Shown here piece after piece: positions 1 to 64,000 of a DNA stretch of 64,000 nt. The translations under genes and the position numbers were made by a program. The stretch comes from an uncultured Alphaproteobacteria bacterium (GTDB lineage Bacteria; Pseudomonadota; Alphaproteobacteria; Rhizobiales; Xanthobacteraceae): assembly GCA_963725495.1 (NCBI GenBank), contig CAVRYM010000005.1:723617-787616 (forward strand), written 5' to 3'. The notes below the pieces were generated by a model, which did not search any database, was not told the origin of the DNA, and worked only from the letters and a program-made list of their open reading frames with translations. How positions within the stretch are numbered: the stretch's first letter is position 1; each line of letters opens with the position of its first letter.

Positions 1-484
1 CAAGATACCGCGTGGCGCTTATGTTCTTTGCCATCCACTCGCCGATCCGGCCGTGACGACCGATACGTTCTTTAAGGCCTATACGCCACAGCCGGGCGAT
101 TTGTTGCCGACGTTGGATATTGAGGATATTTGGGACAATAGCTGCGGTTTGTCCGCGCCGGCACGTATTAGCCTGATCCAGACGATGGTCGATTCCATAT
201 CGAAGCGTATCAACGGCCAAAAGCCACTTATCTATACCAAAACGCGGGTCTGGAACGACCTTACTAATCCCATGCAGTTTGCAAGCTGCCCGCTTTGGAT
301 CATGAACTATGAGACAATGCCGACCCCACTAAACTTGCCGCCGACATGGCAGACATTCGCATTCTGGCAATACGCCCAAAACGTCGACATCCAAAACATC
401 GGCATCGACGATTATGATCCCGATTTATTCAATGGATCCGAAGCTGAGTTGAAGAATTTCACCATTCAAAAGGTAACGGCTTAG
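1..484 (+). CDS. Glycoside hydrolase family 25 lysozyme/muramidase, C-terminal part (5' end lies outside the window)
   Basis: Reading frame is open to the window edge (KIPRGAYVLCHP...). Pattern FWQY...DIQNIG...DPDLFNGS is typical of GH25. GC is clearly lower than in neighbouring genes. Confidence 0.7.
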   Translation, partial: KIPRGAYVLCHPLADPAVTTDTFFKAYTPQPGDLLPTLDIEDIWDNSCGLSAPARISLIQTMVDSISKRINGQKPLIYTKTRVWNDLTNPMQFASCPLWIMNYETMPTPLNLPPTWQTFAFWQYAQNVDIQNIGIDDYDPDLFNGSEAELKNFTIQKVTA

Positions 485-700
485 CGCGTAGCAAACGTAG
501 AATGGGCAAAATCGTCTGTTCGGCGCAACCGCGTGCATGAGCGATTTTGCCCACGCGGCCGCTGTTCCGGCACGGTGCCCACCCTACATCTGCTCACTTC
601 GCGCTGGGCGCTGCGGCAGGACGAGCCGATGCCGGCGAACGTGCGCGAATGCCGGCGGCGCCGCGCAGGCGCGCCTTCGGCGAATGAAAGCCGAGCAAGC

Positions 701-779
701 GTAGCCCGGATGAGCGAAGCGACATCCGGGATCTGCTGTCCTGCGCAACCCCGCATGTCGCTTCGCTCATGCGGGCTAC
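701..779. repeat. REP-type palindromic element gtagcccggatgagcgaagcg...cgcttcgctcatgcgggctac, copy 1
   Basis: Long inverted repeat. A second copy lies at 32211-32279. Confidence 0.8.
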
Positions 780-855
780 TCAGTGTCCAGAAATCGGGTG
801 TCGCCGCGTGCGTTTCAGCTCCATGTTTCTCGCACCAACACATGGAGAAACCATC

Positions 856-1314
856 ATGCACTTTCGCATCCAGGGCCTGCCGGCCGAACAATTCGCCCCG
901 CTGTTTGCGCTGTCCGATGAGGCGCTGCAGGAACGCGGCGCGGTGCGCACCATTGCCGACGGGCCGCGCCCCTGCCGCATCAGCCTCACCGACGCCAAGC
1001 CGGGCGACGAGCTGATCCTGGTCAATTTCGAGCATCATGCCGTGGCCTCGCCGTACCGCATGCGCTTTGCGATTTACGTGCGCGCGGGCGAGGCGACGTT
1101 CGACGCGCTCGACACGGTGCCGGAGCAGTTGCGCACGCGCACGCTCGCGGTGCGCGGCTTCGACGGCGGCGCGATGATGACCGGTTGGGAATTGACCGAG
1201 GGCGTCAAGCTCGAAGAGGCGATCGAACGGCAATTCGCCAATCCGCGCACGGCCTATCTGCACGTGCACTTCGCCGCGCCTGGCTGCTACGCCGCGCGCA
1301 TCGAGCGGGCGTGA
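856..1314 (+). CDS. DUF1203 family protein
   Basis: MHFRIQGLPAEQFAPLF...ISLTDAKPGDELILVNFEH pattern. ATG at 856 lies inside the longer track ORF 769-1314. Confidence 0.65.
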   Translation: MHFRIQGLPAEQFAPLFALSDEALQERGAVRTIADGPRPCRISLTDAKPGDELILVNFEHHAVASPYRMRFAIYVRAGEATFDALDTVPEQLRTRTLAVRGFDGGAMMTGWELTEGVKLEEAIERQFANPRTAYLHVHFAAPGCYAARIERA

Positions 1315-1378
1315 AAAATTCTCCCCCGCGCAAGGGATGAATCGGTGAAAAAACCCGTCGCCTCCCGTCACTATTCTC

Positions 1379-1407
1379 TTGACATATGTCCTTTTTTTGG
1401 GTACAAA
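1379..1407 (+). promoter_or_regulatory. Sigma70-like promoter TTGACA-N17-TACAAA at the head of an ORF-poor region
   Basis: ttgaca (1379-1384), 17-nt spacer, tacaaa (1402-1407). No convincing CDS lies downstream for more than 600 nt. Confidence 0.3.
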
Positions 1408-2119
1408 CGCCCATCCTGCTCGGCCAAGGGACGTCAACCGGTGACGGCTGATTGATGGAGCGGGAGCGGTGCCCGGGATGGGGCTCGTAACTCTGTCCGC
1501 GGGCGGTTCGGAAACTCGCCCGGCCGGCCACGTCGCCGGTCTGCCAGGAGCTGGCTGCCCGGGGAGCGGATCGGTTGTCCGCTACCATGAAGCGCGGGAC
1601 CGGACTGAGCCTGAGGCTCTCAAGGCCTCTGGCGAGAGCCGCGGTAGAGCGCCGAGAGGCGAGCGCGTCCGATGAGGGCGCGCGCCGCAGACGCGCAACG
1701 CAAGCGACGCTTCGCTTGTGCGCGAACGCGGCCACTACCACGCGCCTTTCGGCGCTCCGCCTCCCCTTTTATTTGCTCGGGAGGCGCTTCGTTCGCTGTT
1801 TGACAACCTCGGGCGCCGACAAGACGCGCCGCGAGAACGAGAATCTTTGGATCACCTCTTGCTCAAGGCAAGAGGCAAATTTCGGCTGGCCTACGCGCTG
1901 GGTTACTCCAGCGCAGCATCGATTGCCGGACCTTCGTCCGCCGAAGGACATACGTCCGCCGAGAAACATGCCCGACTAAACGGATAACAATGGATGACTA
2001 CGGTCCGCAGGCGGATCAAGTCTGGCAATGACGAACAGGGGCGCATCGACGCTTCGGCTTAAAACGCGTGGGCACGGCGCGTTCCGCGCTTTTGCCCATT
2101 TGCTCGTGCCGCAGGGCGA

Positions 2120-2299
2120 TTATTTCTTCCGCTTTTTCCTGCCGAAGGCCGCGACCACTTCCTTTTTCCTGATGCGCGCGGCCGGGTTGCCGCGCTCGCC
2201 GAGGTTTTGCTCCTCGGTGCCATCGCCCATCATGCCGGGATGAGATACCTTTGGTTTTTTCCCGCGGCTTTTGGCGACTGCCGACTTTCTCTTCTTCAT
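2120..2299 (-). CDS. Small lysine-rich protein, 59 aa (MKKRKSAVAKSRGKKPKVSHPGMMGDGTEEQNLGERGNPAARIRKKEVVAAFGRKKRKK)
   Basis: ATG preceded by GGAG. High GC3 in the central part. Below the length cutoff of the ORF track. The overlapping 113-aa track ORF is Arg-rich and looks like an off-frame shadow. Confidence 0.45.
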   Translation of the reverse strand: MKKRKSAVAKSRGKKPKVSHPGMMGDGTEEQNLGERGNPAARIRKKEVVAAFGRKKRKK

Positions 2300-2426
2300 G
2301 CCGAATACTCCGTGCGAGAGCCCGATGGTGGCTGATGCATGATACGCGTCTCAACATGTCGGCGATAGACGCACGAGGTGTCGACCCCTTGCGGCTTCAT
2401 CCCGGATTTCGCGGAGCCTGTGATCA

Positions 2427-2456
2427 GGCCGGCCACTTCGGGCCCGACCCGTTGGC
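2427..2456. repeat. Short GC-rich repeat ggccggccacttcgggcc(c/g)gacccgttggc, copy 1
   Basis: Near-identical 30-mer occurs again at 3762-3791. Confidence 0.6.
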
Positions 2457-2544
2457 CCAATCCGGGCTATAATTCCCCGCGATGGCCACTGTCCACGACG
2501 GCGACCTTCCCGCGGGGCTCACGTTCCCCACCACCCGCGCCATC

Positions 2545-2928
2545 ATGCGCTGGTTGCTGGCGGCATTCTTCGTCGCGGCCGGAGTGGCGCATCTCGTGGT
2601 GCCCGGTGAGCTTCTCAAGATCACGCCGGATTGGGTGCCGTTCGCGCCGCAGGTGATTTTCGTTACCGGGCTGTGCGAATTCGCCGGCGCCTTGGCGCTG
2701 GTCACGCGGCCTTTGCGATACTGGGCCGGCATCGGGCTCGCTGTCTATGCGGTCTGCGTGTGGCCCGCTAATTTCAAGCACGCCTTCGACCGCATCGACA
2801 TCCCGCATTTGTCGTCGAGCTGGTGGTATCACGCGCCGCGGCTCGCCTTGCAGCCGGTGATCATCTGGTGGGCGCTGTTTTGCTCCGGCGTCGTCGACTG
2901 GCCGTTGCGAAGGCATAACCGGGATTGA
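2545..2928 (+). CDS. DoxX-like family membrane protein
   Basis: Four hydrophobic helices. MRWLLAAFFVAAGVAHL...FAGALALV pattern. Start chosen at the internal Met of ORF 2482-2928. Confidence 0.6.
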   Translation: MRWLLAAFFVAAGVAHLVVPGELLKITPDWVPFAPQVIFVTGLCEFAGALALVTRPLRYWAGIGLAVYAVCVWPANFKHAFDRIDIPHLSSSWWYHAPRLALQPVIIWWALFCSGVVDWPLRRHNRD

Positions 2929-2947
2929 GCGGGTGACTTACTGCGCG

Positions 2948-3235
2948 CTATTTCACGAAATCATTGGAGCGCAATACCAAAACCCGGCCCGGCCGCGCGT
3001 GCTCATCGTGGAATTTGCTTGATGCCCGCTGTTCGATGACGTCGCGCAAGCGCAAGAACTGCTCGATGCGCTGCTCCGCCTTCACGCCGCGCGCGTGCTC
3101 GATATCGTCCATCGCGGTGGTGCTGATCGCGCAAACCACGATCGTGTCCTGATCGCGCATCGTGAAGTCGATGACCATCCGGTCGAAATCGTAGCCTTGC
3201 ACCTCGCCTCGCAGCAGCGGCATTGAATGCTCCAT
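2948..3235 (-). CDS. DUF1488 family protein
   Basis: 95-aa ORF with the pattern ...FTMRDQDTIVVCAISTTAMDD... Confidence 0.55.
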   Translation of the reverse strand: MEHSMPLLRGEVQGYDFDRMVIDFTMRDQDTIVVCAISTTAMDDIEHARGVKAEQRIEQFLRLRDVIEQRASSKFHDEHARPGRVLVLRSNDFVK

Positions 3236-3277
3236 GCCGGCGCGCGCCTGATCGCGCCGCGCCGGCCTATAGCCGGC

Positions 3278-3547
3278 TCAGCGGTCGCGCCCTTCCTTGG
3301 CTTGTCCGTCCAAAAACTCCGACAAGGTGCCGTTGTCTTTTTTCTTGGCTTTTCGTTTCGGCGCGGCCTGCGGCGGCGGAGCGGCGGCGTCGCGCGCGAG
3401 GCGCAGCGCCTTGAGCCGCTCGGTCTTCGCGCGCGTCGCGGCAGCTTCGTTCTCGTAATCCGACGTCGCCTTTTTGGCGTCGTTGGCGCGCTGCAATTTC
3501 GCGAATTCCGCGCTGGCGTTGTATTTATTGGATTTCTCGGTCATCAA
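3278..3547 (-). CDS. Small conserved Ala/Lys-rich hypothetical protein
   Basis: 89-aa ORF with coding-like codon usage: KYNASAEFAKLQRANDAKKATSDYENEAAATRAKTERLKALRLARD. Confidence 0.55.
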   Translation of the reverse strand: MMTEKSNKYNASAEFAKLQRANDAKKATSDYENEAAATRAKTERLKALRLARDAAAPPPQAAPKRKAKKKDNGTLSEFLDGQAKEGRDR

Positions 3548-3761
3548 AGTCCTTTTTGAGGGTGTCGATAAAGGTTCCTCATCAGCATAGCAGACTGCGG
3601 CCGGAATCGGCGGAAAATCGGCTGCCCGCCGGCCGGTCGATCGATGGGCAGCGAGCGTCGGATTGGGTCCGCACGACGCAGGCCAATGACAAGCCCCGCG
3701 CTGTGCCCGTGCGCTCTGATCGGCGATGGCATGCGCGTCGGCTGCGCCGAGCCCGTCGTCG

Positions 3762-3791
3762 GGCCGGCCACTTCGGGCCGGACCCGTTGGC
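3762..3791. repeat. Short GC-rich repeat ggccggccacttcgggccggacccgttggc, copy 2
   Basis: Matches 2427-2456. Confidence 0.6.
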
Positions 3792-3909
3792 TCGCAACGA
3801 TGCTCCTCACCCGGCTCAGTCTCGCTCCGCTCGACAGCGCCGGCCTGGATTTAACGCGGGGCCGGTAGATGGTTGAGGCCGTGCCAAACCCATCGTTTCC
3901 TTCGCCGCC

Positions 3910-4608
3910 CTAAGGCCGCGCAACGCCCGCGGCCAGAGCGTCTTTCACCATCTCAATCCCGTAGTTTTGCGCCGCCTGGCGGACCAGCAGATATTGCAAA
4001 AACAATCCGCCGCAATAGAGCGCCCAATGTGTCCACGGCGCGATCACGAAGAAGCCAGCGGCGCCGAGCGCGATCAGCATGGCAAAGCTGATGACCGCAT
4101 AATCGCGCGTAAACAGGAAATTGCGGTGCGCCTGCTGCACGGACGGCATGTCCTGCACCGGAAAGTACACCTGCTTATACCAGTGAGCGTTCTGTTCCTT
4201 GGGGTTCTTCTTCATTGCCGCCGTGACGTGGAATTTCTTGTGGACTTCTTCTTCGGTAAAGCGGTCGTCGTCTTTGGCGTAGACCGTAAACGCTCGCGAC
4301 CCGGGAAGCGGGTGCTTCCAATGCGAGATAAAAACCAGCCGGTCTTTGGTCGTTGCGCTGAACAGCCCGCTGACGACGCGAATCATCGCCAGGCCGACGC
4401 CGGCGGGCAGCAGGAACGCCCAGGCTGTCGCGAGCTCGGATAACGGCTTGGGGTCAATGGCTGCCACCGCCCCAAAGGCAATCAAATTGAACGCGGTGAT
4501 TGCCAGCAGGCCGGGCCAATTCTGCTCGATGAGTGGCTGGGAGCCTTCATTTGCTGGCATGGCTTGCCCGGTCGGCGCAGATAGCGGGATGCTGCGCCGA
4601 TCATGCAA
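3910..4608 (-). CDS. Hypothetical membrane protein (2 N-terminal and 2 C-terminal TM helices around a soluble Lys/His-rich insert)
   Basis: 232-aa ORF with clear hydrophobic segments. No family recognised. Confidence 0.5.
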   Translation of the reverse strand: MHDRRSIPLSAPTGQAMPANEGSQPLIEQNWPGLLAITAFNLIAFGAVAAIDPKPLSELATAWAFLLPAGVGLAMIRVVSGLFSATTKDRLVFISHWKHPLPGSRAFTVYAKDDDRFTEEEVHKKFHVTAAMKKNPKEQNAHWYKQVYFPVQDMPSVQQAHRNFLFTRDYAVISFAMLIALGAAGFFVIAPWTHWALYCGGLFLQYLLVRQAAQNYGIEMVKDALAAGVARP

Positions 4609-4674
4609 GGCATGGTTGATAAAGGCAACCCCGCGGGTCGGACGGCTTCGCCGCGCTCAGCCACCCTGCAAAAT

Positions 4675-5112
4675 TTACCTCACCGTGAGGATCAGGCCGT
4701 TGAGGTCCGCGCTGACGATGGCGCCGATCGAACGGCCGCTGAGCGTCAGGATCGCGCCCTTCTCATTGGTCAGCACGATCGCCTGTGCGCCGGCGCCGAC
4801 CGCCGCGCCGACATTGCCGGCGGCATAGACGCCGCTCACGTCCGACGGTCCGCGGATATGGCTGACGGTGCCGCGGAAGCGCGTTTCCGAAGCGCCGAAG
4901 GTGAAGCCATAGCTCAGCCCGCCGATGCTGAGCGGGTAGGCCGCGCCGTGAAAGAACAGCGTGCCCGAGCCGCCCGAGCCGCCGACGACGAAGCCCGCTT
5001 TGACTATGGTGAAGGTGATGCCGCCTTCGTCGGCCTGTGCCGACTGAAAGGTGACGCCGGCCAAGGCCAGCACTGCGACGAGACCTGCTCGAAAGGTGGA
5101 TAAGGCGCGCAT
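4675..5112 (-). CDS. Secreted Gly-rich beta-type protein, family uncertain
   Basis: Signal peptide MRALSTFRAGLVAVLALAGVTFQSAQA, followed by repeated G-rich strands. Start is at the internal Met of track ORF 4675-5499. Confidence 0.55.
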   Translation of the reverse strand: MRALSTFRAGLVAVLALAGVTFQSAQADEGGITFTIVKAGFVVGGSGGSGTLFFHGAAYPLSIGGLSYGFTFGASETRFRGTVSHIRGPSDVSGVYAAGNVGAAVGAGAQAIVLTNEKGAILTLSGRSIGAIVSADLNGLILTVR

Positions 5113-5275
5113 AGGCGTTTGCTCCCCGGAGGTGTGTGAGGACGTGAATCGGCTGTGTGGACGCGAATCAGCTTTGCCGCGCGGAATCATACCGCGCCGG
5201 CGCCCGCATGAGCGAGCTATTACCTTCCTTCGCCCCGCGGACGGGGGGAGAAGGGCGGGCAGCGCAACCTTCCTG

Positions 5276-5797
5276 CTAATCCAATCCCATGGCGGCCCGC
5301 AGGCGCGCCTCATTCGCCGCCAGCCAGGCCGAGCGCTTTTCGTAGAGAGCGCCGTCCCAGAACAATCTTTCCCAGTCGGGAGCCGGTGCGGAATAGCCGC
5401 GTGAGGTGAATTTGCCGAAAATATCCGACCATCCATCGGGCCCATTTGCTTCGAATTCAGCGTTTGCGCGCTCACGCATGTCACCGCATTCGCGCTCATC
5501 GCGTTCGCACAAAGTCCACAGCTCGCTCAGCGCGGCGCTTTGTTCCGATGTGCCGATCAGCAGATATCCTTCCCGCGCGATGTTGATGATCTCGCGCCAG
5601 TGCGGGAAGCAGTTCCACAAAAACTGCGCCCAGCCGCCGTTGCTGATGTTGTATTCGATGTCCACAAACGCCGGGATCATCTTGATCTCGAGCGGCGGCC
5701 CTTCCGTCGCCGGCCGGCCGTACCAGGTCGGCCCATTCGGGTAATTCAGTTCAAGCCAATCACCGATCATCCGTTCGATAGGTTCACCGCCGGACAT
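5276..5797 (-). CDS. DUF4375/DMP19-like protein
   Basis: NGGWAQFLWN motif resembles the NGGfxQyfxN signature of DMP19 C-terminal domain proteins. Confidence 0.55.
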   Translation of the reverse strand: MSGGEPIERMIGDWLELNYPNGPTWYGRPATEGPPLEIKMIPAFVDIEYNISNGGWAQFLWNCFPHWREIINIAREGYLLIGTSEQSAALSELWTLCERDERECGDMRERANAEFEANGPDGWSDIFGKFTSRGYSAPAPDWERLFWDGALYEKRSAWLAANEARLRAAMGLD

Positions 5798-5817
5798 GAC
5801 ACAGATCCGCTTGACTA

Positions 5818-5853
5818 GAACAAACCAAGAACATATAAAGCAACGTCAAGTTG
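5818..5853 (-). promoter_or_regulatory. LexA-box-like direct repeat GAAC-N7-GAAC (5818-5832) plus invariant 13-mer caacgtcaagttg (5841-5853), module 1
   Basis: agaacaaaccaagaacatataaagcaacgtcaagttg lies 21 nt upstream of the 5797 start. Related modules occur at 9745 and 11682. Confidence 0.5.
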
Positions 5854-5937
5854 TCAAGCGGGAAAATCGAGGTGGCGATATCCAATCAAAATGAGGTGGT
5901 GACAAGCGACGGCGCAGCGAGATTCTTCGCTCGAGTT

Positions 5938-6735
5938 CTACGACCTCACCCGGCCGCCATCCACATTGAGTGTCTGCCCAGTCATGAAAGCCGCGTCGTC
6001 GCTGGTAAGGAACGACAGCGCGCCGACGAGATCGTCCGGCGCTTCGACGCGCTTGATTGCCTGCAATTGGGCGACGGCGAGAAATTCCTCGTCCATGTTG
6101 GCGAATCCGGGCCGTGGTTTGCGTACAAGCGTGCCTGGCGAACGCGTCAGCCCCGGCGCGATGGCGTTCACCGTGATGCCGTCGGCGGCGAGGTCACCGG
6201 CAAGCCCGCGGGTGAAGCCGATGATGCCGCCTTTGCTCGCGACGTAATGCGCAAAGCCGGTGGTCACCGAGCCGAACGTGCTCGACGCCATGCTGACGAT
6301 GCGCCCCCACTTGCGCGCGCGCATGCCCGGCACGAAGGCGGCAGTGACGAGGAAGGTGCCGTCGAGATTGATGGAGAGGACGCGCCGCCATTCGGCAAAC
6401 GTCATGGCGGCGAAGTCGAGCTGCGGAAAAATGCCGGCGCAGTTCACCACGATGTCGACGCGAGCGAACTTGGCCTGCACCTGTTTCGCCATCGCGGCGA
6501 CCGAGTCCTCCTTCGACACATCGCAGACGACCGCGAGCGCATCGCGCCCCGCGGCTTCGACGAGCTTCACAGTCTCGCGCGCCTCGGCCATGTCGGCGAC
6601 GGCGACATGCACGCCGTCCTCGGCGAGCCGCTTGGCGAAGGCCTGCCCGATGCCATTGGCCCCGCCAGTGATGACGGCGACTTTGTCCTTGTGTCCTTTG
6701 CCCACAACGTTTCCTCTCAATTGCCAGCAGCACAC
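5938..6735 (-). CDS. SDR family oxidoreductase
   Basis: TGGANGIG cofactor motif, YVASKGG catalytic motif, NCAG. The true start is probably a few codons downstream of 6735. Confidence 0.85.
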   Translation of the reverse strand: MCCWQLRGNVVGKGHKDKVAVITGGANGIGQAFAKRLAEDGVHVAVADMAEARETVKLVEAAGRDALAVVCDVSKEDSVAAMAKQVQAKFARVDIVVNCAGIFPQLDFAAMTFAEWRRVLSINLDGTFLVTAAFVPGMRARKWGRIVSMASSTFGSVTTGFAHYVASKGGIIGFTRGLAGDLAADGITVNAIAPGLTRSPGTLVRKPRPGFANMDEEFLAVAQLQAIKRVEAPDDLVGALSFLTSDDAAFMTGQTLNVDGGRVRS

Positions 6736-6834
6736 TGTTGCAGGGCCAATCTATCGGGGATTTATCAGCAAGCGTAGCCCTCCGCGGGGAAGGAAAGGGA
6801 TATGTTGCGCCGATAAAATTCAGAGGAGGCGCAC

Positions 6835-7606
6835 ATGCCCGGGCTCTTGCAAAATCACATCGCGGTCGTCACCGGCTCTGGGTCGGGGATCGGCCGCGCC
6901 ATCGCGCAGGGCTTTGCGCGCGAGGGTGCAACCGTCGCGGTGCTCGACATCGACGGCGCGACCGCGGGCAAGACTGCCGCCGACATCAACAGCGCCGGCG
7001 GCGTGGCGCACGCGTTCACGCTCGACGTGCGCGACCGCGCCGCCTGCCGCGACGTTGCGGCGAAAGTCGGCAAGCGATGTCGGTCAGGTGTCCATCCTGG
7101 TCAACAATGCCGGCATCAACCGGCGCAATCCTTTTACCGGCGATCCGGATGCCGTGCTCAAGGATTGGCAGGACATCATGGCGATCAACCTCAACGGCCT
7201 GTTCAACGTCACGCATGCTTTTCTGGCGCCGCTGCGCGCGGCCAAGGGGCGTATCGTCAATCTCGGTTCGATCCAGTCGTTCGTGCACGTGCGCACGCCG
7301 AACTCGCCGGCCTACACCACCTCCAAACACGGCGTGCTCGGCTTCACCCGCGCGCTCGCCGCCGAACTCGGCAAGGACGGCGTGCGCGTCAACGCCGTCG
7401 GCCCCGGCCTGATCGAAACGCCGCTCAACGAGCAGGTGCGCAAGAACAATCCGGAGCTGGTGAAGATCTTTCTCGATCACACCCCGCTCGGCCGCACCGG
7501 CAAGCCGGAGGACATCGTCGGCCCGGCGATTTTCCTCGCCTCGGATCTCTCCGCCTATGTCACCGGCGCGATCGTGATGGCGGATGGCGGCTACCGGGCG
7601 ATCTGA
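6835..7606 (+). pseudogene. SDR family oxidoreductase with a +1 frameshift near 7069
   Basis: N-terminus (TGSGSGIG) is in the frame of ORF 6835. The rest (SILVNNAG, YTTSKHG) is in the frame of ORF 6260-7606. Removing one G in gtcGGcaagc restores AAKVASDVGQVSILVNNAG. Confidence 0.8.
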
Positions 7607-7705
7607 AAGTGCGGGACCAGTGCTAGGCGAGACTTTCGCGCGCTGCCGGACCCGGTTTGTCGCGCGTGCCCAGCCGTGCTAGGCGCACGCGCCTGGAGCT
7701 TGCCC

Positions 7706-8275
7706 ATGACCGACGCCATCGAACTCCTCAAAAGCCGCCGCTCGTTCAAGCCGGTCGAATTGTCAGGTCCCGGCCCGTCCGCGGCCGAGATCGACACGCT
7801 TCTTACCGTCGCCTCGCGGGTGCCCGATCACGGCAAACTCACGCCGTGGCGCTTCATCGTGTTCGAGGGCGAGGCCCGGCGCGCGGCCGGCGACGCCATC
7901 GTCGCCGCTTTCCGCGCCAAATATCCGGACGCCAAGCCGGAACACGCCGAGGCCGAGCGGGCAAGACTCACCCGCGCGCCGCTCGTCATCGCCGTGATCA
8001 GCCGCGCCGCCCCGCATGTGAAAATCCCCGAATGGGAGCAGGTGCTCTCGGCCGGCGCGGCGGCGATGAATCTCGTGCTCGCCGCGCACGCACTCGATTA
8101 CGGTGCGAGCTGGATCACCGAGTGGTACGCCTACGACCGCGCGGTGCTCGACGCGCTGGGACTAAAGCCGCACGAGAAGATCGCGGGCTTTGTCCATATC
8201 GGCCGCCCGCCGGGCGTGCCAGAAGATCGGGAGCGCCCGCCGCTTGCGGAGATCGCGACGCGGTTTCCAGCCTAG
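7706..8275 (+). CDS. Nitroreductase family protein
   Basis: LLKSRRSFKP...PDHGKLTPWRFIVF pattern. Confidence 0.8.
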   Translation: MTDAIELLKSRRSFKPVELSGPGPSAAEIDTLLTVASRVPDHGKLTPWRFIVFEGEARRAAGDAIVAAFRAKYPDAKPEHAEAERARLTRAPLVIAVISRAAPHVKIPEWEQVLSAGAAAMNLVLAAHALDYGASWITEWYAYDRAVLDALGLKPHEKIAGFVHIGRPPGVPEDRERPPLAEIATRFPA

Positions 8276-8304
8276 CGGCCGAAAAGGTAGACGTCGCGGC
8301 ATCT

Positions 8305-8749
8305 TCAGCTTGATGGTGCGCATGCGCGGTTCGACCCGCGACGAATCTGCTGCGCCAATGCATTGGCTTCGGCCATATCAGCGGTACTTACGCTAAGGCA
8401 GGGCGAGCCGCAGAGCGGTTCGCGCACGATCGGCTTTGTGACGACCTGGCAGTCGATCATGATAGCCAGCGGTTGCTCGACGATTTGCTTGGTCGAGCTG
8501 GCAAACCCGCTGCCGAATGTCCTCAGAGTAGCAGAGCTCGACGTGCGGATCTTCATGCCCGAAGGTCTTCCCGGTCTCAGTATTGCGAAACTCGATTGTT
8601 GCCCGGGCTTCGACTCGGGTGATTGTGCTCGCCGGGATGTCGATGCGGCCTTGCGGGTTCACCAACGACAAGGCGATGTCGTCGGCAAAGGCCGATCCCA
8701 ATCCACCGCTCGCCGCTAAGATGATCGCGATCAGCCGCACGGATTTCAT
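8305..8749 (-). pseudogene. Stand-alone periplasmic SecD/SecF P1-head-like domain protein with a +1 frameshift near 8506
   Basis: Signal peptide MKSVRLIAIILAASGGLGSAFA. After removing one G, the sequence reads ...VELCYSEDIRQRFASSTKQIVEQPLAIMIDCQVVTKPIVREPLCGSPCLSVSTADMAEANALAQQIRRGS. This aligns by eye with the SecD P1 head (F..T..N.G..LAIVLDG.V..APVIR..I.GG...I.G....EA..LA..LR.GS). Confidence 0.6.
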
Positions 8750-8771
8750 TCGCCGCGCCGTTGCCATCGCC

Positions 8772-9302
8772 TTAGCTCACCGGCACGCATGTCGATTTTG
8801 CGTGCGGTGCAAGCGGCGCTTCGAACTTTAAGTCGTCAGTTGCACGGGCGCCGTAGCCATCGTGCAAAGCCTTCAAGATGAAATCCGCAATGCGGCCGAG
8901 GTCTGGCGGCGCGGGCACGTCGAACCAAATTTGGAAGTTTCCCGTCAAATCGTCAGTGGAAAATCCGAGGCGTGCCAGTGCAGCGACTGCGTCGGCAGGC
9001 AGCCAGCGGGTCCGCGGTTTACTCGCTACGTCGTCATAAAAGCCGGAGGCGGCTTCGCAAAGCATTCGCGTGCGCGTGTCGAATACGCATTGCACGTAAT
9101 CATGCGTATACCCGGCAAAATAGACGATCAAAAACCAATTTTGCGGGTTCGATGTATCGAACGCGCTGTAAATCTGCTGCAGGCGGTCGACTACCGGACA
9201 GCGATATTGCATCAGGAGATCACGGTAAGTGTCGGTGTCCTGTGCGCCGACGGACAGCGGCGTTATGAGTACCAGCAAAGCGACGAACGTCCGTTTGAAC
9301 AT
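8772..9302 (-). CDS. Secreted hypothetical protein
   Basis: Signal peptide MFKRTFVALLVLITPLSVGAQ. 176-aa ORF lying 3 nt downstream of the preceding gene. Confidence 0.55.
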   Translation of the reverse strand: MFKRTFVALLVLITPLSVGAQDTDTYRDLLMQYRCPVVDRLQQIYSAFDTSNPQNWFLIVYFAGYTHDYVQCVFDTRTRMLCEAASGFYDDVASKPRTRWLPADAVAALARLGFSTDDLTGNFQIWFDVPAPPDLGRIADFILKALHDGYGARATDDLKFEAPLAPHAKSTCVPVS

Positions 9303-9305
9303 CGG

Positions 9306-9701
9306 CTAGTTCCGCATTGCCGCGGAATCGTCCATCGGGTTGCCCGAGCTGTCGTAGAACTCGCCGTCGTCGCCCTGCACTCCGGCCTTCAACACCTGTG
9401 CAAGGCGCCACATCTTGGCGCAGATTTCCTCATCAGGGTTTTTGACAACGACACTGCCATTGAACCAAGCGAACGGGACCATTTCGACGTTCTCACGATG
9501 GCGCGACCAAGACGTCCACACCGCGAGCGGCTGGCGAAAAACCTGACCATCGGGCTGCCTTGTGTCGAGATACCCTTCGAGCCGGAATTCGGGGTCCGCG
9601 TTCACGGCGGCCATCCATTCGTCGAACGAGATTTCCGGACCGTGCTCGTCTTGGAATCCGTCCCAGTTCTTTTTTCGTGTGATGTGCAGATCGTAGCCCA
9701 T
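9306..9701 (-). CDS. Hypothetical cytoplasmic protein (MGYDLHITRKKNW...)
   Basis: 131 aa from the internal Met of track ORF 9306-9761. First gene of an apparent three-gene operon. Confidence 0.55.
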   Translation of the reverse strand: MGYDLHITRKKNWDGFQDEHGPEISFDEWMAAVNADPEFRLEGYLDTRQPDGQVFRQPLAVWTSWSRHRENVEMVPFAWFNGSVVVKNPDEEICAKMWRLAQVLKAGVQGDDGEFYDSSGNPMDDSAAMRN

Positions 9702-9744
9702 CGTCCGCTCCCTCAACTTCACATAGGCGCAGCGATGGCCTATA

Positions 9745-9784
9745 GAACAAAAGAGGAACATATAATTTAGGCAACGTCAAGTTG
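9745..9784 (-). promoter_or_regulatory. LexA-box-like GAAC-N7-GAAC (9745-9759) plus 13-mer caacgtcaagttg (9772-9784), module 2
   Basis: agaacaaaagaggaacatataatttaggcaacgtcaagttg lies 44 nt upstream of the 9701 start. Confidence 0.5.
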
Positions 9785-9838
9785 ATAAATTAGGGGAGGA
9801 GAGGTCGCGCCCGCGGTCTCCGCTTTTGCGGCGGTGCT

Positions 9839-10576
9839 CTAGCCGGCAGCGCCCGGCCGGCGCGCGAGCTGCATGCGTGCGATGCCGCTCGCCATAACGA
9901 TGACGACGATTTCGAGAGCGACGCTGCTGCAATCGGCGAAGATGTCGGTGACGTTTGAGGCCACGATACCGGAGATGTCGCTAGCATTCAGACTGAGCCG
10001 GAACGAGATCCAGCCCAGCGCATTGCTCAAAATCCACAGGAACCACCACCACGGCAGCAGTCCACCGCGCTCTTGCTGCTGCCAGCGAAGCGGGTTGGCG
10101 CTCACCTGCCAGAGTTCCTTCATCGCCTGATAGGGCTTCCACAGATTGACGATGGGAATGTAGAACCAGCCGACCGCCCAGCCCGGCGTAAAAGTCAGAT
10201 CGCTGGCGCCCAGTGGCTTTTTGTTGCAGTTGAGCACGTAGACCCAGCGGCTGAACACGATGATGGTGATGAGGTAGAGCGCGATCTGGCCGAGCCCGAT
10301 GACGCGCTGGCGCAAATCGTCGGCCGCGGCGGCATCGGTCAGGTCCGAGCCGCTGATCGCTCCACTCTGAACCTGCTGCAGCAGCTGGTACTCGAACACG
10401 CCCGATACCACCGCAACGACGTCAAGCCCGAGCGCCACCCACAAGACGACGACCAGGATCTTGGTGATTGTGCCGGGATTGCGAAACGCTTCTACGCCGG
10501 CCGGCGGGACCTGCGGCCCTGCGGGCGGCGGTGCGGTGCCCGTTTGCGTCGGGTCTAACGTCATCGGCGTCTCCAA
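9839..10576 (-). CDS. DUF4328 domain membrane protein
   Basis: Multi-TM protein with WFYIPIVNLWKPYQAMKELWQVS signature. Confidence 0.65.
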   Translation of the reverse strand: METPMTLDPTQTGTAPPPAGPQVPPAGVEAFRNPGTITKILVVVLWVALGLDVVAVVSGVFEYQLLQQVQSGAISGSDLTDAAAADDLRQRVIGLGQIALYLITIIVFSRWVYVLNCNKKPLGASDLTFTPGWAVGWFYIPIVNLWKPYQAMKELWQVSANPLRWQQQERGGLLPWWWFLWILSNALGWISFRLSLNASDISGIVASNVTDIFADCSSVALEIVVIVMASGIARMQLARRPGAAG

Positions 10577-10680
10577 ACGTCGTGCGTTTTCACCGCGCGG
10601 CGCGCTTCCCGGCTATCAGGTCACTGCAACGGCAGTGTAACCGGTGGCGAGTATTGGAAGAAGTCCTTGGCACGGCCGCC

Positions 10681-11130
10681 TCAGCCAGCCGTACGCTGCC
10701 GATATGTCTCGATCGCGTTGCGCAGCGCCTCCGGCATTGGCACGGGCTTCCGGCTTTCCAGCGACATCATCGCGGTGGTCATGCGCGCGCGCAGCCGCTC
10801 AAGACCGTCGCGGTGGCAGACGATGAGTATAGAAAGCGACGAGCGGCCGACTCGTTCGACCAGGAGCGTGAGGTCGATGACTTCGCCCATGCGGCTCGGA
10901 ATCTTGAAGTTGCATTCGATGTGGACGAAGGGAAAGCCGTAGCGGCCCTCCATGACCAATTCGGCGTAATCGTAGCCGAGCTCCTCCTTGTACCAGTCTT
11001 CGATCACGCCGTTGAACATGTCGAAGTAATGCGGGAAGTAGACAATGCCGGCGGCGTCGCAATGGGAAAAGCGGATCGGCACGCTGCGGGTAAACGCGCG
11101 CGGCCGCGGGGCAAATCGATCTTCGTGCAT
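10681..11130 (-). CDS. Acyl-CoA thioesterase, 4HBT/YbgC-like hotdog fold
   Basis: IRFSHCDAAGIVYFPHYFDMF motif. Confidence 0.8.
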   Translation of the reverse strand: MHEDRFAPRPRAFTRSVPIRFSHCDAAGIVYFPHYFDMFNGVIEDWYKEELGYDYAELVMEGRYGFPFVHIECNFKIPSRMGEVIDLTLLVERVGRSSLSILIVCHRDGLERLRARMTTAMMSLESRKPVPMPEALRNAIETYRQRTAG

Positions 11131-11277
11131 GCAACGCTATCCTGGCGCAACAGCTGACGAGCGTTCCGCTCGCAGCTGCGGCCGGGAAGCGTAGACCCGC
11201 CTTCGCCAGCGGACCAGCGGGCGGTACCCGCTGGCGCGCACTAGACGCCAAGCGCGCTGAATGAGCGCGACCAGCGC

Positions 11278-11628
11278 TTATCTGGTCTTCAGCTGGTCGG
11301 CGGATTTGAGAATAATCTCCGGCTTGCCTTGGTAGAGCTGGACCGGCCCGCTGATCGCCACCTGCTTTCCGGCCAGCGCCTTCGCGCCGGGGAATTTGCC
11401 GAGATCGTCGACGAAGATCACCGCGGTCAGAGCGTTGTCGGGAAAGCGGCCGCCGATATCGATAAAGGCCGTGCCGGAGCGGCCGACGTGAACGTCGGCC
11501 ACGGTGCCTTCGACCGTTACTGTCTCGCCAATGCGGGTCTTGGCGTCGCCCGCCGTGATGATTTGCGGCTCCGCCGTCGCCACGGCTGCCGCCATGCTGA
11601 AGGAAAGTGCCAGAATGATCGTACGCAT
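11278..11628 (-). CDS. Secreted OB-fold-like small protein
   Basis: Signal peptide MRTIILALSFSMAAAVATA. RBS GGGGAG. 116 aa from the internal Met of track ORF 11278-12021. Confidence 0.55.
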   Translation of the reverse strand: MRTIILALSFSMAAAVATAEPQIITAGDAKTRIGETVTVEGTVADVHVGRSGTAFIDIGGRFPDNALTAVIFVDDLGKFPGAKALAGKQVAISGPVQLYQGKPEIILKSADQLKTR

Positions 11629-11681
11629 ATGCGTCTCCCCTGTGCTGACTGACCACATTAGGCAGGTACTGGCCCATGTAG

Positions 11682-11727
11682 GAACAAAAGAAGAACATAA
11701 AATCCAGACCTCGTCAACGTCAAGTTG
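11682..11727 (-). promoter_or_regulatory. LexA-box-like GAAC-N7-GAAC (11682-11696) plus 13-mer caacgtcaagttg (11715-11727), module 3
   Basis: ggaacaaaagaagaacataaaatccagacctcgtcaacgtcaagttg lies between the divergent genes 11628(-) and 11878(+). Confidence 0.5.
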
Positions 11728-11877
11728 TCGCTTGGCGCGCGCGGATTCACCCGGGTGGGCCGCTACATGCCGAAAATGCGTCAACCGGGGACTTGTGACG
11801 ACCGGGCGCAAACCCGACAATCCGATTGCGGTCGGGCCCCGCTTGAGGGTCAACGCCGCACGGCGGAGAAAGGGATC

Positions 11878-12081
11878 ATGAGCAACGGCAGTACAGTCTC
11901 GCTTGAGGAGCTCGAAGCCCGCATCGCTATCGTGCGCGACAACATCCGCGAGCTGGTCGAGCAGGCGGCCGCGTTTTCCGGCGCCGAAGACGAAGAGCGA
12001 AACGCCGAGCGGATCGCGCAACAGAACGAAGAGCTCGACCGGCTGACCCGCGAACGCGACGCGCTCGCGAAGAAGAAATAG
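11878..12081 (+). CDS. Small coiled-coil protein, 67 aa
   Basis: RBS GGAGAAAGGG before the ATG. Sequence MSNGSTVSLEELEARIAIVRDNIRELVEQ... Confidence 0.5.
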   Translation: MSNGSTVSLEELEARIAIVRDNIRELVEQAAAFSGAEDEERNAERIAQQNEELDRLTRERDALAKKK

Positions 12082-12111
12082 CCGACGCCGTCTGATCGCG
12101 CCGGGTGGCGG

Positions 12112-12699
12112 TCAGGCGTCGGCTCGCCGGCGCACCATGCCGCCGACGTCAACGTTGCTGGCAAACCATGTCAGGTCGCGCACGGCCGCCGGCATCTTGG
12201 CGCCGTAAATGTCGCGGTATCTGACCTCGATTTTAAGTTCGGAGAGAGCGTGGCGGACGCTTTGCCGCGCGCTGACGAATTTTGGGTCGGCCGGATCGCC
12301 TTCCAGCATCAGGAGCGTGATGTCCTTGTCCGCCGAGAGCGCCCAGCCGGCAAGATCGGCCACGGAGGTCGTCCACAAGATGCCCGCCGGCAGGTCCGGC
12401 ATGAACGCGAGCAGCGAGGTTTGCTTCTTGGCTTTGCCGCCGAGTTTGCTGACGATCACCCGGCTGATCATCATCGGGCCGATGCCGTCGTTGTGCAGGC
12501 GCACGAAAATACGGTTCTCATAGTCGCCAAGCCGCACATGCGCGATCGGCATCAGGCTCTTGCGGTTGTGCGTGCGCTGGGTCGTCATGTTGAAGATGGC
12601 GAGCACAATCGAGACCGCCGAGACGAACAGCGCGGCGACCGCGGTCATGGCGGCGATGAGATCGTGTTTGGTTGCCAGAAAGTCGAAGATGTCTTTCAT
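12112..12699 (-). CDS. Hypothetical membrane-anchored protein (one N-terminal TM helix)
   Basis: ORF 12112-12729. Start is uncertain (ATG at 12699 or TTG at 12729). No family recognised. Confidence 0.45.
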   Translation of the reverse strand: MKDIFDFLATKHDLIAAMTAVAALFVSAVSIVLAIFNMTTQRTHNRKSLMPIAHVRLGDYENRIFVRLHNDGIGPMMISRVIVSKLGGKAKKQTSLLAFMPDLPAGILWTTSVADLAGWALSADKDITLLMLEGDPADPKFVSARQSVRHALSELKIEVRYRDIYGAKMPAAVRDLTWFASNVDVGGMVRRRADA

Positions 12700-12820
12700 G
12701 TTTGGTCTGTGAGATTGCGAGGAGGACAATAGTCAATCGACGGCTTCAACCGGCCGCGGCTTCAACCAGCCCAAGGCAACGCGGTCAAACACAAATAGTT
12801 CACTGGGGGAAAACTGAATG

Positions 12821-13045
12821 CTACTTTCCCGCCGCCTTGCGCAGAGCCGCGTTGATGCGGTCCTGCCAGCCCGGCCCATCTTCCTGAAAGAAGTCGAGCA
12901 CGTCGCGGTCGATACGCAAACTCACCGTTTCCTTCACACCGGGCACCGGTGGCGGCTTAGGCGGGAGCTCGGCGGGTTTCGGCGCAGTCGCCGCCTTGAA
13001 GGCTCTTTCGGCGGTTGCGCGTGGATCAGTCGGTCGTCGGCTCAT
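12821..13045 (-). CDS. brnA: BrnA-type antitoxin (RHH-like C-terminus), no brnT partner present
   Basis: C-terminal KETVSLRIDRDVLDFFQEDGPGWQDRINAALRKA matches the BrnA signature. An alternative start lies at 13072. Confidence 0.6.
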   Translation of the reverse strand: MSRRPTDPRATAERAFKAATAPKPAELPPKPPPVPGVKETVSLRIDRDVLDFFQEDGPGWQDRINAALRKAAGK

Positions 13046-13076
13046 GGCACGCTTATAGCAGGGCGAGACCACGTTG

Positions 13077-13178
13077 CGTACTCAAGATTTCGGCGTACTC
13101 AAGATTTCGGCGTACTCAAGATTTCGGCGCACTCAAAATTTCGCCGCACCCAAGATTTCGGCGCACTCAACATTTCGG
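13077..13178. repeat. Tandem direct repeat, 6 x 17 bp (cgtactcaagatttcgg)
   Basis: Units at 13077, 13094, 13111 (identical) and 13128, 13145, 13162 (1-3 changes each). Not a multiple of 3, so non-coding. Confidence 0.9.
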
Positions 13179-13343
13179 CACAGTTGATTTAGCGGCCGCG
13201 CCGCCGGTCGAGGCCAATCAATCCGCCGGGCGGCTGAGGAAAATCTTAAGGCTCAATCTGTAAATTTGGACGTTGCCGCCGCTGCCGTGCGTTACGACAG
13301 GCAGCGTCATCCTAAGAGCCCGATCGTCGGGAACCGTGTCACC

Positions 13344-13859
13344 GTGAACGCTTTCGACTTTGTCGTCTTTGCCGCGGCGCTTGCCGCCATCGTGATGGGT
13401 TACCAAGCGGGGCTCTTCCGCAGCCTGGCGACAATTGCGGGCTATCTCGCGGCCGCACCCGTGGCCGTTGCGATCGCGCCGGGCATGACGACATTCGTGT
13501 TAGGGAGCGCCTCGTTCTCGCCCGATGCGACGTCGCTGGCGCTCTGCATCATATTCGTCGCACTGGGTGCCGCTGTAAGCGCGCTGCTGCGTATCGCGGT
13601 CGGCGAATTCATCGGTCCCAATATCGGGTTTGTTGATCGCGTGGCCGGCGCCGCTCTCGGCGCGGCCCGGATTGGTCTCGTCGCCGTGCTGGTCGTGGTC
13701 ATTTTTGACCGCATCATTCCCGCCGATCGCCTGCCGCAATTCCTTGCTCAGTCGCAGTTGCGGCCGTATCTCTCCGCGGTCGGACAAGAAGGCCTGCAGT
13801 CGCTGCCGCCGGACATCGAGGCCTACATCGATCGCATCAAGCGCGAGCGGGGTATTTGA
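13344..13859 (+). CDS. cvpA: CvpA family membrane protein
   Basis: NAFDFVVFAAALAAIVMGYQAGLFRS... multi-TM pattern. GTG start at 13344 is chosen, but the start is uncertain. Confidence 0.7.
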   Translation: MNAFDFVVFAAALAAIVMGYQAGLFRSLATIAGYLAAAPVAVAIAPGMTTFVLGSASFSPDATSLALCIIFVALGAAVSALLRIAVGEFIGPNIGFVDRVAGAALGAARIGLVAVLVVVIFDRIIPADRLPQFLAQSQLRPYLSAVGQEGLQSLPPDIEAYIDRIKRERGI

Positions 13860-13936
13860 AGCGGCGGGTTTACGTGATCCCGTTCCCCTGAAGCCTTATT
13901 GATCGCGCGCAGGGAATCGCATTGACCAAAAAATGC

Positions 13937-14869
13937 TCAGCTCGCCTTCGCCGCTATCGCATCGTTGATCGCGCGCAGAAGCGCGAGCAGCCCGCTGTTA
14001 AGCGGAGTGGCGATACCGTGGCGTTCGCCCGCGGCGACGATGGCGCCGGTCAAAGCCTCGATTTCAAGCTGCTGGCCGGCGAGGCGATCGAAATACATCG
14101 ACGTGCCGAGTTCGCCGGAAAACGTATAGAGCGTCTCAAGCGCGCGCATCGGCTCGTCTTCGGCGAAGCGCGCGCCCTCGGCGCGTCCCACCGCCACTGC
14201 CTCGTCGAGTATCTTCAGGCACAGCTCTTTCACGTCCGGCCGCCGCAATACCGCCTGCCGCTGCAATGTTAGCGTCGTGATCGGATTAGCCACGGCATTG
14301 ATGAGAAGCTTGCGCCAGGCGAGCGTGGCGAAGTCGGCGTCTTTGGCGATGCGAAGTGCGGTGCCGTCGAACAGGCGCGCAAAGTCGCGGCCGTTATCGT
14401 CATCCGGCACCGCGATGTCCTGATCGGCGCCTTGGCGGAGCCGCACGCGGTCGGGCGCGAGCCGCTCGCCGTTGTAATAGACGATCGCCGGCACAACGGC
14501 GGCGCATTGCGCGAGCGGCGCCACGCGTGCGACGTGGTCGATGCCATTTTGTAGCACGGCAACGCGCGTGCCCGGCGCGCACAGAGCCTTGAGCCACGGG
14601 GCCGTCGACGCGGTCTGGTGTGTCTTGGTGCACACGAGGACCCAATCGGCCGGCGCTTTGACCTGCGACGGATCGGTCAGCGCGACGAGCGGCAGCTCGA
14701 TCGTGCGCTGCGGTTCCTCAAGCGTGAGCTGAGTTAGCGGGTGCCGTGCGCAGCCGACCACGTCGTACCGCCCGGCGGCGGCGAGGCAGCCTGCAGCCAC
14801 GCCGCCGATGCTGCCGAGCCCGACAACGGCAACCGATAAGCGTCGATCGACGAGCGATTCTGGAGGCAT
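13937..14869 (-). CDS. 2-dehydropantoate 2-reductase (ketopantoate reductase, PanE/ApbA family)
   Basis: N-terminal VAVVGLGSIGG Rossmann motif. Length and overall pattern fit the family. Confidence 0.75.
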   Translation of the reverse strand: MPPESLVDRRLSVAVVGLGSIGGVAAGCLAAAGRYDVVGCARHPLTQLTLEEPQRTIELPLVALTDPSQVKAPADWVLVCTKTHQTASTAPWLKALCAPGTRVAVLQNGIDHVARVAPLAQCAAVVPAIVYYNGERLAPDRVRLRQGADQDIAVPDDDNGRDFARLFDGTALRIAKDADFATLAWRKLLINAVANPITTLTLQRQAVLRRPDVKELCLKILDEAVAVGRAEGARFAEDEPMRALETLYTFSGELGTSMYFDRLAGQQLEIEALTGAIVAAGERHGIATPLNSGLLALLRAINDAIAAKAS

Positions 14870-14945
14870 CGCCCAAGCCTACTGGGAACCGTACGCCGCG
14901 CAACGTGTGCGTGGCGGCCAAGCAGACAGGCCTTATCGCGGGCGA

Positions 14946-15143
14946 TCACCACCAGCGGCGGTAGTATCCGCCGCCATAGTGCGGGCAAACGCATCTCAAC
15001 TCGGCGGAGCCGCTATAGGGTTGGCCGAAGCAATCCCCGCGCACGGGTGCACCGGGCGCGCAATTCTGCTGGCTCTGCGCCAGCGCGATCGATGTAACGC
15101 TCAGCAGGAGTGCCGCGGCGACGGCCAATTTTTTAACGGTCAT
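14946..15143 (-). CDS. Small secreted Cys/Gly/Tyr-rich protein
   Basis: AAGGAG RBS 7 nt before the ATG. Signal peptide MTVKKLAVAAALLLSVTSIALA. C-terminus HYGGGYYRRWW. Confidence 0.55.
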   Translation of the reverse strand: MTVKKLAVAAALLLSVTSIALAQSQQNCAPGAPVRGDCFGQPYSGSAELRCVCPHYGGGYYRRWW

Positions 15144-15179
15144 TGGCAATCTCCTTATGCTTCGTGACGCTCACATGGG

Positions 15180-15204
15180 AACCCGCAAGTCCAGATCGTG
15201 TTCC
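15180..15204 (-). promoter_or_regulatory. Possible EcfG-type promoter GGAAC-N16-GGTT
   Basis: Minus strand reads gggaacacgatctggacttgcgggttcc upstream of the 15143 start. The -10 is GGTT rather than CGTT. Confidence 0.2.
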
Positions 15205-15286
15205 CTGTACCGAGCACGACGACCAAAGAGGACGGAGCCGGCCCGCGGTGGACCGGCCCCTTCCGGGTCATGTGCCTTCGATTGAT

Positions 15287-15520
15287 TTATCGTTCGGAGC
15301 CGACGCCTAGGCCCGAGCCACAGCCGACACGCGGGCCGGGTCCGCCTCGGTCGCAATTGGGAAGCGATGGCCCGTAATTAGAATTGTAACCGTAAAGGCC
15401 GGGGCCATAGCCATATCCCGGGCCGTATCCGTAAACATCCTGCGCAAAGCTGGCGCTGCTCATGGCCAGTGTGGTGCCCAGAAGAAGCGCGGCTGCTGCC
15501 GCGAGTTTTCCTGCCGTCAT
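15287..15520 (-). CDS. Small secreted Gly/Tyr-rich protein
   Basis: RBS GGGAG. Signal peptide MTAGKLAAAAALLLGTTLAMSSASFA, followed by DVYGYGPGYGYGPGLYGYNSNYGP. Confidence 0.55.
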   Translation of the reverse strand: MTAGKLAAAAALLLGTTLAMSSASFAQDVYGYGPGYGYGPGLYGYNSNYGPSLPNCDRGGPGPRVGCGSGLGVGSER

Positions 15521-15676
15521 GTTCAGTCTCCCTGTTCGGACTGACATAACTAACTCGGCAACCGCCTTGTTTGTTCGCTCACGAATGGTTGCTTTTTTGT
15601 GCAATCACGCGCGGAACAAACAGCGGGGTCGTGCGCAGGCCATGACTCAGCAGGCCATGATTCAGCAGGCTATGGC

Positions 15677-16550
15677 TCAAAACGGGACGTCGCCAACCAC
15701 GGCGGTGCGCTCCATGCGGCGGCGCTCCGGGTAATAATCGTTGGCGGCGTAATGCTGGGTCGACCGGTTGTCCCAGAACACGATGGTGCCCGGCGCCCAG
15801 CGCAGGCGGAGCTGATACTCGGGTACCTGCGCCTGCGCGAACAGGACGTCGAGCAGGGCGCGGCTCTCGGCCGCTTCGAGCCCTTCGATGCGCAGCGTGA
15901 ATTGCGGATTGACGTAGATGCTTCTGCGGCCGGAGACGGGGTGGGTGCGCACCACCGGGTGCGACGGGCTGGGGAACAGTTCCTCCATCTTGCGCAGCCT
16001 GGCCTGGTCCTCGGCGGTGTTCTTGAACAGCACGCGGAAATTCTGAAAATCGTGCACGGCGCGAAGCCCATCGATTGTGCGCTTGAACGGATCGCTGAGC
16101 CCTGAATATGCGGCTTCCATGTCGGCCCACAGCGTATCGCCGCCGAGCTCAGGCATGATCTGGCAGCGCAGGATCGTGTATTTGGTCGGATTGCGCCGGA
16201 ACGTCGTGTCGCTGTGCCACACGTCGGTCGACAGCACCGGATTGTCCTTGTGATTGTCCAGCACCAAAACTTCCGGAAACTCGCCCTGCGGCCGCATCGG
16301 ATGCACTTCGAGTTCGCCGAACATCCGGCTCATCGCGACGTGCTGCGCCGTGGTCAGATCCTGCTCGCGCAGCACCAGAACCTTGTGCTCGATCAAGGCC
16401 GCTTCGAAGGCGGCGAACGTCGCCGGCGTCATCGGCTCCCTGAGATCGAGGCCGACGAATTTCGGCGCCGAGCTTGACGCCGAGCCGCTCGACCTGGAAC
16501 GGCGGTGCGGCGCGTTCGAGTGACTTTTCCGGCACGACATTGACGTTCAT
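15677..16550 (-). pseudogene. TauD/TfdA family Fe(II)/2-oxoglutarate dioxygenase with a +1 frameshift near 16460
   Basis: WHSDTTF and WDNRSTQHYA motifs. The N-terminus MNVNVVPEKSLERAAPPFQVERLGVKLGAE is in the frame of ORF 16149-16550. Removing one A in gaAAttc restores ...GAEFVGLDLREP. Confidence 0.8.
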
Positions 16551-16657
16551 CGTCGACCCCGTTGGTGCCCCCGCAGCAGCATTGACTATCGCACGGACGC
16601 CGACCTAAGCAAAAGCCGCACTGACGAAAATCTGCACTGCGAATAGGACAAGACTGC

Positions 16658-17282
16658 ATGGCTGATCAGCTCGCAATCGATCCAGCGACCGCCGAACGGC
16701 GTCAGATCTACCGGATGCTGGTCGGCTCGGTGGTGCCGCGTCCGATCGGCTGGGCCTCGACGGTGAACGCGCAAGGCCACGCCAATCTGGCGCCGTTCAG
16801 TTTCTTCACCGTCGTCTGCGTCGTGCCGCCGATGATTTCGCTCACCATCGCGCGCAATCCGGACGGCAGCGAAAAGCATACGCTCAAGAACATCCGGCAG
16901 ACCGGCGAGTTCTGCTTCAACGTGGTGACCGAGCCGGTGTGGAAAGAGATGGTCGACTCGGCCAACGGCTTCCCGGAAGACGATTCCGAATTCGACAGAA
17001 ACCGGGCTCACGCCGGTTGCGAGCGTCAAGATCAAACCGCCGCGCGTCAAAGAGGTTCCGATCCATTTCGAATGCAAGCTGCATCAGGTGATCGAGCTTG
17101 GTCCCAACCGGCATCCGCTGGTGATCGGCGAAGTGGTGTTCATGCATGTCGATCCGGCCTGCATGACCAACGGCTATATCGACATGCGCAAGCTCAATCC
17201 GATCGGGCGGCTCAACGGCTTCTTCTATTCCACGATCGGCGAGATTTTCGAGCGCAAGTTCGACGACGGCCAGCCGCGTTGA
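16658..17282 (+). pseudogene. Flavin reductase family protein with a +1 frameshift near 17000
   Basis: PRPIGWASTVN motif. The C-terminal part is in the frame of ORF 17088-17282. An AAA run at 16999-17001 carries the extra base. Confidence 0.8.
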
Positions 17283-17373
17283 TTGCGGCTTGCCTTTGTT
17301 GCGTCTCATCGCGGCGATTCGATAGACTGCACCTACATACTGATCGCGTCGCGCTCCTCTGACAGGTGAAGCT

Positions 17374-17619
17374 ATGGCACATGTGACCTACAAGGTGGTC
17401 CGCCACGAAGACGGCTGGGCTTACACCGTTGACGGTGTTTTTTCGGAGAGTTTTCCCACCCATGCCCAGGCGCTCAGTGCCGCGCGGCGCGCTGCCGCCG
17501 AGCAGCGCGTGCCAGGCAACAGCGAAACCATCGAGTACGAGGACGCAAACGGTAAATGGCACGTCGAGCGCGCGCTCGGCGGCGACCGGCCGGATACCGA
17601 TGTCGAGGACGACGCCTAG
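17374..17619 (+). CDS. DUF2188 domain protein
   Basis: YKVVRHEDGWAYTVDG pattern. Confidence 0.65.
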   Translation: MAHVTYKVVRHEDGWAYTVDGVFSESFPTHAQALSAARRAAAEQRVPGNSETIEYEDANGKWHVERALGGDRPDTDVEDDA

Positions 17620-17652
17620 GCGAAGCCGCTTCGGATTGAATCGTTCTTCGAT

Positions 17653-18036
17653 CTACTTTTTCTGAAAGACCTCGAGCCGCAGCGGCAGCATGCCACCAAA
17701 CCAGGCGGCGTGTGCGCTATGATCGGCATAATTATCGCCGGTTTCCGGATGCAGCAGCACCGTCAGGCCGTCGCGGTTGAGCATCAGCCAGGGCACAAAG
17801 CGCGCCAGCATCTCGCTCGGGAAGGCGATCTGATACATCGATTGCGGATGCGGTCCGACCAGCTCGTCGTGCCAGCGTCCAAGCTTGGCCTGCGGAAAGT
17901 CCGCGCCGACCCGCTCGCGCAGACGCTCGGCGCGTGCACGGCTCGTCGCCGGGTCGTAATAGATGTGGGCGTGATATTCGCCGATCGCGCCTGCGTCCTT
18001 CGCAGGTGCTGGCGGCGCCTCTGATATTTCGGACAT
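17653..18036 (-). CDS. DOPA 4,5-dioxygenase family protein
   Basis: EYHAHIYYD...GPHP motif. Confidence 0.7.
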   Translation of the reverse strand: MSEISEAPPAPAKDAGAIGEYHAHIYYDPATSRARAERLRERVGADFPQAKLGRWHDELVGPHPQSMYQIAFPSEMLARFVPWLMLNRDGLTVLLHPETGDNYADHSAHAAWFGGMLPLRLEVFQKK

Positions 18037-18072
18037 GACGAAATGGCCTCCAACGGATCGTAGGAGATTAAC

Positions 18073-18786
18073 TCACGGCGGCTGTGCGGCAGCGTGCCTC
18101 GGATGATACAGGCCCGCCAGCAGCACGGCGAGGATGCCGGTCAGGAAAATGCCGTCGAATGTGCCGGCGCCGCCGATCGACGCAACTGGCGCGCCAAGCC
18201 CGGGCACGCGGTAGAGGTTGGTGAGGTCGGCGCCGATCAAGGTGCCCATGCTGCCGGCAATGTAGGCGAGCGGCGCCGCGTGCTCGCCGGCAAGCACCCA
18301 GGCGACAAGCGCCGTCATCAGCACCGGCAGGAATATCGGCACCGCTATACCGACTCCGCTCACCGGCTGCGCAAGCCGATGCAGCACCAGCGCCACGATG
18401 GCGGTTGCGATCAATCCTTTGAGCCAGAGCCGGTCCTTGAACAGCAGATAGAACGACATGATCGTCGGAATGACGGCGCCGCCGATATTGACCGCGATCG
18501 CGGTGCCTTGCGCAGTGCTCGGGCGGGGAATGACCCAGGACATGCCGAAGTAATCGCGGACGCTGTCGGTAGCCATCGGCTCCGGAGGCAAGTGCCAGAC
18601 CGTGACGTTGAAATAGCTGCCGATCAGCGAGGCGAACAGCAAAAGCAGCGCGCCGTGCGAGCTTAAGCCAATGCTCAAATACGCGTAGCGCAGTGTCGAC
18701 AACAAAAGAATGAGGATGCCGAGATAGATGACGACCAGGACGGCGAAGTAGCCAGGGGTGAGCGGCAGATACTGATAATCGCTCAT
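18073..18786 (-). CDS. DUF1614 family integral membrane protein
   Basis: Polytopic protein with GGAGTFDGIF motif. Confidence 0.6.
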   Translation of the reverse strand: MSDYQYLPLTPGYFAVLVVIYLGILILLLSTLRYAYLSIGLSSHGALLLLFASLIGSYFNVTVWHLPPEPMATDSVRDYFGMSWVIPRPSTAQGTAIAVNIGGAVIPTIMSFYLLFKDRLWLKGLIATAIVALVLHRLAQPVSGVGIAVPIFLPVLMTALVAWVLAGEHAAPLAYIAGSMGTLIGADLTNLYRVPGLGAPVASIGGAGTFDGIFLTGILAVLLAGLYHPRHAAAQPP

Positions 18787-18988
18787 TGGCGGCAGTCCTT
18801 TCGCGTGCGAAGCCCCGCCGACGGGCGGCGGATGACGGCGCGGCGCGCGGGCGTGGTCAGCGCGGTAACCATAAGAAAAATCAGCCTCTTTGACACCCGT
18901 TTACTTGTGCTTCGTCACTACAGCTGCCTTGCCACTCCAACGCGCGAGCCTATAATTCGCCGCTTCCTTCGGGCAGGGATTTTTTGCT

Positions 18989-19494
18989 GTGGCGCCGCCG
19001 GGAGCCAAATCAGTCGCGATCATCATGGGCAGCCAGTCCGACTGGCAGACCATGAAGCATGCCGCCGAAACCCTCGACGCGCTCGGGGTATCCGTACCAA
19101 GCCCGCATCGTCTCCGCGCACCGCACTCCCGAACGGCTGTACGCCTTCGCCAAGGGAGCCAAGGCGGCCGGCTTCAAGGTGATCATCGCCGGGGCCGGTG
19201 GCGCTGCGCACCTGCCGGGAATGATGGCCGCGCTCACCAGCCTGCCGGTGTTCGGCGTGCCGGTCGAGTCCAAGGCGCTCTCTGGTCTCGATTCCCTCTA
19301 CTCCATCGTGCAGATGCCGCCGGGAGTTCCGGTCGGCACGCTGGCGATCGGGCAGACCGGCGCAATCAACGCCGCGCTGCTTGCGGCGAGCGTGCTGGCA
19401 TTGAGCGATCCGGCGCTCAGCGACCGGCTCGATGCCTGGCGAGCGCGCCAGACCGCAGCGGTCGCCGAACGAGCCGAAGGATTCCGGCGCGTGA
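18989..19494 (+). pseudogene. purE: 5-(carboxyamino)imidazole ribonucleotide mutase PurE with +1 frameshifts near 19091 and about 19475
   Basis: VAIIMGSQSDW is in frame 18989. [15 protein letters not shown]...[11 protein letters not shown] is in frame 19059. The expected GTGA stop/start overlap with purK at 19491-19494 is out of frame with the gene body. Confidence 0.8.
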
Positions 19495-20574
19495 GCCGGA
19501 GTCGTTCTCGAGCCGCAGGCCACGATCGGCATCCTCGGCGGCGGCCAACTTGGCCGCATGCTGGCGCTGGCGGCAGCGCGGCTTGGCTTTAAGTGCCACG
19601 TCTTCGCGCCGAGCCCGGATTCGCCCGCCTTCGATGTCGTGCACCGCGTCACCTGCGCCGATTACACCGACACCGAAGCACTCGACCGCTTCGCCGCCGA
19701 CGTCGACGTGGTCACCTACGAATTTGAAAACGTGCCGGCCGAGACCGCGACGTTTCTTGCCGCGCGTGTTCCGGTCCTGCCCGATCCGAAGATTCTGGCG
19801 ACAACGCAGGATCGGCTTGCGGAAAAGAACTTCGTCGGCCGCCTCGGCATCCGCACCGCCGCGTTTGCCGCTGTCGGCGCGCCTGATGAGTTGGCTGCAG
19901 CGGTCAAGCGGATTGGCGTGCCGGCCGTGCTGAAGACGCGGCGCTACGGTTATGACGGCAAGGGCCAGGCGACGATCAAAAACGGAACCGATCCGCAGGC
20001 CGCCTGGCGCGATGTTGGCGGCCAGCCCTGCATTCTCGAAGCGTTCGTGCCGTTTGAGCGGGAAGTTTCGGTCGTGGCCGCGCGCGGATACGACGGCGCC
20101 GTCGAATGCTTCGACGTGACCGAGAACGAGCATCGCAACCATATTCTGAAAGTCTCGCGCGTGCCGGCCGCCTTGTCGGCAGCCGGCGCGCTCGAGGCGC
20201 GGCAGATCGCCGAGACGATCGCCAAGGCGTTCGATTATGTGGGCGTTCTCGCGGTCGAAATGTTCGTGCTCCCGGGCGGAGCCGGCGAACTCCTGGTCAA
20301 TGAGATCGCGCCGCGGGTGCACAATTCCGGCCACTGGACGCTCGACGGCGCCTCGGTGTCGCAGTTCGAGCAGCACATCAGGGCGGTGGCCGGCTGGCCC
20401 CTCGCCAAGCCCATCCGCTACGGCCGCGTGCAGATGACGAACCTGATCGGCAGTGAGGTGGAAGACTATCGCCGCTGGCTTTCGGTCCCCGGCGCTGCCG
20501 TCCACCTCTACGGCAAGGCCGCCGTGCGGCCGGGCCGGAAGATGGGGCACGTTACCCAAGTCTTTACCGAGTAA
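19491..20574 (+). pseudogene. purK: 5-(carboxyamino)imidazole ribonucleotide synthase PurK with a +1 frameshift just after the GTG start (about 19500)
   Basis: The conserved [15 protein letters not shown]-terminus is encoded in the main frame upstream of the track start 19558, but it has no in-frame start codon. The GTG at 19491 is one base out of frame. Confidence 0.8.
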
Positions 20575-20718
20575 AGTGTTTACCGACTGAGGGGCGCAAA
20601 AGGCCGTCGCATATGGACTTTCCGCTATTGTTCTGCTAGATGCCGCGCCCAACGTGGCGTAGCTGGGCACAGCTATGCCGCCATTTGATTCCGCGAACCC
20701 ACTGCAAAAGGAGCGCGC

Positions 20719-21003
20719 GTGCAGGTTCTCGTCCGTGATAACAATGTCGACCAGGCCCTCAAGGCGCTGAAGAAGAAGATGCAGCGCGAGGGCATTTTCC
20801 GCGAGATGAAGCTCCGCGGCCATTACGAAAAACCCTCAGAACGCAAGGCGCGCGAAAAGGCGGAAGCGATCCGCCGCGCCCGCAAGCTTGCCCGCAAGCG
20901 CCTGCAGCGCGAGGGCCTGCTGCCGGCCAAGCCGAAGCCCACCGGTCCGGGGGGAGCCCCCAGCAGGGCTGGTGGACCGTCGCGCGCTCCGCGCTTTGGC
21001 TAA
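20719..21003 (+). CDS. rpsU: 30S ribosomal protein S21
   Basis: [31 protein letters not shown]. Confidence 0.9.
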
Positions 21004-21135
21004 AGGCATCGGACTGGATTGGATGATTGGCGCGGGCCTCACGGTCCGCGCCATTGTTTTGGCGGGCATACGGACTATCGTCTAGCCTTGGCTTGGGAAC
21101 GAAAGTTCCATTTTCGGGGTGCCGCGAGGCAGCGG

Positions 21136-22029
21136 ATGAAAGGACCAACGACCGCCAATCCCGGCGGCAAGAGCCGCATCGGGCGCAAAGCCTTTCCCGT
21201 CGCAGCATCGATCGTCGTTGCGGTGGCGCTCGCCGGTTGCGCGACGCTGGGCAATCCGTCGGTCACCGAGAAGAACGACGACGCGCTCTATGGGCCCTCG
21301 CAGTCCAATTTGACTTCGCTCAGCGAAGTCATTCAGCAGCATCCGTCGGATCCGCAGGCCTATAATATGCGCGGCTCGGCCTATGGCGAGGCCGGCATGA
21401 ACGACCAGGCGCTCGCCGACTTCAACAAGGCGATCAGTCTCGACCCCAATTACGCGCAAGCTTACGCCAATCGCGGCCTCGTCTACCGGCACATGAACAG
21501 TCTCGATCCGGCGCTGGCCGACTACAACAAGGCGCTGTCGATCGAGCCGTCATACGCGCCCGCCTATCTCGGCCGCGGCATCGTCTACAGCCTGCAAGGC
21601 CAGACCACGCAGTCGCTCGCCGATTTCAACAAAGCGATCGCGCTCCGCCCCAACAATGCGGAGGCTTATTACAATCGCGGCCTGCTCTATCAGAGCCAGG
21701 GCCAGCATCAATTCGCCATCGACGATTTCACCACCGCAATCGGGCTCGCGCCACAGCGCGAGGGACCCTACGTGGCGCGCGCTCTCTCATATCTGGTCGG
21801 CGGCAACAACAGCGCGGCGGCGGCAGATCTCGACCAGGCGGTGCAACTCAATCCGAGCGATCCGAAAGCCTGGACCAGCCGCGGACTTGCCTATGAACGG
21901 CTCGGGCAAAACGACAAGGCGGCCGGCTCCTACGCCAAGGCGCTCAATCTCAACGCCAAATATGAGCCCGCCGTCGCCGGCTTCGCCCGCGTCGGCGGCC
22001 AGGTCGGCAGAACCTACCAGACGTTCTAG
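21136..22029 (+). CDS. TPR-repeat lipoprotein
   Basis: Lipobox VALAGC, followed by about 7 TPR units (AYxNRGxxY...DFxKAIxLxP). Confidence 0.8.
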   Translation: MKGPTTANPGGKSRIGRKAFPVAASIVVAVALAGCATLGNPSVTEKNDDALYGPSQSNLTSLSEVIQQHPSDPQAYNMRGSAYGEAGMNDQALADFNKAISLDPNYAQAYANRGLVYRHMNSLDPALADYNKALSIEPSYAPAYLGRGIVYSLQGQTTQSLADFNKAIALRPNNAEAYYNRGLLYQSQGQHQFAIDDFTTAIGLAPQREGPYVARALSYLVGGNNSAAAADLDQAVQLNPSDPKAWTSRGLAYERLGQNDKAAGSYAKALNLNAKYEPAVAGFARVGGQVGRTYQTF

Positions 22030-22058
22030 CTAGATCGCGCAGCACGCACACTGCGCCA

Positions 22059-22959
22059 TCAATCCAAATCCCCGGCGAGGAAGCGGGCGACCGCCACGAG
22101 CGCGCCGTTGGCGTCAAGATTCTCGTGCCCGCCATCGAGGAAACGCACGATGTGCTTTGGCTGATTGGCGAGTTCAAACATCCGCTCGCCCATCGCATAG
22201 GGGACGACCTGATCGTTCACGCCGTGCAGGATCAGAAGTGGCGCGGTAATTTTGCCGATCTTCTGATCGGAACGGAACTGATCCTTCATCAATAGCCGCA
22301 CCGGCATGTACCAGTAGCGCAGCGAAGCGACCGCAGCGGTGGAGGTGAACGGCGCCTCCAGAATGACGCGGCCGGCCGGCTTCTCGGCAGCGACTGCGAC
22401 CGCGACACCGGAGCCAATCGAACTCGCCCCACAGCACGATCTGTTTGGTCGGATAATGCGCGGCGGCGAACGCGTAGGCAGCTTCGCCGTCGTCGATGAG
22501 GCCGCGCTCGGTCGGGCTGCCTGGATTGCCGCCAAAACCGCGGTATTCAAGCGCGACCAGGCCGATACCCGCGCCGACAAGCTTTTTGAATCGGGCAGCG
22601 CGCAAGCGGAGCGATCCGCCATTGCCGTGGAAATAGACGATGACTGGCGTGTTCTCTTGTGCCGCGACATACCAGGCGGTGATGTGAGTGCCGTCCGATG
22701 TCCTGAGCGGCACTTCTTCCGCCTCGGGCAGGCCCGCTTGTGCCGGCGTGGTGCGCTCGGTGTCTGGAAAGTACATCAGCGAGCGCTGCGTCAGATAAAG
22801 CATAAGCGCGAAGCCGACATAGAGGCACACCGCGATGATTGCGAGCCACTTGCCGACCGCAAGCGCATAGGCGAATGCGGCGGTGTTGCGCAAAAAAGCC
22901 GGCCGGCTCGCGAGAGCCGGCCGGCTGAATTCTGCGCGCTCAGGCGCGCTCATCGTCAT
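22059..22959 (-). pseudogene. Alpha/beta hydrolase with a +1 frameshift near 22422
   Basis: HGNGG and the nucleophile elbow GESIGSG are restored only after removing one T in gagTTcg. The two halves lie in ORFs 22174-22959 and 22059-22670. Confidence 0.8.
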
Positions 22960-22964
22960 TCTGC

Positions 22965-23303
22965 TCAGGGGCAGACCTGAACAGGCCGGATCCGATAGCC
23001 CTGTACTTCCTCAACCCAAACCCGGCGCTTCTCCCAATGACAAGGCTCCTGGGCATAGGCGGGCGGCGGTCCGTAATAAGCGCCCGGAGGCGGCGGGGGC
23101 GGCGGTCCGTAATAAGGGCCCGGAGGCGGCGGAGGCGGATTGTTCGCAATCGCGTTGCCGACAATGGCGCCGGCCACGAGGCCGCCGAACACGCCCGCGC
23201 CGACGGCGCAGCCGAAGCAGCCGGCATTCGCAGCCTGCGGCACAGCCAATGTCGCGAGGCCGATACTTGCCGCAGCGGCAAGTCCGATGACCGATTTGTA
23301 CAT
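22965..23303 (-). CDS. Small secreted protein with a glycine-zipper segment and Pro/Tyr-rich repeats
   Basis: Signal peptide MYKSVIGLAAAASIGLATLAVPQAANA. Also GAGVFGGLVAGAIVG and PPPPPPGPYYGPPPPPPPGAYYGPPP. Confidence 0.6.
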   Translation of the reverse strand: MYKSVIGLAAAASIGLATLAVPQAANAGCFGCAVGAGVFGGLVAGAIVGNAIANNPPPPPPGPYYGPPPPPPPGAYYGPPPAYAQEPCHWEKRRVWVEEVQGYRIRPVQVCP

Positions 23304-23543
23304 CTGTTCTCCTCGTGCAATCGGCCGGGTGCCGATGCGGAATGTTGTAGAGCGGAAGTCCCCGTCTTACCCCCGATTAGTCCTCGAGCCCCTCGCGGCC
23401 ATTGAGGACAGAGCTCTTTGGCGGAAATTTGGTGCGCGAGCCAGATTCCGGCTCAACTCAGCCAATTTTCCGGCCAATCTGAATGACGGCGTCGCCGGAT
23501 GGAGACGCCGCCATGCGTGGCGATAGCAGAGAGCTGGTTTGCC

Positions 23544-23840
23544 TTAATAGGGATAGCAGGCGCGTACCCAGCGATAGCCGTTCCACACGGTCCGCCATAC
23601 GCACGGTCCGCCACCATAACCATAGGGGTACGGGCCGTAATAGCCGTACGGATAGGCCAGTGCGCTGCCGATAACGGCGCCGGCCACGAAGCCGCCGATC
23701 ACCGGTCCGGGGCCCCACCCGCCGCCGCGCCAGCCACCACCCCAACCACCACCCCAACGTGCCTCAGCGGCACCGGAGCTTGCCAATGCCGCAACAGCGA
23801 TGGTTGCGGCGGCGACCAGAACAGTCACAATTTTCCTCAT
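23544..23840 (-). CDS. Small secreted Gly/Trp/Tyr-rich protein with a glycine zipper
   Basis: MRKIVTVLVAAATIAVAALASSGAAEA, then RWGGGWGGGWRGGGWGPGPVIGGFVAGAVIG...YPYGYYGPYPYGYGGGPC. Confidence 0.6.
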   Translation of the reverse strand: MRKIVTVLVAAATIAVAALASSGAAEARWGGGWGGGWRGGGWGPGPVIGGFVAGAVIGSALAYPYGYYGPYPYGYGGGPCVWRTVWNGYRWVRACYPY

Positions 23841-23981
23841 GACATTTCCTCGACAGGATGTGTTGTCACCCAAGTCCCGACCCACCCTCTACGTCGCACA
23901 GATTCCATTTAATCAGTGAATGTCGTCTGAACAATGGTGCCCGAATGTGGCCATCATTGGGAAAAGTGAAGGTCAGATCGC

Positions 23982-24641
23982 ATGCCGCTTACTTACGCCA
24001 TCGGCGATATCCACGGTTCGCTCGATAAGCTGAAAAGCCTGGTCGAGGCTTGCCTGGAGCACGCCGACGGGCGCGACATGCGTTTGGTGTTCCTCGGCGA
24101 TTACATCGACCGTGGGCCTGACTCCGCCGGTGTCGTGCGCCTGTTGATGAGTCTTCAGTTGGAGCTGCAGGAGCGGCTGATCGCGCTCAAGGGCAATCAC
24201 GAGGCGTGGGCGCTTGCGCTCCTCGACGGCGAGGCGGAGGTGAGTACGTGGCTGCGCAACGGCGGCGGCGAAACGCTCGCCAGCTATGCTGCCAAGGACA
24301 TCGGCGATCTGCCGCCCGCCCATCTCGACTGGATGCGCTCGCTCCGATTGTGCTTCGACGACGGCCGCCGATTTTTCGTTCATGCCGGCATCGATCCGGA
24401 CAAGCCGCTCGCTGCGCAGGACGAAGACGTTCTGCTCTGGATCAGGGAGCCGTTCCTCACCGATGCCCGCGACTACGGACGTTTGATCGTGCACGGCCAC
24501 ACGCCGCTCACTGGCGCGAAGCCTGACCTGCGCAGCAACCGGCTCAATCTCGACACCGCGGCGGTGTTCGGCGGACCGCTGACGGCGGCCTTGTTCGACG
24601 ACACGCAGACCGAACCGGTCGCTTATTTGCAGGCCGAGTGA
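23982..24641 (+). CDS. Metallophosphoesterase, PPP-family Ser/Thr phosphatase-like
   Basis: GDIHG, GDYIDRG, GNHE and VHGHTP motifs. Confidence 0.85.
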   Translation: MPLTYAIGDIHGSLDKLKSLVEACLEHADGRDMRLVFLGDYIDRGPDSAGVVRLLMSLQLELQERLIALKGNHEAWALALLDGEAEVSTWLRNGGGETLASYAAKDIGDLPPAHLDWMRSLRLCFDDGRRFFVHAGIDPDKPLAAQDEDVLLWIREPFLTDARDYGRLIVHGHTPLTGAKPDLRSNRLNLDTAAVFGGPLTAALFDDTQTEPVAYLQAE

Positions 24642-24749
24642 GCTTGGCCTGAGCTGCCACCCATACTGCGTCAACTTGTCGCAGGTGATTTAATGTAGGC
24701 GCCGGTCGGCCGCAAACCGCACAATTCCTCCTGCCGCGACGCATTATGT

Positions 24750-25481
24750 TTGCGGCCTGATTCGTGGGGAAGGGTGGGCATCGCCATGAGGGGAGGCGCG
24801 GCACGGTCGCAGCGCAGGACGGCGGCACCGCGGCGGCAGCCGGCGAAGCCTTTGCGTTCCCGTCCCGACCAGCCTGCCGAGGCGGCGAAGCCACCGAAGG
24901 CGCGGCCGCGCTCGGCCGCCATGCGGCTTGCGGCCGAGGTGGATCGGCTTGCCGCGCAGCTTGAGCAATCGCACGCGCGCATCGTCGAGCTTGAGGCCAA
25001 GATCGACATCGATCCGCTCACCGGCCTGATCAACCGCCGCGGCTTCGAGCGCGAGCTCGCCCGCTCGATCGCTTACGTCAAACGTTACGGCGCGAGCGCC
25101 GCTTTGGTCTATTTGGATCTCGACGGCTTCAAGCCGGTCAACGACCGTCACGGACATGCGGCGGGAGATGCCGTGCTCAAGGCGCTTGCCGCGGCGCTGC
25201 TGCGCCAAGTGCGGGCCTCCGACGTGGTCGCGCGATTGGGCGGCGACGAATTCGTCGTGTTGTTGTGGAACGTCAGCGGCCCCGCCGCCGTGACCAAGGC
25301 CGGCGCTCTCGAGCGGGCGGTCTATGCGACGCCGGTGCGCTGCGGCTCCTCTACTCTGGTCGTCGGCGCCGCGGCCGGTGTCGCGCTTATCGGTGCGCTG
25401 GATTCTCCTGCCGAAGCGCTCGCGCGCGCCGACGCGGCGATGTACGCGCGCAAGCGCGAGAAGAAAGGCGTCACGCAATAA
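24750..25481 (+). CDS. GGDEF-domain diguanylate cyclase with an N-terminal coiled coil
   Basis: DPLTGLINRRGF...RLGGDEFVVLL. The start is uncertain (24750 or 24786). Confidence 0.85.
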   Translation: MRPDSWGRVGIAMRGGAARSQRRTAAPRRQPAKPLRSRPDQPAEAAKPPKARPRSAAMRLAAEVDRLAAQLEQSHARIVELEAKIDIDPLTGLINRRGFERELARSIAYVKRYGASAALVYLDLDGFKPVNDRHGHAAGDAVLKALAAALLRQVRASDVVARLGGDEFVVLLWNVSGPAAVTKAGALERAVYATPVRCGSSTLVVGAAAGVALIGALDSPAEALARADAAMYARKREKKGVTQ

Positions 25482-25678
25482 TATCGGGCGTGAGCTGGTC
25501 TTCGATGAAGGTAATGCGGTCGCGCAGATAGCAGCTTGCGCTTCTTCAAGCGCTGCACCTGAATGATGTCGGCGCCCGGCGAGTCCTGCAGCGCCGCAAT
25601 CGCGGCATCGAGGTCGCGATGCTCCTGCTGCAGGCGCGCCAGTTGCGCCCGAAGCTCGCGTTCTTCCTCTTGCGTCAT
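25471..25678 (-). pseudogene. DUF465 (YdcH-like) small protein with a +1 frameshift near 25531
   Basis: The tail LKKRKL then YLRDRITFIEDQLTPDIIA-stop is restored after removing one base. Confidence 0.6.
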
Positions 25679-25928
25679 TTCCGCCTTGGTCGCGCCCCTC
25701 GCCGGCTCTATCGCCGCGGCTTGGGAACGGTCATACGGCTGGTAAGTTGCCGGCGATTATCGCGTTTTGGTTAACGCCGGACAAGCCCGCTCGGCTCGCC
25801 GCGCCATGCACAGCCGGGGACTTTCGCGGCTGCCCAAACGGAGTATGATGGTTATGTGTCGTGCTTGCTATGTCAGGCGGTAGGGGCGGTCCATTAGACT
25901 GCAATCTCACGCAAGGAGGACAGGCCAT

Positions 25929-26108
25929 ATGGCGATCGAAGCGCATCTTGCCGAACTCGAAAAACGCCACCAGTCATTGGAGCAGGAAATCACCGAAGCG
26001 CTCACCCACCCATCGGCCGACGATCTGAAAATTTGTGAGTTGAAACGAAAGAAGTTGCTAGTAAAGGACGAGATCGCGCGTTTGCGGCAGGAAGTGGTCC
26101 TGCACTAG
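25929..26108 (+). CDS. DUF465 (YdcH-like) small protein, 59 aa
   Basis: Strong RBS AAGGAGGA. Sequence MAIEAHLAELEKRHQSLEQEI...ELKRKKLLVKDEIARL. Below the track length cutoff. Confidence 0.65.
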   Translation: MAIEAHLAELEKRHQSLEQEITEALTHPSADDLKICELKRKKLLVKDEIARLRQEVVLH

Positions 26109-26138
26109 CGGTCAACAGAGCGGCATTTTCATCCGCGC

Positions 26139-26217
26139 GTCCCCGCGAAAGCGGGGACCTAGAGTTTCTTTTTCTGACATCGGAAAGCTCCGGCTGGATT
26201 CCCGCTTTCGCGGGAAT
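26139..26217. repeat. REP pair of cccgcgaaagcggg-type hairpins
   Basis: gtccccgcgaaagcggggac (26139-26158) and attcccgctttcgcgggaat (26198-26217). Confidence 0.6.
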
Positions 26218-26242
26218 GAGCGGATACTGATATCCTTGATCT

Positions 26243-26260
26243 TCGGACATTTTTGTCCGA
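26243..26260 (+). promoter_or_regulatory. Perfect palindrome tcggaca-tttt-tgtccga just upstream of hicB, a candidate operator
   Basis: 7-bp arms, 12 nt before the ATG at 26272. Confidence 0.3.
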
Positions 26261-26271
26261 AATGTGGGCGC

Positions 26272-26715
26272 ATGAAATCCTATGTCTATCGTGCGCTGTT
26301 CGAGCCGGGAGACCGGCGCGGCAATATTGTGGTCAGCTTCCCCGATGTGCCCGAGGCGATCACGCAGGGACGCGGCGAGGCGGATGCCCGGGCGATGGCC
26401 GAAGAGGCTCTTGGCCTCGCGCTGCTCAGCTATCTCGAACGGGGCAAAGCGCTGCCGAAGCCGCGCGCCAAAGCCCGCAATCTTGTCGATATGGCAGTTG
26501 CGCCGGACGTGGCGGCCAAGCTCGCCGTTCTGGAGGCCTTCGCGGCCTCCGGAATGAGCAAGAGCGAACTCGCCCGCCGCATCGGCAAGGACGAAAAGGA
26601 AGTGCGCCGCATCCTCGACCCCAAGCATCCGACCAAATTGCCGGCGCTCACTGCCGCGCTGCGTGCGCTCGGCAAGCGGCTGGTGGTCGGGGTGATGGAG
26701 GAGGAAGCGGCGTAA
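26272..26715 (+). CDS. hicB: HicB-family antitoxin with a C-terminal HTH, no hicA partner present
   Basis: YRALFEPGDRRGNIVVSFPDVPEAITQGRGEADARAMAEEAL, plus SKSELARRIGKDEKEVRRIL. Confidence 0.75.
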   Translation: MKSYVYRALFEPGDRRGNIVVSFPDVPEAITQGRGEADARAMAEEALGLALLSYLERGKALPKPRAKARNLVDMAVAPDVAAKLAVLEAFAASGMSKSELARRIGKDEKEVRRILDPKHPTKLPALTAALRALGKRLVVGVMEEEAA

Positions 26716-26729
26716 AGGCTGCTCGAAAG

Positions 26730-27608
26730 TTATAGATCAGCTAGTCGTCTGTGCTTTTGTAACGCTTCAGTACTTGGAATTTGATCGCTCGCTTTGGGCG
26801 AGCGAATTTTTCTGCCTGCTAAAGTCTTGTAGCTACTTTTCATCAATCGCGGAGAGACTAAGAGCTTCATAGAAGCCGGTTCGATCGCGATAAGGCGACA
26901 ATCGAAGAGGGTATGAATGTCTGATCGAAGTAATAATCCGTTCTGGACGTGATTGGTGTGAAAACCGCGATACGGTTGTATGTGCGCCGCCTCCAGTAGA
27001 TCTATGACATCACATTCAGTTACAGCGCACTTCCCGCCGTATGCCTCAATAAGCTTTGCCCTAAATGCCTGTTGGCCTCGCCTTACCGCAATCGAACGAT
27101 TAATTCTGTCGCGCGCGTCTTTCGTATTCTGCGCATCAAATCTGTCCTGATCCGCTGCCGTTGAAGCAATTGCCTCATCCTTTCCCGAATTGATTATCTC
27201 GTCGATTTTACGGGCGGCTGTTGGGACTAGACGAACGCCACTACCTCGCGGGTGCCATGTATGTGCAGGCACTGAGATCGATGCTAACTCCTGCGTGGAG
27301 ACAAGAAGCTTTTCTGTTGGATCGACCAATTGATGAAACGTGATTGGCACCTGCCATGTGTTTTGCTTGGGAAGCGCAGTCGGGCTTTGCTTGGCCGCCC
27401 CTGTTATGGTGCCAACGCCGAAAATACCCTGCGGCCCAACCCCAAGTTTAAGCATGTAGGCGATGTCACCTTGTTGTGCGGATTTGTGAGCCAAACATCG
27501 CCATGGCTCTGTAACCTCCTTCCCGGATTGGAACTCATCGACAAGGTGACGTAATTCGGCGTACGGCCAGCCATCCGGCGTCCAAGTGAATAAGTAGTCG
27601 GTAGGCAT
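26730..27608 (-). CDS. HNH endonuclease with an N-terminal PUA-like (EVE/ASCH-like) domain; candidate modification-dependent restriction enzyme
   Basis: C-terminus RRGQQAFRAKLIEAYGGKCAVTECDVIDLLEAAHIQPY...NGLLLRSDIHTLFD has an HNH_2-type pattern. N-terminus YLFTWTP...GDIAYMLKLGVGPQGIFGVGTITG. GC drops sharply at both gene borders. Confidence 0.7.
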   Translation of the reverse strand: MPTDYLFTWTPDGWPYAELRHLVDEFQSGKEVTEPWRCLAHKSAQQGDIAYMLKLGVGPQGIFGVGTITGAAKQSPTALPKQNTWQVPITFHQLVDPTEKLLVSTQELASISVPAHTWHPRGSGVRLVPTAARKIDEIINSGKDEAIASTAADQDRFDAQNTKDARDRINRSIAVRRGQQAFRAKLIEAYGGKCAVTECDVIDLLEAAHIQPYRGFHTNHVQNGLLLRSDIHTLFDCRLIAIEPASMKLLVSPRLMKSSYKTLAGRKIRSPKASDQIPSTEALQKHRRLADL

Positions 27609-27611
27609 GGA

Positions 27612-29237
27612 TCACATCCCCTTCGCGACATCCCGCAGCTTGAATTTCTGCAACTTTCCGGTCGACGTTTTTGGAATCTCGGCGAACACGACGTAGCGCG
27701 GGCACTTGTAAGCGGCGAGGTTCTGCCGGCACCAGGCGATGAGTTCTTCGGGCGTCGCGCTCGCGCCCGGTTTCAGCTCGACGAACGCGCACGGCGTTTC
27801 GCCCCATTTCTCGTCGGGCTTGGCGACCACCGCCACCGCCTGCACGGCGGGATGCTTGTAGAGCGCGTCCTCGACCTCGATCGAGGAAATATTCTCGCCG
27901 CCGGAAATTATGATGTCTTTGGAGCGGTCTTTGAGCTGAACATAGCCGTCCGGATGCATGACGCCGAGGTCGCCGGAATGAAACCAGCCGCCAGCGAATT
28001 CCCGCTCGGTCGCCGTCCGGTTTTTCAGATAGCCCTTCATCACCACGTTGCCGCGGAACATGACCTCGCCCAGCGTTTGCCCGTCGCGCGGCACTGGCTG
28101 CATCGTGTGTGGATTGAGCACGTCGAGCGCGTCGAGGACCGGATAGGCGACGCCCTGGCGCGCCTTCTTCGCCGCCTGCTCGGAACCGCGCAAGTCATCC
28201 CATTCGCGGTGCCAATCGTTGACGCTCGCCGGCCCGTAGGTCTCGGTCAGGCCGTAGACGTGGGTGACGTTGAAGCCCGCGGCCTTCATCGCCGCCAGCA
28301 CGGCTTCCGGCGGCGGCGCCGCGGCGGTGACGAACTCGATCGTGTGCGGCAGCGGCTTCCTCTCCTGCGGCGAGGCGTTCAGCAGCGTCGACATCACGAT
28401 CGGCGCGCCGCACAAATGCGTAACCTTGTGGGTGACGATGGCATCGAAGATCGGCCCCGCGCGAACTGCACGCAAGCAAACATGAGTACCCGCGACCACC
28501 GACAGGGTCCAAGGGAAGCACCAGCCGTTGCAGTGGAACATCGGCAGCGTCCACAGATAGACCGGATGCTTGCCCATGGCGCAGGTGATGACGTTCGCCA
28601 TCGCCAGCAAATAAGCGCCGCGGTGATGGTACACGACGCCTTTGGGATCGCCGGTGGTGCCGGAGGTGTAGTTGAGCGAGATGGCGTCCCATTCGTCGTC
28701 CGGCATCAGCCAGGCAAAGTCGGCACCGCCTTCGTGCAGAAAATCCTCGTATTCGAGTTCGCCAATCCGTTCGCCAGCGCCGTTGAATTCGGGATCGCCG
28801 TAATCGATGACGAGCGGCTTTGCCTTGCAGATCGACAGCGCATCCTTCGCCACTTTGGAAAACTCGCGGTCGACGATCAGCACCTTGGCTTCGCCGTGGT
28901 CGAGGATGAACGCGATGATGGCGGCGTCGAGCCGCGTGTTGATGGTGTTGAGCACGCCGCCGGCCATGGCGACACCGTAATGCGCTTCCAGCATCGGCGG
29001 CGTATTGGCGAGCACGGCCGCGACCGTGTCGCCGCGGGCAATGCCGCGACGGCCAAGCGCGGAGGCAAGCTTCTTCGTCCGTGCGTAGAAGTCCCGGTAA
29101 TTCCACGAGCGGGCACCGTGGATGACCGCCGTTTGCTCCGGATAGACGGCGGCCGCGCGGGCGAGAAACGACAGCGGCGTCAGCGGCTGAAAATTTGCCG
29201 CATTGCGGTCAAGCCCGGTATCGTAGGGCGTCGGCAC
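27612..29237 (-). CDS. AMP-dependent acyl-CoA synthetase/ligase
   Basis: YTSGTTGDPKG and GWFHSGDLG motifs. 541 aa. Confidence 0.9.
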   Translation of the reverse strand: MPTPYDTGLDRNAANFQPLTPLSFLARAAAVYPEQTAVIHGARSWNYRDFYARTKKLASALGRRGIARGDTVAAVLANTPPMLEAHYGVAMAGGVLNTINTRLDAAIIAFILDHGEAKVLIVDREFSKVAKDALSICKAKPLVIDYGDPEFNGAGERIGELEYEDFLHEGGADFAWLMPDDEWDAISLNYTSGTTGDPKGVVYHHRGAYLLAMANVITCAMGKHPVYLWTLPMFHCNGWCFPWTLSVVAGTHVCLRAVRAGPIFDAIVTHKVTHLCGAPIVMSTLLNASPQERKPLPHTIEFVTAAAPPPEAVLAAMKAAGFNVTHVYGLTETYGPASVNDWHREWDDLRGSEQAAKKARQGVAYPVLDALDVLNPHTMQPVPRDGQTLGEVMFRGNVVMKGYLKNRTATEREFAGGWFHSGDLGVMHPDGYVQLKDRSKDIIISGGENISSIEVEDALYKHPAVQAVAVVAKPDEKWGETPCAFVELKPGASATPEELIAWCRQNLAAYKCPRYVVFAEIPKTSTGKLQKFKLRDVAKGM

Positions 29238-29349
29238 GATCTCTTTCCTCCCTTCTTTCCGCCGACCCTAGCAGAGAAGGAGAAGAGCGAACAGCGAACG
29301 GAGGATCGCGCTTTCCCTTTTGGCCGCGCGCAATTTGCCACCCGCTCGC

Positions 29350-30120
29350 TTAGAGACTTTTCCATCCCTGCAGGATGAGTGCCACCGAGATGGCGAACAT
29401 CAGCAAATAGGTGATCCGATAGAACGGCTCGGTCGGCGTCTTACGGACGAGCCAGATGCCGAAGTAATTTGACGCGACCGCGAGCGGCAACAGCGCGAGC
29501 GAGGTCAAAAAATTGCGCACTGAGAATTGCCCGAGCAGGTAATAGGACGGCACCTTCATCATATTCATGAAGGCAAACATGATGACGGTCGTGCCGACGA
29601 AGGTCAGCTTGTCGAGTCGCTGCGGCAGGACGTGAATCTGATAAGCCGGCGCGCCGACATTGATCAAAAGCGACATGAAGCCGGCCAGCGACCCCCAGAA
29701 CACGCCGAGCACGGCATGCGGGCGAGTGGGCTTTTCGCCAGCGCGCACGAGATGCGGCCACAGCCAGCGGCCGATCCAGCGGTAGAGTACGAAGGAGAGC
29801 CCAATCGCGCCGCCGGCGATCTCGATCGCGGCGTTGGAGACATGGCTCGCGAACAGCGTTCCGGCGGCCATGCCAAGCACCGCGCCCGGCATCAGCACCT
29901 TCAAATTCCATCCGCTCCAGGCACGCCGGTAGGCCCACACCGAGATCGCGTCCTGCGTGACCAGGAGGGGCAAGATGACGGTGGCGGCTTGCAGGATCGG
30001 CACCCTTAAGGTCAGCAACGGAACCGAAATCATGCCGAGCCCGGCAAAGCCGCCCTTGCCAAGGCCGAGCAGGATCACCGAGGGAATGGCGACCAGATAG
30101 AACAGCGGATCATCGATCAC
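29350..30120 (-). CDS. Sulfite exporter TauE/SafE family membrane protein
   Basis: Polytopic protein with LGLGKGGFAG motif. GTG start at 30120 inside track ORF 29350-30198. Confidence 0.75.
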   Translation of the reverse strand: MIDDPLFYLVAIPSVILLGLGKGGFAGLGMISVPLLTLRVPILQAATVILPLLVTQDAISVWAYRRAWSGWNLKVLMPGAVLGMAAGTLFASHVSNAAIEIAGGAIGLSFVLYRWIGRWLWPHLVRAGEKPTRPHAVLGVFWGSLAGFMSLLINVGAPAYQIHVLPQRLDKLTFVGTTVIMFAFMNMMKVPSYYLLGQFSVRNFLTSLALLPLAVASNYFGIWLVRKTPTEPFYRITYLLMFAISVALILQGWKSL

Positions 30121-30284
30121 GGCGTGAGCGGGTCTCGGTGTCGAACGGCGATGACATAGATCAAAGCGCGCAGACTTAGGCCAGCCTTGTGTTTGCATGA
30201 CCCTCCCGCGTCGTCGCTTGCAAACGCCGCCGCGAGGCGGAAGATGACCTCCTCCCCGCCAGCGGGGAGAGGGAGGAGAAGGCC

Positions 30285-32203
30285 ATGGACGCCCGTTCGA
30301 GCCGCTATCACGAGGTTTACGCGCGCTGGCAGCGCGACCCGACCGGCTTTTGGGGCGAGGCGGCCGAAGCGATCGACTGGTTCGAAAAGCCCAAGACGGT
30401 GTTCGATCCCAAGGCCGGCATTTACGGCCGCTGGTTTGTCGGCGGCGTCTGCAACACCTGCTTTAATGCCGTGGACCGTCACGTCGATGCCGGCCGCGGC
30501 GAGCAGGCGGCGATCATCTACGATTCCCCGCTCGCCGGGCAAAAGCGCACCATCACCTATCATCGCCTGCTCACCGAGACGCAGGTGCTCGGCGGCATGC
30601 TGCGCGATCTCGGCGTCGGCAAGGGCGACCGCGTCATCCTCTACATGCCGATGGTGCCGGAGGCGGTCATCGGCATGCTCGCCTGCGCGCGCATCGGCGC
30701 CATTCATTCCGTCGTGTTCGGCGGCTTCGCGCCGCGCGAACTCGCCACCCGCATCGATGATGCCACGCCGAAAGTCATTCTGTCGGCGAGCTGCGGCATC
30801 GAGCCCGGCCGCGTCGTCGCCTATAAGCCGCTGCTCGACGAGGCGATTGCGCTCTCGGCGCACAAGCCGGATGCCTGCCTGATCCTGCAGCGGCCGCAGT
30901 TGCAAGCCGCGCTGATCGAAGGCCGCGACCGCGACTGGGCGGCGATGCGCGATTACGCGCTCATTCATGCCCGTTCGGCGTGGGACTGCGTGCCGGTCGA
31001 GGCGACCGATCCGCTCTACATTCTCTATACGTCGGGCACGACCGGGCGGCCAAAGGGCGTGGTGCGCGACAATGGCGGCCACATGGTCGCGCTCAAATGG
31101 TCGATGAAAAATCTCTATGGCGTCGAGCCCGGCGAAGTGTATTGGGCGGCGTCCGATGTCGGCTGGGTAGTCGGCCACTCCTACATCGTCTACGCGCCGC
31201 TCCTGCACGGCTGCACCTCGATCCTCTACGAGGGTAAGCCGGTCGGCACGCCCGACGCCGGCGCGTTCTGGCGGGTGATCGCCGAGCACGGCTGCGCCGC
31301 CATGTTCACCGCGCCGACCGCATTCCGCGCCATCAAGAAGGAAGACCCGCAAGGCAGGTTTTTTGCGCAATACGACCTGAAAAAATTCCGCACGCTGTTT
31401 CTCGCCGGCGAGCGCGCCGACCCGGATACGGTGCAGTGGGCTGAGAGTTTGCTAAAAATTCCCGTGCTCGATCATTGGTGGCAGACCGAGACCGGCTGGT
31501 GCATCGCCGGCAATCCGGTCGGGCTCGGCACGCTGCCGGTCAAATACGGCTCGGCGACGGTGCCGATGCCGGGCTACGACGTGCGCGTCGTCGACGAGGC
31601 GTGCAAGGAAGTGGCGGCCAACACGATGGGCTCGATCGTGGTCAAGCTGCCGCTGCCGCCGTCGTGCCTGCCGACGCTGTGGCAGGCGGACGAGCGCATG
31701 CGCGAAAGTTATCTCGACGAATTTCCCGGCTACTACAAAACCGCCGACGCCGGCTTCAAGGACGACGACGGCTACGTCTTCGTCATGGGCCGCACCGACG
31801 ACATCATCAATGTCGCCGGCCACCGGCTCTCGACCGGCGGCATGGAGGAAGTGCTGGCCGCCCATCCCGCCGTCGCCGAATGCGCCGTGCTCGGCATCAA
31901 GGACGAGCTCAAGGGCGAAGTGCCGTGCGGCTTCATCGTGCTCAAGAGCGGCGTCAACCGCCCGCCGGCCGACATCGAGAAAGAGTGCATCGCGCTCATC
32001 CGCGAAAAGATCGGCCCAGTCGCCTCCTTCCGCCTCGCCATCACGGTGGCGCGGTTGCCGAAAACGCGTTCCGGCAAGATTTTACGCGGCACGATCAAAA
32101 AAATCGCCGACGGCGAGCAGTGGCGATGCCGGCGACCATCGACGATCCGGCGGTTCTCGATGAGATCGGGAGTGCGTTGAAGGGGAAGGGCGTGGGGGCG
32201 TAA
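30285..32203 (+). pseudogene. prpE: Propionate--CoA ligase (PrpE-like acyl-CoA synthetase) with a -1 frameshift near 32123
   Basis: YTSGTTGRPKG and the N-terminus YHEVYARWQRDPTGFWGEAAEAIDW. The conserved tail MPATIDDPAVLDEIGSALKGKGVGA-stop lies in the frame of ORF 31475-32203. A G appears to be missing from tgg(g)cgatg. Confidence 0.8.
32177..32203 (+). repeat. R1: functional 3' end of prpE (ttgaaggggaagggcgtgggggcgtaa, encoding LKGKGVGA-stop)
   Basis: First of three direct copies; see R2 and R3. Confidence 0.85.
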
Positions 32204-32210
32204 GGCGAAT

Positions 32211-32279
32211 GTAGCCCGGATGAGCGAAGCGAAATCCGGGAACGGCTCTCCCGCATATCGCTGCGCTCATGCGGGCTAC
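32211..32279. repeat. REP-type palindromic element gtagcccggatgagcgaagcg..., copy 2
   Basis: Matches 701-779. Lies between R1 and R2. Confidence 0.8.
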
Positions 32280-32285
32280 TTGCTA

Positions 32286-32312
32286 CTGAAAGGGAAGGGT
32301 GTGGGGGCATAG
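32286..32312 (+). repeat. R2: duplicate of the prpE 3' end (ctgaaagggaagggtgtgggggcatag, also encoding LKGKGVGA-stop)
   Basis: Five differences from R1. All are synonymous or stop-to-stop. Confidence 0.85.
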
Positions 32313-32314
32313 CG

Positions 32315-32770
32315 ATGTACGACGCATCCAAGTTGACGACGCCTGAAGGCTGTCGCACCGTTATGCAGAGAGCGCGCGATAGGAATTTGCCTGACGTTTA
32401 CAACGCGGCATTCAAGCGATTTTGTGAATTGGTCGGAACAGCAAATGATGATCCCTCTGATCCGCTGGTCAGCGACTTTTACAAGACACTCGCTGCCTAC
32501 GAGCAATTGCTCACGGAGAAGAACGGTCGGACTACACTAGCGTCTCGGACGCGGCAGAAGATTGATAACAAGGGTATTCATGAAAGCTTGATCGAGTGGA
32601 CTTGGGGTAAGATTGAAACAAATGGCTTCAAGTTGCTCGTAGAAAAGGGCTTATCCGAGTATACTGGGGAGTATCTCGTAGTTCGTTACGCCGATCGATT
32701 TCCCGACGACATAGTGACATTGGCGAAGCGTCGTCTAGCTGCTCATGGAATCAAGGCTCCAGAACAGTAG
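32315..32770 (+). CDS. Hypothetical protein on a low-GC single-gene insert
   Basis: 151-aa ORF starting 2 nt after the R2 stop codon. Visibly AT-richer than its surroundings. Confidence 0.6.
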   Translation: MYDASKLTTPEGCRTVMQRARDRNLPDVYNAAFKRFCELVGTANDDPSDPLVSDFYKTLAAYEQLLTEKNGRTTLASRTRQKIDNKGIHESLIEWTWGKIETNGFKLLVEKGLSEYTGEYLVVRYADRFPDDIVTLAKRRLAAHGIKAPEQ

Positions 32771-32807
32771 CAATTCGTTACGGCCTAGGCGACTAAGCGC
32801 TTTAACT

Positions 32808-32850
32808 TCGGGAGTACGCGGCGCTGAAAGGGAAGAGGGTCGGAGGTTAA
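32808..32850 (+). repeat. R3: degenerate third copy of the prpE 3' end (…tcgggagtacgcggcgctgaaagggaagagggtcggaggttaa)
   Basis: Core 32824-32850 encodes LKGKRVGG-stop. Similarity to prpE extends upstream (tcgggagt(g/a)cg). Confidence 0.7.
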
Positions 32851-32853
32851 CTC

Positions 32854-32873
32854 GAGAGCGCGGCACCGCTCTC
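32854..32873 (+). terminator. Hairpin gagagcg-cggcac-cgctctc after R3, possibly the original prpE terminator
   Basis: 7-bp GC-rich stem. The following T-tract is weak. Confidence 0.35.
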
Positions 32874-32896
32874 ACTTTCGTGCGTTATGTGAAATC

Positions 32897-33877
32897 ATGC
32901 GCCTCGCTGGAAGCTGGCTCGTCATCGGCTTGGTCATGTGCTGCGCGCCAGCGGGCGCGCAGACTCCCGCGAGTCCACCTGCGGATGAGGCAAAACCGGT
33001 CGTAACAACCGCGACGCCGGCGCCAGCCGAAACGACGCCCGCCAAGCCGGCTGAAGATAAAAAAACGGACGACAAGCAAGCGCCCGCCAGCCCGCCCACC
33101 GCCGACGATATCTGCCGCACGGTCGAGCAGGCGGCGGCGGAGAACGGGCTGCCGGTTGAGTTCTTCGCCCGCGTCATCTGGCAGGAGAGCCGCTTCAACG
33201 CGCAAGCGGTGAGCCGCAAAGGCGCGCAGGGCATCGCGCAATTCATGCCGGCGACGGCGGACTTCCGCGGGCTCGCCAATCCGTTCGATCCGATCGCGGC
33301 GATCCGCGAGGCGGCGAGCTATCTGGGCGATCTGAAAAAGCAATTCGGCAATCTCGGCCTCGCCGCTGCCGGCTACAATGCCGGGCCCGCACGCGTGAGT
33401 GCCTGGCTCGGCGGCAGGCGCCCGCTGCCGGCCGAGACGCGCAACTACGTCGCCATCATCACCGGCTGGACCGCCGACGAGTGGGCCTTGCCGTCACCGC
33501 CGGATACGGCGGACACGACGATCCCGCAGGGCATTCCGTGCACCCGGCTCGCCAATCTGATCCTGGCCAAGCCGCCCGAGCAAAAACGCATCGCCGCCTA
33601 CGTACCGAAATGGGGCGCGCAGCTGACCGCCAGTTTGTCCGAGGCCGGCGCCTGGGCGGACTATCGCCGGCTGCAGAAGCGCTATCCGGCGCTGATCGGC
33701 GACAGCGAACCGATCGTACTGCGCGGCCGCATCCCCGGCATGGGCCCCGCCCAGCGCTACATCATCCGCATCGCCAACGACGATTACGCGACGCTTGCCA
33801 AGCTATGCAACAAGCTCGTCATCGCCGGCGGCGCGTGCGTAATGATGCGCAATGAGCGCGCGGCAAGGGTCGATTGA
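32897..33877 (+). CDS. Lytic transglycosylase (SLT domain) protein with a Pro/Ala-rich linker
   Basis: Signal peptide. QESRFNAQAVSRKGAQGIAQFMP and AGYNAGP motifs. Confidence 0.85.
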   Translation: MRLAGSWLVIGLVMCCAPAGAQTPASPPADEAKPVVTTATPAPAETTPAKPAEDKKTDDKQAPASPPTADDICRTVEQAAAENGLPVEFFARVIWQESRFNAQAVSRKGAQGIAQFMPATADFRGLANPFDPIAAIREAASYLGDLKKQFGNLGLAAAGYNAGPARVSAWLGGRRPLPAETRNYVAIITGWTADEWALPSPPDTADTTIPQGIPCTRLANLILAKPPEQKRIAAYVPKWGAQLTASLSEAGAWADYRRLQKRYPALIGDSEPIVLRGRIPGMGPAQRYIIRIANDDYATLAKLCNKLVIAGGACVMMRNERAARVD

Positions 33878-33933
33878 AAGCCTTGACATGCCGGCTCGTC
33901 CGCCGGCGCTGTGGACGAACTTTAGGTTTCCCC

Positions 33934-34377
33934 ATGCTATATAATTGTTATCTCCGAAAGGGCATTGTCTATGTGCCCACGATCGGCAAACGAGGCGGCG
34001 CCTATGTCGTTATGGAGCCCGTAGCTGTTGTTCCCGCCAAGAGTACCGAGGATCTGCGATGCGCATTCGAAGAGGCAATTGGCAGAGGAAACGCGGCGCT
34101 CCCGCTGCTCAAGGACGGACGACCGCCGCCAGTGATGCTGAAATACACGAAAACCAAATCGTGGCCTGACTTCGTTCGCGACACGCTAACCTGGAATATT
34201 GAAATAATCGACGACCAATACCAAATTGTTGGCCATCGACTGCGCCCGGATGGAGGATGGGCGGAAGATCACGATCACAAAATTAAATTTCCTCTCGGAA
34301 CCGCACCCGATACGGTGATCAACCGCATGATCGCGGTCCTGCAAGAGGCCGCGGAGCAGCAGGTAATAAAAGACTAA
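33934..34377 (+). CDS. Hypothetical protein, paralog A of a tandem pair
   Basis: MLYNCYLRKGIVYVPTIGKRGGAYVVMEPVAVVP... is roughly 45 percent identical by eye to 34524-34958. Lower GC than background. Confidence 0.6.
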   Translation: MLYNCYLRKGIVYVPTIGKRGGAYVVMEPVAVVPAKSTEDLRCAFEEAIGRGNAALPLLKDGRPPPVMLKYTKTKSWPDFVRDTLTWNIEIIDDQYQIVGHRLRPDGGWAEDHDHKIKFPLGTAPDTVINRMIAVLQEAAEQQVIKD

Positions 34378-34402
34378 TCGTCGCTGAAACAGGGGGCATC
34401 GT

Positions 34403-34432
34403 ATGATCGCGATCCTGCAGGACGCAGCCAAC
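34403..34432 (+). pseudogene. Vestigial 3' end of a third paralog (MIAILQDAAN)
   Basis: atgatcgcgatcctgcaggacgcagcc matches the 3' ends of both neighbours (RMIAVLQEAAEQQ and RLIAILQNAASQQ). Confidence 0.4.
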
Positions 34433-34523
34433 GTAACGCGCCGAGTACCGGTGGGACCCAGATCGAATCAAGTGCCCGCGAAACAGCAGAATTTGGCGCG
34501 CCAAATGTGCCGCGGAATAGAAA

Positions 34524-34958
34524 ATGCTCCACAACTGTTATCTCAGAAGCTCGTTCGTTTACGTGCCGACCGTCGGTAGACGCGGAGGCGCCTACACCGA
34601 TATTGAGCCTGTCGCCGTCGTTCCGCTGGCGAATACGGACGGGCTGCGCCGGGCGCTTCTTGAGGCGATTGGCAGAGGAAATGTCCCTGTCCCGCTCCTA
34701 AAAGGTCAGCATCCTCCGCCTGTCGTGCTTAAATACGCCGGCGTAAAAAGCTGGTCGGCTTTCGCCCGCAATGCATCGAGCTGGAGCATCAAAGAGAAAA
34801 GTGGCTCATATCAGATTGTGGGGTATCGAACTCACTCGGATGGCTACTACTGGGTCGAAGATTCAAACCAGAAAATCGAATTTCCGCTAGGAACTGTCGT
34901 CGATGCGGTCGTCGACCGCTTGATTGCGATCCTGCAGAACGCAGCGTCCCAGCAGTGA
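34524..34958 (+). CDS. Hypothetical protein, paralog B of a tandem pair
   Basis: MLHNCYLRSSFVYVPTVGRRGGAYTDIEPVAVVP... Confidence 0.6.
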   Translation: MLHNCYLRSSFVYVPTVGRRGGAYTDIEPVAVVPLANTDGLRRALLEAIGRGNVPVPLLKGQHPPPVVLKYAGVKSWSAFARNASSWSIKEKSGSYQIVGYRTHSDGYYWVEDSNQKIEFPLGTVVDAVVDRLIAILQNAASQQ

Positions 34959-35100
34959 GGGCGTCTTGCCGGTTCCTCATCGCCAGGATTGGCGAATGAT
35001 GTTTGACGTTATCGGCCGCGTTTAGAGCGACACGACCGACTAGACAGTCCCCCGTTCATCATGCGCATTATCGCCGGCAGGTGTTCCGACCGGAGCGCGC

Positions 35101-36081
35101 ATGGCAGACAACGATGCCGGCATGATCGACGTACATTTCCACCTCATTCCGCAATTCTATCGCGATGCGGTGTACGAGGCGGGCAGGGGTCCTGCGATCG
35201 GCCGTTATCCGGACTGGTCGGAAGAACTTGCACTCGAACTGATGGACAAGCACGGCATCGCGCTTTCCATCACCTCGATCGCGCAGCCCGGCGTCGGTTT
35301 CATGCCCGACGCGAAGGCCACGGATTTCGCCCGCCGCTGCAACGATTACGCCGCCGAATTGATTGCGCAGCATCCGCGGCGCTTCGGCTGCTTCGGGCTT
35401 CTGCCGATGCACGACGTGGACGCCGCCATCGCGGAAGCGCGGTACTGTCTCGAAACGCTGCGCTTTCACGGCATCTCGCTGTTCGCGAGCTACGGCGACA
35501 AATTCCTCGGCGATCCGGGTTTCGATCCGTTGATGGATTATCTGGATGCGCGCGCGGCCGTGGTCCACATTCATCCCGGGCTGCATCCGTCGAGCCGGTC
35601 GCTCGATCTGCCATGGCCGGGCTTCATGATCGAATATCCGTTCGACACCACGCGCGCTGCGGTCAATCTCCTGTTCTCCGGCGCGCTCGAGCGCTTCTCC
35701 AGAATCCGCTTCATCCTTTCGCATGCCGGCGGTACGTTGCCGTACCTCGCCTGGCGACTGTCGGTGGCGCCGATGATCGACAAGCGGCTCAAACAGCGCT
35801 CGCGCGAGGAGATTTTCGCCGGGCTAAAGACCTTCTGGTACGACAACGCACTGGCCTCCGGTGCGCAACCGATGGCGACGCTGGCGCAGATCGCAGCACC
35901 CGAGCGCATTCTGTTCGGCAGCGACTGGCCGTTCTGCAATGATGCGGTCGTCGCCGAGGAAGTGAAAGATTTCACTGCGCCCGGCTTCCTCGCGTCTGAT
36001 GCGATCGCGAAGATCGCGCGCGAGAATGCGCTGAAGCTTCTTTCCTCCCCCACGCCAGTGGGGGAGGGGGACCATCCGTAG
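35101..36081 (+). CDS. Amidohydrolase family protein (ACMSD-like, amidohydrolase_2)
   Basis: IDVHFHL metal motif and FGSDWPF near the C-terminus. The last ~12 codons run into a REP element. Confidence 0.8.
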   Translation: MADNDAGMIDVHFHLIPQFYRDAVYEAGRGPAIGRYPDWSEELALELMDKHGIALSITSIAQPGVGFMPDAKATDFARRCNDYAAELIAQHPRRFGCFGLLPMHDVDAAIAEARYCLETLRFHGISLFASYGDKFLGDPGFDPLMDYLDARAAVVHIHPGLHPSSRSLDLPWPGFMIEYPFDTTRAAVNLLFSGALERFSRIRFILSHAGGTLPYLAWRLSVAPMIDKRLKQRSREEIFAGLKTFWYDNALASGAQPMATLAQIAAPERILFGSDWPFCNDAVVAEEVKDFTAPGFLASDAIAKIARENALKLLSSPTPVGEGDHP

Positions 36082-36202
36082 CGCGAAGCGCGAAGGATGG
36101 TGGAAGGGGCGCGGGACTCGACGAAACTCCTGCAACGAACGCCAAGCGACGAGTTCGACGCCCCCTCCACCATCTTGCTTCGCAAGATGGTCCCCCTCCC
36201 CC
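36044..36202. repeat. REP cluster of ggggagggg-type hairpins
   Basis: ggggagggggaccatcc...ggatggtggaagggg and its inverted partner cgccccctccaccatct...agatggtccccctcccc. Confidence 0.6.
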
Positions 36203-36237
36203 GCTATAGCGCAGGGCTGTCCGGGGAATGATTCACT

Positions 36238-37283
36238 GTGTCGCGGTGCATGCTCGGCCTGGCCGATGCAAATCGGTCGTTTCTGGTTGTCGAGACACAG
36301 AAGGAGCCGAGCATGCGGTTTGCCAATAGCATTTTTGTCGGCCTGCTTAAACCAATCGACCGACGGCGGTTTGGGGAGATTGTGGACGCGCATAATGGCG
36401 ATGCCTACGACAAGTCGTTCAAGAGTTGGGATCATTTGGTGGCGTTAATCTACGCACAATTGGCCGGGCTTGACGGCTTGCGCGCGTTGGTGGCCGGCTT
36501 CAACGCCAATTCTCAGCACCATTACCATTTGGGCACCGGCAAGCTTGTCCGCTCGACGCTTTCGGATGCCAATGCGCGGCGGCCGGTCGGGATTTTTGCG
36601 CAAACCTTCGCGATGCTTTCGACCTTGGCGGATCGGCGGACGCGTCAGCAGGGAGCGGAGATGGTTCGCCTGATCGACGCCAGTCCGGTTCCGCTGCACA
36701 CGCTGTGCAAGTGGGCTAAATGGAACGGCCGCATCCGCGGCATGAAGCTGCACGTCGTTTACGATCCAGTGGCCGACGTGCCGATCGGCGCGGTGGTCAC
36801 CGCCGCCAATGTCAACGACATAGAGATCGGCCGTCAGGTGGCCATCAAGGCCGGCACGACCTACGTGTTCGACAAGGCCTATTGCCGCTTTGACTGGTGG
36901 CAGAACATCAATGATTGCGGGGCTTTCTTCGTCACCCGGACGAAGCGGAAGATGCGGCTGCGTGCAAGCGGGCATCGGCCGCTGCGCAAGCGTAACGGCG
37001 ATGGCTTCAAGGTCCTCGCCGACGACGAAGTCAAGCTCGCCAGCAAGGGCAATTCGCGGCTGCCGATCCCGCTGCGCCGGATCCAGATCAGGCGCAGTCA
37101 GGGCGGCGTGATCACCCTTCTCACCAACGATCTCAATCGCACCGCAGTCGAGATCGCCGCGCTCTATAAGAGCCGCTGGCAGATAGAACTGCTGTTCCGT
37201 TGGATCAAGCAGCATCTCGACATCCGTAATTTTCTCGGCACCAGCGACAATGCCGTCCGTCTGCAAATTCTCGCGGCGATTTG
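36238..37283 (+). mobile_element. IS4-family insertion sequence remnant; transposase (ATG 36313) truncated at its 3' end
   Basis: MRFANSIFVGLLKPIDRRRF...SWDHLVALIYAQL N-terminal domain. DDE region DKAY...YKSRWQIELLFRWIKQHL. Protein similarity stops at about ...RLQILAAI, where the sequence abuts the convergent CoxL-like gene. No inverted repeats identified. Confidence 0.7.
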
Positions 37284-39686
37284 CGGGGGAGGAAGTTTTT
37301 GCAACGCCCCCAGCACCCGTTCCGGCGTGATCGGCATCGCGGTGATCGGGGTGGCGCCGAGCGGGCGCAGCGCGTCGTTGATGGCATTCATCACGCAGGC
37401 CGGCGCGCCGGCGGTGCCGGCCTCGCCGGCGCCCTTGGCGCCCAGTTCGGAATCCTTCGTCGGCGTAACCACGTGGCCGATGTCGATGTCGGGCATTTCC
37501 GTTGCCATCGGCACCAGATAATCCATCATGTTGCCGTTGAGGAGCTGGCCGGCCTCGTCATAGAGGCAGTGCTCGAACATGACGGCGCCGATCCCTTGCA
37601 CGATGCCGCCTCTGATCTGTTCGTCGACGAGCTGCGGGTTGATCACGGTGCCGCAATCCTCCACGCACCAGTGGCGGAGCAGTTTGATCTCGCCGGTCCT
37701 GATGTCGATTTCGAGATAAGAGGCCTGCACGCCGTTGGTGAAGGCGAATGGCCACGCGCGCGGCACGTAATGGCGCGTCGCGATGAACTCGGCCTGGAAG
37801 CCGGGCGGCAGCGTGTCGGGGCGGAAGTAGACAACACGGGCGACTTCATCGAGGCCCATGCGCTCGCGTCCGCTGTCGGCGTCGACCACCATGCCGGCGC
37901 GGATATCGAGCGCCTTCGGGTCGGCTTGCAGGATAGAGGCGGCCGCAGCGAGGACGTTGCCGCGTAACGCCTTGCCAGCTTGCCAGGCGGCTTCGCCGCC
38001 GATGCCGGCGGCACGCGAGGCCCAGGTGCCGCCGCCATAGGGCACGTTGTCGGTGTCGCCGGTGATGACGCGCACGCGCTCGATCGGCACGCCGAACGAT
38101 GTCGCCACGCATTGCGCCAGCACCGACTCGGCGCCCTGGCCCTGTTCGGTGACGCCGGAATGCACGAACACGGCGCCAGTGGAATCGAGCCTCGCCGTGG
38201 CGCCGTCCTGCGAGGAAATGCGCGCGCCGCCGACGCCGTAGAAGGCGGCAGACGGATTGGTCACCTCGATGAAGGAGGCAAAGCCGATGCCGCGATGGAT
38301 GCCCCGCCCGCGCAATTCCGCCTGCTCGGCGCGCAGGCTTTTGTAGTCCATCATCGCCAGGATCTTGTCGAGCGAGGCGTGGTGCGAGAGCCCCTCGAAT
38401 TTCAACCCGGCGGCGCTGGTGGCCGGATATTTGTCGTCGGCAAACAAGTTGCGCCGCCGCAGCTCGACCGAATCGACGCCGATCTTCGCCGCCGCCAGCT
38501 CGACCAGTCCCTCGGTGACCGCGACGGCGATTGGATGCCCGACGGCGCGGTACTGGCACATCACGTTCTTGTTCTGAAAGACGACACGTGCGCGGGCGCG
38601 GTAATTCGGGCAGGTGTAGGGGCCGCCGACCAGGTTGACGACCTGGTTCGCCTCGATGCCGCTCGTTCGCGGATAGACCGAATAAGGCCCGATGCCGGTG
38701 AGATCGTCGATGGCGAACGCGGTGATCGTGCCGTCGTTCTTCACGCCGATCTTCGCCTTGACGCGGTGGTCGCGGGCGTGGATGTCGGTGACGAAGCTTT
38801 CCAGACGGTCGGCGACGAATTTCACCGGCCGTTTGATGAGCTTCGACAGCGCGACCGTCGCCATCTCGTCGGCGTAGATATGCACCTTGATGCCGAATGA
38901 GCCGCCGACGTCCTTTGTCAGCACGCGCACCTGGTGCTCCTCGAGCTCGAGGTGCTTGGCAAACAGATTTTGCGTCATGTGCGGCGCTTGGGTGCCCTGA
39001 TACACGGTCAGGCGCTGCTCGCCTTCGTTCCAGTCGGCGACGATAGCGCGCGGCTCATTGGTGACGCCGGTATGGCGGCCGAACAGGAAGGTCGTCTCGA
39101 CCACCGCATCGGCTTCGGCAAATCCCTTGTCGGCATCGCCGGCATTGAGCGTGCGCTCGAACGTGAGATTGTCGCCGAGGTCGGGGTGGATCACCGGCGT
39201 CGACGCATCGAGCGCGGTCTCGGCATCAGTCACGGCCGGGAGCACGTCGTAGTCGACCTCGACCAGCGCGCAGCCGTCCTCGGCTTGCGCCCGGCTCTTG
39301 CCCACCACCGCGCACACCGCCTCGCCTTGCCAGCAGGCGCGCTCGACCGCGATGGCGTATTGCGGCGCCGATTTGATGCCCTTGAGATGCGTGAGCACGC
39401 CGACCCAGGGCGTGATCACCTTTGCAAGCTCGGTGCCGGTGACGACCGCGATCACGCCCGCCGCTTTTTTTGCTTGCGCCGTCGCGATGTTTTTGATGCG
39501 TGCATGCGCGTGCGGCGAGCGCACGAAGGCGACATGCGTCATGCGCGGCAGCACGACGTCGCTGACATATTGGCCGCGCCCGGCGGTGAGCCGATGCAGA
39601 TTGGGCCGCGGTACCGAACGGCCGATGTAGGAATTCGGCCGGTCGAGCGCGGAGAGGCCGGAGGGCTGGTCGTCGGCGAGTTTCAT
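37164..39686 (-). CDS. Xanthine dehydrogenase/CoxL family molybdopterin-binding large subunit, 3' end runs into the IS remnant
   Basis: ~800 aa of family-typical sequence from MKLADDQPSGLSALDRPNSYIGRS... The native C-terminus ends near ...ITPERVLGALQK (about 37285). The final ~40 codons are read-through of IS DNA. Confidence 0.8.
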   Translation of the reverse strand: MKLADDQPSGLSALDRPNSYIGRSVPRPNLHRLTAGRGQYVSDVVLPRMTHVAFVRSPHAHARIKNIATAQAKKAAGVIAVVTGTELAKVITPWVGVLTHLKGIKSAPQYAIAVERACWQGEAVCAVVGKSRAQAEDGCALVEVDYDVLPAVTDAETALDASTPVIHPDLGDNLTFERTLNAGDADKGFAEADAVVETTFLFGRHTGVTNEPRAIVADWNEGEQRLTVYQGTQAPHMTQNLFAKHLELEEHQVRVLTKDVGGSFGIKVHIYADEMATVALSKLIKRPVKFVADRLESFVTDIHARDHRVKAKIGVKNDGTITAFAIDDLTGIGPYSVYPRTSGIEANQVVNLVGGPYTCPNYRARARVVFQNKNVMCQYRAVGHPIAVAVTEGLVELAAAKIGVDSVELRRRNLFADDKYPATSAAGLKFEGLSHHASLDKILAMMDYKSLRAEQAELRGRGIHRGIGFASFIEVTNPSAAFYGVGGARISSQDGATARLDSTGAVFVHSGVTEQGQGAESVLAQCVATSFGVPIERVRVITGDTDNVPYGGGTWASRAAGIGGEAAWQAGKALRGNVLAAAASILQADPKALDIRAGMVVDADSGRERMGLDEVARVVYFRPDTLPPGFQAEFIATRHYVPRAWPFAFTNGVQASYLEIDIRTGEIKLLRHWCVEDCGTVINPQLVDEQIRGGIVQGIGAVMFEHCLYDEAGQLLNGNMMDYLVPMATEMPDIDIGHVVTPTKDSELGAKGAGEAGTAGAPACVMNAINDALRPLGATPITAMPITPERVLGALQKLPPPQIAARICRRTALSLVPRKLRMSRCCLIQRNSSSICQRLL

Positions 39687-39692
39687 TTTTCT

Positions 39693-39845
39693 TCCCTCCC
39701 CCCTTGTGGGGGAGGGTGGGGGTCGCCCCATCGCGCTTGCGCGATGGGGGTCCCGGGAGGGGGGTCGAGAGGTGACGACGAGCGTTGACGTAAGCGCAAC
39801 ACCTCTCGACCCCCACCCCTAACCCCTCCCCACAAGGGGGAGGGG
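39693..39845. repeat. REP cluster (ccccttgtggggg, ccccatcgcgcttgcgcgatgggg and gtcgagaggtg...cacctctcgac hairpins)
   Basis: Several adjacent GC-rich hairpins between the HD-domain and CoxL-like genes. Confidence 0.6.
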
Positions 39846-39850
39846 AATTT

Positions 39851-40621
39851 CTATAGATACCGCGTCGGCCACATCAACGTGCGCCACATGTGGGCCGACG
39901 GCGAGCTGTCGAAGCCGAGGCCCTCTTCCGGCTGCTTGAAATTGCGGCCGATGATGTCGACGAAGTCGTCGAGGTCGACCTTGGCGTTGGGATCGAACGA
40001 GTAGATATCGTTCACGCAGATCAAGCGCGCGCTCATGTACCATTTGTGGTTCTTGGCGCGCTCGTAATCGCGCACGATGTACGGCTCCGGCTTATAATCG
40101 GCGCCGAAATTATTGACGTACATCTGCGGATATTCGTAGCCGACCGACGAATCCGGGAAGAAGCGCAACGCCTGGTGCATGCGCACCGCCCAGCTCACTT
40201 CCTCGTCCACGTAAGGCTCGATCATCTGCGCGCCCCAATAGCCGTGGTCGCAGCGGATGAAGCTCGCCACCCCGATGTCGTGCAGCAGGCAGGCGAGCAC
40301 GATCTTCTCGTTGTGGCCGTTTTTCAGCGCCAGCTTTGCGCTCTGCAAGAGATGATTGAGCGAGGCGAAGCGGTTCTTGAAGAAGTCGATCAGCGTCGGC
40401 TTGGCCGGCATCTTCGGCAGCCGCGGATCGGCGCCCATCAGAAAATATTTGTCCGGATTGTTCTTCTTGAACTCGAAGCCGTTGAGCATCTCGATCGTGC
40501 CATCGGCCATGCCGAACAGCACCGACTTGGTGGCGACGCGCTCGGCCAGCTCATGCATCATCTTTTCTTCGAGCTCGTCGGCGCGTTCCGACAGCGTCGG
40601 GGTATGGACGTGTTCGTTCAT
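39851..40621 (-). CDS. HD-domain protein
   Basis: LLHDIG motif with downstream His/Asp residues. 256 aa from the internal Met of track ORF 39851-40969. Confidence 0.7.
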   Translation of the reverse strand: MNEHVHTPTLSERADELEEKMMHELAERVATKSVLFGMADGTIEMLNGFEFKKNNPDKYFLMGADPRLPKMPAKPTLIDFFKNRFASLNHLLQSAKLALKNGHNEKIVLACLLHDIGVASFIRCDHGYWGAQMIEPYVDEEVSWAVRMHQALRFFPDSSVGYEYPQMYVNNFGADYKPEPYIVRDYERAKNHKWYMSARLICVNDIYSFDPNAKVDLDDFVDIIGRNFKQPEEGLGFDSSPSAHMWRTLMWPTRYL

Positions 40622-40623
40622 GA

Positions 40624-41112
40624 TCAGGCTGCCTTTCCCGCCCTGGCGAGGGCGACGGATTCTATTGCGTCGACGATAGCATGATAGCCGGTACAGCGGC
40701 AGTAGTTGCCGGAGATGTGTTCGCGGATCGCATCCCGGCTCGGCACTCCGCCGCGGCCGAGCAGTTCCTGCGCGCTGATCAGCATGCCGGGGGTGCAGAA
40801 GCCGCATTGCAGCGCGTTGCGCCTGCGGAAGGCGTCCTGCAGGTCGGCGATGGCGCCGGAATCGGACAGGCCCTCGATCGTCTCCACCTGCGCCCCGTCG
40901 CACTGTGCCGCCAGCACCAGGCAGCCGCGCACCACGGCGCCATCGAGCCGCACCGTACAGGCGCCGCACACTCCGTGCTCGCAGCCGATATGACTGCCGG
41001 TGAGGCCGAGGTCGTCGCGCAGGAAATCGACCAGCGTTCTGCGCGCCTCGACGCGCTCATCCACGTCTTCGCCGTTCACCTGCAGGCTGACCTGGCAAAG
41101 GTGCTCGTTCAT
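40624..41112 (-). CDS. (2Fe-2S)-binding small subunit of an XDH/CoxS-family enzyme
   Basis: CEHGVCGACTV and CGFCTPGM cluster motifs. Confidence 0.9.
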   Translation of the reverse strand: MNEHLCQVSLQVNGEDVDERVEARRTLVDFLRDDLGLTGSHIGCEHGVCGACTVRLDGAVVRGCLVLAAQCDGAQVETIEGLSDSGAIADLQDAFRRRNALQCGFCTPGMLISAQELLGRGGVPSRDAIREHISGNYCRCTGYHAIVDAIESVALARAGKAA

Positions 41113-41133
41113 GCCGGCACCATATTATACCTC

Positions 41134-42054
41134 TTACCTCGCGCGGGGAGAGGGGGCGCCCACGATCCCGCACACGATATCGATGGCGCGGCGCAGCAAA
41201 ATCATCGAGGCTTCGAGCGTGCGGAACCCGGCATGCGCGGTGAGCGTCACGTTTTGCATCGATGCGAGCGGATGGTCGGGCTTGAGCGGCTCGGCATGGA
41301 ACACGTCGAGGCCGGCGTGGCGGATATGGCCGCTGCGCAGGCCGTCGAGCAGGGCCGCCTCGTCGATCAGCGCGGCGCGCGCTGTATTGACCAGAATGAC
41401 GCCCGGCTTCATGCGCGCAAGCTGCGCCGGTCCGATAAAGCCGCGCGTCTCGTCGTTGAGTGCAAGGTGCAGGCTGATCACGTCGGCGCGCGCCAGCAGG
41501 TCGTCGAGTTCGACCAGCGGCTCGCCGTCGCGCCGGGTGCGGTTCCAGCCGATGACGTCCATGCCGAGCCCGCGGGCGATGCGTGAAACTTCGCGGCCGA
41601 TGCCGCCGAGCCCGATGATGCCCAGCGTCTTGCCGAACAGCTGCACGCCTTCGCGCGTCGACCAGGTGCCGGAGCGGATGAGCCGGTCCATGGCGGTCAC
41701 GTCGCGGCAGGCAGCGAGCATCAGCGCAATCGTATGCTCGGCCACGGCGGTGTCGCCGTAGCCTTTGATGCTGTGCACGGTGACGCCGCGCGCGGTGAGT
41801 TCGGCCGGGTTCATGTAGCTCGACGGCCCAGTGCCGAGAAAAACGATGTGCTTGAGCGCGCCGCATTGCACGACCAGCTCGGTCGGCATGTAGGAATGGT
41901 CGTCGATGCAGATGTCGTAGCCGTCGAGCAGTCGCGGCAGCTCGGTTCGCTCGAACGGCCGGCGATTGACCTCGATCGGCGGGTCGCCGGCGCGCAACAC
42001 CCGCTCCCACACCGGCGCGAGCTGGTCGTTGCAATCGATGAACAGGGTTTTCAT
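41134..42054 (-). CDS. D-isomer specific 2-hydroxyacid dehydrogenase family protein
   Basis: GIIGLGGIGREV NAD-binding motif. Length fits the family. Confidence 0.8.
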   Translation of the reverse strand: MKTLFIDCNDQLAPVWERVLRAGDPPIEVNRRPFERTELPRLLDGYDICIDDHSYMPTELVVQCGALKHIVFLGTGPSSYMNPAELTARGVTVHSIKGYGDTAVAEHTIALMLAACRDVTAMDRLIRSGTWSTREGVQLFGKTLGIIGLGGIGREVSRIARGLGMDVIGWNRTRRDGEPLVELDDLLARADVISLHLALNDETRGFIGPAQLARMKPGVILVNTARAALIDEAALLDGLRSGHIRHAGLDVFHAEPLKPDHPLASMQNVTLTAHAGFRTLEASMILLRRAIDIVCGIVGAPSPRAR

Positions 42055-42125
42055 TGGGGTTTAGGCCGTTGACGCTTCCAGCGATGACTTCTAACACATC
42101 GCAGGGATTCACCAGGAGACGCGAC

Positions 42126-42971
42126 ATGCGCCTTGCGAGCTACAATCTGCGCGGCCGGCCGAGTTTTGGCGCGGTGGTCGGCGAAGGCATCGTCGACTTG
42201 CGCGGGCGGCTGAGCCGTTTCTCGACGCTGCTCGAAGTGTTCCGCGCGCAGGCGCTCGCCGAGGCCAAGGCCGTTTCCGACGGCGTGCGCCCGGAGGTGC
42301 CGCTTAACGAGGTCGAACTCCTTCCGCCGCTGTTGGCGCCGGAAAAGATCCTCTGCATCGGCATCAACTACGCCAATCGCGGGGCGGACTACAACGTCAC
42401 CAATAACCCCAAATACCCGAGCATGTTCTATCGCGCGCCGAACTCGATGGTCGGTTCGGGGCAGCATCTGGTGCGGCCGAAAATCTCCGAGCAGCTCGAC
42501 TACGAGGGCGAAATCGCCATCGTGATCGGCCGCGAATGCAAGCACGTGCCGAAGGAGAGCGCGCTCGGCACCATCGCCGGCATCACGCTCGCCAACGAAG
42601 GAACGATCCGCGACTGGACGCGGCATGGACAATTCAACGTCACCCAAGGCAAGAATTTCGACGCCACCGGCGGCATCGGGCCGTGGATCGAGACCGAGTT
42701 CGATCTGACCAAGCCGCTGCACCTTGTCACGCGCAAGAACGGCGAGCTCATTCAGGACGACACCACGGCGAGCATGATCTTCTCGTTCGCCGACATCATC
42801 GCCTACACCACGACTTTCATGACGTTGAAAGCGGGTGACGTCATCTGCACCGGCACGCCGATCAAAAAGGTGAAGGCCGACCCGCCGGTGTGGCTCAAGC
42901 CCGGCGACACGATCGAGGTCGAGTGCCCGCAGATCGGCGTGCTGCGCAATTCCGTGGTCGATGAGACGTAG
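42126..42971 (+). CDS. Fumarylacetoacetate hydrolase family protein
   Basis: DYEGEIAIVIG and GDVICTGTP motifs. Confidence 0.85.
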   Translation: MRLASYNLRGRPSFGAVVGEGIVDLRGRLSRFSTLLEVFRAQALAEAKAVSDGVRPEVPLNEVELLPPLLAPEKILCIGINYANRGADYNVTNNPKYPSMFYRAPNSMVGSGQHLVRPKISEQLDYEGEIAIVIGRECKHVPKESALGTIAGITLANEGTIRDWTRHGQFNVTQGKNFDATGGIGPWIETEFDLTKPLHLVTRKNGELIQDDTTASMIFSFADIIAYTTTFMTLKAGDVICTGTPIKKVKADPPVWLKPGDTIEVECPQIGVLRNSVVDET

Positions 42972-43040
42972 CGGCCGTATCTGGCGCTTGCGCGGCCGGC
43001 GCGCCGCTGTGGCGCAAGCGGCAGGCGAGGGGGACTGATC

Positions 43041-43829
43041 ATGCCGGGCGAATTCTCCAACAAGATCGTCGTCATTACCGGCGGCAGCCGCGGCATCGGG
43101 CTCGGTATCGGCAAGGCGTTCGCGCGCGAGGGCGCGCAAACCGTGCTGGTGTCTTCATCGGCGGAAAACCTCGCGAACGCGGCCAAGGCGGTCAACGCGA
43201 TCGGCGGGGCTGCGGCGCTCACGATCGAAGCCGATCTGCGCAACCTTGCCGGCTGCGACAGCGCCTTCGCCAAGGTGAAGGAGCGTTTTGCCCGCTGCGA
43301 TGTGCTGGTCAACTGCGCCGGCGCGACCAAGGCCGGTTCTTTCCTCGATCTGCCGGACGCCGCCTGGACCGACGGCTTTGCGCTGAAATTCCTTGGCTGC
43401 GTGCGCCTGTGCCGGTTGTTCTGGCCGCTGCTTAAGGCCGTAGAAGGCCATGTCATCAATATCGATGGCGGCGCGGCGCGTTCGCCGTCGGCTGAGTTTT
43501 TGATCGGCGGCTCGGTCAATGCCGCGATGGGCAACTTCTCCAAGGGGCTGTCGCAGCTCGGCAAACGCGACGGCGTCAATGTCAACGTCATCCATCCCGG
43601 TACCACTGAGACCGAACGCAATCTGCAGCTGCTCGCCCAGCGCGCGGCGGCGACCGGCAGAACGGTGGCCGAGCTGCAGGCTGAGGCGCTGGCGAAAAGC
43701 GGCATCCGCCGCGTCGGCAAGCCGGAGGACATCGCCGAGCTGACGTTGTTTCTCTGCTCCGAGCGCGCGCGCCACATCCAGGGCACCGCGATTGCTGTCG
43801 ATGGCGGCGCCACCGTCGGCTATTACTGA
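43041..43829 (+). CDS. SDR family oxidoreductase
   Basis: TGGSRGIG and NCAG motifs. Confidence 0.8.
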   Translation: MPGEFSNKIVVITGGSRGIGLGIGKAFAREGAQTVLVSSSAENLANAAKAVNAIGGAAALTIEADLRNLAGCDSAFAKVKERFARCDVLVNCAGATKAGSFLDLPDAAWTDGFALKFLGCVRLCRLFWPLLKAVEGHVINIDGGAARSPSAEFLIGGSVNAAMGNFSKGLSQLGKRDGVNVNVIHPGTTETERNLQLLAQRAAATGRTVAELQAEALAKSGIRRVGKPEDIAELTLFLCSERARHIQGTAIAVDGGATVGYY

Positions 43830-43835
43830 GCAAGC

Positions 43836-44684
43836 ATGGCACCCGATCGAATCCGCTCAGCCTGCATCGTCGGCTGGCCGGTCGAGCATTCGCGCTCGCC
43901 GCTCATTCATAATTACTGGCTCAAGCACTACGGCATTGCCGGGCAATACCGGCGCGAGGCGGTGCCGCCCGACCAGTTTGCGGACTTTCTCAAAAACCTT
44001 CCGGCGCGCGGCTACGTCGGCGCCAACGTGACCGTGCCGCACAAGGAGGCGGCGCTGGCGCTCTCGCAGCCGGACGATCGCGCGCGCGCGGTTGGCGCCG
44101 CCAATACGTTCTGGTTCGACGGCGGCAGCCTGCGCTCGACCAATACCGACGTTGAAGGATTTTTGGACAGTCTCGATGCCGACGCCCCCGGCTGGGATCG
44201 CGGCCTGCGGAAGGTGGTCGTGCTCGGCGCCGGCGGGGCCGCGCGCGCGGTGGTCTATGGTCTCGTGCTGCGCGGGATCGCCAACGTCACGGTCGTCAAC
44301 CGCACGGCGGACCGTGTCGCACTTTTCAGCGAGCGGTTTGGGGAAGGGGTGCGCGCGGCGGATTGGGACAAACGCGACGCGCTGCTTGCCGACGCTGGGC
44401 TCCTGGTCAACGCCACCACGCTCGGGATGGACCATCAGCCGGGTCTCGCGCTCGACATTGGGCGATTGCCCAGCCACGCCATCGTCGCCGATTTGGTCTA
44501 TGCGCCGCTCGTCACGCCGCTGCTGCGGGCCGCAAAGGCGCGCGGATTGCGCACCGCCGATGGGCTTGGCATGCTGCTCTATCAAGCCGTGCGCGGCTTT
44601 GCGCTGTGGTTCGGCAGAACGCCCGAAGTGACCGGGGAACTCCGCGCCTTGGTCGAAGCTGATCTCGCCAGCGAAAAGGAATAA
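43836..44684 (+). CDS. aroE: Shikimate dehydrogenase
   Basis: SRSPLIHN, NVTVPHK, NTD and GAGGAARA motifs. Confidence 0.85.
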   Translation: MAPDRIRSACIVGWPVEHSRSPLIHNYWLKHYGIAGQYRREAVPPDQFADFLKNLPARGYVGANVTVPHKEAALALSQPDDRARAVGAANTFWFDGGSLRSTNTDVEGFLDSLDADAPGWDRGLRKVVVLGAGGAARAVVYGLVLRGIANVTVVNRTADRVALFSERFGEGVRAADWDKRDALLADAGLLVNATTLGMDHQPGLALDIGRLPSHAIVADLVYAPLVTPLLRAAKARGLRTADGLGMLLYQAVRGFALWFGRTPEVTGELRALVEADLASEKE

Positions 44685-44754
44685 GATGGCTAAAAAGGGG
44701 TTCTAAGCCTTGCCCGTGGCTTCATCGGCCGCTGGCACACGTGGGAGGACGACA

Positions 44755-45366
44755 ATGACGAAAATGTTTCAAAGATTGGTCGGCGCGAGCGCGCTCGCGT
44801 TGTTGTGCGCAGCCTCATTCGCCGCTGCGCAGGCGCCGGATGTGGTGCGCGTGCGCGGCACGATCGAGAACGTGAGCGGTTCGGTGATCGAGGTGAAGGA
44901 CCGAAATGGCGCGGCGCTGAAGATAAAGCTTGCCGATAATGGGCCGGTCAACGAAATGGTCAAGGCATCGCTCAGCGACATCAAGGAAGGTTCCTATATC
45001 GCGGTGACCGCGATGCCGCAGCCGGATGGAAGCCAGAAGGCCATCGAGATTTCCATTTTTCCGCCCGGCGTGCATCCACCCGAAGGGTTCAGACCGTGGG
45101 ATTTCGCGCCCAACAGTACGATGACGAATGCGACGGTGGCCAACCAGGTCGTCGAGAAGGACGGCACGACGCTGACCGTGAAATACAAGGACGGTGAGAA
45201 GACGGTCGTCGTTCCGCCCGATGCCGTGATCGTGACCAGTAAGAAGGCGTCCCTTGCTGATGTGAAAGCGGGACAAAAGATCATGGTCTTTGCCGCGAAG
45301 AAGCTTCCCGACGGGTCGCTTGAAGCGCCGAATATGTCATTTGGCGATTACGGCGTGTGGCGCTGA
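44755..45366 (+). CDS. Secreted hypothetical protein, tandem paralog 1
   Basis: Signal peptide MTKMFQRLVGASALALLCAASFAAAQA. Shares SLSDIK.G..I...AM.QPDG.QKAIE..IFP...GFRPW with the next gene. Confidence 0.6.
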   Translation: MTKMFQRLVGASALALLCAASFAAAQAPDVVRVRGTIENVSGSVIEVKDRNGAALKIKLADNGPVNEMVKASLSDIKEGSYIAVTAMPQPDGSQKAIEISIFPPGVHPPEGFRPWDFAPNSTMTNATVANQVVEKDGTTLTVKYKDGEKTVVVPPDAVIVTSKKASLADVKAGQKIMVFAAKKLPDGSLEAPNMSFGDYGVWR

Positions 45367-45460
45367 AACCTAGCGATCCGTGATCGCGCTTATGCTGCGG
45401 CGGGCAACGGAGAGCGGATCGATTGACCTCGACCGCTCTTTCAGCGTTTCGTCAATCGTA

Positions 45461-46090
45461 ATGGAGCGTGATGTGAAGACCACGAACGTAGCGGCAATCG
45501 TTGCACTCTTGGCCGCCTTGGCGGCGATGCCGGCCTTGGCGCAGGCGCCAGAGGCACCGAAACCAGAGCGACTAAGCGGTGTGATCGAAAATGTCGACGG
45601 CCATACGGTGGCGGCGAAGTCCGACAAGGGCGCCGAACTCAAGCTCAACCTCGCCGACAAGGTTACGGTGGTGGTCGTCGTCAAGGCGTCGCTGTCAGAC
45701 ATCAAGCCGGGCGATTTCATCGGCAGTGGAGCGATGGCGCAGCCGGACGGCACGCAGAAGGCCATCGAAGTTCACATCTTTCCGGAATCGATGCGCGGTA
45801 CCGGCGAGGGTTTCCGGCCGTGGACTCGCCCAGGCTCGACCATGACCAACGGCACGGTCGGCGCCGCCGTGACCGGCGTGAACGGACAGGTCATCACCGT
45901 CACGTATAAGGGTGGCGAGCAGAAAATCGTCGTGCCGCCGGGCGTGCCGGTCGTGCGGTTTGAGCTCGGCGACATGAGCGCGCTTACCCCGGGCGCACCG
46001 TTCGCGGTGCTGGCGGCCGTGAAGCAGCCGGACGGAAGCTTCAACGCCGCGCGCATCAATGTCGGCAGCGGCGGCGCGACGCCACCGTAA
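45461..46090 (+). CDS. Secreted hypothetical protein, tandem paralog 2
   Basis: Signal peptide ...VAAIVALLAALAAMPALAQA. The start is uncertain (ATG 45461 or GTG 45473). Confidence 0.6.
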   Translation: MERDVKTTNVAAIVALLAALAAMPALAQAPEAPKPERLSGVIENVDGHTVAAKSDKGAELKLNLADKVTVVVVVKASLSDIKPGDFIGSGAMAQPDGTQKAIEVHIFPESMRGTGEGFRPWTRPGSTMTNGTVGAAVTGVNGQVITVTYKGGEQKIVVPPGVPVVRFELGDMSALTPGAPFAVLAAVKQPDGSFNAARINVGSGGATPP

Positions 46091-46108
46091 CGGCTTAACC
46101 GTAACGGC

Positions 46109-47248
46109 CTACAACTCGGCGATCGTCTGCCGGTTGATCTCGCCGACCTTGTTCACCCCGGCGAGCGCCATGGTGATGTCGAGCTCGTTGCGCATGATCG
46201 CGATGGCGCGGGCGACGCCTCGCTCGCCGCCGGCGCCAAGGCCGTAGATGTAGGCGCGGCCCGCCAGGCATGCGTGCGCACCAAGCGCGAGCGCGCGGAA
46301 TATGTCCTGGCCGGAGCGGATACCGCCGTCGAACAAAATCTCGATCTCGGCGCCGAGCGCTTCGGCGATCTGCGGCAGAACGGAAATCGAGGATGGCGCG
46401 CCGTCGAGCTGGCGGCCGCCGTGATTGGATACGACCAAAGCCGCCGCGCCGGCCTTGGCGGCGGCGCGGGCATCTTCAAGATCGAGGATACCCTTGAGGA
46501 TTAGCTTGCCCGGCCAAAGGCTCTTGATCCACTCGACGTCCTTCCAGGTCAGCGTCGGATCGAACTGCTCGGCGATCCACTTCGACAGCACGGTGACGTT
46601 CGCCATGCCGGGATAGTGGCCGGCGATATTGCCGAAGGTCTTTCGTTTGCCCCGCGCGATGCTCCACACCCACGCCGGTTTGGTGGCAATGTCGATCAGA
46701 TTTGAAAGGCGAAGCTCCGGCGGAACGGTCATGCCGTTCCTGATGTCGCGATGGCGCTGGCCGATGACCTGAAGGTCGACGGTGAGAACGAGCGCACTGC
46801 ACTTGGCCGCCGCCGCCCGCTCGATCAGGGAGCGGATATAGCCGCGGTCCTTCATGACGTAGAGCTGGAACCAGAACGGCTTGTCGACTGCTGCCGCGAC
46901 ATCCTCGATCGAACAGATCGACATGGTTGAGAGCGTGTAGGGGATGCCGGCGGCCTGCGCGGCGCGGCAGGCGTGAATCTCGCCGTCGCCATATTGCATG
47001 CCGGTCAGCCCGACCGGCGCGAGCGCGAGCGGCAGCGAAGCGGGCTCGCCGACGATCGTGGTCGCGGTGCTGCGATGACCGACATCTTGCAGGATACGCT
47101 GGCGCAACCTGATGCGTTCGAGATCGGCGCGATTGGCGTGCAGTGTCTGCTCGGCGTAAGAGCCGGATTCACAATAATCGACAAATGCGCGCGGGACCCT
47201 GCGGTGGTACCGCTGCCGCAAGTCCTCGATGCAGGTCATGTTTTTCAT
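46109..47248 (-). CDS. FMN-dependent alpha-hydroxy acid dehydrogenase (L-lactate dehydrogenase-like)
   Basis: VVSNHGGRQLDG motif, and an N-terminus typical of LldD-like enzymes. Confidence 0.85.
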   Translation of the reverse strand: MKNMTCIEDLRQRYHRRVPRAFVDYCESGSYAEQTLHANRADLERIRLRQRILQDVGHRSTATTIVGEPASLPLALAPVGLTGMQYGDGEIHACRAAQAAGIPYTLSTMSICSIEDVAAAVDKPFWFQLYVMKDRGYIRSLIERAAAAKCSALVLTVDLQVIGQRHRDIRNGMTVPPELRLSNLIDIATKPAWVWSIARGKRKTFGNIAGHYPGMANVTVLSKWIAEQFDPTLTWKDVEWIKSLWPGKLILKGILDLEDARAAAKAGAAALVVSNHGGRQLDGAPSSISVLPQIAEALGAEIEILFDGGIRSGQDIFRALALGAHACLAGRAYIYGLGAGGERGVARAIAIMRNELDITMALAGVNKVGEINRQTIAEL

Positions 47249-47322
47249 GGATTGTGGATCCCGGCCTCTCGGACGTCTTGATAGCACAAGAAACGCGGAA
47301 TTCGGCGCTTCCCGGCGGACGG

Positions 47323-47347
47323 GGAACGCAGTTTCGCCTCGGTCGTT
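47323..47347 (+). promoter_or_regulatory. EcfG-type general stress response promoter GGAAC-N16-CGTT
   Basis: ggaac (47323-47327), 16-nt spacer, cgtt (47344-47347). Lies 26 nt upstream of the ATG at 47373. Confidence 0.5.
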
Positions 47348-47372
47348 ATCTTATATGTTGAGCGGGGTTCGG

Positions 47373-47606
47373 ATGAATATCTTCCGGATGAAGGCAATGG
47401 CTGACGCATGGGATAGACAGAGCTCCGGCCGGCGACGCGAGCGCGACGAAGATTTCGAGGAGCGCCAGCGCGGGCCCACAGAGGCGGAGCACCGGAAGGC
47501 ACTCGACGAGGCGCTCGACGCCGGGTTGGAGGACTCCTTTCCGGCCTCCGATCCGGTCTCGGTCACCCAGCCGCCGCGCAGCCCCTACGACAAGAACGGC
47601 GCGTAG
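47373..47606 (+). CDS. Small acidic stress-type protein, 77 aa
   Basis: MNIFRMKAMADAWDRQ...LEDSFPASDPVSVTQPP. Preceded by the EcfG-like promoter. Confidence 0.55.
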   Translation: MNIFRMKAMADAWDRQSSGRRRERDEDFEERQRGPTEAEHRKALDEALDAGLEDSFPASDPVSVTQPPRSPYDKNGA

Positions 47607-47817
47607 AGCCAAATAGGCGCGCCGATCGCCGACTGCCCGCCGGTTCCACGCCCGGTTCCGGCATGACGTCATCAACGTGTTGACGGTTCGTCAGATTTCC
47701 TGGCCTATGCTGAATAACAGGCTACTCACGGCAGTAAGATTACTGCATTTTTTTTGAAGCGGCCGAGGCGGGAAAAGGGCTATTATCCCGACCGCGGAGA
47801 GGTAGGCGGCGGGGCAC

Positions 47818-49161
<1,344 letters not shown>

Positions 49162-49166
49162 AGGCC

Positions 49167-49302
49167 GTCGTTCCGGGGCCGGCCGCAGGCCGGAGGCCGG
49201 AATCTATAACCACAGTCATCTGGCAATCGTTTCGACGAACGTGCCGCTGCGTTCGTGATTATGGATTCCGGGCTGGCCGCTTGGCGGCGCCCCGGAATGA
49301 CA
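49167..49302. repeat. REP-type element (ttccggggc...gccccggaatgac with an internal cgacgaacg...cgttcgtg hairpin)
   Basis: Long imperfect inverted repeat between glmM and mntR. Confidence 0.55.
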
Positions 49303-49305
49303 GCT

Positions 49306-49773
49306 TCACCCCCGCGTCTTTAAAAACTGCGCGAACGCCTTCAGCGTCGTTTCGGAGACGTAGTGCTCGATGCCTTCGGCGTCGGCCTCCGCCGCTTCGC
49401 TGGGCACGCCGAGCGCGCGCAACAGATCGACGACAAGGCGGTGGCGCACGCGTACGCGTTCGGCGAGCGCCTGGCCCTTCTCGGTGAGGAAGACCCCGCG
49501 ATAGGGGCGGGCGGTGGCGAGCCCGGCACGCTTGAGCCGCGCGATGGTCTTGATCGCGGTGGCGTGCGAAACCCCGAGGCGGCGCGCGATGTCGGTCGGC
49601 CGCGCCTCGCCTTCACTGGCCAGAAGATCGGCGATCAGCTCGGCATAGTCCTCGAGCAGCGCGGTCGATTGCGCCGAGCGCGTCTTGCCGAAACGGCGCG
49701 CCTGGGTGCCTTCGGCCGGGAGCTTTGCCGGGGCCGGATGGACCCCGTCCGCTGGTGAGGGTGAGCGCGCCAT
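49306..49773 (-). CDS. mntR: DtxR-family manganese-responsive transcriptional regulator
   Basis: EDYAELIADLL...ARPTDIARRLGVSHATAIKTIARLKRAGL HTH. Divergent from mntH. Confidence 0.75.
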   Translation of the reverse strand: MARSPSPADGVHPAPAKLPAEGTQARRFGKTRSAQSTALLEDYAELIADLLASEGEARPTDIARRLGVSHATAIKTIARLKRAGLATARPYRGVFLTEKGQALAERVRVRHRLVVDLLRALGVPSEAAEADAEGIEHYVSETTLKAFAQFLKTRG

Positions 49774-49807
49774 GCGCCAGCCGAGAACACATTTTTACGG
49801 CCGTGTC

Positions 49808-49831
49808 AAAATGTAGACAAAGCTACATTTT
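49808..49831. promoter_or_regulatory. Palindrome aaaatgtag-acaaag-ctacatttt in the mntR-mntH intergenic region, a candidate metalloregulator operator
   Basis: Perfect 9-bp arms. A further half-site gctacatttt lies about 45 nt downstream. TTGACG at 49839 may be the mntH -35. Confidence 0.5.
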
Positions 49832-49904
49832 ATAGCCGTTGACGAAATGCCGCGTCGCGTATATTGTAACTAATGCTACATTTTGGTGTGACTGCTATAC
49901 AGCC

Positions 49905-51255
49905 ATGCTTCGCCGGTTTACGGATGAGGATATTGCGGTGACCGAGGCAGTGGTTCGTCCGGCCTCGCTGACCGAGCGGACGGTCGCCGCCGCCCGTGCG
50001 GTGCTGGACGGGAAACGCGGCAGCTGGCGCGGCTACCTGGCATTCGCCGGCCCTGCGGTCATCGTTTCGATTGCCTACATCGATCCGGGAAACTTCGCGA
50101 CCAACATCCAGGCGGGAGCGAAATACGGCTACAGCCTCCTTTGGGTGGTGCTGGTCGCCAACCTGATCGCCATGCTGTTCCAGGCCCTGTCGGCCAAGCT
50201 TGGCATCGTGACCGGTCGCAATCTCGCGGAAATGTGCCGCGAGCAGTTTCCGCGGCCCGTGGTGTGGGCGATGTGGGTGGTCAGCGAGATTGCCGCCATG
50301 GCAACCGACCTCGCCGAGTTTCTCGGCGGTGCCATCGGGCTTTCATTACTGTTTCAGATGCCACTAGTGGTTGGGATGGTCATTACCGGAGTCGTGACCT
50401 ATGGCATCCTGATGTTCGAGGGATTCGGCTTCCGGCCAATAGAGCTGATCATCGGCAGCATGGTGTTCATCATCGGCCTTTGCTACGTCGTCGAGATGTT
50501 CATTGTCCCGGTCGATTGGCCGTCGGCGCTGCTGCACACTTTCAAGCCGGAAATCGCCGACGCCCAGGCGCTACTGCTTTCGGTCGGAATTATCGGTGCG
50601 ACCGTCATGCCGCATGCGGTCTATCTGCATTCCGGGCTGACGCAGGCGCGTATGCCGGTACACGACGATGCCGAGCGGCGTAATGTGCTGCGCTTCTCCA
50701 ACCACGAAGTGATCATCGCGCTTACTGTCGCCGGCCTTGTCAACATGGCCATGGTGATGATGGCTTCGGGTGCGTTTCACGCCGGTCATCCGGAAGTCGC
50801 CGAGATCGAGACGGCCTATCACACTCTGACGCCGCTGCTCGGGATCGGCGCTGCCGGCATATTTCTTCTGTCTCTCATTGCTTCTGGTGTGTCGGCCTCG
50901 ACGGTCGGGACGATGGCCGGGCAAATGATCATGCAAGGCTTCATCGGTTTTCGGATTCCGATCTGGCTGCGCCGCCTCGTCACCATGGTGCCGGCCTTCG
51001 TGGTCGTCGCGCTTGGCGTCAATGCGACGAACGCGCTGGTGATCAGCCAGGTGGTACTGTCGATCGCGCTGCCGCTGCCGATGATTTCGCTGCTGATCTT
51101 CACGCGGCGCGCCGACATCATGGGCCAATTCGCCAACAGCCGGTTCACGCAGAGCTGCGGCGCTGATCGGCACGGCCGTGGTGCTCTTGCTCAACCTGTT
51201 CCTCATTGTGCAGATTTGCGGCGTTCCGATTCCGGGCTTGTCGCCGCCGGCGTAG
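49905..51255 (+). pseudogene. mntH: Nramp-family divalent metal (Mn2+) transporter MntH with a +1 frameshift near 51150
   Basis: AYIDPGNFATNIQAG motif. The hydrophobic tail AAALIGTAVVLLLNLFLIVQICGVPIPGLSPPA-stop is in the +1 frame. Confidence 0.85.
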
Positions 51256-51374
51256 GCGCAACTGTCGGACAGCTGACAATTTCGTCGATTGCGACTATCG
51301 TGCGCGCCACGCCGTGAACCTCTGCAACGGCCAAGCGGCGCAAAAACCACGCGGATTTATCGGAGGAGGATTGC

Positions 51375-51831
51375 ATGAGAAGGACAATATTGTCGTCGGC
51401 GCTGGCGGCATTCGCGCTCACGATCGGACTAGCGGTCGCGGTCTGCGCAGCAATTCGGCACCGCCGCCGAAGCCAAGGCCATGCTTGAGAAGGCGGTCGC
51501 CGCGCTCAAGGCCAACGAGGCGGACGCGCTGGCCAAGTTCAACAGCCCGACCGGCGGATTTCGCGACCGCGACCTCTACGTGTTCTGCTTCGACATGACG
51601 ACCGGCAATTTCAACGCACATGTCAACCCGGCGCTAATGGGGACCGACGTCCGCAATCTGAAAGTGGGCGGCCAAGCGGTCGGCGCGCTGGTGTTCGCCG
51701 CGGCCAAGGAAGGTACGATCACGACGGTGGACTACGACTTCCCGAAGCCGGGCACGACCCAGCCGGTTCCAAAGGAATCGTTCGTGACGCGAGTCGGCAA
51801 CGAAGGCTGCGGCGTCGGCTACTACAAATAA
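51375..51831 (+). pseudogene. Periplasmic single Cache-like domain protein with a +1 frameshift near 51440
   Basis: RBS GGAGGAGGA. Signal peptide MRRTILSSALAAFALTIGLAVA is in frame 51375. The mature part (AQQFGTAAEAKAMLEKAVAALK...) is in frame 51481. Confidence 0.6.
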
Positions 51832-51837
51832 CCAAAA

Positions 51838-51863
51838 GGGCCGCCCGCTTGCGCGGGAGGCCC
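51838..51863 (-). terminator. Hairpin gggcctcccgcgcaagcgggcggccc followed by TTTTGG on the minus strand, a candidate cspA terminator
   Basis: GC-rich stem plus T-run, read on the minus strand. Confidence 0.4.
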
Positions 51864-51893
51864 AATAACAATTGCCGCAAACACTCTGCTTGA

Positions 51894-51928
51894 GCATGGC
51901 CCGATTTGATCGGGCCATGCTTTTATTT
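51894..51928 (+). terminator. Rho-independent terminator gcatggcccgat-ttg-atcgggccatgc followed by ttttattt
   Basis: 12-bp perfect stem plus T-tract, 60 nt after the Cache gene stop. Confidence 0.6.
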
Positions 51929-51972
51929 CCAGCGTAACGGTCGCGGCCCCGCGAGGACGCGCGATCGCGCAA

Positions 51973-52185
51973 TCACCCGGCGGTCTTCAGGTTCTCGGCC
52001 GCAGACTTGCCGGTCTTCTTGTCCGTCACGATCTCGAAGGACACGCGCTGGCCCTCCTTGAGGTCGCGCAGGCCGGCGCGCTCGACGGCGCTGATATGGA
52101 CGAACACGTCCTTGCCGCCGCCCTCGGGCTGGATGAAGCCATAGCCCTTCTGCGTGTTGAACCACTTCACGGTACCGTTGCTCAC
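51973..52185 (-). CDS. cspA: Cold-shock protein (CspA family)
   Basis: [18 protein letters not shown]...DVFVHISA. Confidence 0.9.
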
Positions 52186-52531
52186 GGGGCACCCCTTTTG
52201 ATAGAAACGTCAAATTGAACCGAGCGAGAGTGCCCGGTCCGGTTAGCTCGAGATTTTGGTGAAGGATCGTCAGTTAGGCGCACTTATCGTCGCTGCGTGG
52301 CCAAGCCTTTCGGCCGAAAACTCGATTGGCCCTATGTAGCCGCAACCTTCCGGCTGTGCAAGACCGGAAGGGGGTCCTTATGCGGGCGGCCGGCGCAGTC
52401 TTAACGGAATGAGAATGCCGCGTAGGCATTTGTTTGAACAGGATGTTTTCGGAAAATCCGCGACCTGCGTGACCGCGTTGGCGGGCAATTTTCTGATCTG
52501 GATCGGTTAGGCCCCGTCGCGCGCGGCGAGC

Positions 52532-53540
52532 CTATTCGGCAACCTGCACGATACCGCCGCTTTGCGCCGATTGGACGACGGCATCAAATACCGCCATGCC
52601 GTGCAACACCTCACCGATCGGGACCGGGTATGGCTTTCTTTCGCGGATCGCCCGCGCGAACGCGGTGAGCTCAGCCTTAAGCGTATCGAAGCCGGGAAAT
52701 TCCATGATCTCGTCGGGCGGCGCCCGCACCGGCCCGATCGGCGCGGCCGTCGACGCCGGCACGAAGCGAAAGCGTGACAAATCCGGCCGCGAAATCTCGC
52801 CGAGGCCTTCGCTGCCATAGAGCGTGAAATTGAAATTGGTGGCAGTTGCCACCGAGCAGAAAATCGAGCCCGGACGCGCCGCTCGCAAATTGCAGCATGA
52901 GCGTCGTCGTGTCGTCGGAGGGCCCGGGATAATTGCGCGCCGTGACGCAGCGCACCTCGTGCACGCGGCCGGCAAGTTCGATCATGTGGTCGAGCGAATG
53001 CACGCCGGTTGCGGTAAACGCGCCGCCCAGCGCCTCCTCCGGCGCCGCGCGCCAATTGTCGAGCGGAACGAATTGCGCGGTCGAGGTGGTGTGCTGCGCC
53101 ACCATCGCGACGACCTTGCCGAGGCGGCCGCCACGCAGGCGCTTGCGCAGCTCGCAGACGCTCGGGTGAAAGCGGCGGTTCAAGCCGACGGCAAGCGTGA
53201 GACCGTTGTCGGCCGCCGCCGCGGCAACACGGCGCGCGCCTTGCAGGTCGAGCGTCAGCGGCTTTTCGACAAAGACGTGCTTGCCGGCACCGAGTGCGGC
53301 CAGCGCCTGCGCCTCGTGCTGGCTGTGCGGCGTGGCGAGCACGACCGCCTCGATGTCCGGCCGGCGCAGAATCTCCTCGAAGCTGTCGGCGAGCGCAATG
53401 CCATTGGCGCGGCAGAAGTCCTCGGCATTCTTGCGCGTACCGCTCGCGCCGGCGAGGAAGCGGATGTCGCCGCTGCCGCTGGCGGCAGCGGCCAGCGATC
53501 GGCCCCAGCGGCCGAGCCCGACAATGGCGGCATTGATCAT
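52532..53540 (-). pseudogene. Gfo/Idh/MocA family oxidoreductase with a +1 frameshift near 52870
   Basis: MINAAIVGLGRWG Rossmann start. The C-terminal half is in ORF 52532-52975. Removing one G from the ccggg run restores ...QFASGASGSIFCSVATATNFNFTLYGSEG. Confidence 0.8.
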
Positions 53541-53558
53541 CGCGTGATCGCCATCACT

Positions 53559-53724
53559 CTAGTGGTCCGATTCTAGCATTCGCATCTTGGTTCGGCAGGC
53601 TCTCATGCGAATGCTAGAATTAAAGGACCACTAGCAACTATAGTTCAAGTGAAGCTTTGGATTTGACATTCGCTTCGCGAGCTAACGGCTGGGTGGGTAG
53701 CGAATGTCAAATCCGCTTCACTAG
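53559..53724 (+). repeat. Double-hairpin repeat element (about 166 nt), copy 1
   Basis: Hairpin 1 is ctagtggtccgattctagcattcgcat...atgcgaatgctagaatt.aaaggaccactag. Hairpin 2 is gtgaagctttggatttgacattcgct...agcgaatgtcaaatccgcttcac. Copy 2 lies at 62289-62457. Confidence 0.85.
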
Positions 53725-55580
53725 CGCGCCGCGCACGAGCGCCGCATAAATCCGCTCGGACAAGGTTTTCGGCCGCTCAAGACCGAGCCGCGCGAGGCGC
53801 TCGTCGTCCTTTGGCGCGGCCGAGAAGAGGCCGCGCAGCAACAAGGCCGGAAGCTCCCGCCACGATGCAGATCTCAATGTCGCCAGGGCCGGGAGAAGCC
53901 GCTGCTCAACTTCGGTGAAATCGCTGCCGAACGGGAATGCCGGCAACAGGCCAGCATCGGCGGCCGACCGCATGTTCCGTTCGATCACTTCGGGAAAATT
54001 GCCGCGCGCCGATTTTGGCAGCTCGAACGCGTCCTCGATCTTGCCCGCATCCTTGGCCTGCCGCAGCAAGTCGTCCTGGAAACGCGAGTCGGCGATCGAA
54101 AGCATCGCGGCGATCACGTCGCGGTCGCTTTTGCCGCGGATGTTGGCGATGCCGTATTCGGTGATGATGATGTCGCGCAGATGCCGCGGAATGGTGGTGT
54201 GGCCGTAGCGCCAGCGGATGTTCGACGTCAGCTTGCCGTTGGCGTAACGCGTCGCGTGCAGAATGAGCGCCGAGCGCGCGCCTTCGAGCGCGAAACCCTG
54301 GGCGACGAAATTATATTGGCCGCCGACGCCGGAGACGATGCGGCCGTCGTCGAGGCCGTCCGAGATCACGTCGCCGAGAAGCGTCGCCATCATTGCGTCG
54401 TTGAGGAAACGCGCGCCAACGCGCGCGCGCCGCTTTTCCGCCTCGTCGCCGTAGAGTTCGTTGACGTAGGAGATCGCGGTCATGCCGAATTTCTTGATTT
54501 CCTCACGCTTCATCTCGCGCAGGCTGCGGGTGAACGCGCGCGATCCGAGGAAGAATCCGGCGTGCAGCACCGCGCCGTTGACTTCGCGCTTGAGAATTCC
54601 GGCACGATAGAGATCGAGCATGCCCTCGACGAACATTTCCGAGCAGCCGTAGACGCCATCGTCGAATGGCTCGCAATGAACGTCGGGGTCGCGCGCGTGA
54701 TCGTAGCCGAGCTGCGTGAGCAGCCGGCAATATTCTTCGCCGTTGTGATGCCGGAGCACCAGCGCCTGCGCCACAGCGTCGCCGAGCGATCCGATGCCGA
54801 TCTGCAACGTGCCGCCGTCGAGGACGAGGCTGGCGGCATGCAGTCCGGCCGCATAATCCGACAGCGAGACCGGCGCGCGCGGCGGCGCGAACAACGGAAA
54901 ATCGGTCGCCGGGCCGTCGAGCATCACGTCGAATTCCTCGGCCGCGATCGCCGCGTCGCCGGGCATGAATGGCAGCTCGGAATTGAGTCTGACCGGCGAA
55001 CACAAAATCGGTGCGGCCTTCGCGGCGCAGCCGCAGCAGATCGAGCGTCAGGTCAGGATTGCAGCTCAGACTGTAGGGGAGCGGCGTCTCCTCTGCGCGG
55101 TGGGCGACAAGTTGCGCGACGACATTGACGCCGCGGGCGAGCACCGCTTGGAGCGCGTGGCTGTAATTGGCGCAAATGTAGTGCTGCTGCGCGTAAGGCG
55201 AGCCGAGCCAGCGCCCGGCGAGGAGGAAGAACTCGTTGACTTCGACGTTCGGCGGCAGCTTGCCGGCGCGGATCGCCGCCGCGTAATCGAGCGCCGGATA
55301 GCCTCCGAACGCGCGTTGCGAGATAGGATCGAAAAAACGCCGTTCGAGCTCACTGCTCGGCGCGCGGCGCTTCCAGCGTCAATCCGGTGAAGATGGTGAG
55401 CTTGAGCGAAGGATCGGCGGCTGCCCTGGCGAACAGCGCATTGGCGATATGGTTGGCCTTACCGAGGCCGAGCGGCAAGGCGAGCATGATCGTCTTGCCG
55501 ACCTTTTCGATGATCGCGTCGGCAATCCGCGCCGGGTCGTCGAAAAATCGCGGCGCCGCTGCCGCAGGCGAATGGATCAT
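53707..55580 (-). pseudogene. Acetyl-CoA hydrolase/transferase family protein with two +1 frameshifts (about 55356 and about 54987)
   Basis: Three consecutive frames carry MIHSPAAAAPRFFDD...LTLEAPRAE, then SELERRFFDPISQRAFGGYPALDY...FVFAGQ, then NSELPFMPGDAAIAAEEF... to the stop at 53707. Confidence 0.8.
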
Positions 55581-57697
55581 CGCGGGATGTCCCAGCCCGG
55601 ATCGGGCTGGAAGCGCGCTCCGTATTGATCGGCGAGCCGCTTGAGCGTGTCGCGCACGTCAGCAAAACCGCGGGTGTGCGCATAGTGCATCGGTCCGCCG
55701 CGGAACGGCGCGAAGCCGGTGGCAAAGATCATCGCGCCATCGAGGATCTGCTCATCGGCGACCACGCCCTCGCGCAGGCAGGTCATGCAGGCATCGAGCA
55801 TCGGCAGGATGAGCCGGTCGGCTGCATCCGGCGGCGGCGCGGCGTCTTCGTGCGATTTGACGGCATGGCCGTCCTTCCAGTCGTAGAGGCCCTTGCCGGT
55901 CTTCTTGCCGAGTTCGCCCTTTGCCACCTTGTCCTTGAGCCATTGCGGCGCGTCCGGCATCTCGCGATGCAGACTGCCGCGCAGCATCTCGGCGACGTGC
56001 AGGCAGATGTCGAGCCCGACTTCATCGGCCAGTTCGATCGGTCCCATCGGCATGCCGAAATCGACCGCGGCCTTGTCGATGGTCTCCCTTTTCATGCCGC
56101 CGTCGAGCATGACCAAAGCTTCGAGCAGATAGGGCGTGAGCGCGCGATTGACCAAAAAGCCGGGCGCGCTTTTGACTGGCGCCGGCAGGCGGTCGATGCG
56201 GCCGAGGAAGGCGCGCGCATCGGCGAGCACGTCGGGCGCGACCTGGTCGTGGCTCACCACCTCGACGAGCTGCATGCGCGACACCGGATTGAAGAAATGG
56301 ATGCCGACGAGCCGCTCCGGCCGCGGCAGGCTCTCGCGCAATTGTTCGAGCGGAATGCTCGATGTGTTGCTGGCCAGAATCGCGCTCGGCTTCATCTTCG
56401 GCTCGATGCCGGCGAAGATTTTGCGCTTGAGTTCGAGATTTTCCGGCACCGCCTCGATGATCAGGTCGGCGCCTGCCACGCCGTCGCCGTTGAGATCAGG
56501 AACGAGGCGGTCGAGCGCATCGCGGGCGCGCAGGCGGTCGTCGCGGCCGATCCTGGCGTAGAGCTCGGCGGCGCGTTTGACGGCGCCGCCGATCGCATTC
56601 TGGCTGGTGTCGCCGAGCGTGACGACAAATCCGTTCCAGGCACACCAGGCGGCGATGTCGCCGCCCATGGTGCCGGCGCCAATGACGTGAATACGTTGTC
56701 CGCCCCACACGCCGCCGGCGAGGTTTTTCAGATTGTCGCGCAAGTAGAACACGCGCACAAGATTCTGCGCGGTGTCGCCGACCAGAAGCTTGGCGAACGA
56801 CGCGATCTCTGCTTTCTGCATGGCCTCGGCATCGCCGCCATGCTCGACCCAAAGGTCAATCAACGCGTAGGGGGCTGGATAGTGCGCGCGCGGCGCCCGC
56901 TTGGCGGCTTCGCTCGCCATCCGCGCGGCAAAGAGACGCCGCGCCGGCTTGGCGTTGAGCAGCGAGCCGACGACACCTTGCTTGGCCTTGACCATCTCGC
57001 CGCTGACGGCGGAGCGCACGGCGGCGCGCACGTGGCGCTCCTGCGTGACTGCATCGACCAGGCCCAGCCGCCGCGCGCCTCGCGGCCGCTCGCTCCTCCC
57101 GGTGAGCATCATGGTCATCGCCTTGAGCGGATCGATCAGGCGCGGCAGCCGCACCGTGCCACCGAGGCCGGGATGCAGTCCAAGCTGCACCTCGGGAAAG
57201 CCGAAGCTCGCGCCGTCGATGGCGATGCGAAAATCGCAGGCGAGCGCCAGTTCGAGCCCGCCGCCGAGGCAATAGCCGTGGATCACCGCGACCGTCACCG
57301 ATGGCAGCCGATCGAGCCGGTCAAGCACTGCGTGGCCGCGCGCAAGTGTCGCCTCGATCTGCGCCACATCGGTGACGCCGCGGAATTGCGCGATGTCGGC
57401 GCCGGCGATGAAACCTGCTGGCTTCGCCGAGCGGATGACCAAGCCCCACGGCGGATTTTGCTCGAGCTTTTCCAGAACCGCGTCGAGTTCGGTCAGCACA
57501 TCTTCCGACAACGTGTTGGCGCTTGCGTCTTTTTTGTCGAACAGGAGCCAGACGGTGCCGTCCTCGTCGGTGCGCATGCGCCAATGCGTCCAGGGGCTCG
57601 GCTCGGCGGCCGGATCGTCGATCGCGAACGGTCCGAGCTCGAGATTGCGCTTGCCGAGAATGGCGAGCACGGGCTTGGGATTTGGCAATGTTTTCAT
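55577..57697 (-). CDS. Bifunctional enoyl-CoA hydratase / 3-hydroxyacyl-CoA dehydrogenase (FadJ/FadB-like)
   Basis: Crotonase N-terminus (GFIAGADI, GGGLELALACD) and NAD-binding VIGAGTMGGDIA. 706 aa. Confidence 0.9.
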   Translation of the reverse strand: MKTLPNPKPVLAILGKRNLELGPFAIDDPAAEPSPWTHWRMRTDEDGTVWLLFDKKDASANTLSEDVLTELDAVLEKLEQNPPWGLVIRSAKPAGFIAGADIAQFRGVTDVAQIEATLARGHAVLDRLDRLPSVTVAVIHGYCLGGGLELALACDFRIAIDGASFGFPEVQLGLHPGLGGTVRLPRLIDPLKAMTMMLTGRSERPRGARRLGLVDAVTQERHVRAAVRSAVSGEMVKAKQGVVGSLLNAKPARRLFAARMASEAAKRAPRAHYPAPYALIDLWVEHGGDAEAMQKAEIASFAKLLVGDTAQNLVRVFYLRDNLKNLAGGVWGGQRIHVIGAGTMGGDIAAWCAWNGFVVTLGDTSQNAIGGAVKRAAELYARIGRDDRLRARDALDRLVPDLNGDGVAGADLIIEAVPENLELKRKIFAGIEPKMKPSAILASNTSSIPLEQLRESLPRPERLVGIHFFNPVSRMQLVEVVSHDQVAPDVLADARAFLGRIDRLPAPVKSAPGFLVNRALTPYLLEALVMLDGGMKRETIDKAAVDFGMPMGPIELADEVGLDICLHVAEMLRGSLHREMPDAPQWLKDKVAKGELGKKTGKGLYDWKDGHAVKSHEDAAPPPDAADRLILPMLDACMTCLREGVVADEQILDGAMIFATGFAPFRGGPMHYAHTRGFADVRDTLKRLADQYGARFQPDPGWDIPR

Positions 57698-57710
57698 CTG
57701 TGCGGCCCGG

Positions 57711-64000: not shown

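What the first reader, a model, noticed from the sequence alone, without database searches (positions are those of the whole stretch)
32177..32873. Three copies of the prpE 3' coding end bracket a REP and a low-GC ORF, an att-like serial insertion signature
Seen directly: the last 27 nt of prpE (R1, 32177-32203, LKGKGVGA-stop) recur at 32286-32312 (R2) and, degenerate, at 32824-32850 (R3, LKGKRVGG-stop). R3 similarity to prpE extends upstream to about 32808. R2 differs from R1 at 5 positions (TTG/CTG, AAG/AAA, GGC/GGT, GCG/GCA, TAA/TAG). All are synonymous or stop-to-stop, so R2 has evolved as coding sequence rather than being a chance match. R1-R2 encloses a 69-nt REP. R2-R3 encloses one AT-richer ORF (32315-32770) that starts 2 nt after the R2 stop. 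A terminator-like hairpin follows only R3. Inference: DNA has been inserted repeatedly into the 3' end of prpE by a mechanism that regenerates the gene end, as integrative elements do at tRNA or gene 3' ends, leaving displaced older ends (R2, R3). No integrase lies in the window, so the mobilising function is unknown or acts in trans. A one-gene cassette bounded by coding-end repeats is not a standard element type.
Basis: partly seen in the sequence, partly recalled or inferred. Interest (0 to 1): 0.72.

Follow-up and report, generated by a model that had tools for sequence, protein, structure and literature searches.

The report
Displaced gene ends beside a variable islet
Three copies of the last 27 bases of an acyl-CoA synthetase gene (prpE-like) are real, and they look like scars left when versions of this locus from related strains recombined and pushed older gene ends downstream, a known kind of process and not a new mobile element.

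Summary
R1 (32177-32203), R2 (32286-32312) and R3 (32824-32850) are the only such 27-mers in the 64 kb. R1 and R2 differ at 5 sites, all synonymous or stop-to-stop (P about 5e-4 under random substitution).

The att-like serial-insertion reading is only partly supported. The 151-aa ORF is not a cassette bounded by prpE ends. In at least 17 related metagenome contigs it follows the prpE stop directly. There it is the first gene of a small variable islet (with or without HEPN_AbiU2 and BrnA/BrnT) lying between prpE and an SLT transglycosylase gene. No flanking repeats and no recombinase are present.

Empty sites (prpE then SLT) and other cargos exist in relatives. Against its closest relative (L165), the window carries a 109-nt insertion (R1 + REP) exactly 27 nt before the stop. 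The R1-REP, prpE-ORF and prpE-SLT arrangements each occur on their own in relatives. A second contig (L120) independently shows an intact prpE, an 840-nt insert, a 128-nt old prpE end, and then the ORF.

Remnant lengths vary (27, about 34, 128 nt). The best explanation is 3'-end displacement by recombination between locus variants: one homologous anchor plus one illegitimate junction. This is as proposed for rhs tips and T6SS effector modules. Interest is modest.

The parts
30285..32203 (+). prpE-like acyl-CoA (propionate/acetate) synthetase gene. As assembled it has a 1-nt deletion at 32124-32125, so the ORF from 30285 stops at 32180 while the native end is read in the frame ending at 32203.
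   Evidence: NCBIfam propionate--CoA ligase 714 bits, below the equivalog cut-off of 955. ORF list. Alignments with L016 and L165 show the missing base.
32177..32203 (+). R1: the current prpE end (LKGKGVGA-stop). It is the left part of the 109-nt segment (32177-32285) that is absent from the closest relative, L165.
   Evidence: The 27-mer is identical to the prpE ends of L168-L170 and matches L016 at 24/27.
32211..32279 (.). REP-type imperfect palindrome (31-nt arms, 87% complementary), a member of a dispersed family.
   Evidence: I1. A second copy lies at 701-779. L016 has a homologous REP in the same place after its prpE stop.
32286..32312 (+). R2: the displaced 27-nt end of an older prpE allele, still joined to the ORF as in relatives (stop, 2 nt, ATG). 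It probably carries the ORF's ribosome-binding site (GGGGG at -12 to -8; this is inference).
   Evidence: It matches the L165 prpE end at 22/27 and shares its CTG and TAG.
32315..32770 (+). 151-aa ORF of an uncharacterised all-helical family. GC is about 0.50. In relatives it is the first gene of the variable islet between prpE and SLT.
   Evidence: - Homologs: 384 at 68-86% identity; 620 cluster representatives with E of 1e-3 or better.
- No Pfam, NCBIfam, PADLOC or PHROG hit.
- AF2 pLDDT 92.8, with no PDB fold match.
- Contexts.
32817..32850 (+). R3: a decayed remnant of a still older prpE end (LKGKRVGG-stop; core 32824-32850). It sits where the real prpE stop sits in empty-site relatives.
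   Evidence: The R3-to-SLT spacer aligns with the prpE-end-to-SLT spacer of L004 and L005.
32854..32873 (+). Hairpin GAGAGCG-cggcac-CGCTCTC in the native spacer upstream of SLT. The GGCACC motif is conserved in L004, L005 and L165.
   Evidence: Read. Alignments. Not called as a terminator by the scan.
32897..33877 (+). SLT-domain lytic transglycosylase gene, the conserved right flank of the variable islet.
   Evidence: Pfam SLT 2.4e-23. Orthologs follow prpE or the islet in L004, L005, L006, L041, L157-L165.

Best explanation
The spacer between the conserved prpE-like gene and the SLT gene is a variable islet in this group of uncultured Xanthobacteraceae. It can be empty, hold ORF151 alone, hold ORF151 with BrnTA and sometimes AbiU2, or hold other genes.

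The three prpE ends are scars of successive recombination between different versions of this locus from related strains. In each event, incoming DNA paired through a long homologous anchor (prpE on one side or SLT on the other). The other junction was made illegitimately, close to where homology ends, which is the prpE stop codon. This is homology-facilitated illegitimate recombination. A single crossover with a small circular intermediate is the alternative sub-mechanism. Each event put a complete prpE end plus its own downstream DNA in front of a short stub of the previous prpE end.

Inferred order of events:
1. Native state: prpE(R3), spacer, SLT.
2. A prpE(R2)-ORF151 version displaced R3.
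3. A prpE(R1)-REP version displaced R2.

R2 probably survives because it holds the ORF's translation-initiation region.

Shown: the architecture, the allele-like divergence, the existence of each component arrangement in relatives, and an independent second case. Inferred: the enzymology, the direction of transfer and the order of events.
For: 1. R1 and R2 diverged as coding sequence. All 5 differences are silent (P about 5e-4). R2 versus R3 has 5 of 7 differences at third positions. They are therefore alleles from separate genomes and not an in-place duplication.
2. Each building block exists alone in relatives:
   - prpE(LKGKGVGA-stop)-REP in L016
   - prpE-ORF151-spacer-SLT in L165
   - prpE-spacer-SLT in L004 and L005, whose spacer aligns with the R3-SLT spacer
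3. Against L165 (94% identity over the last 90 aa of prpE), the window differs by a clean 109-nt insertion, 32177-32285, exactly 27 nt before the stop.
4. R1 is identical to the prpE ends of L168-L170, and R2 is closest to L165.
5. An independent case exists on an Illumina JGI contig, L120: intact prpE at 115-2031, an 840-nt insert, a 128-nt prpE remnant at 2871-2998 (8 synonymous and 9 non-synonymous codon differences), then the ORF homolog.
6. Remnant lengths vary (27, about 34, 128 nt), as expected for illegitimate junctions.
7. No recombinase is found in the islet in the window or in 17 related contigs.
8. The same model has been published for T6SS effector-immunity arrays (PMC5361080) and for rhs C-terminal displacement (PMC2935791).
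Against: - No donor or immediate precursor genome was found, so no junction microhomology or recombination tract could be shown.
- A sliding-window comparison of prpE with relatives showed no mosaic signal, because the relatives differ by 10-20% at the nucleotide level.
- All three remnants lie within 128 nt of the stop. This fits joining at the homology border, but it would also fit a targeted mechanism.
- ORF151 abuts the prpE stop in up to three separate clades of its NJ tree, which carries no support values. That could hint at site preference.
- L165, the closest relative, lacks R3. R3 was therefore either lost there or arose separately.
- The window comes from an assembly with a frameshift in prpE, so assembly quality at this spot is unverified.
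Confidence: 0.57

Rival explanations
1. Site-specific integration. Small elements integrate into an att site in the last codons of prpE and bring a replacement gene end, as islands do at tRNA or gene 3' ends. The recombinase acts in trans.
For: - Direct repeats of the gene end bracket the inserted DNA.
- Empty sites and varied cargo occur at the same place.
- A second contig, L120, shows a regenerated prpE end.
- ORF151 lies 0-15 nt after the prpE stop in clades that are only 59-74% identical to each other.
Against: - Repeat lengths differ (27, about 34, 128 nt).
- The repeats were never identical copies; their differences are allele-like.
- The R1-R2 'element' is only 82 nt of REP.
- 17 related ORF151 islets have no right-hand prpE remnant and no recombinase.
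- There is no tRNA in the window.
- ORF151 homologs elsewhere have no flanking repeats.
- prpE and ORF151 co-diverge.
Confidence: 0.12
2. Single homologous crossover with small circular intermediates that each carry a short prpE 3' fragment plus cargo. This is the Campbell-type model proposed for rhs tip displacement.
For: - It predicts exactly this layout: new end, cargo, short core fragment, old downstream DNA (PMC2935791 abstract).
- The 128-nt remnant in L120 is long enough for RecA-dependent pairing.
Against: - For R1/R2 the circle would be only 109 nt.
- The shared 27 nt has 5 mismatches, and its longest perfect run is 8 nt (read from the sequences). That is too short for RecA-dependent crossover (established knowledge).
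- No such circles are known for this locus.
Confidence: 0.12
3. Assembly artefact. Two co-occurring strain variants (prpE-REP and prpE-ORF151) were mis-joined in a long-read metagenome assembly, creating R1-REP-R2.
For: - prpE carries a 1-nt frameshift in the window.
- The related long-read contig L003 has prpE broken into three ORFs. Consensus quality is therefore imperfect.
Against: - A mis-join in shared sequence produces a switch, not a 27-nt duplication.
- L120, from a different project and assembler, shows the same architecture.
- R3 cannot be explained this way.
Confidence: 0.07
4. Local tandem duplication of the prpE end, followed by REP insertion and drift.
For: REP elements are mobile and present elsewhere in the window.
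Against: - Five of five R1/R2 differences are silent (P about 5e-4). A dead copy would not drift that way.
- R1 and R2 each match distinct alleles seen in other contigs.
Confidence: 0.04

Closest known systems
C-terminal (3'-end) displacement in rhs, CDI and T6SS effector loci (Jackson et al. 2009, PMC2935791; Kirchberger et al. 2017, PMC5361080)
   Same: A laterally acquired new 3' end plus its cargo is placed in front of the old 3' end. The old end is shifted downstream and left as an orphan stub. Events can be serial, giving arrays. The conserved upstream gene body serves as the homology anchor, and no integrase is involved.
   Different: - Here the gene is a metabolic acyl-CoA synthetase, not a polymorphic toxin.
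- The displaced pieces are tiny (27-128 nt) and encode the same peptide, not alternative toxin tips.
- Nothing suggests selection for new gene ends. The scars look like by-products of turnover of the neighbouring islet.
Homology-facilitated illegitimate recombination (de Vries & Wackernagel 2002; Prudhomme et al. 2002; Meier & Wackernagel 2003, as cited in PMC5361080; also seen in E. coli conjugation, PMC3240628)
   Same: One long homologous anchor plus one illegitimate junction near the border of homology. This adds foreign DNA next to a conserved gene.
   Different: It is known from laboratory transformation and conjugation assays. Here it is only inferred from the end product. Junction microhomology and the uptake route are unknown.
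Genomic islands integrated at gene 3' ends by tyrosine recombinases (att-flanked, gene end regenerated)
   Same: Direct repeats of a gene end bracket the acquired DNA, the gene stays intact, and relatives have empty sites.
   Different: There is no integrase, repeat length is variable, the repeats diverge like alleles, and most related islets have no right-hand repeat.
Defence/toxin-antitoxin islets at hotspots between conserved core genes
   Same: In relatives, the same intergenic slot carries BrnT/BrnA and HEPN_AbiU2 (precomputed Pfam hits) or DUF4238. Content varies and some sites are empty.
   Different: The window keeps only the uncharacterised ORF151. Its role in defence is untested.

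Membership tests
Site-specific integrative element at a gene 3' end | A recombinase (integrase) gene inside or next to the att-bounded segment | tested here: not met
   Between R1 and R3 there is only a REP and ORF151, which has no Pfam, NCBIfam, PADLOC or PHROG hit. The neighbouring ORFs from 27.6 to 36.1 kb are a 541-aa and the prpE-like synthetase, a TauE-like protein, SLT, two small paralogs and a 326-aa ORF. The 17 related islets carry only AbiU2 and BrnTA. The rest of the window was not scanned.
Site-specific integrative element at a gene 3' end | attL and attR direct repeats of a constant core length, identical at the time of insertion | tested here: not met
   Remnants measure 27, about 34 and 128 nt. 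The R1/R2 differences are all silent, meaning the copies are separate alleles. No right-hand repeat is present in the other ORF151-linked loci.
Site-specific integrative element at a gene 3' end | Empty target sites in related genomes | tested here: met
   L004 and L005 have prpE, then 60-115 nt, then SLT. The spacer is homologous to the R3-SLT spacer.
3'-end displacement / homology-facilitated illegitimate recombination | A complete new gene end plus cargo lies upstream of a truncated older end in the same orientation, and the pattern can repeat | tested here: met
   R1-REP-R2-ORF151-R3 in the window. Intact prpE, 840 nt, a 128-nt remnant, then the ORF in L120.
3'-end displacement / homology-facilitated illegitimate recombination | The joined parts correspond to locus versions that exist on their own in relatives | tested here: met
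   L016 has prpE-REP. L165 has prpE-ORF151-SLT. L004 and L005 have prpE-SLT.
3'-end displacement / homology-facilitated illegitimate recombination | Short microhomology at the illegitimate junction, and a donor SNP tract through the anchor | tested here: inconclusive
   No donor or precursor sequence is available. A sliding-window identity comparison of prpE against 12 relatives showed no mosaic signal at 10-20% divergence.
REP / REPIN-type dispersed palindromic repeat | An imperfect palindrome present in several intergenic copies in the genome and in relatives | tested here: met
   Arms at 32211-32241 and 32249-32279 are 87% complementary. Further copies lie at 701-730 and 750-779, in L007 and in L016. 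No RAYT gene was looked for.
Propionate--CoA ligase PrpE (NCBIfam equivalog) | Score above the curated equivalog cut-off | tested here: not met
   714 bits against a cut-off of 955 (NF007815), and 675 against 827 (TIGR02316). It is best called a prpE-like or ACS-family acyl-CoA synthetase.

The most novel reading that the evidence does not exclude
The prpE stop codon is a genuine target for an unknown integrase-less insertion process. ORF151 would then be the border or marker gene, or even the agent, of a new class of tiny islets that land directly after conserved genes and rebuild their ends. ORF151 belongs to a family with a confidently predicted but unmatched all-helical fold. Its GC stays at about 50% in every host context. 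It appears as a solitary gene at many unrelated loci.
Probability: 0.08. Interest if true: 0.75.

Novelty: new member of a known kind. Interest (0 to 1): 0.3.

Why it matters
This is a clear natural example of short 'fossil' gene ends recording the order in which versions of a variable islet replaced one another next to a housekeeping gene. It extends the 3'-end displacement pattern, known from rhs, CDI and T6SS toxin loci, to an ordinary metabolic gene in uncultured soil Xanthobacteraceae. Such stubs can be used to reconstruct islet history. They can also be mistaken for att sites.

The work also flags a sizeable uncharacterised protein family: 620 representatives of 50%-identity clusters. 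The family keeps company with BrnTA, AbiU2 and DUF4238 genes and has no known fold.

Tried and rejected
- **Own-end duplicates in relatives.** I scanned 80 prpE loci from species-representative genomes for a duplicate of their own last 27 nt and found none. A later scan seemed to show duplicates in Bradyrhizobium L020, L021 and L031. Reading the sequences showed these were artefacts of a mis-set stop.
- **nhmmer.** A 45-nt prpE-end profile was too insensitive for such short targets.
- **Flanking repeats around homologs.** I searched about 45 ORF151 homologs for flanking direct repeats. Only the window stands out (z = 3.2). The three top scores were indexing artefacts on truncated contigs.
- **Mosaic test of prpE.** Uninformative at this level of divergence.
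- **The 840-nt L120 insert.** Neither the insert nor its two ORFs were found in any other fetched locus.
- **ORF151 function.** There is no hit in Pfam, NCBIfam, PADLOC, PHROGs or PDB sequence (best E = 0.14), and none in a PDB fold search (best E = 1.2).
- **RNA features.** Rfam and tRNA scans of the region and window found nothing relevant.
- **Source record.** The exact ORF151 protein is not indexed with a contig, so the source record and its close relatives could not be retrieved.
- **Integron cassette (attC).** I considered this by eye only. No convincing R''/R' core sites follow the ORF. It was not formally tested.
Full report
**1. Observation**

The three 27-mers are present as described:
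- R1: 32177-32203, TTGAAGGGGAAGGGCGTGGGGGCGTAA
- R2: 32286-32312, CTGAAAGGGAAGGGTGTGGGGGCATAG
- R3: 32824-32850, CTGAAAGGGAAGAGGGTCGGAGGTTAA

The repeat finder groups them as one family (D2). A degenerate R1/R2 pattern has no chance expectation in shuffles.

R1 and R2 differ at 5 positions, and all 5 preserve LKGKGVGA plus a stop. Five random substitutions do that with P about 5e-4. R3 (LKGKRVGG-stop) is the only other 27-mer on either strand of the window within 8 mismatches of R1 or 7 of R2. In 1.16 Mb of fetched loci the control strand gives only 16 hits at 7 or fewer mismatches to any of 38 prpE ends. A hit inside the 126-nt spacer, in orientation and in register with a stop, is therefore not chance.

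Other features check out:
- The 69-nt palindrome at 32211-32279 is real (I1) and belongs to a dispersed REP family (701-779 in the window; also in L007 and L016).
- The ORF at 32315-32770 has GC of about 0.50 against 0.65-0.68 around it.
- As assembled, prpE lacks one base at 32124-32125 (TGG CG ATG where relatives have TGG NNN ATG). This is possibly a long-read error. L003, another long contig, has prpE split into three ORFs.

**2. What the ORF is**

It has no match in Pfam, NCBIfam, PADLOC, PHROGs or PDB sequences. An AlphaFold model built on 32 homologs is confident (pLDDT 92.8, eight helices) but has no PDB fold match.

The family is sizeable. There are 384 hits at 68-86% identity in the word-indexed search and 620 representatives of 50%-identity clusters at E of 1e-3 or better. 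Members are about 48-56% GC whatever the flanking GC. Low GC is therefore a property of the family and not evidence of recent arrival.

**3. Comparative context**

*prpE loci in named genomes.* A scan of species-representative genomes with the prpE C-terminal half returned 80 loci.
- None encodes an ORF151 homolog.
- None has a second copy of its own prpE end.
- The nearest, L004 and L005 (87% and 86% identity), have prpE followed after 60-115 nt by the SLT gene. These are empty sites.
- L006 has a 148-aa ORF in that slot, and L041 a 305-aa epimerase-like gene.

*The closest ORF151 homologs (82-88% identity).* All lie in the same slot:
- L165: prpE, ORF151, a 105-nt spacer, SLT.
- L161-L164, L166, L167, L168: prpE, ORF151, BrnA and BrnT on the opposite strand; L161, L163, L164, L166 and L167 then reach SLT or an SLT-positioned ORF. 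L084 shares the BrnA-type sequence directly after the ORF. L089 ends inside the ORF.
- L157-L160: prpE, ORF151, HEPN_AbiU2, BrnA, BrnT; L157-L159 then reach SLT.

*Other prpE-linked clades.*
- A second clade (L114, L120; 59% identity) has prpE, ORF151, DUF4238.
- L003 (74% identity) has prpE, ORF151, terminator.

*Elsewhere.* About 65 other homologs lie in unrelated contexts. One example is L001, next to IS1595, H-NS, UvrD_C_2 and ArdC genes. None has flanking repeats.

Among prpE-linked loci, identity in prpE and identity in ORF151 co-vary (Spearman 0.77). In the window's clade, ORF151 is therefore a long-standing neighbour of prpE and the first gene of a small variable islet. It is not a cassette newly dropped between two prpE ends.

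**4. Origin of the three ends**

*R1 and the REP.* Aligned with L165 (94% identity over the last 90 aa of prpE, 86% in ORF151), the window has one clean 109-nt insertion, 32177-32285. It consists of R1, 6 nt, the REP and 7 nt, and it sits exactly 27 nt before the stop of the L165-type gene.
- R1 is identical to the prpE ends of L168-L170 and 24/27 to L016.
- L016 natively has prpE(LKGKGVGA-stop) followed by a homologous REP in the same position.
- R2 shares its CTG start and TAG stop with the L165 end (22/27).

*R3.* It aligns in register with relatives' prpE ends back to about 32817. The sequence from R3 to the SLT start aligns with the prpE-end-to-SLT spacer of the empty sites L004 and L005, including a conserved GGCACC...GCGTTA motif.

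The window is therefore a nested concatenation of three locus versions, each of which exists alone elsewhere: prpE(R1)-REP, then [R2]-ORF151, then [R3]-spacer-SLT.

*A second case.* L120, an Illumina JGI contig, repeats the theme:
- intact prpE at 115-2031
- an 840-nt insert with two small ORFs
- a 128-nt prpE remnant at 2871-2998, 77-88% identical to the intact end, with a 1-nt deletion
- the ORF151 homolog (with an in-frame stop), a DUF4238 stub, and an IS110-family transposase gene

The remnant differs from the intact end at 8 synonymous and 9 non-synonymous codons. Most of the non-synonymous changes fall in the variable last eight codons. This again looks like allelic divergence.

Scanning all 171 loci plus the window with 38 prpE-end 27-mers found extra in-orientation remnants only in the window and in L120. 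Apparent hits in L020, L021 and L031 were artefacts.

**5. Mechanism**

The silent-only divergence rules out an in-place duplication followed by drift. It shows that R1, R2 and R3 served as gene ends in different genomes.

Several facts argue against an att/integrase mechanism:
- The stub lengths vary (27, about 34, 128 nt).
- The R1-R2 'cargo' is tiny.
- No recombinase lies in the window's slot or in the 17 related islets.
- Other ORF151-linked loci lack a right-hand repeat.

The pattern matches 3'-end displacement. Incoming DNA from a related strain pairs through the conserved gene, prpE or on the other side SLT. The non-homologous end is then joined illegitimately near the point where homology stops, which is the prpE stop codon. 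A join slightly upstream of that point leaves a short stub of the resident gene end behind the new DNA.

This is the homology-facilitated illegitimate recombination model. It has been invoked for T6SS effector-immunity arrays, where the 3' end of an old effector is 'shifted back' (PMC5361080). It is close to the C-terminal displacement model for rhs, which instead proposes circular intermediates (PMC2935791). A Campbell-type crossover is plausible for the 128-nt case. It is not plausible for the 27-nt R1/R2 pair, which has 5 mismatches and would need a 109-nt circle.

R2 contains a G-rich Shine-Dalgarno-like run 8-12 nt before the ORF's ATG. Selection for ORF expression may explain why a junction that kept these 27 nt survived (inference).

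Shown: the architecture, the allele-like divergence, the component arrangements in relatives, the empty sites, and a second independent case. Inferred: the recombination route, the direction of transfer and the order of events. Not obtained: donor or precursor genomes, junction microhomology, or a mosaic tract in prpE (one search was uninformative).

**6. Comparison with known systems, and novelty**

The feature behaves like the displaced 3' tips of rhs, CDI and T6SS loci, but it occurs at a metabolic acyl-CoA synthetase gene. That gene scores below NCBIfam's PrpE equivalog cut-off. The stubs encode the same peptide and not new toxin tips. They look like by-products of islet turnover and not an adaptive diversification system.

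The feature fails two defining tests for a site-specific integrative element (recombinase; constant identical att core) and passes one (empty sites). I rate it a new member of a known kind.

The more exotic reading is a dedicated, integrase-less mechanism aimed at the prpE stop, with ORF151 as its marker or agent. It is not excluded, because ORF151 abuts prpE in up to three clades of an unsupported NJ tree. I give it about 8%.

**7. Verdict**

- Observation: confirmed.
Displaced older ends, serial events, empty sites and variable cargo are all present. An att-like element or cassette is not.
- Best explanation: recombinational 3'-end displacement at a variable defence/toxin-antitoxin islet between prpE and SLT, confidence about 0.57.
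- Interest: 0.3.

Noticed in passing
window 32117-32128: prpE has a 1-nt deletion (TGG CG ATG where L016 and L165 have TGG CAG/ACC ATG). The ORF from 30285 therefore ends at 32180, and the last 28 codons, including R1, are out of frame. It is either a real pseudogenising frameshift or a long-read consensus error.
   Followed up: partly
window 33874-34377 and 34524-34958: Two tandem paralogous ORFs (167 and 144 aa; GC 0.51-0.58) lie just after SLT. They have no Pfam, NCBIfam, PADLOC or PHROG hit. 89 hypothetical homologs of about 145 aa exist in metagenomes. Function is unknown.
   Followed up: partly
window 701-779: A second copy of the same REP palindrome family (two inverted 30-mers with 1 and 3 mismatches to the 32211 arm).
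   Followed up: no
L157 4494-5759; L161 4466-5003; L163 809-1346: In close relatives the prpE-SLT slot also holds a BrnT/BrnA toxin-antitoxin pair, and in L157-L160 a HEPN_AbiU2 gene as well. All are on the opposite strand to ORF151. The slot behaves as a small defence/TA hotspot.
   Followed up: partly
L120 3001-4650: The ORF151 homolog has an in-frame stop at 3088-3090. The DUF4238 gene that follows it in L114 is cut down to a stub (3492-3639) by an IS110-family transposase gene (3652-4650, minus strand).
   Followed up: partly
L003 5455-5500: The last 12 nt of the ORF151 homolog (caagcgaggcat) are repeated 9 nt downstream of its stop, before a strong terminator hairpin. This is a small local duplication of the ORF end.
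   Followed up: no
L001 2577-9767: A 70%-identical ORF151 homolog sits in a mobile-element-like region with IS1595 transposase, H-NS, a 905-aa UvrD_C_2 helicase and ArdC. This shows the family also travels on mobile DNA.
   Followed up: no
L133, L136, L144, L148, L151-L154 (about 1.2-3 kb downstream of the match): Distant ORF151 homologs (45-49% identity) repeatedly have an AMP-binding acyl-CoA synthetase (about 25% identical to prpE) on the opposite strand downstream. This may be a separate conserved context in another taxon.
   Followed up: no
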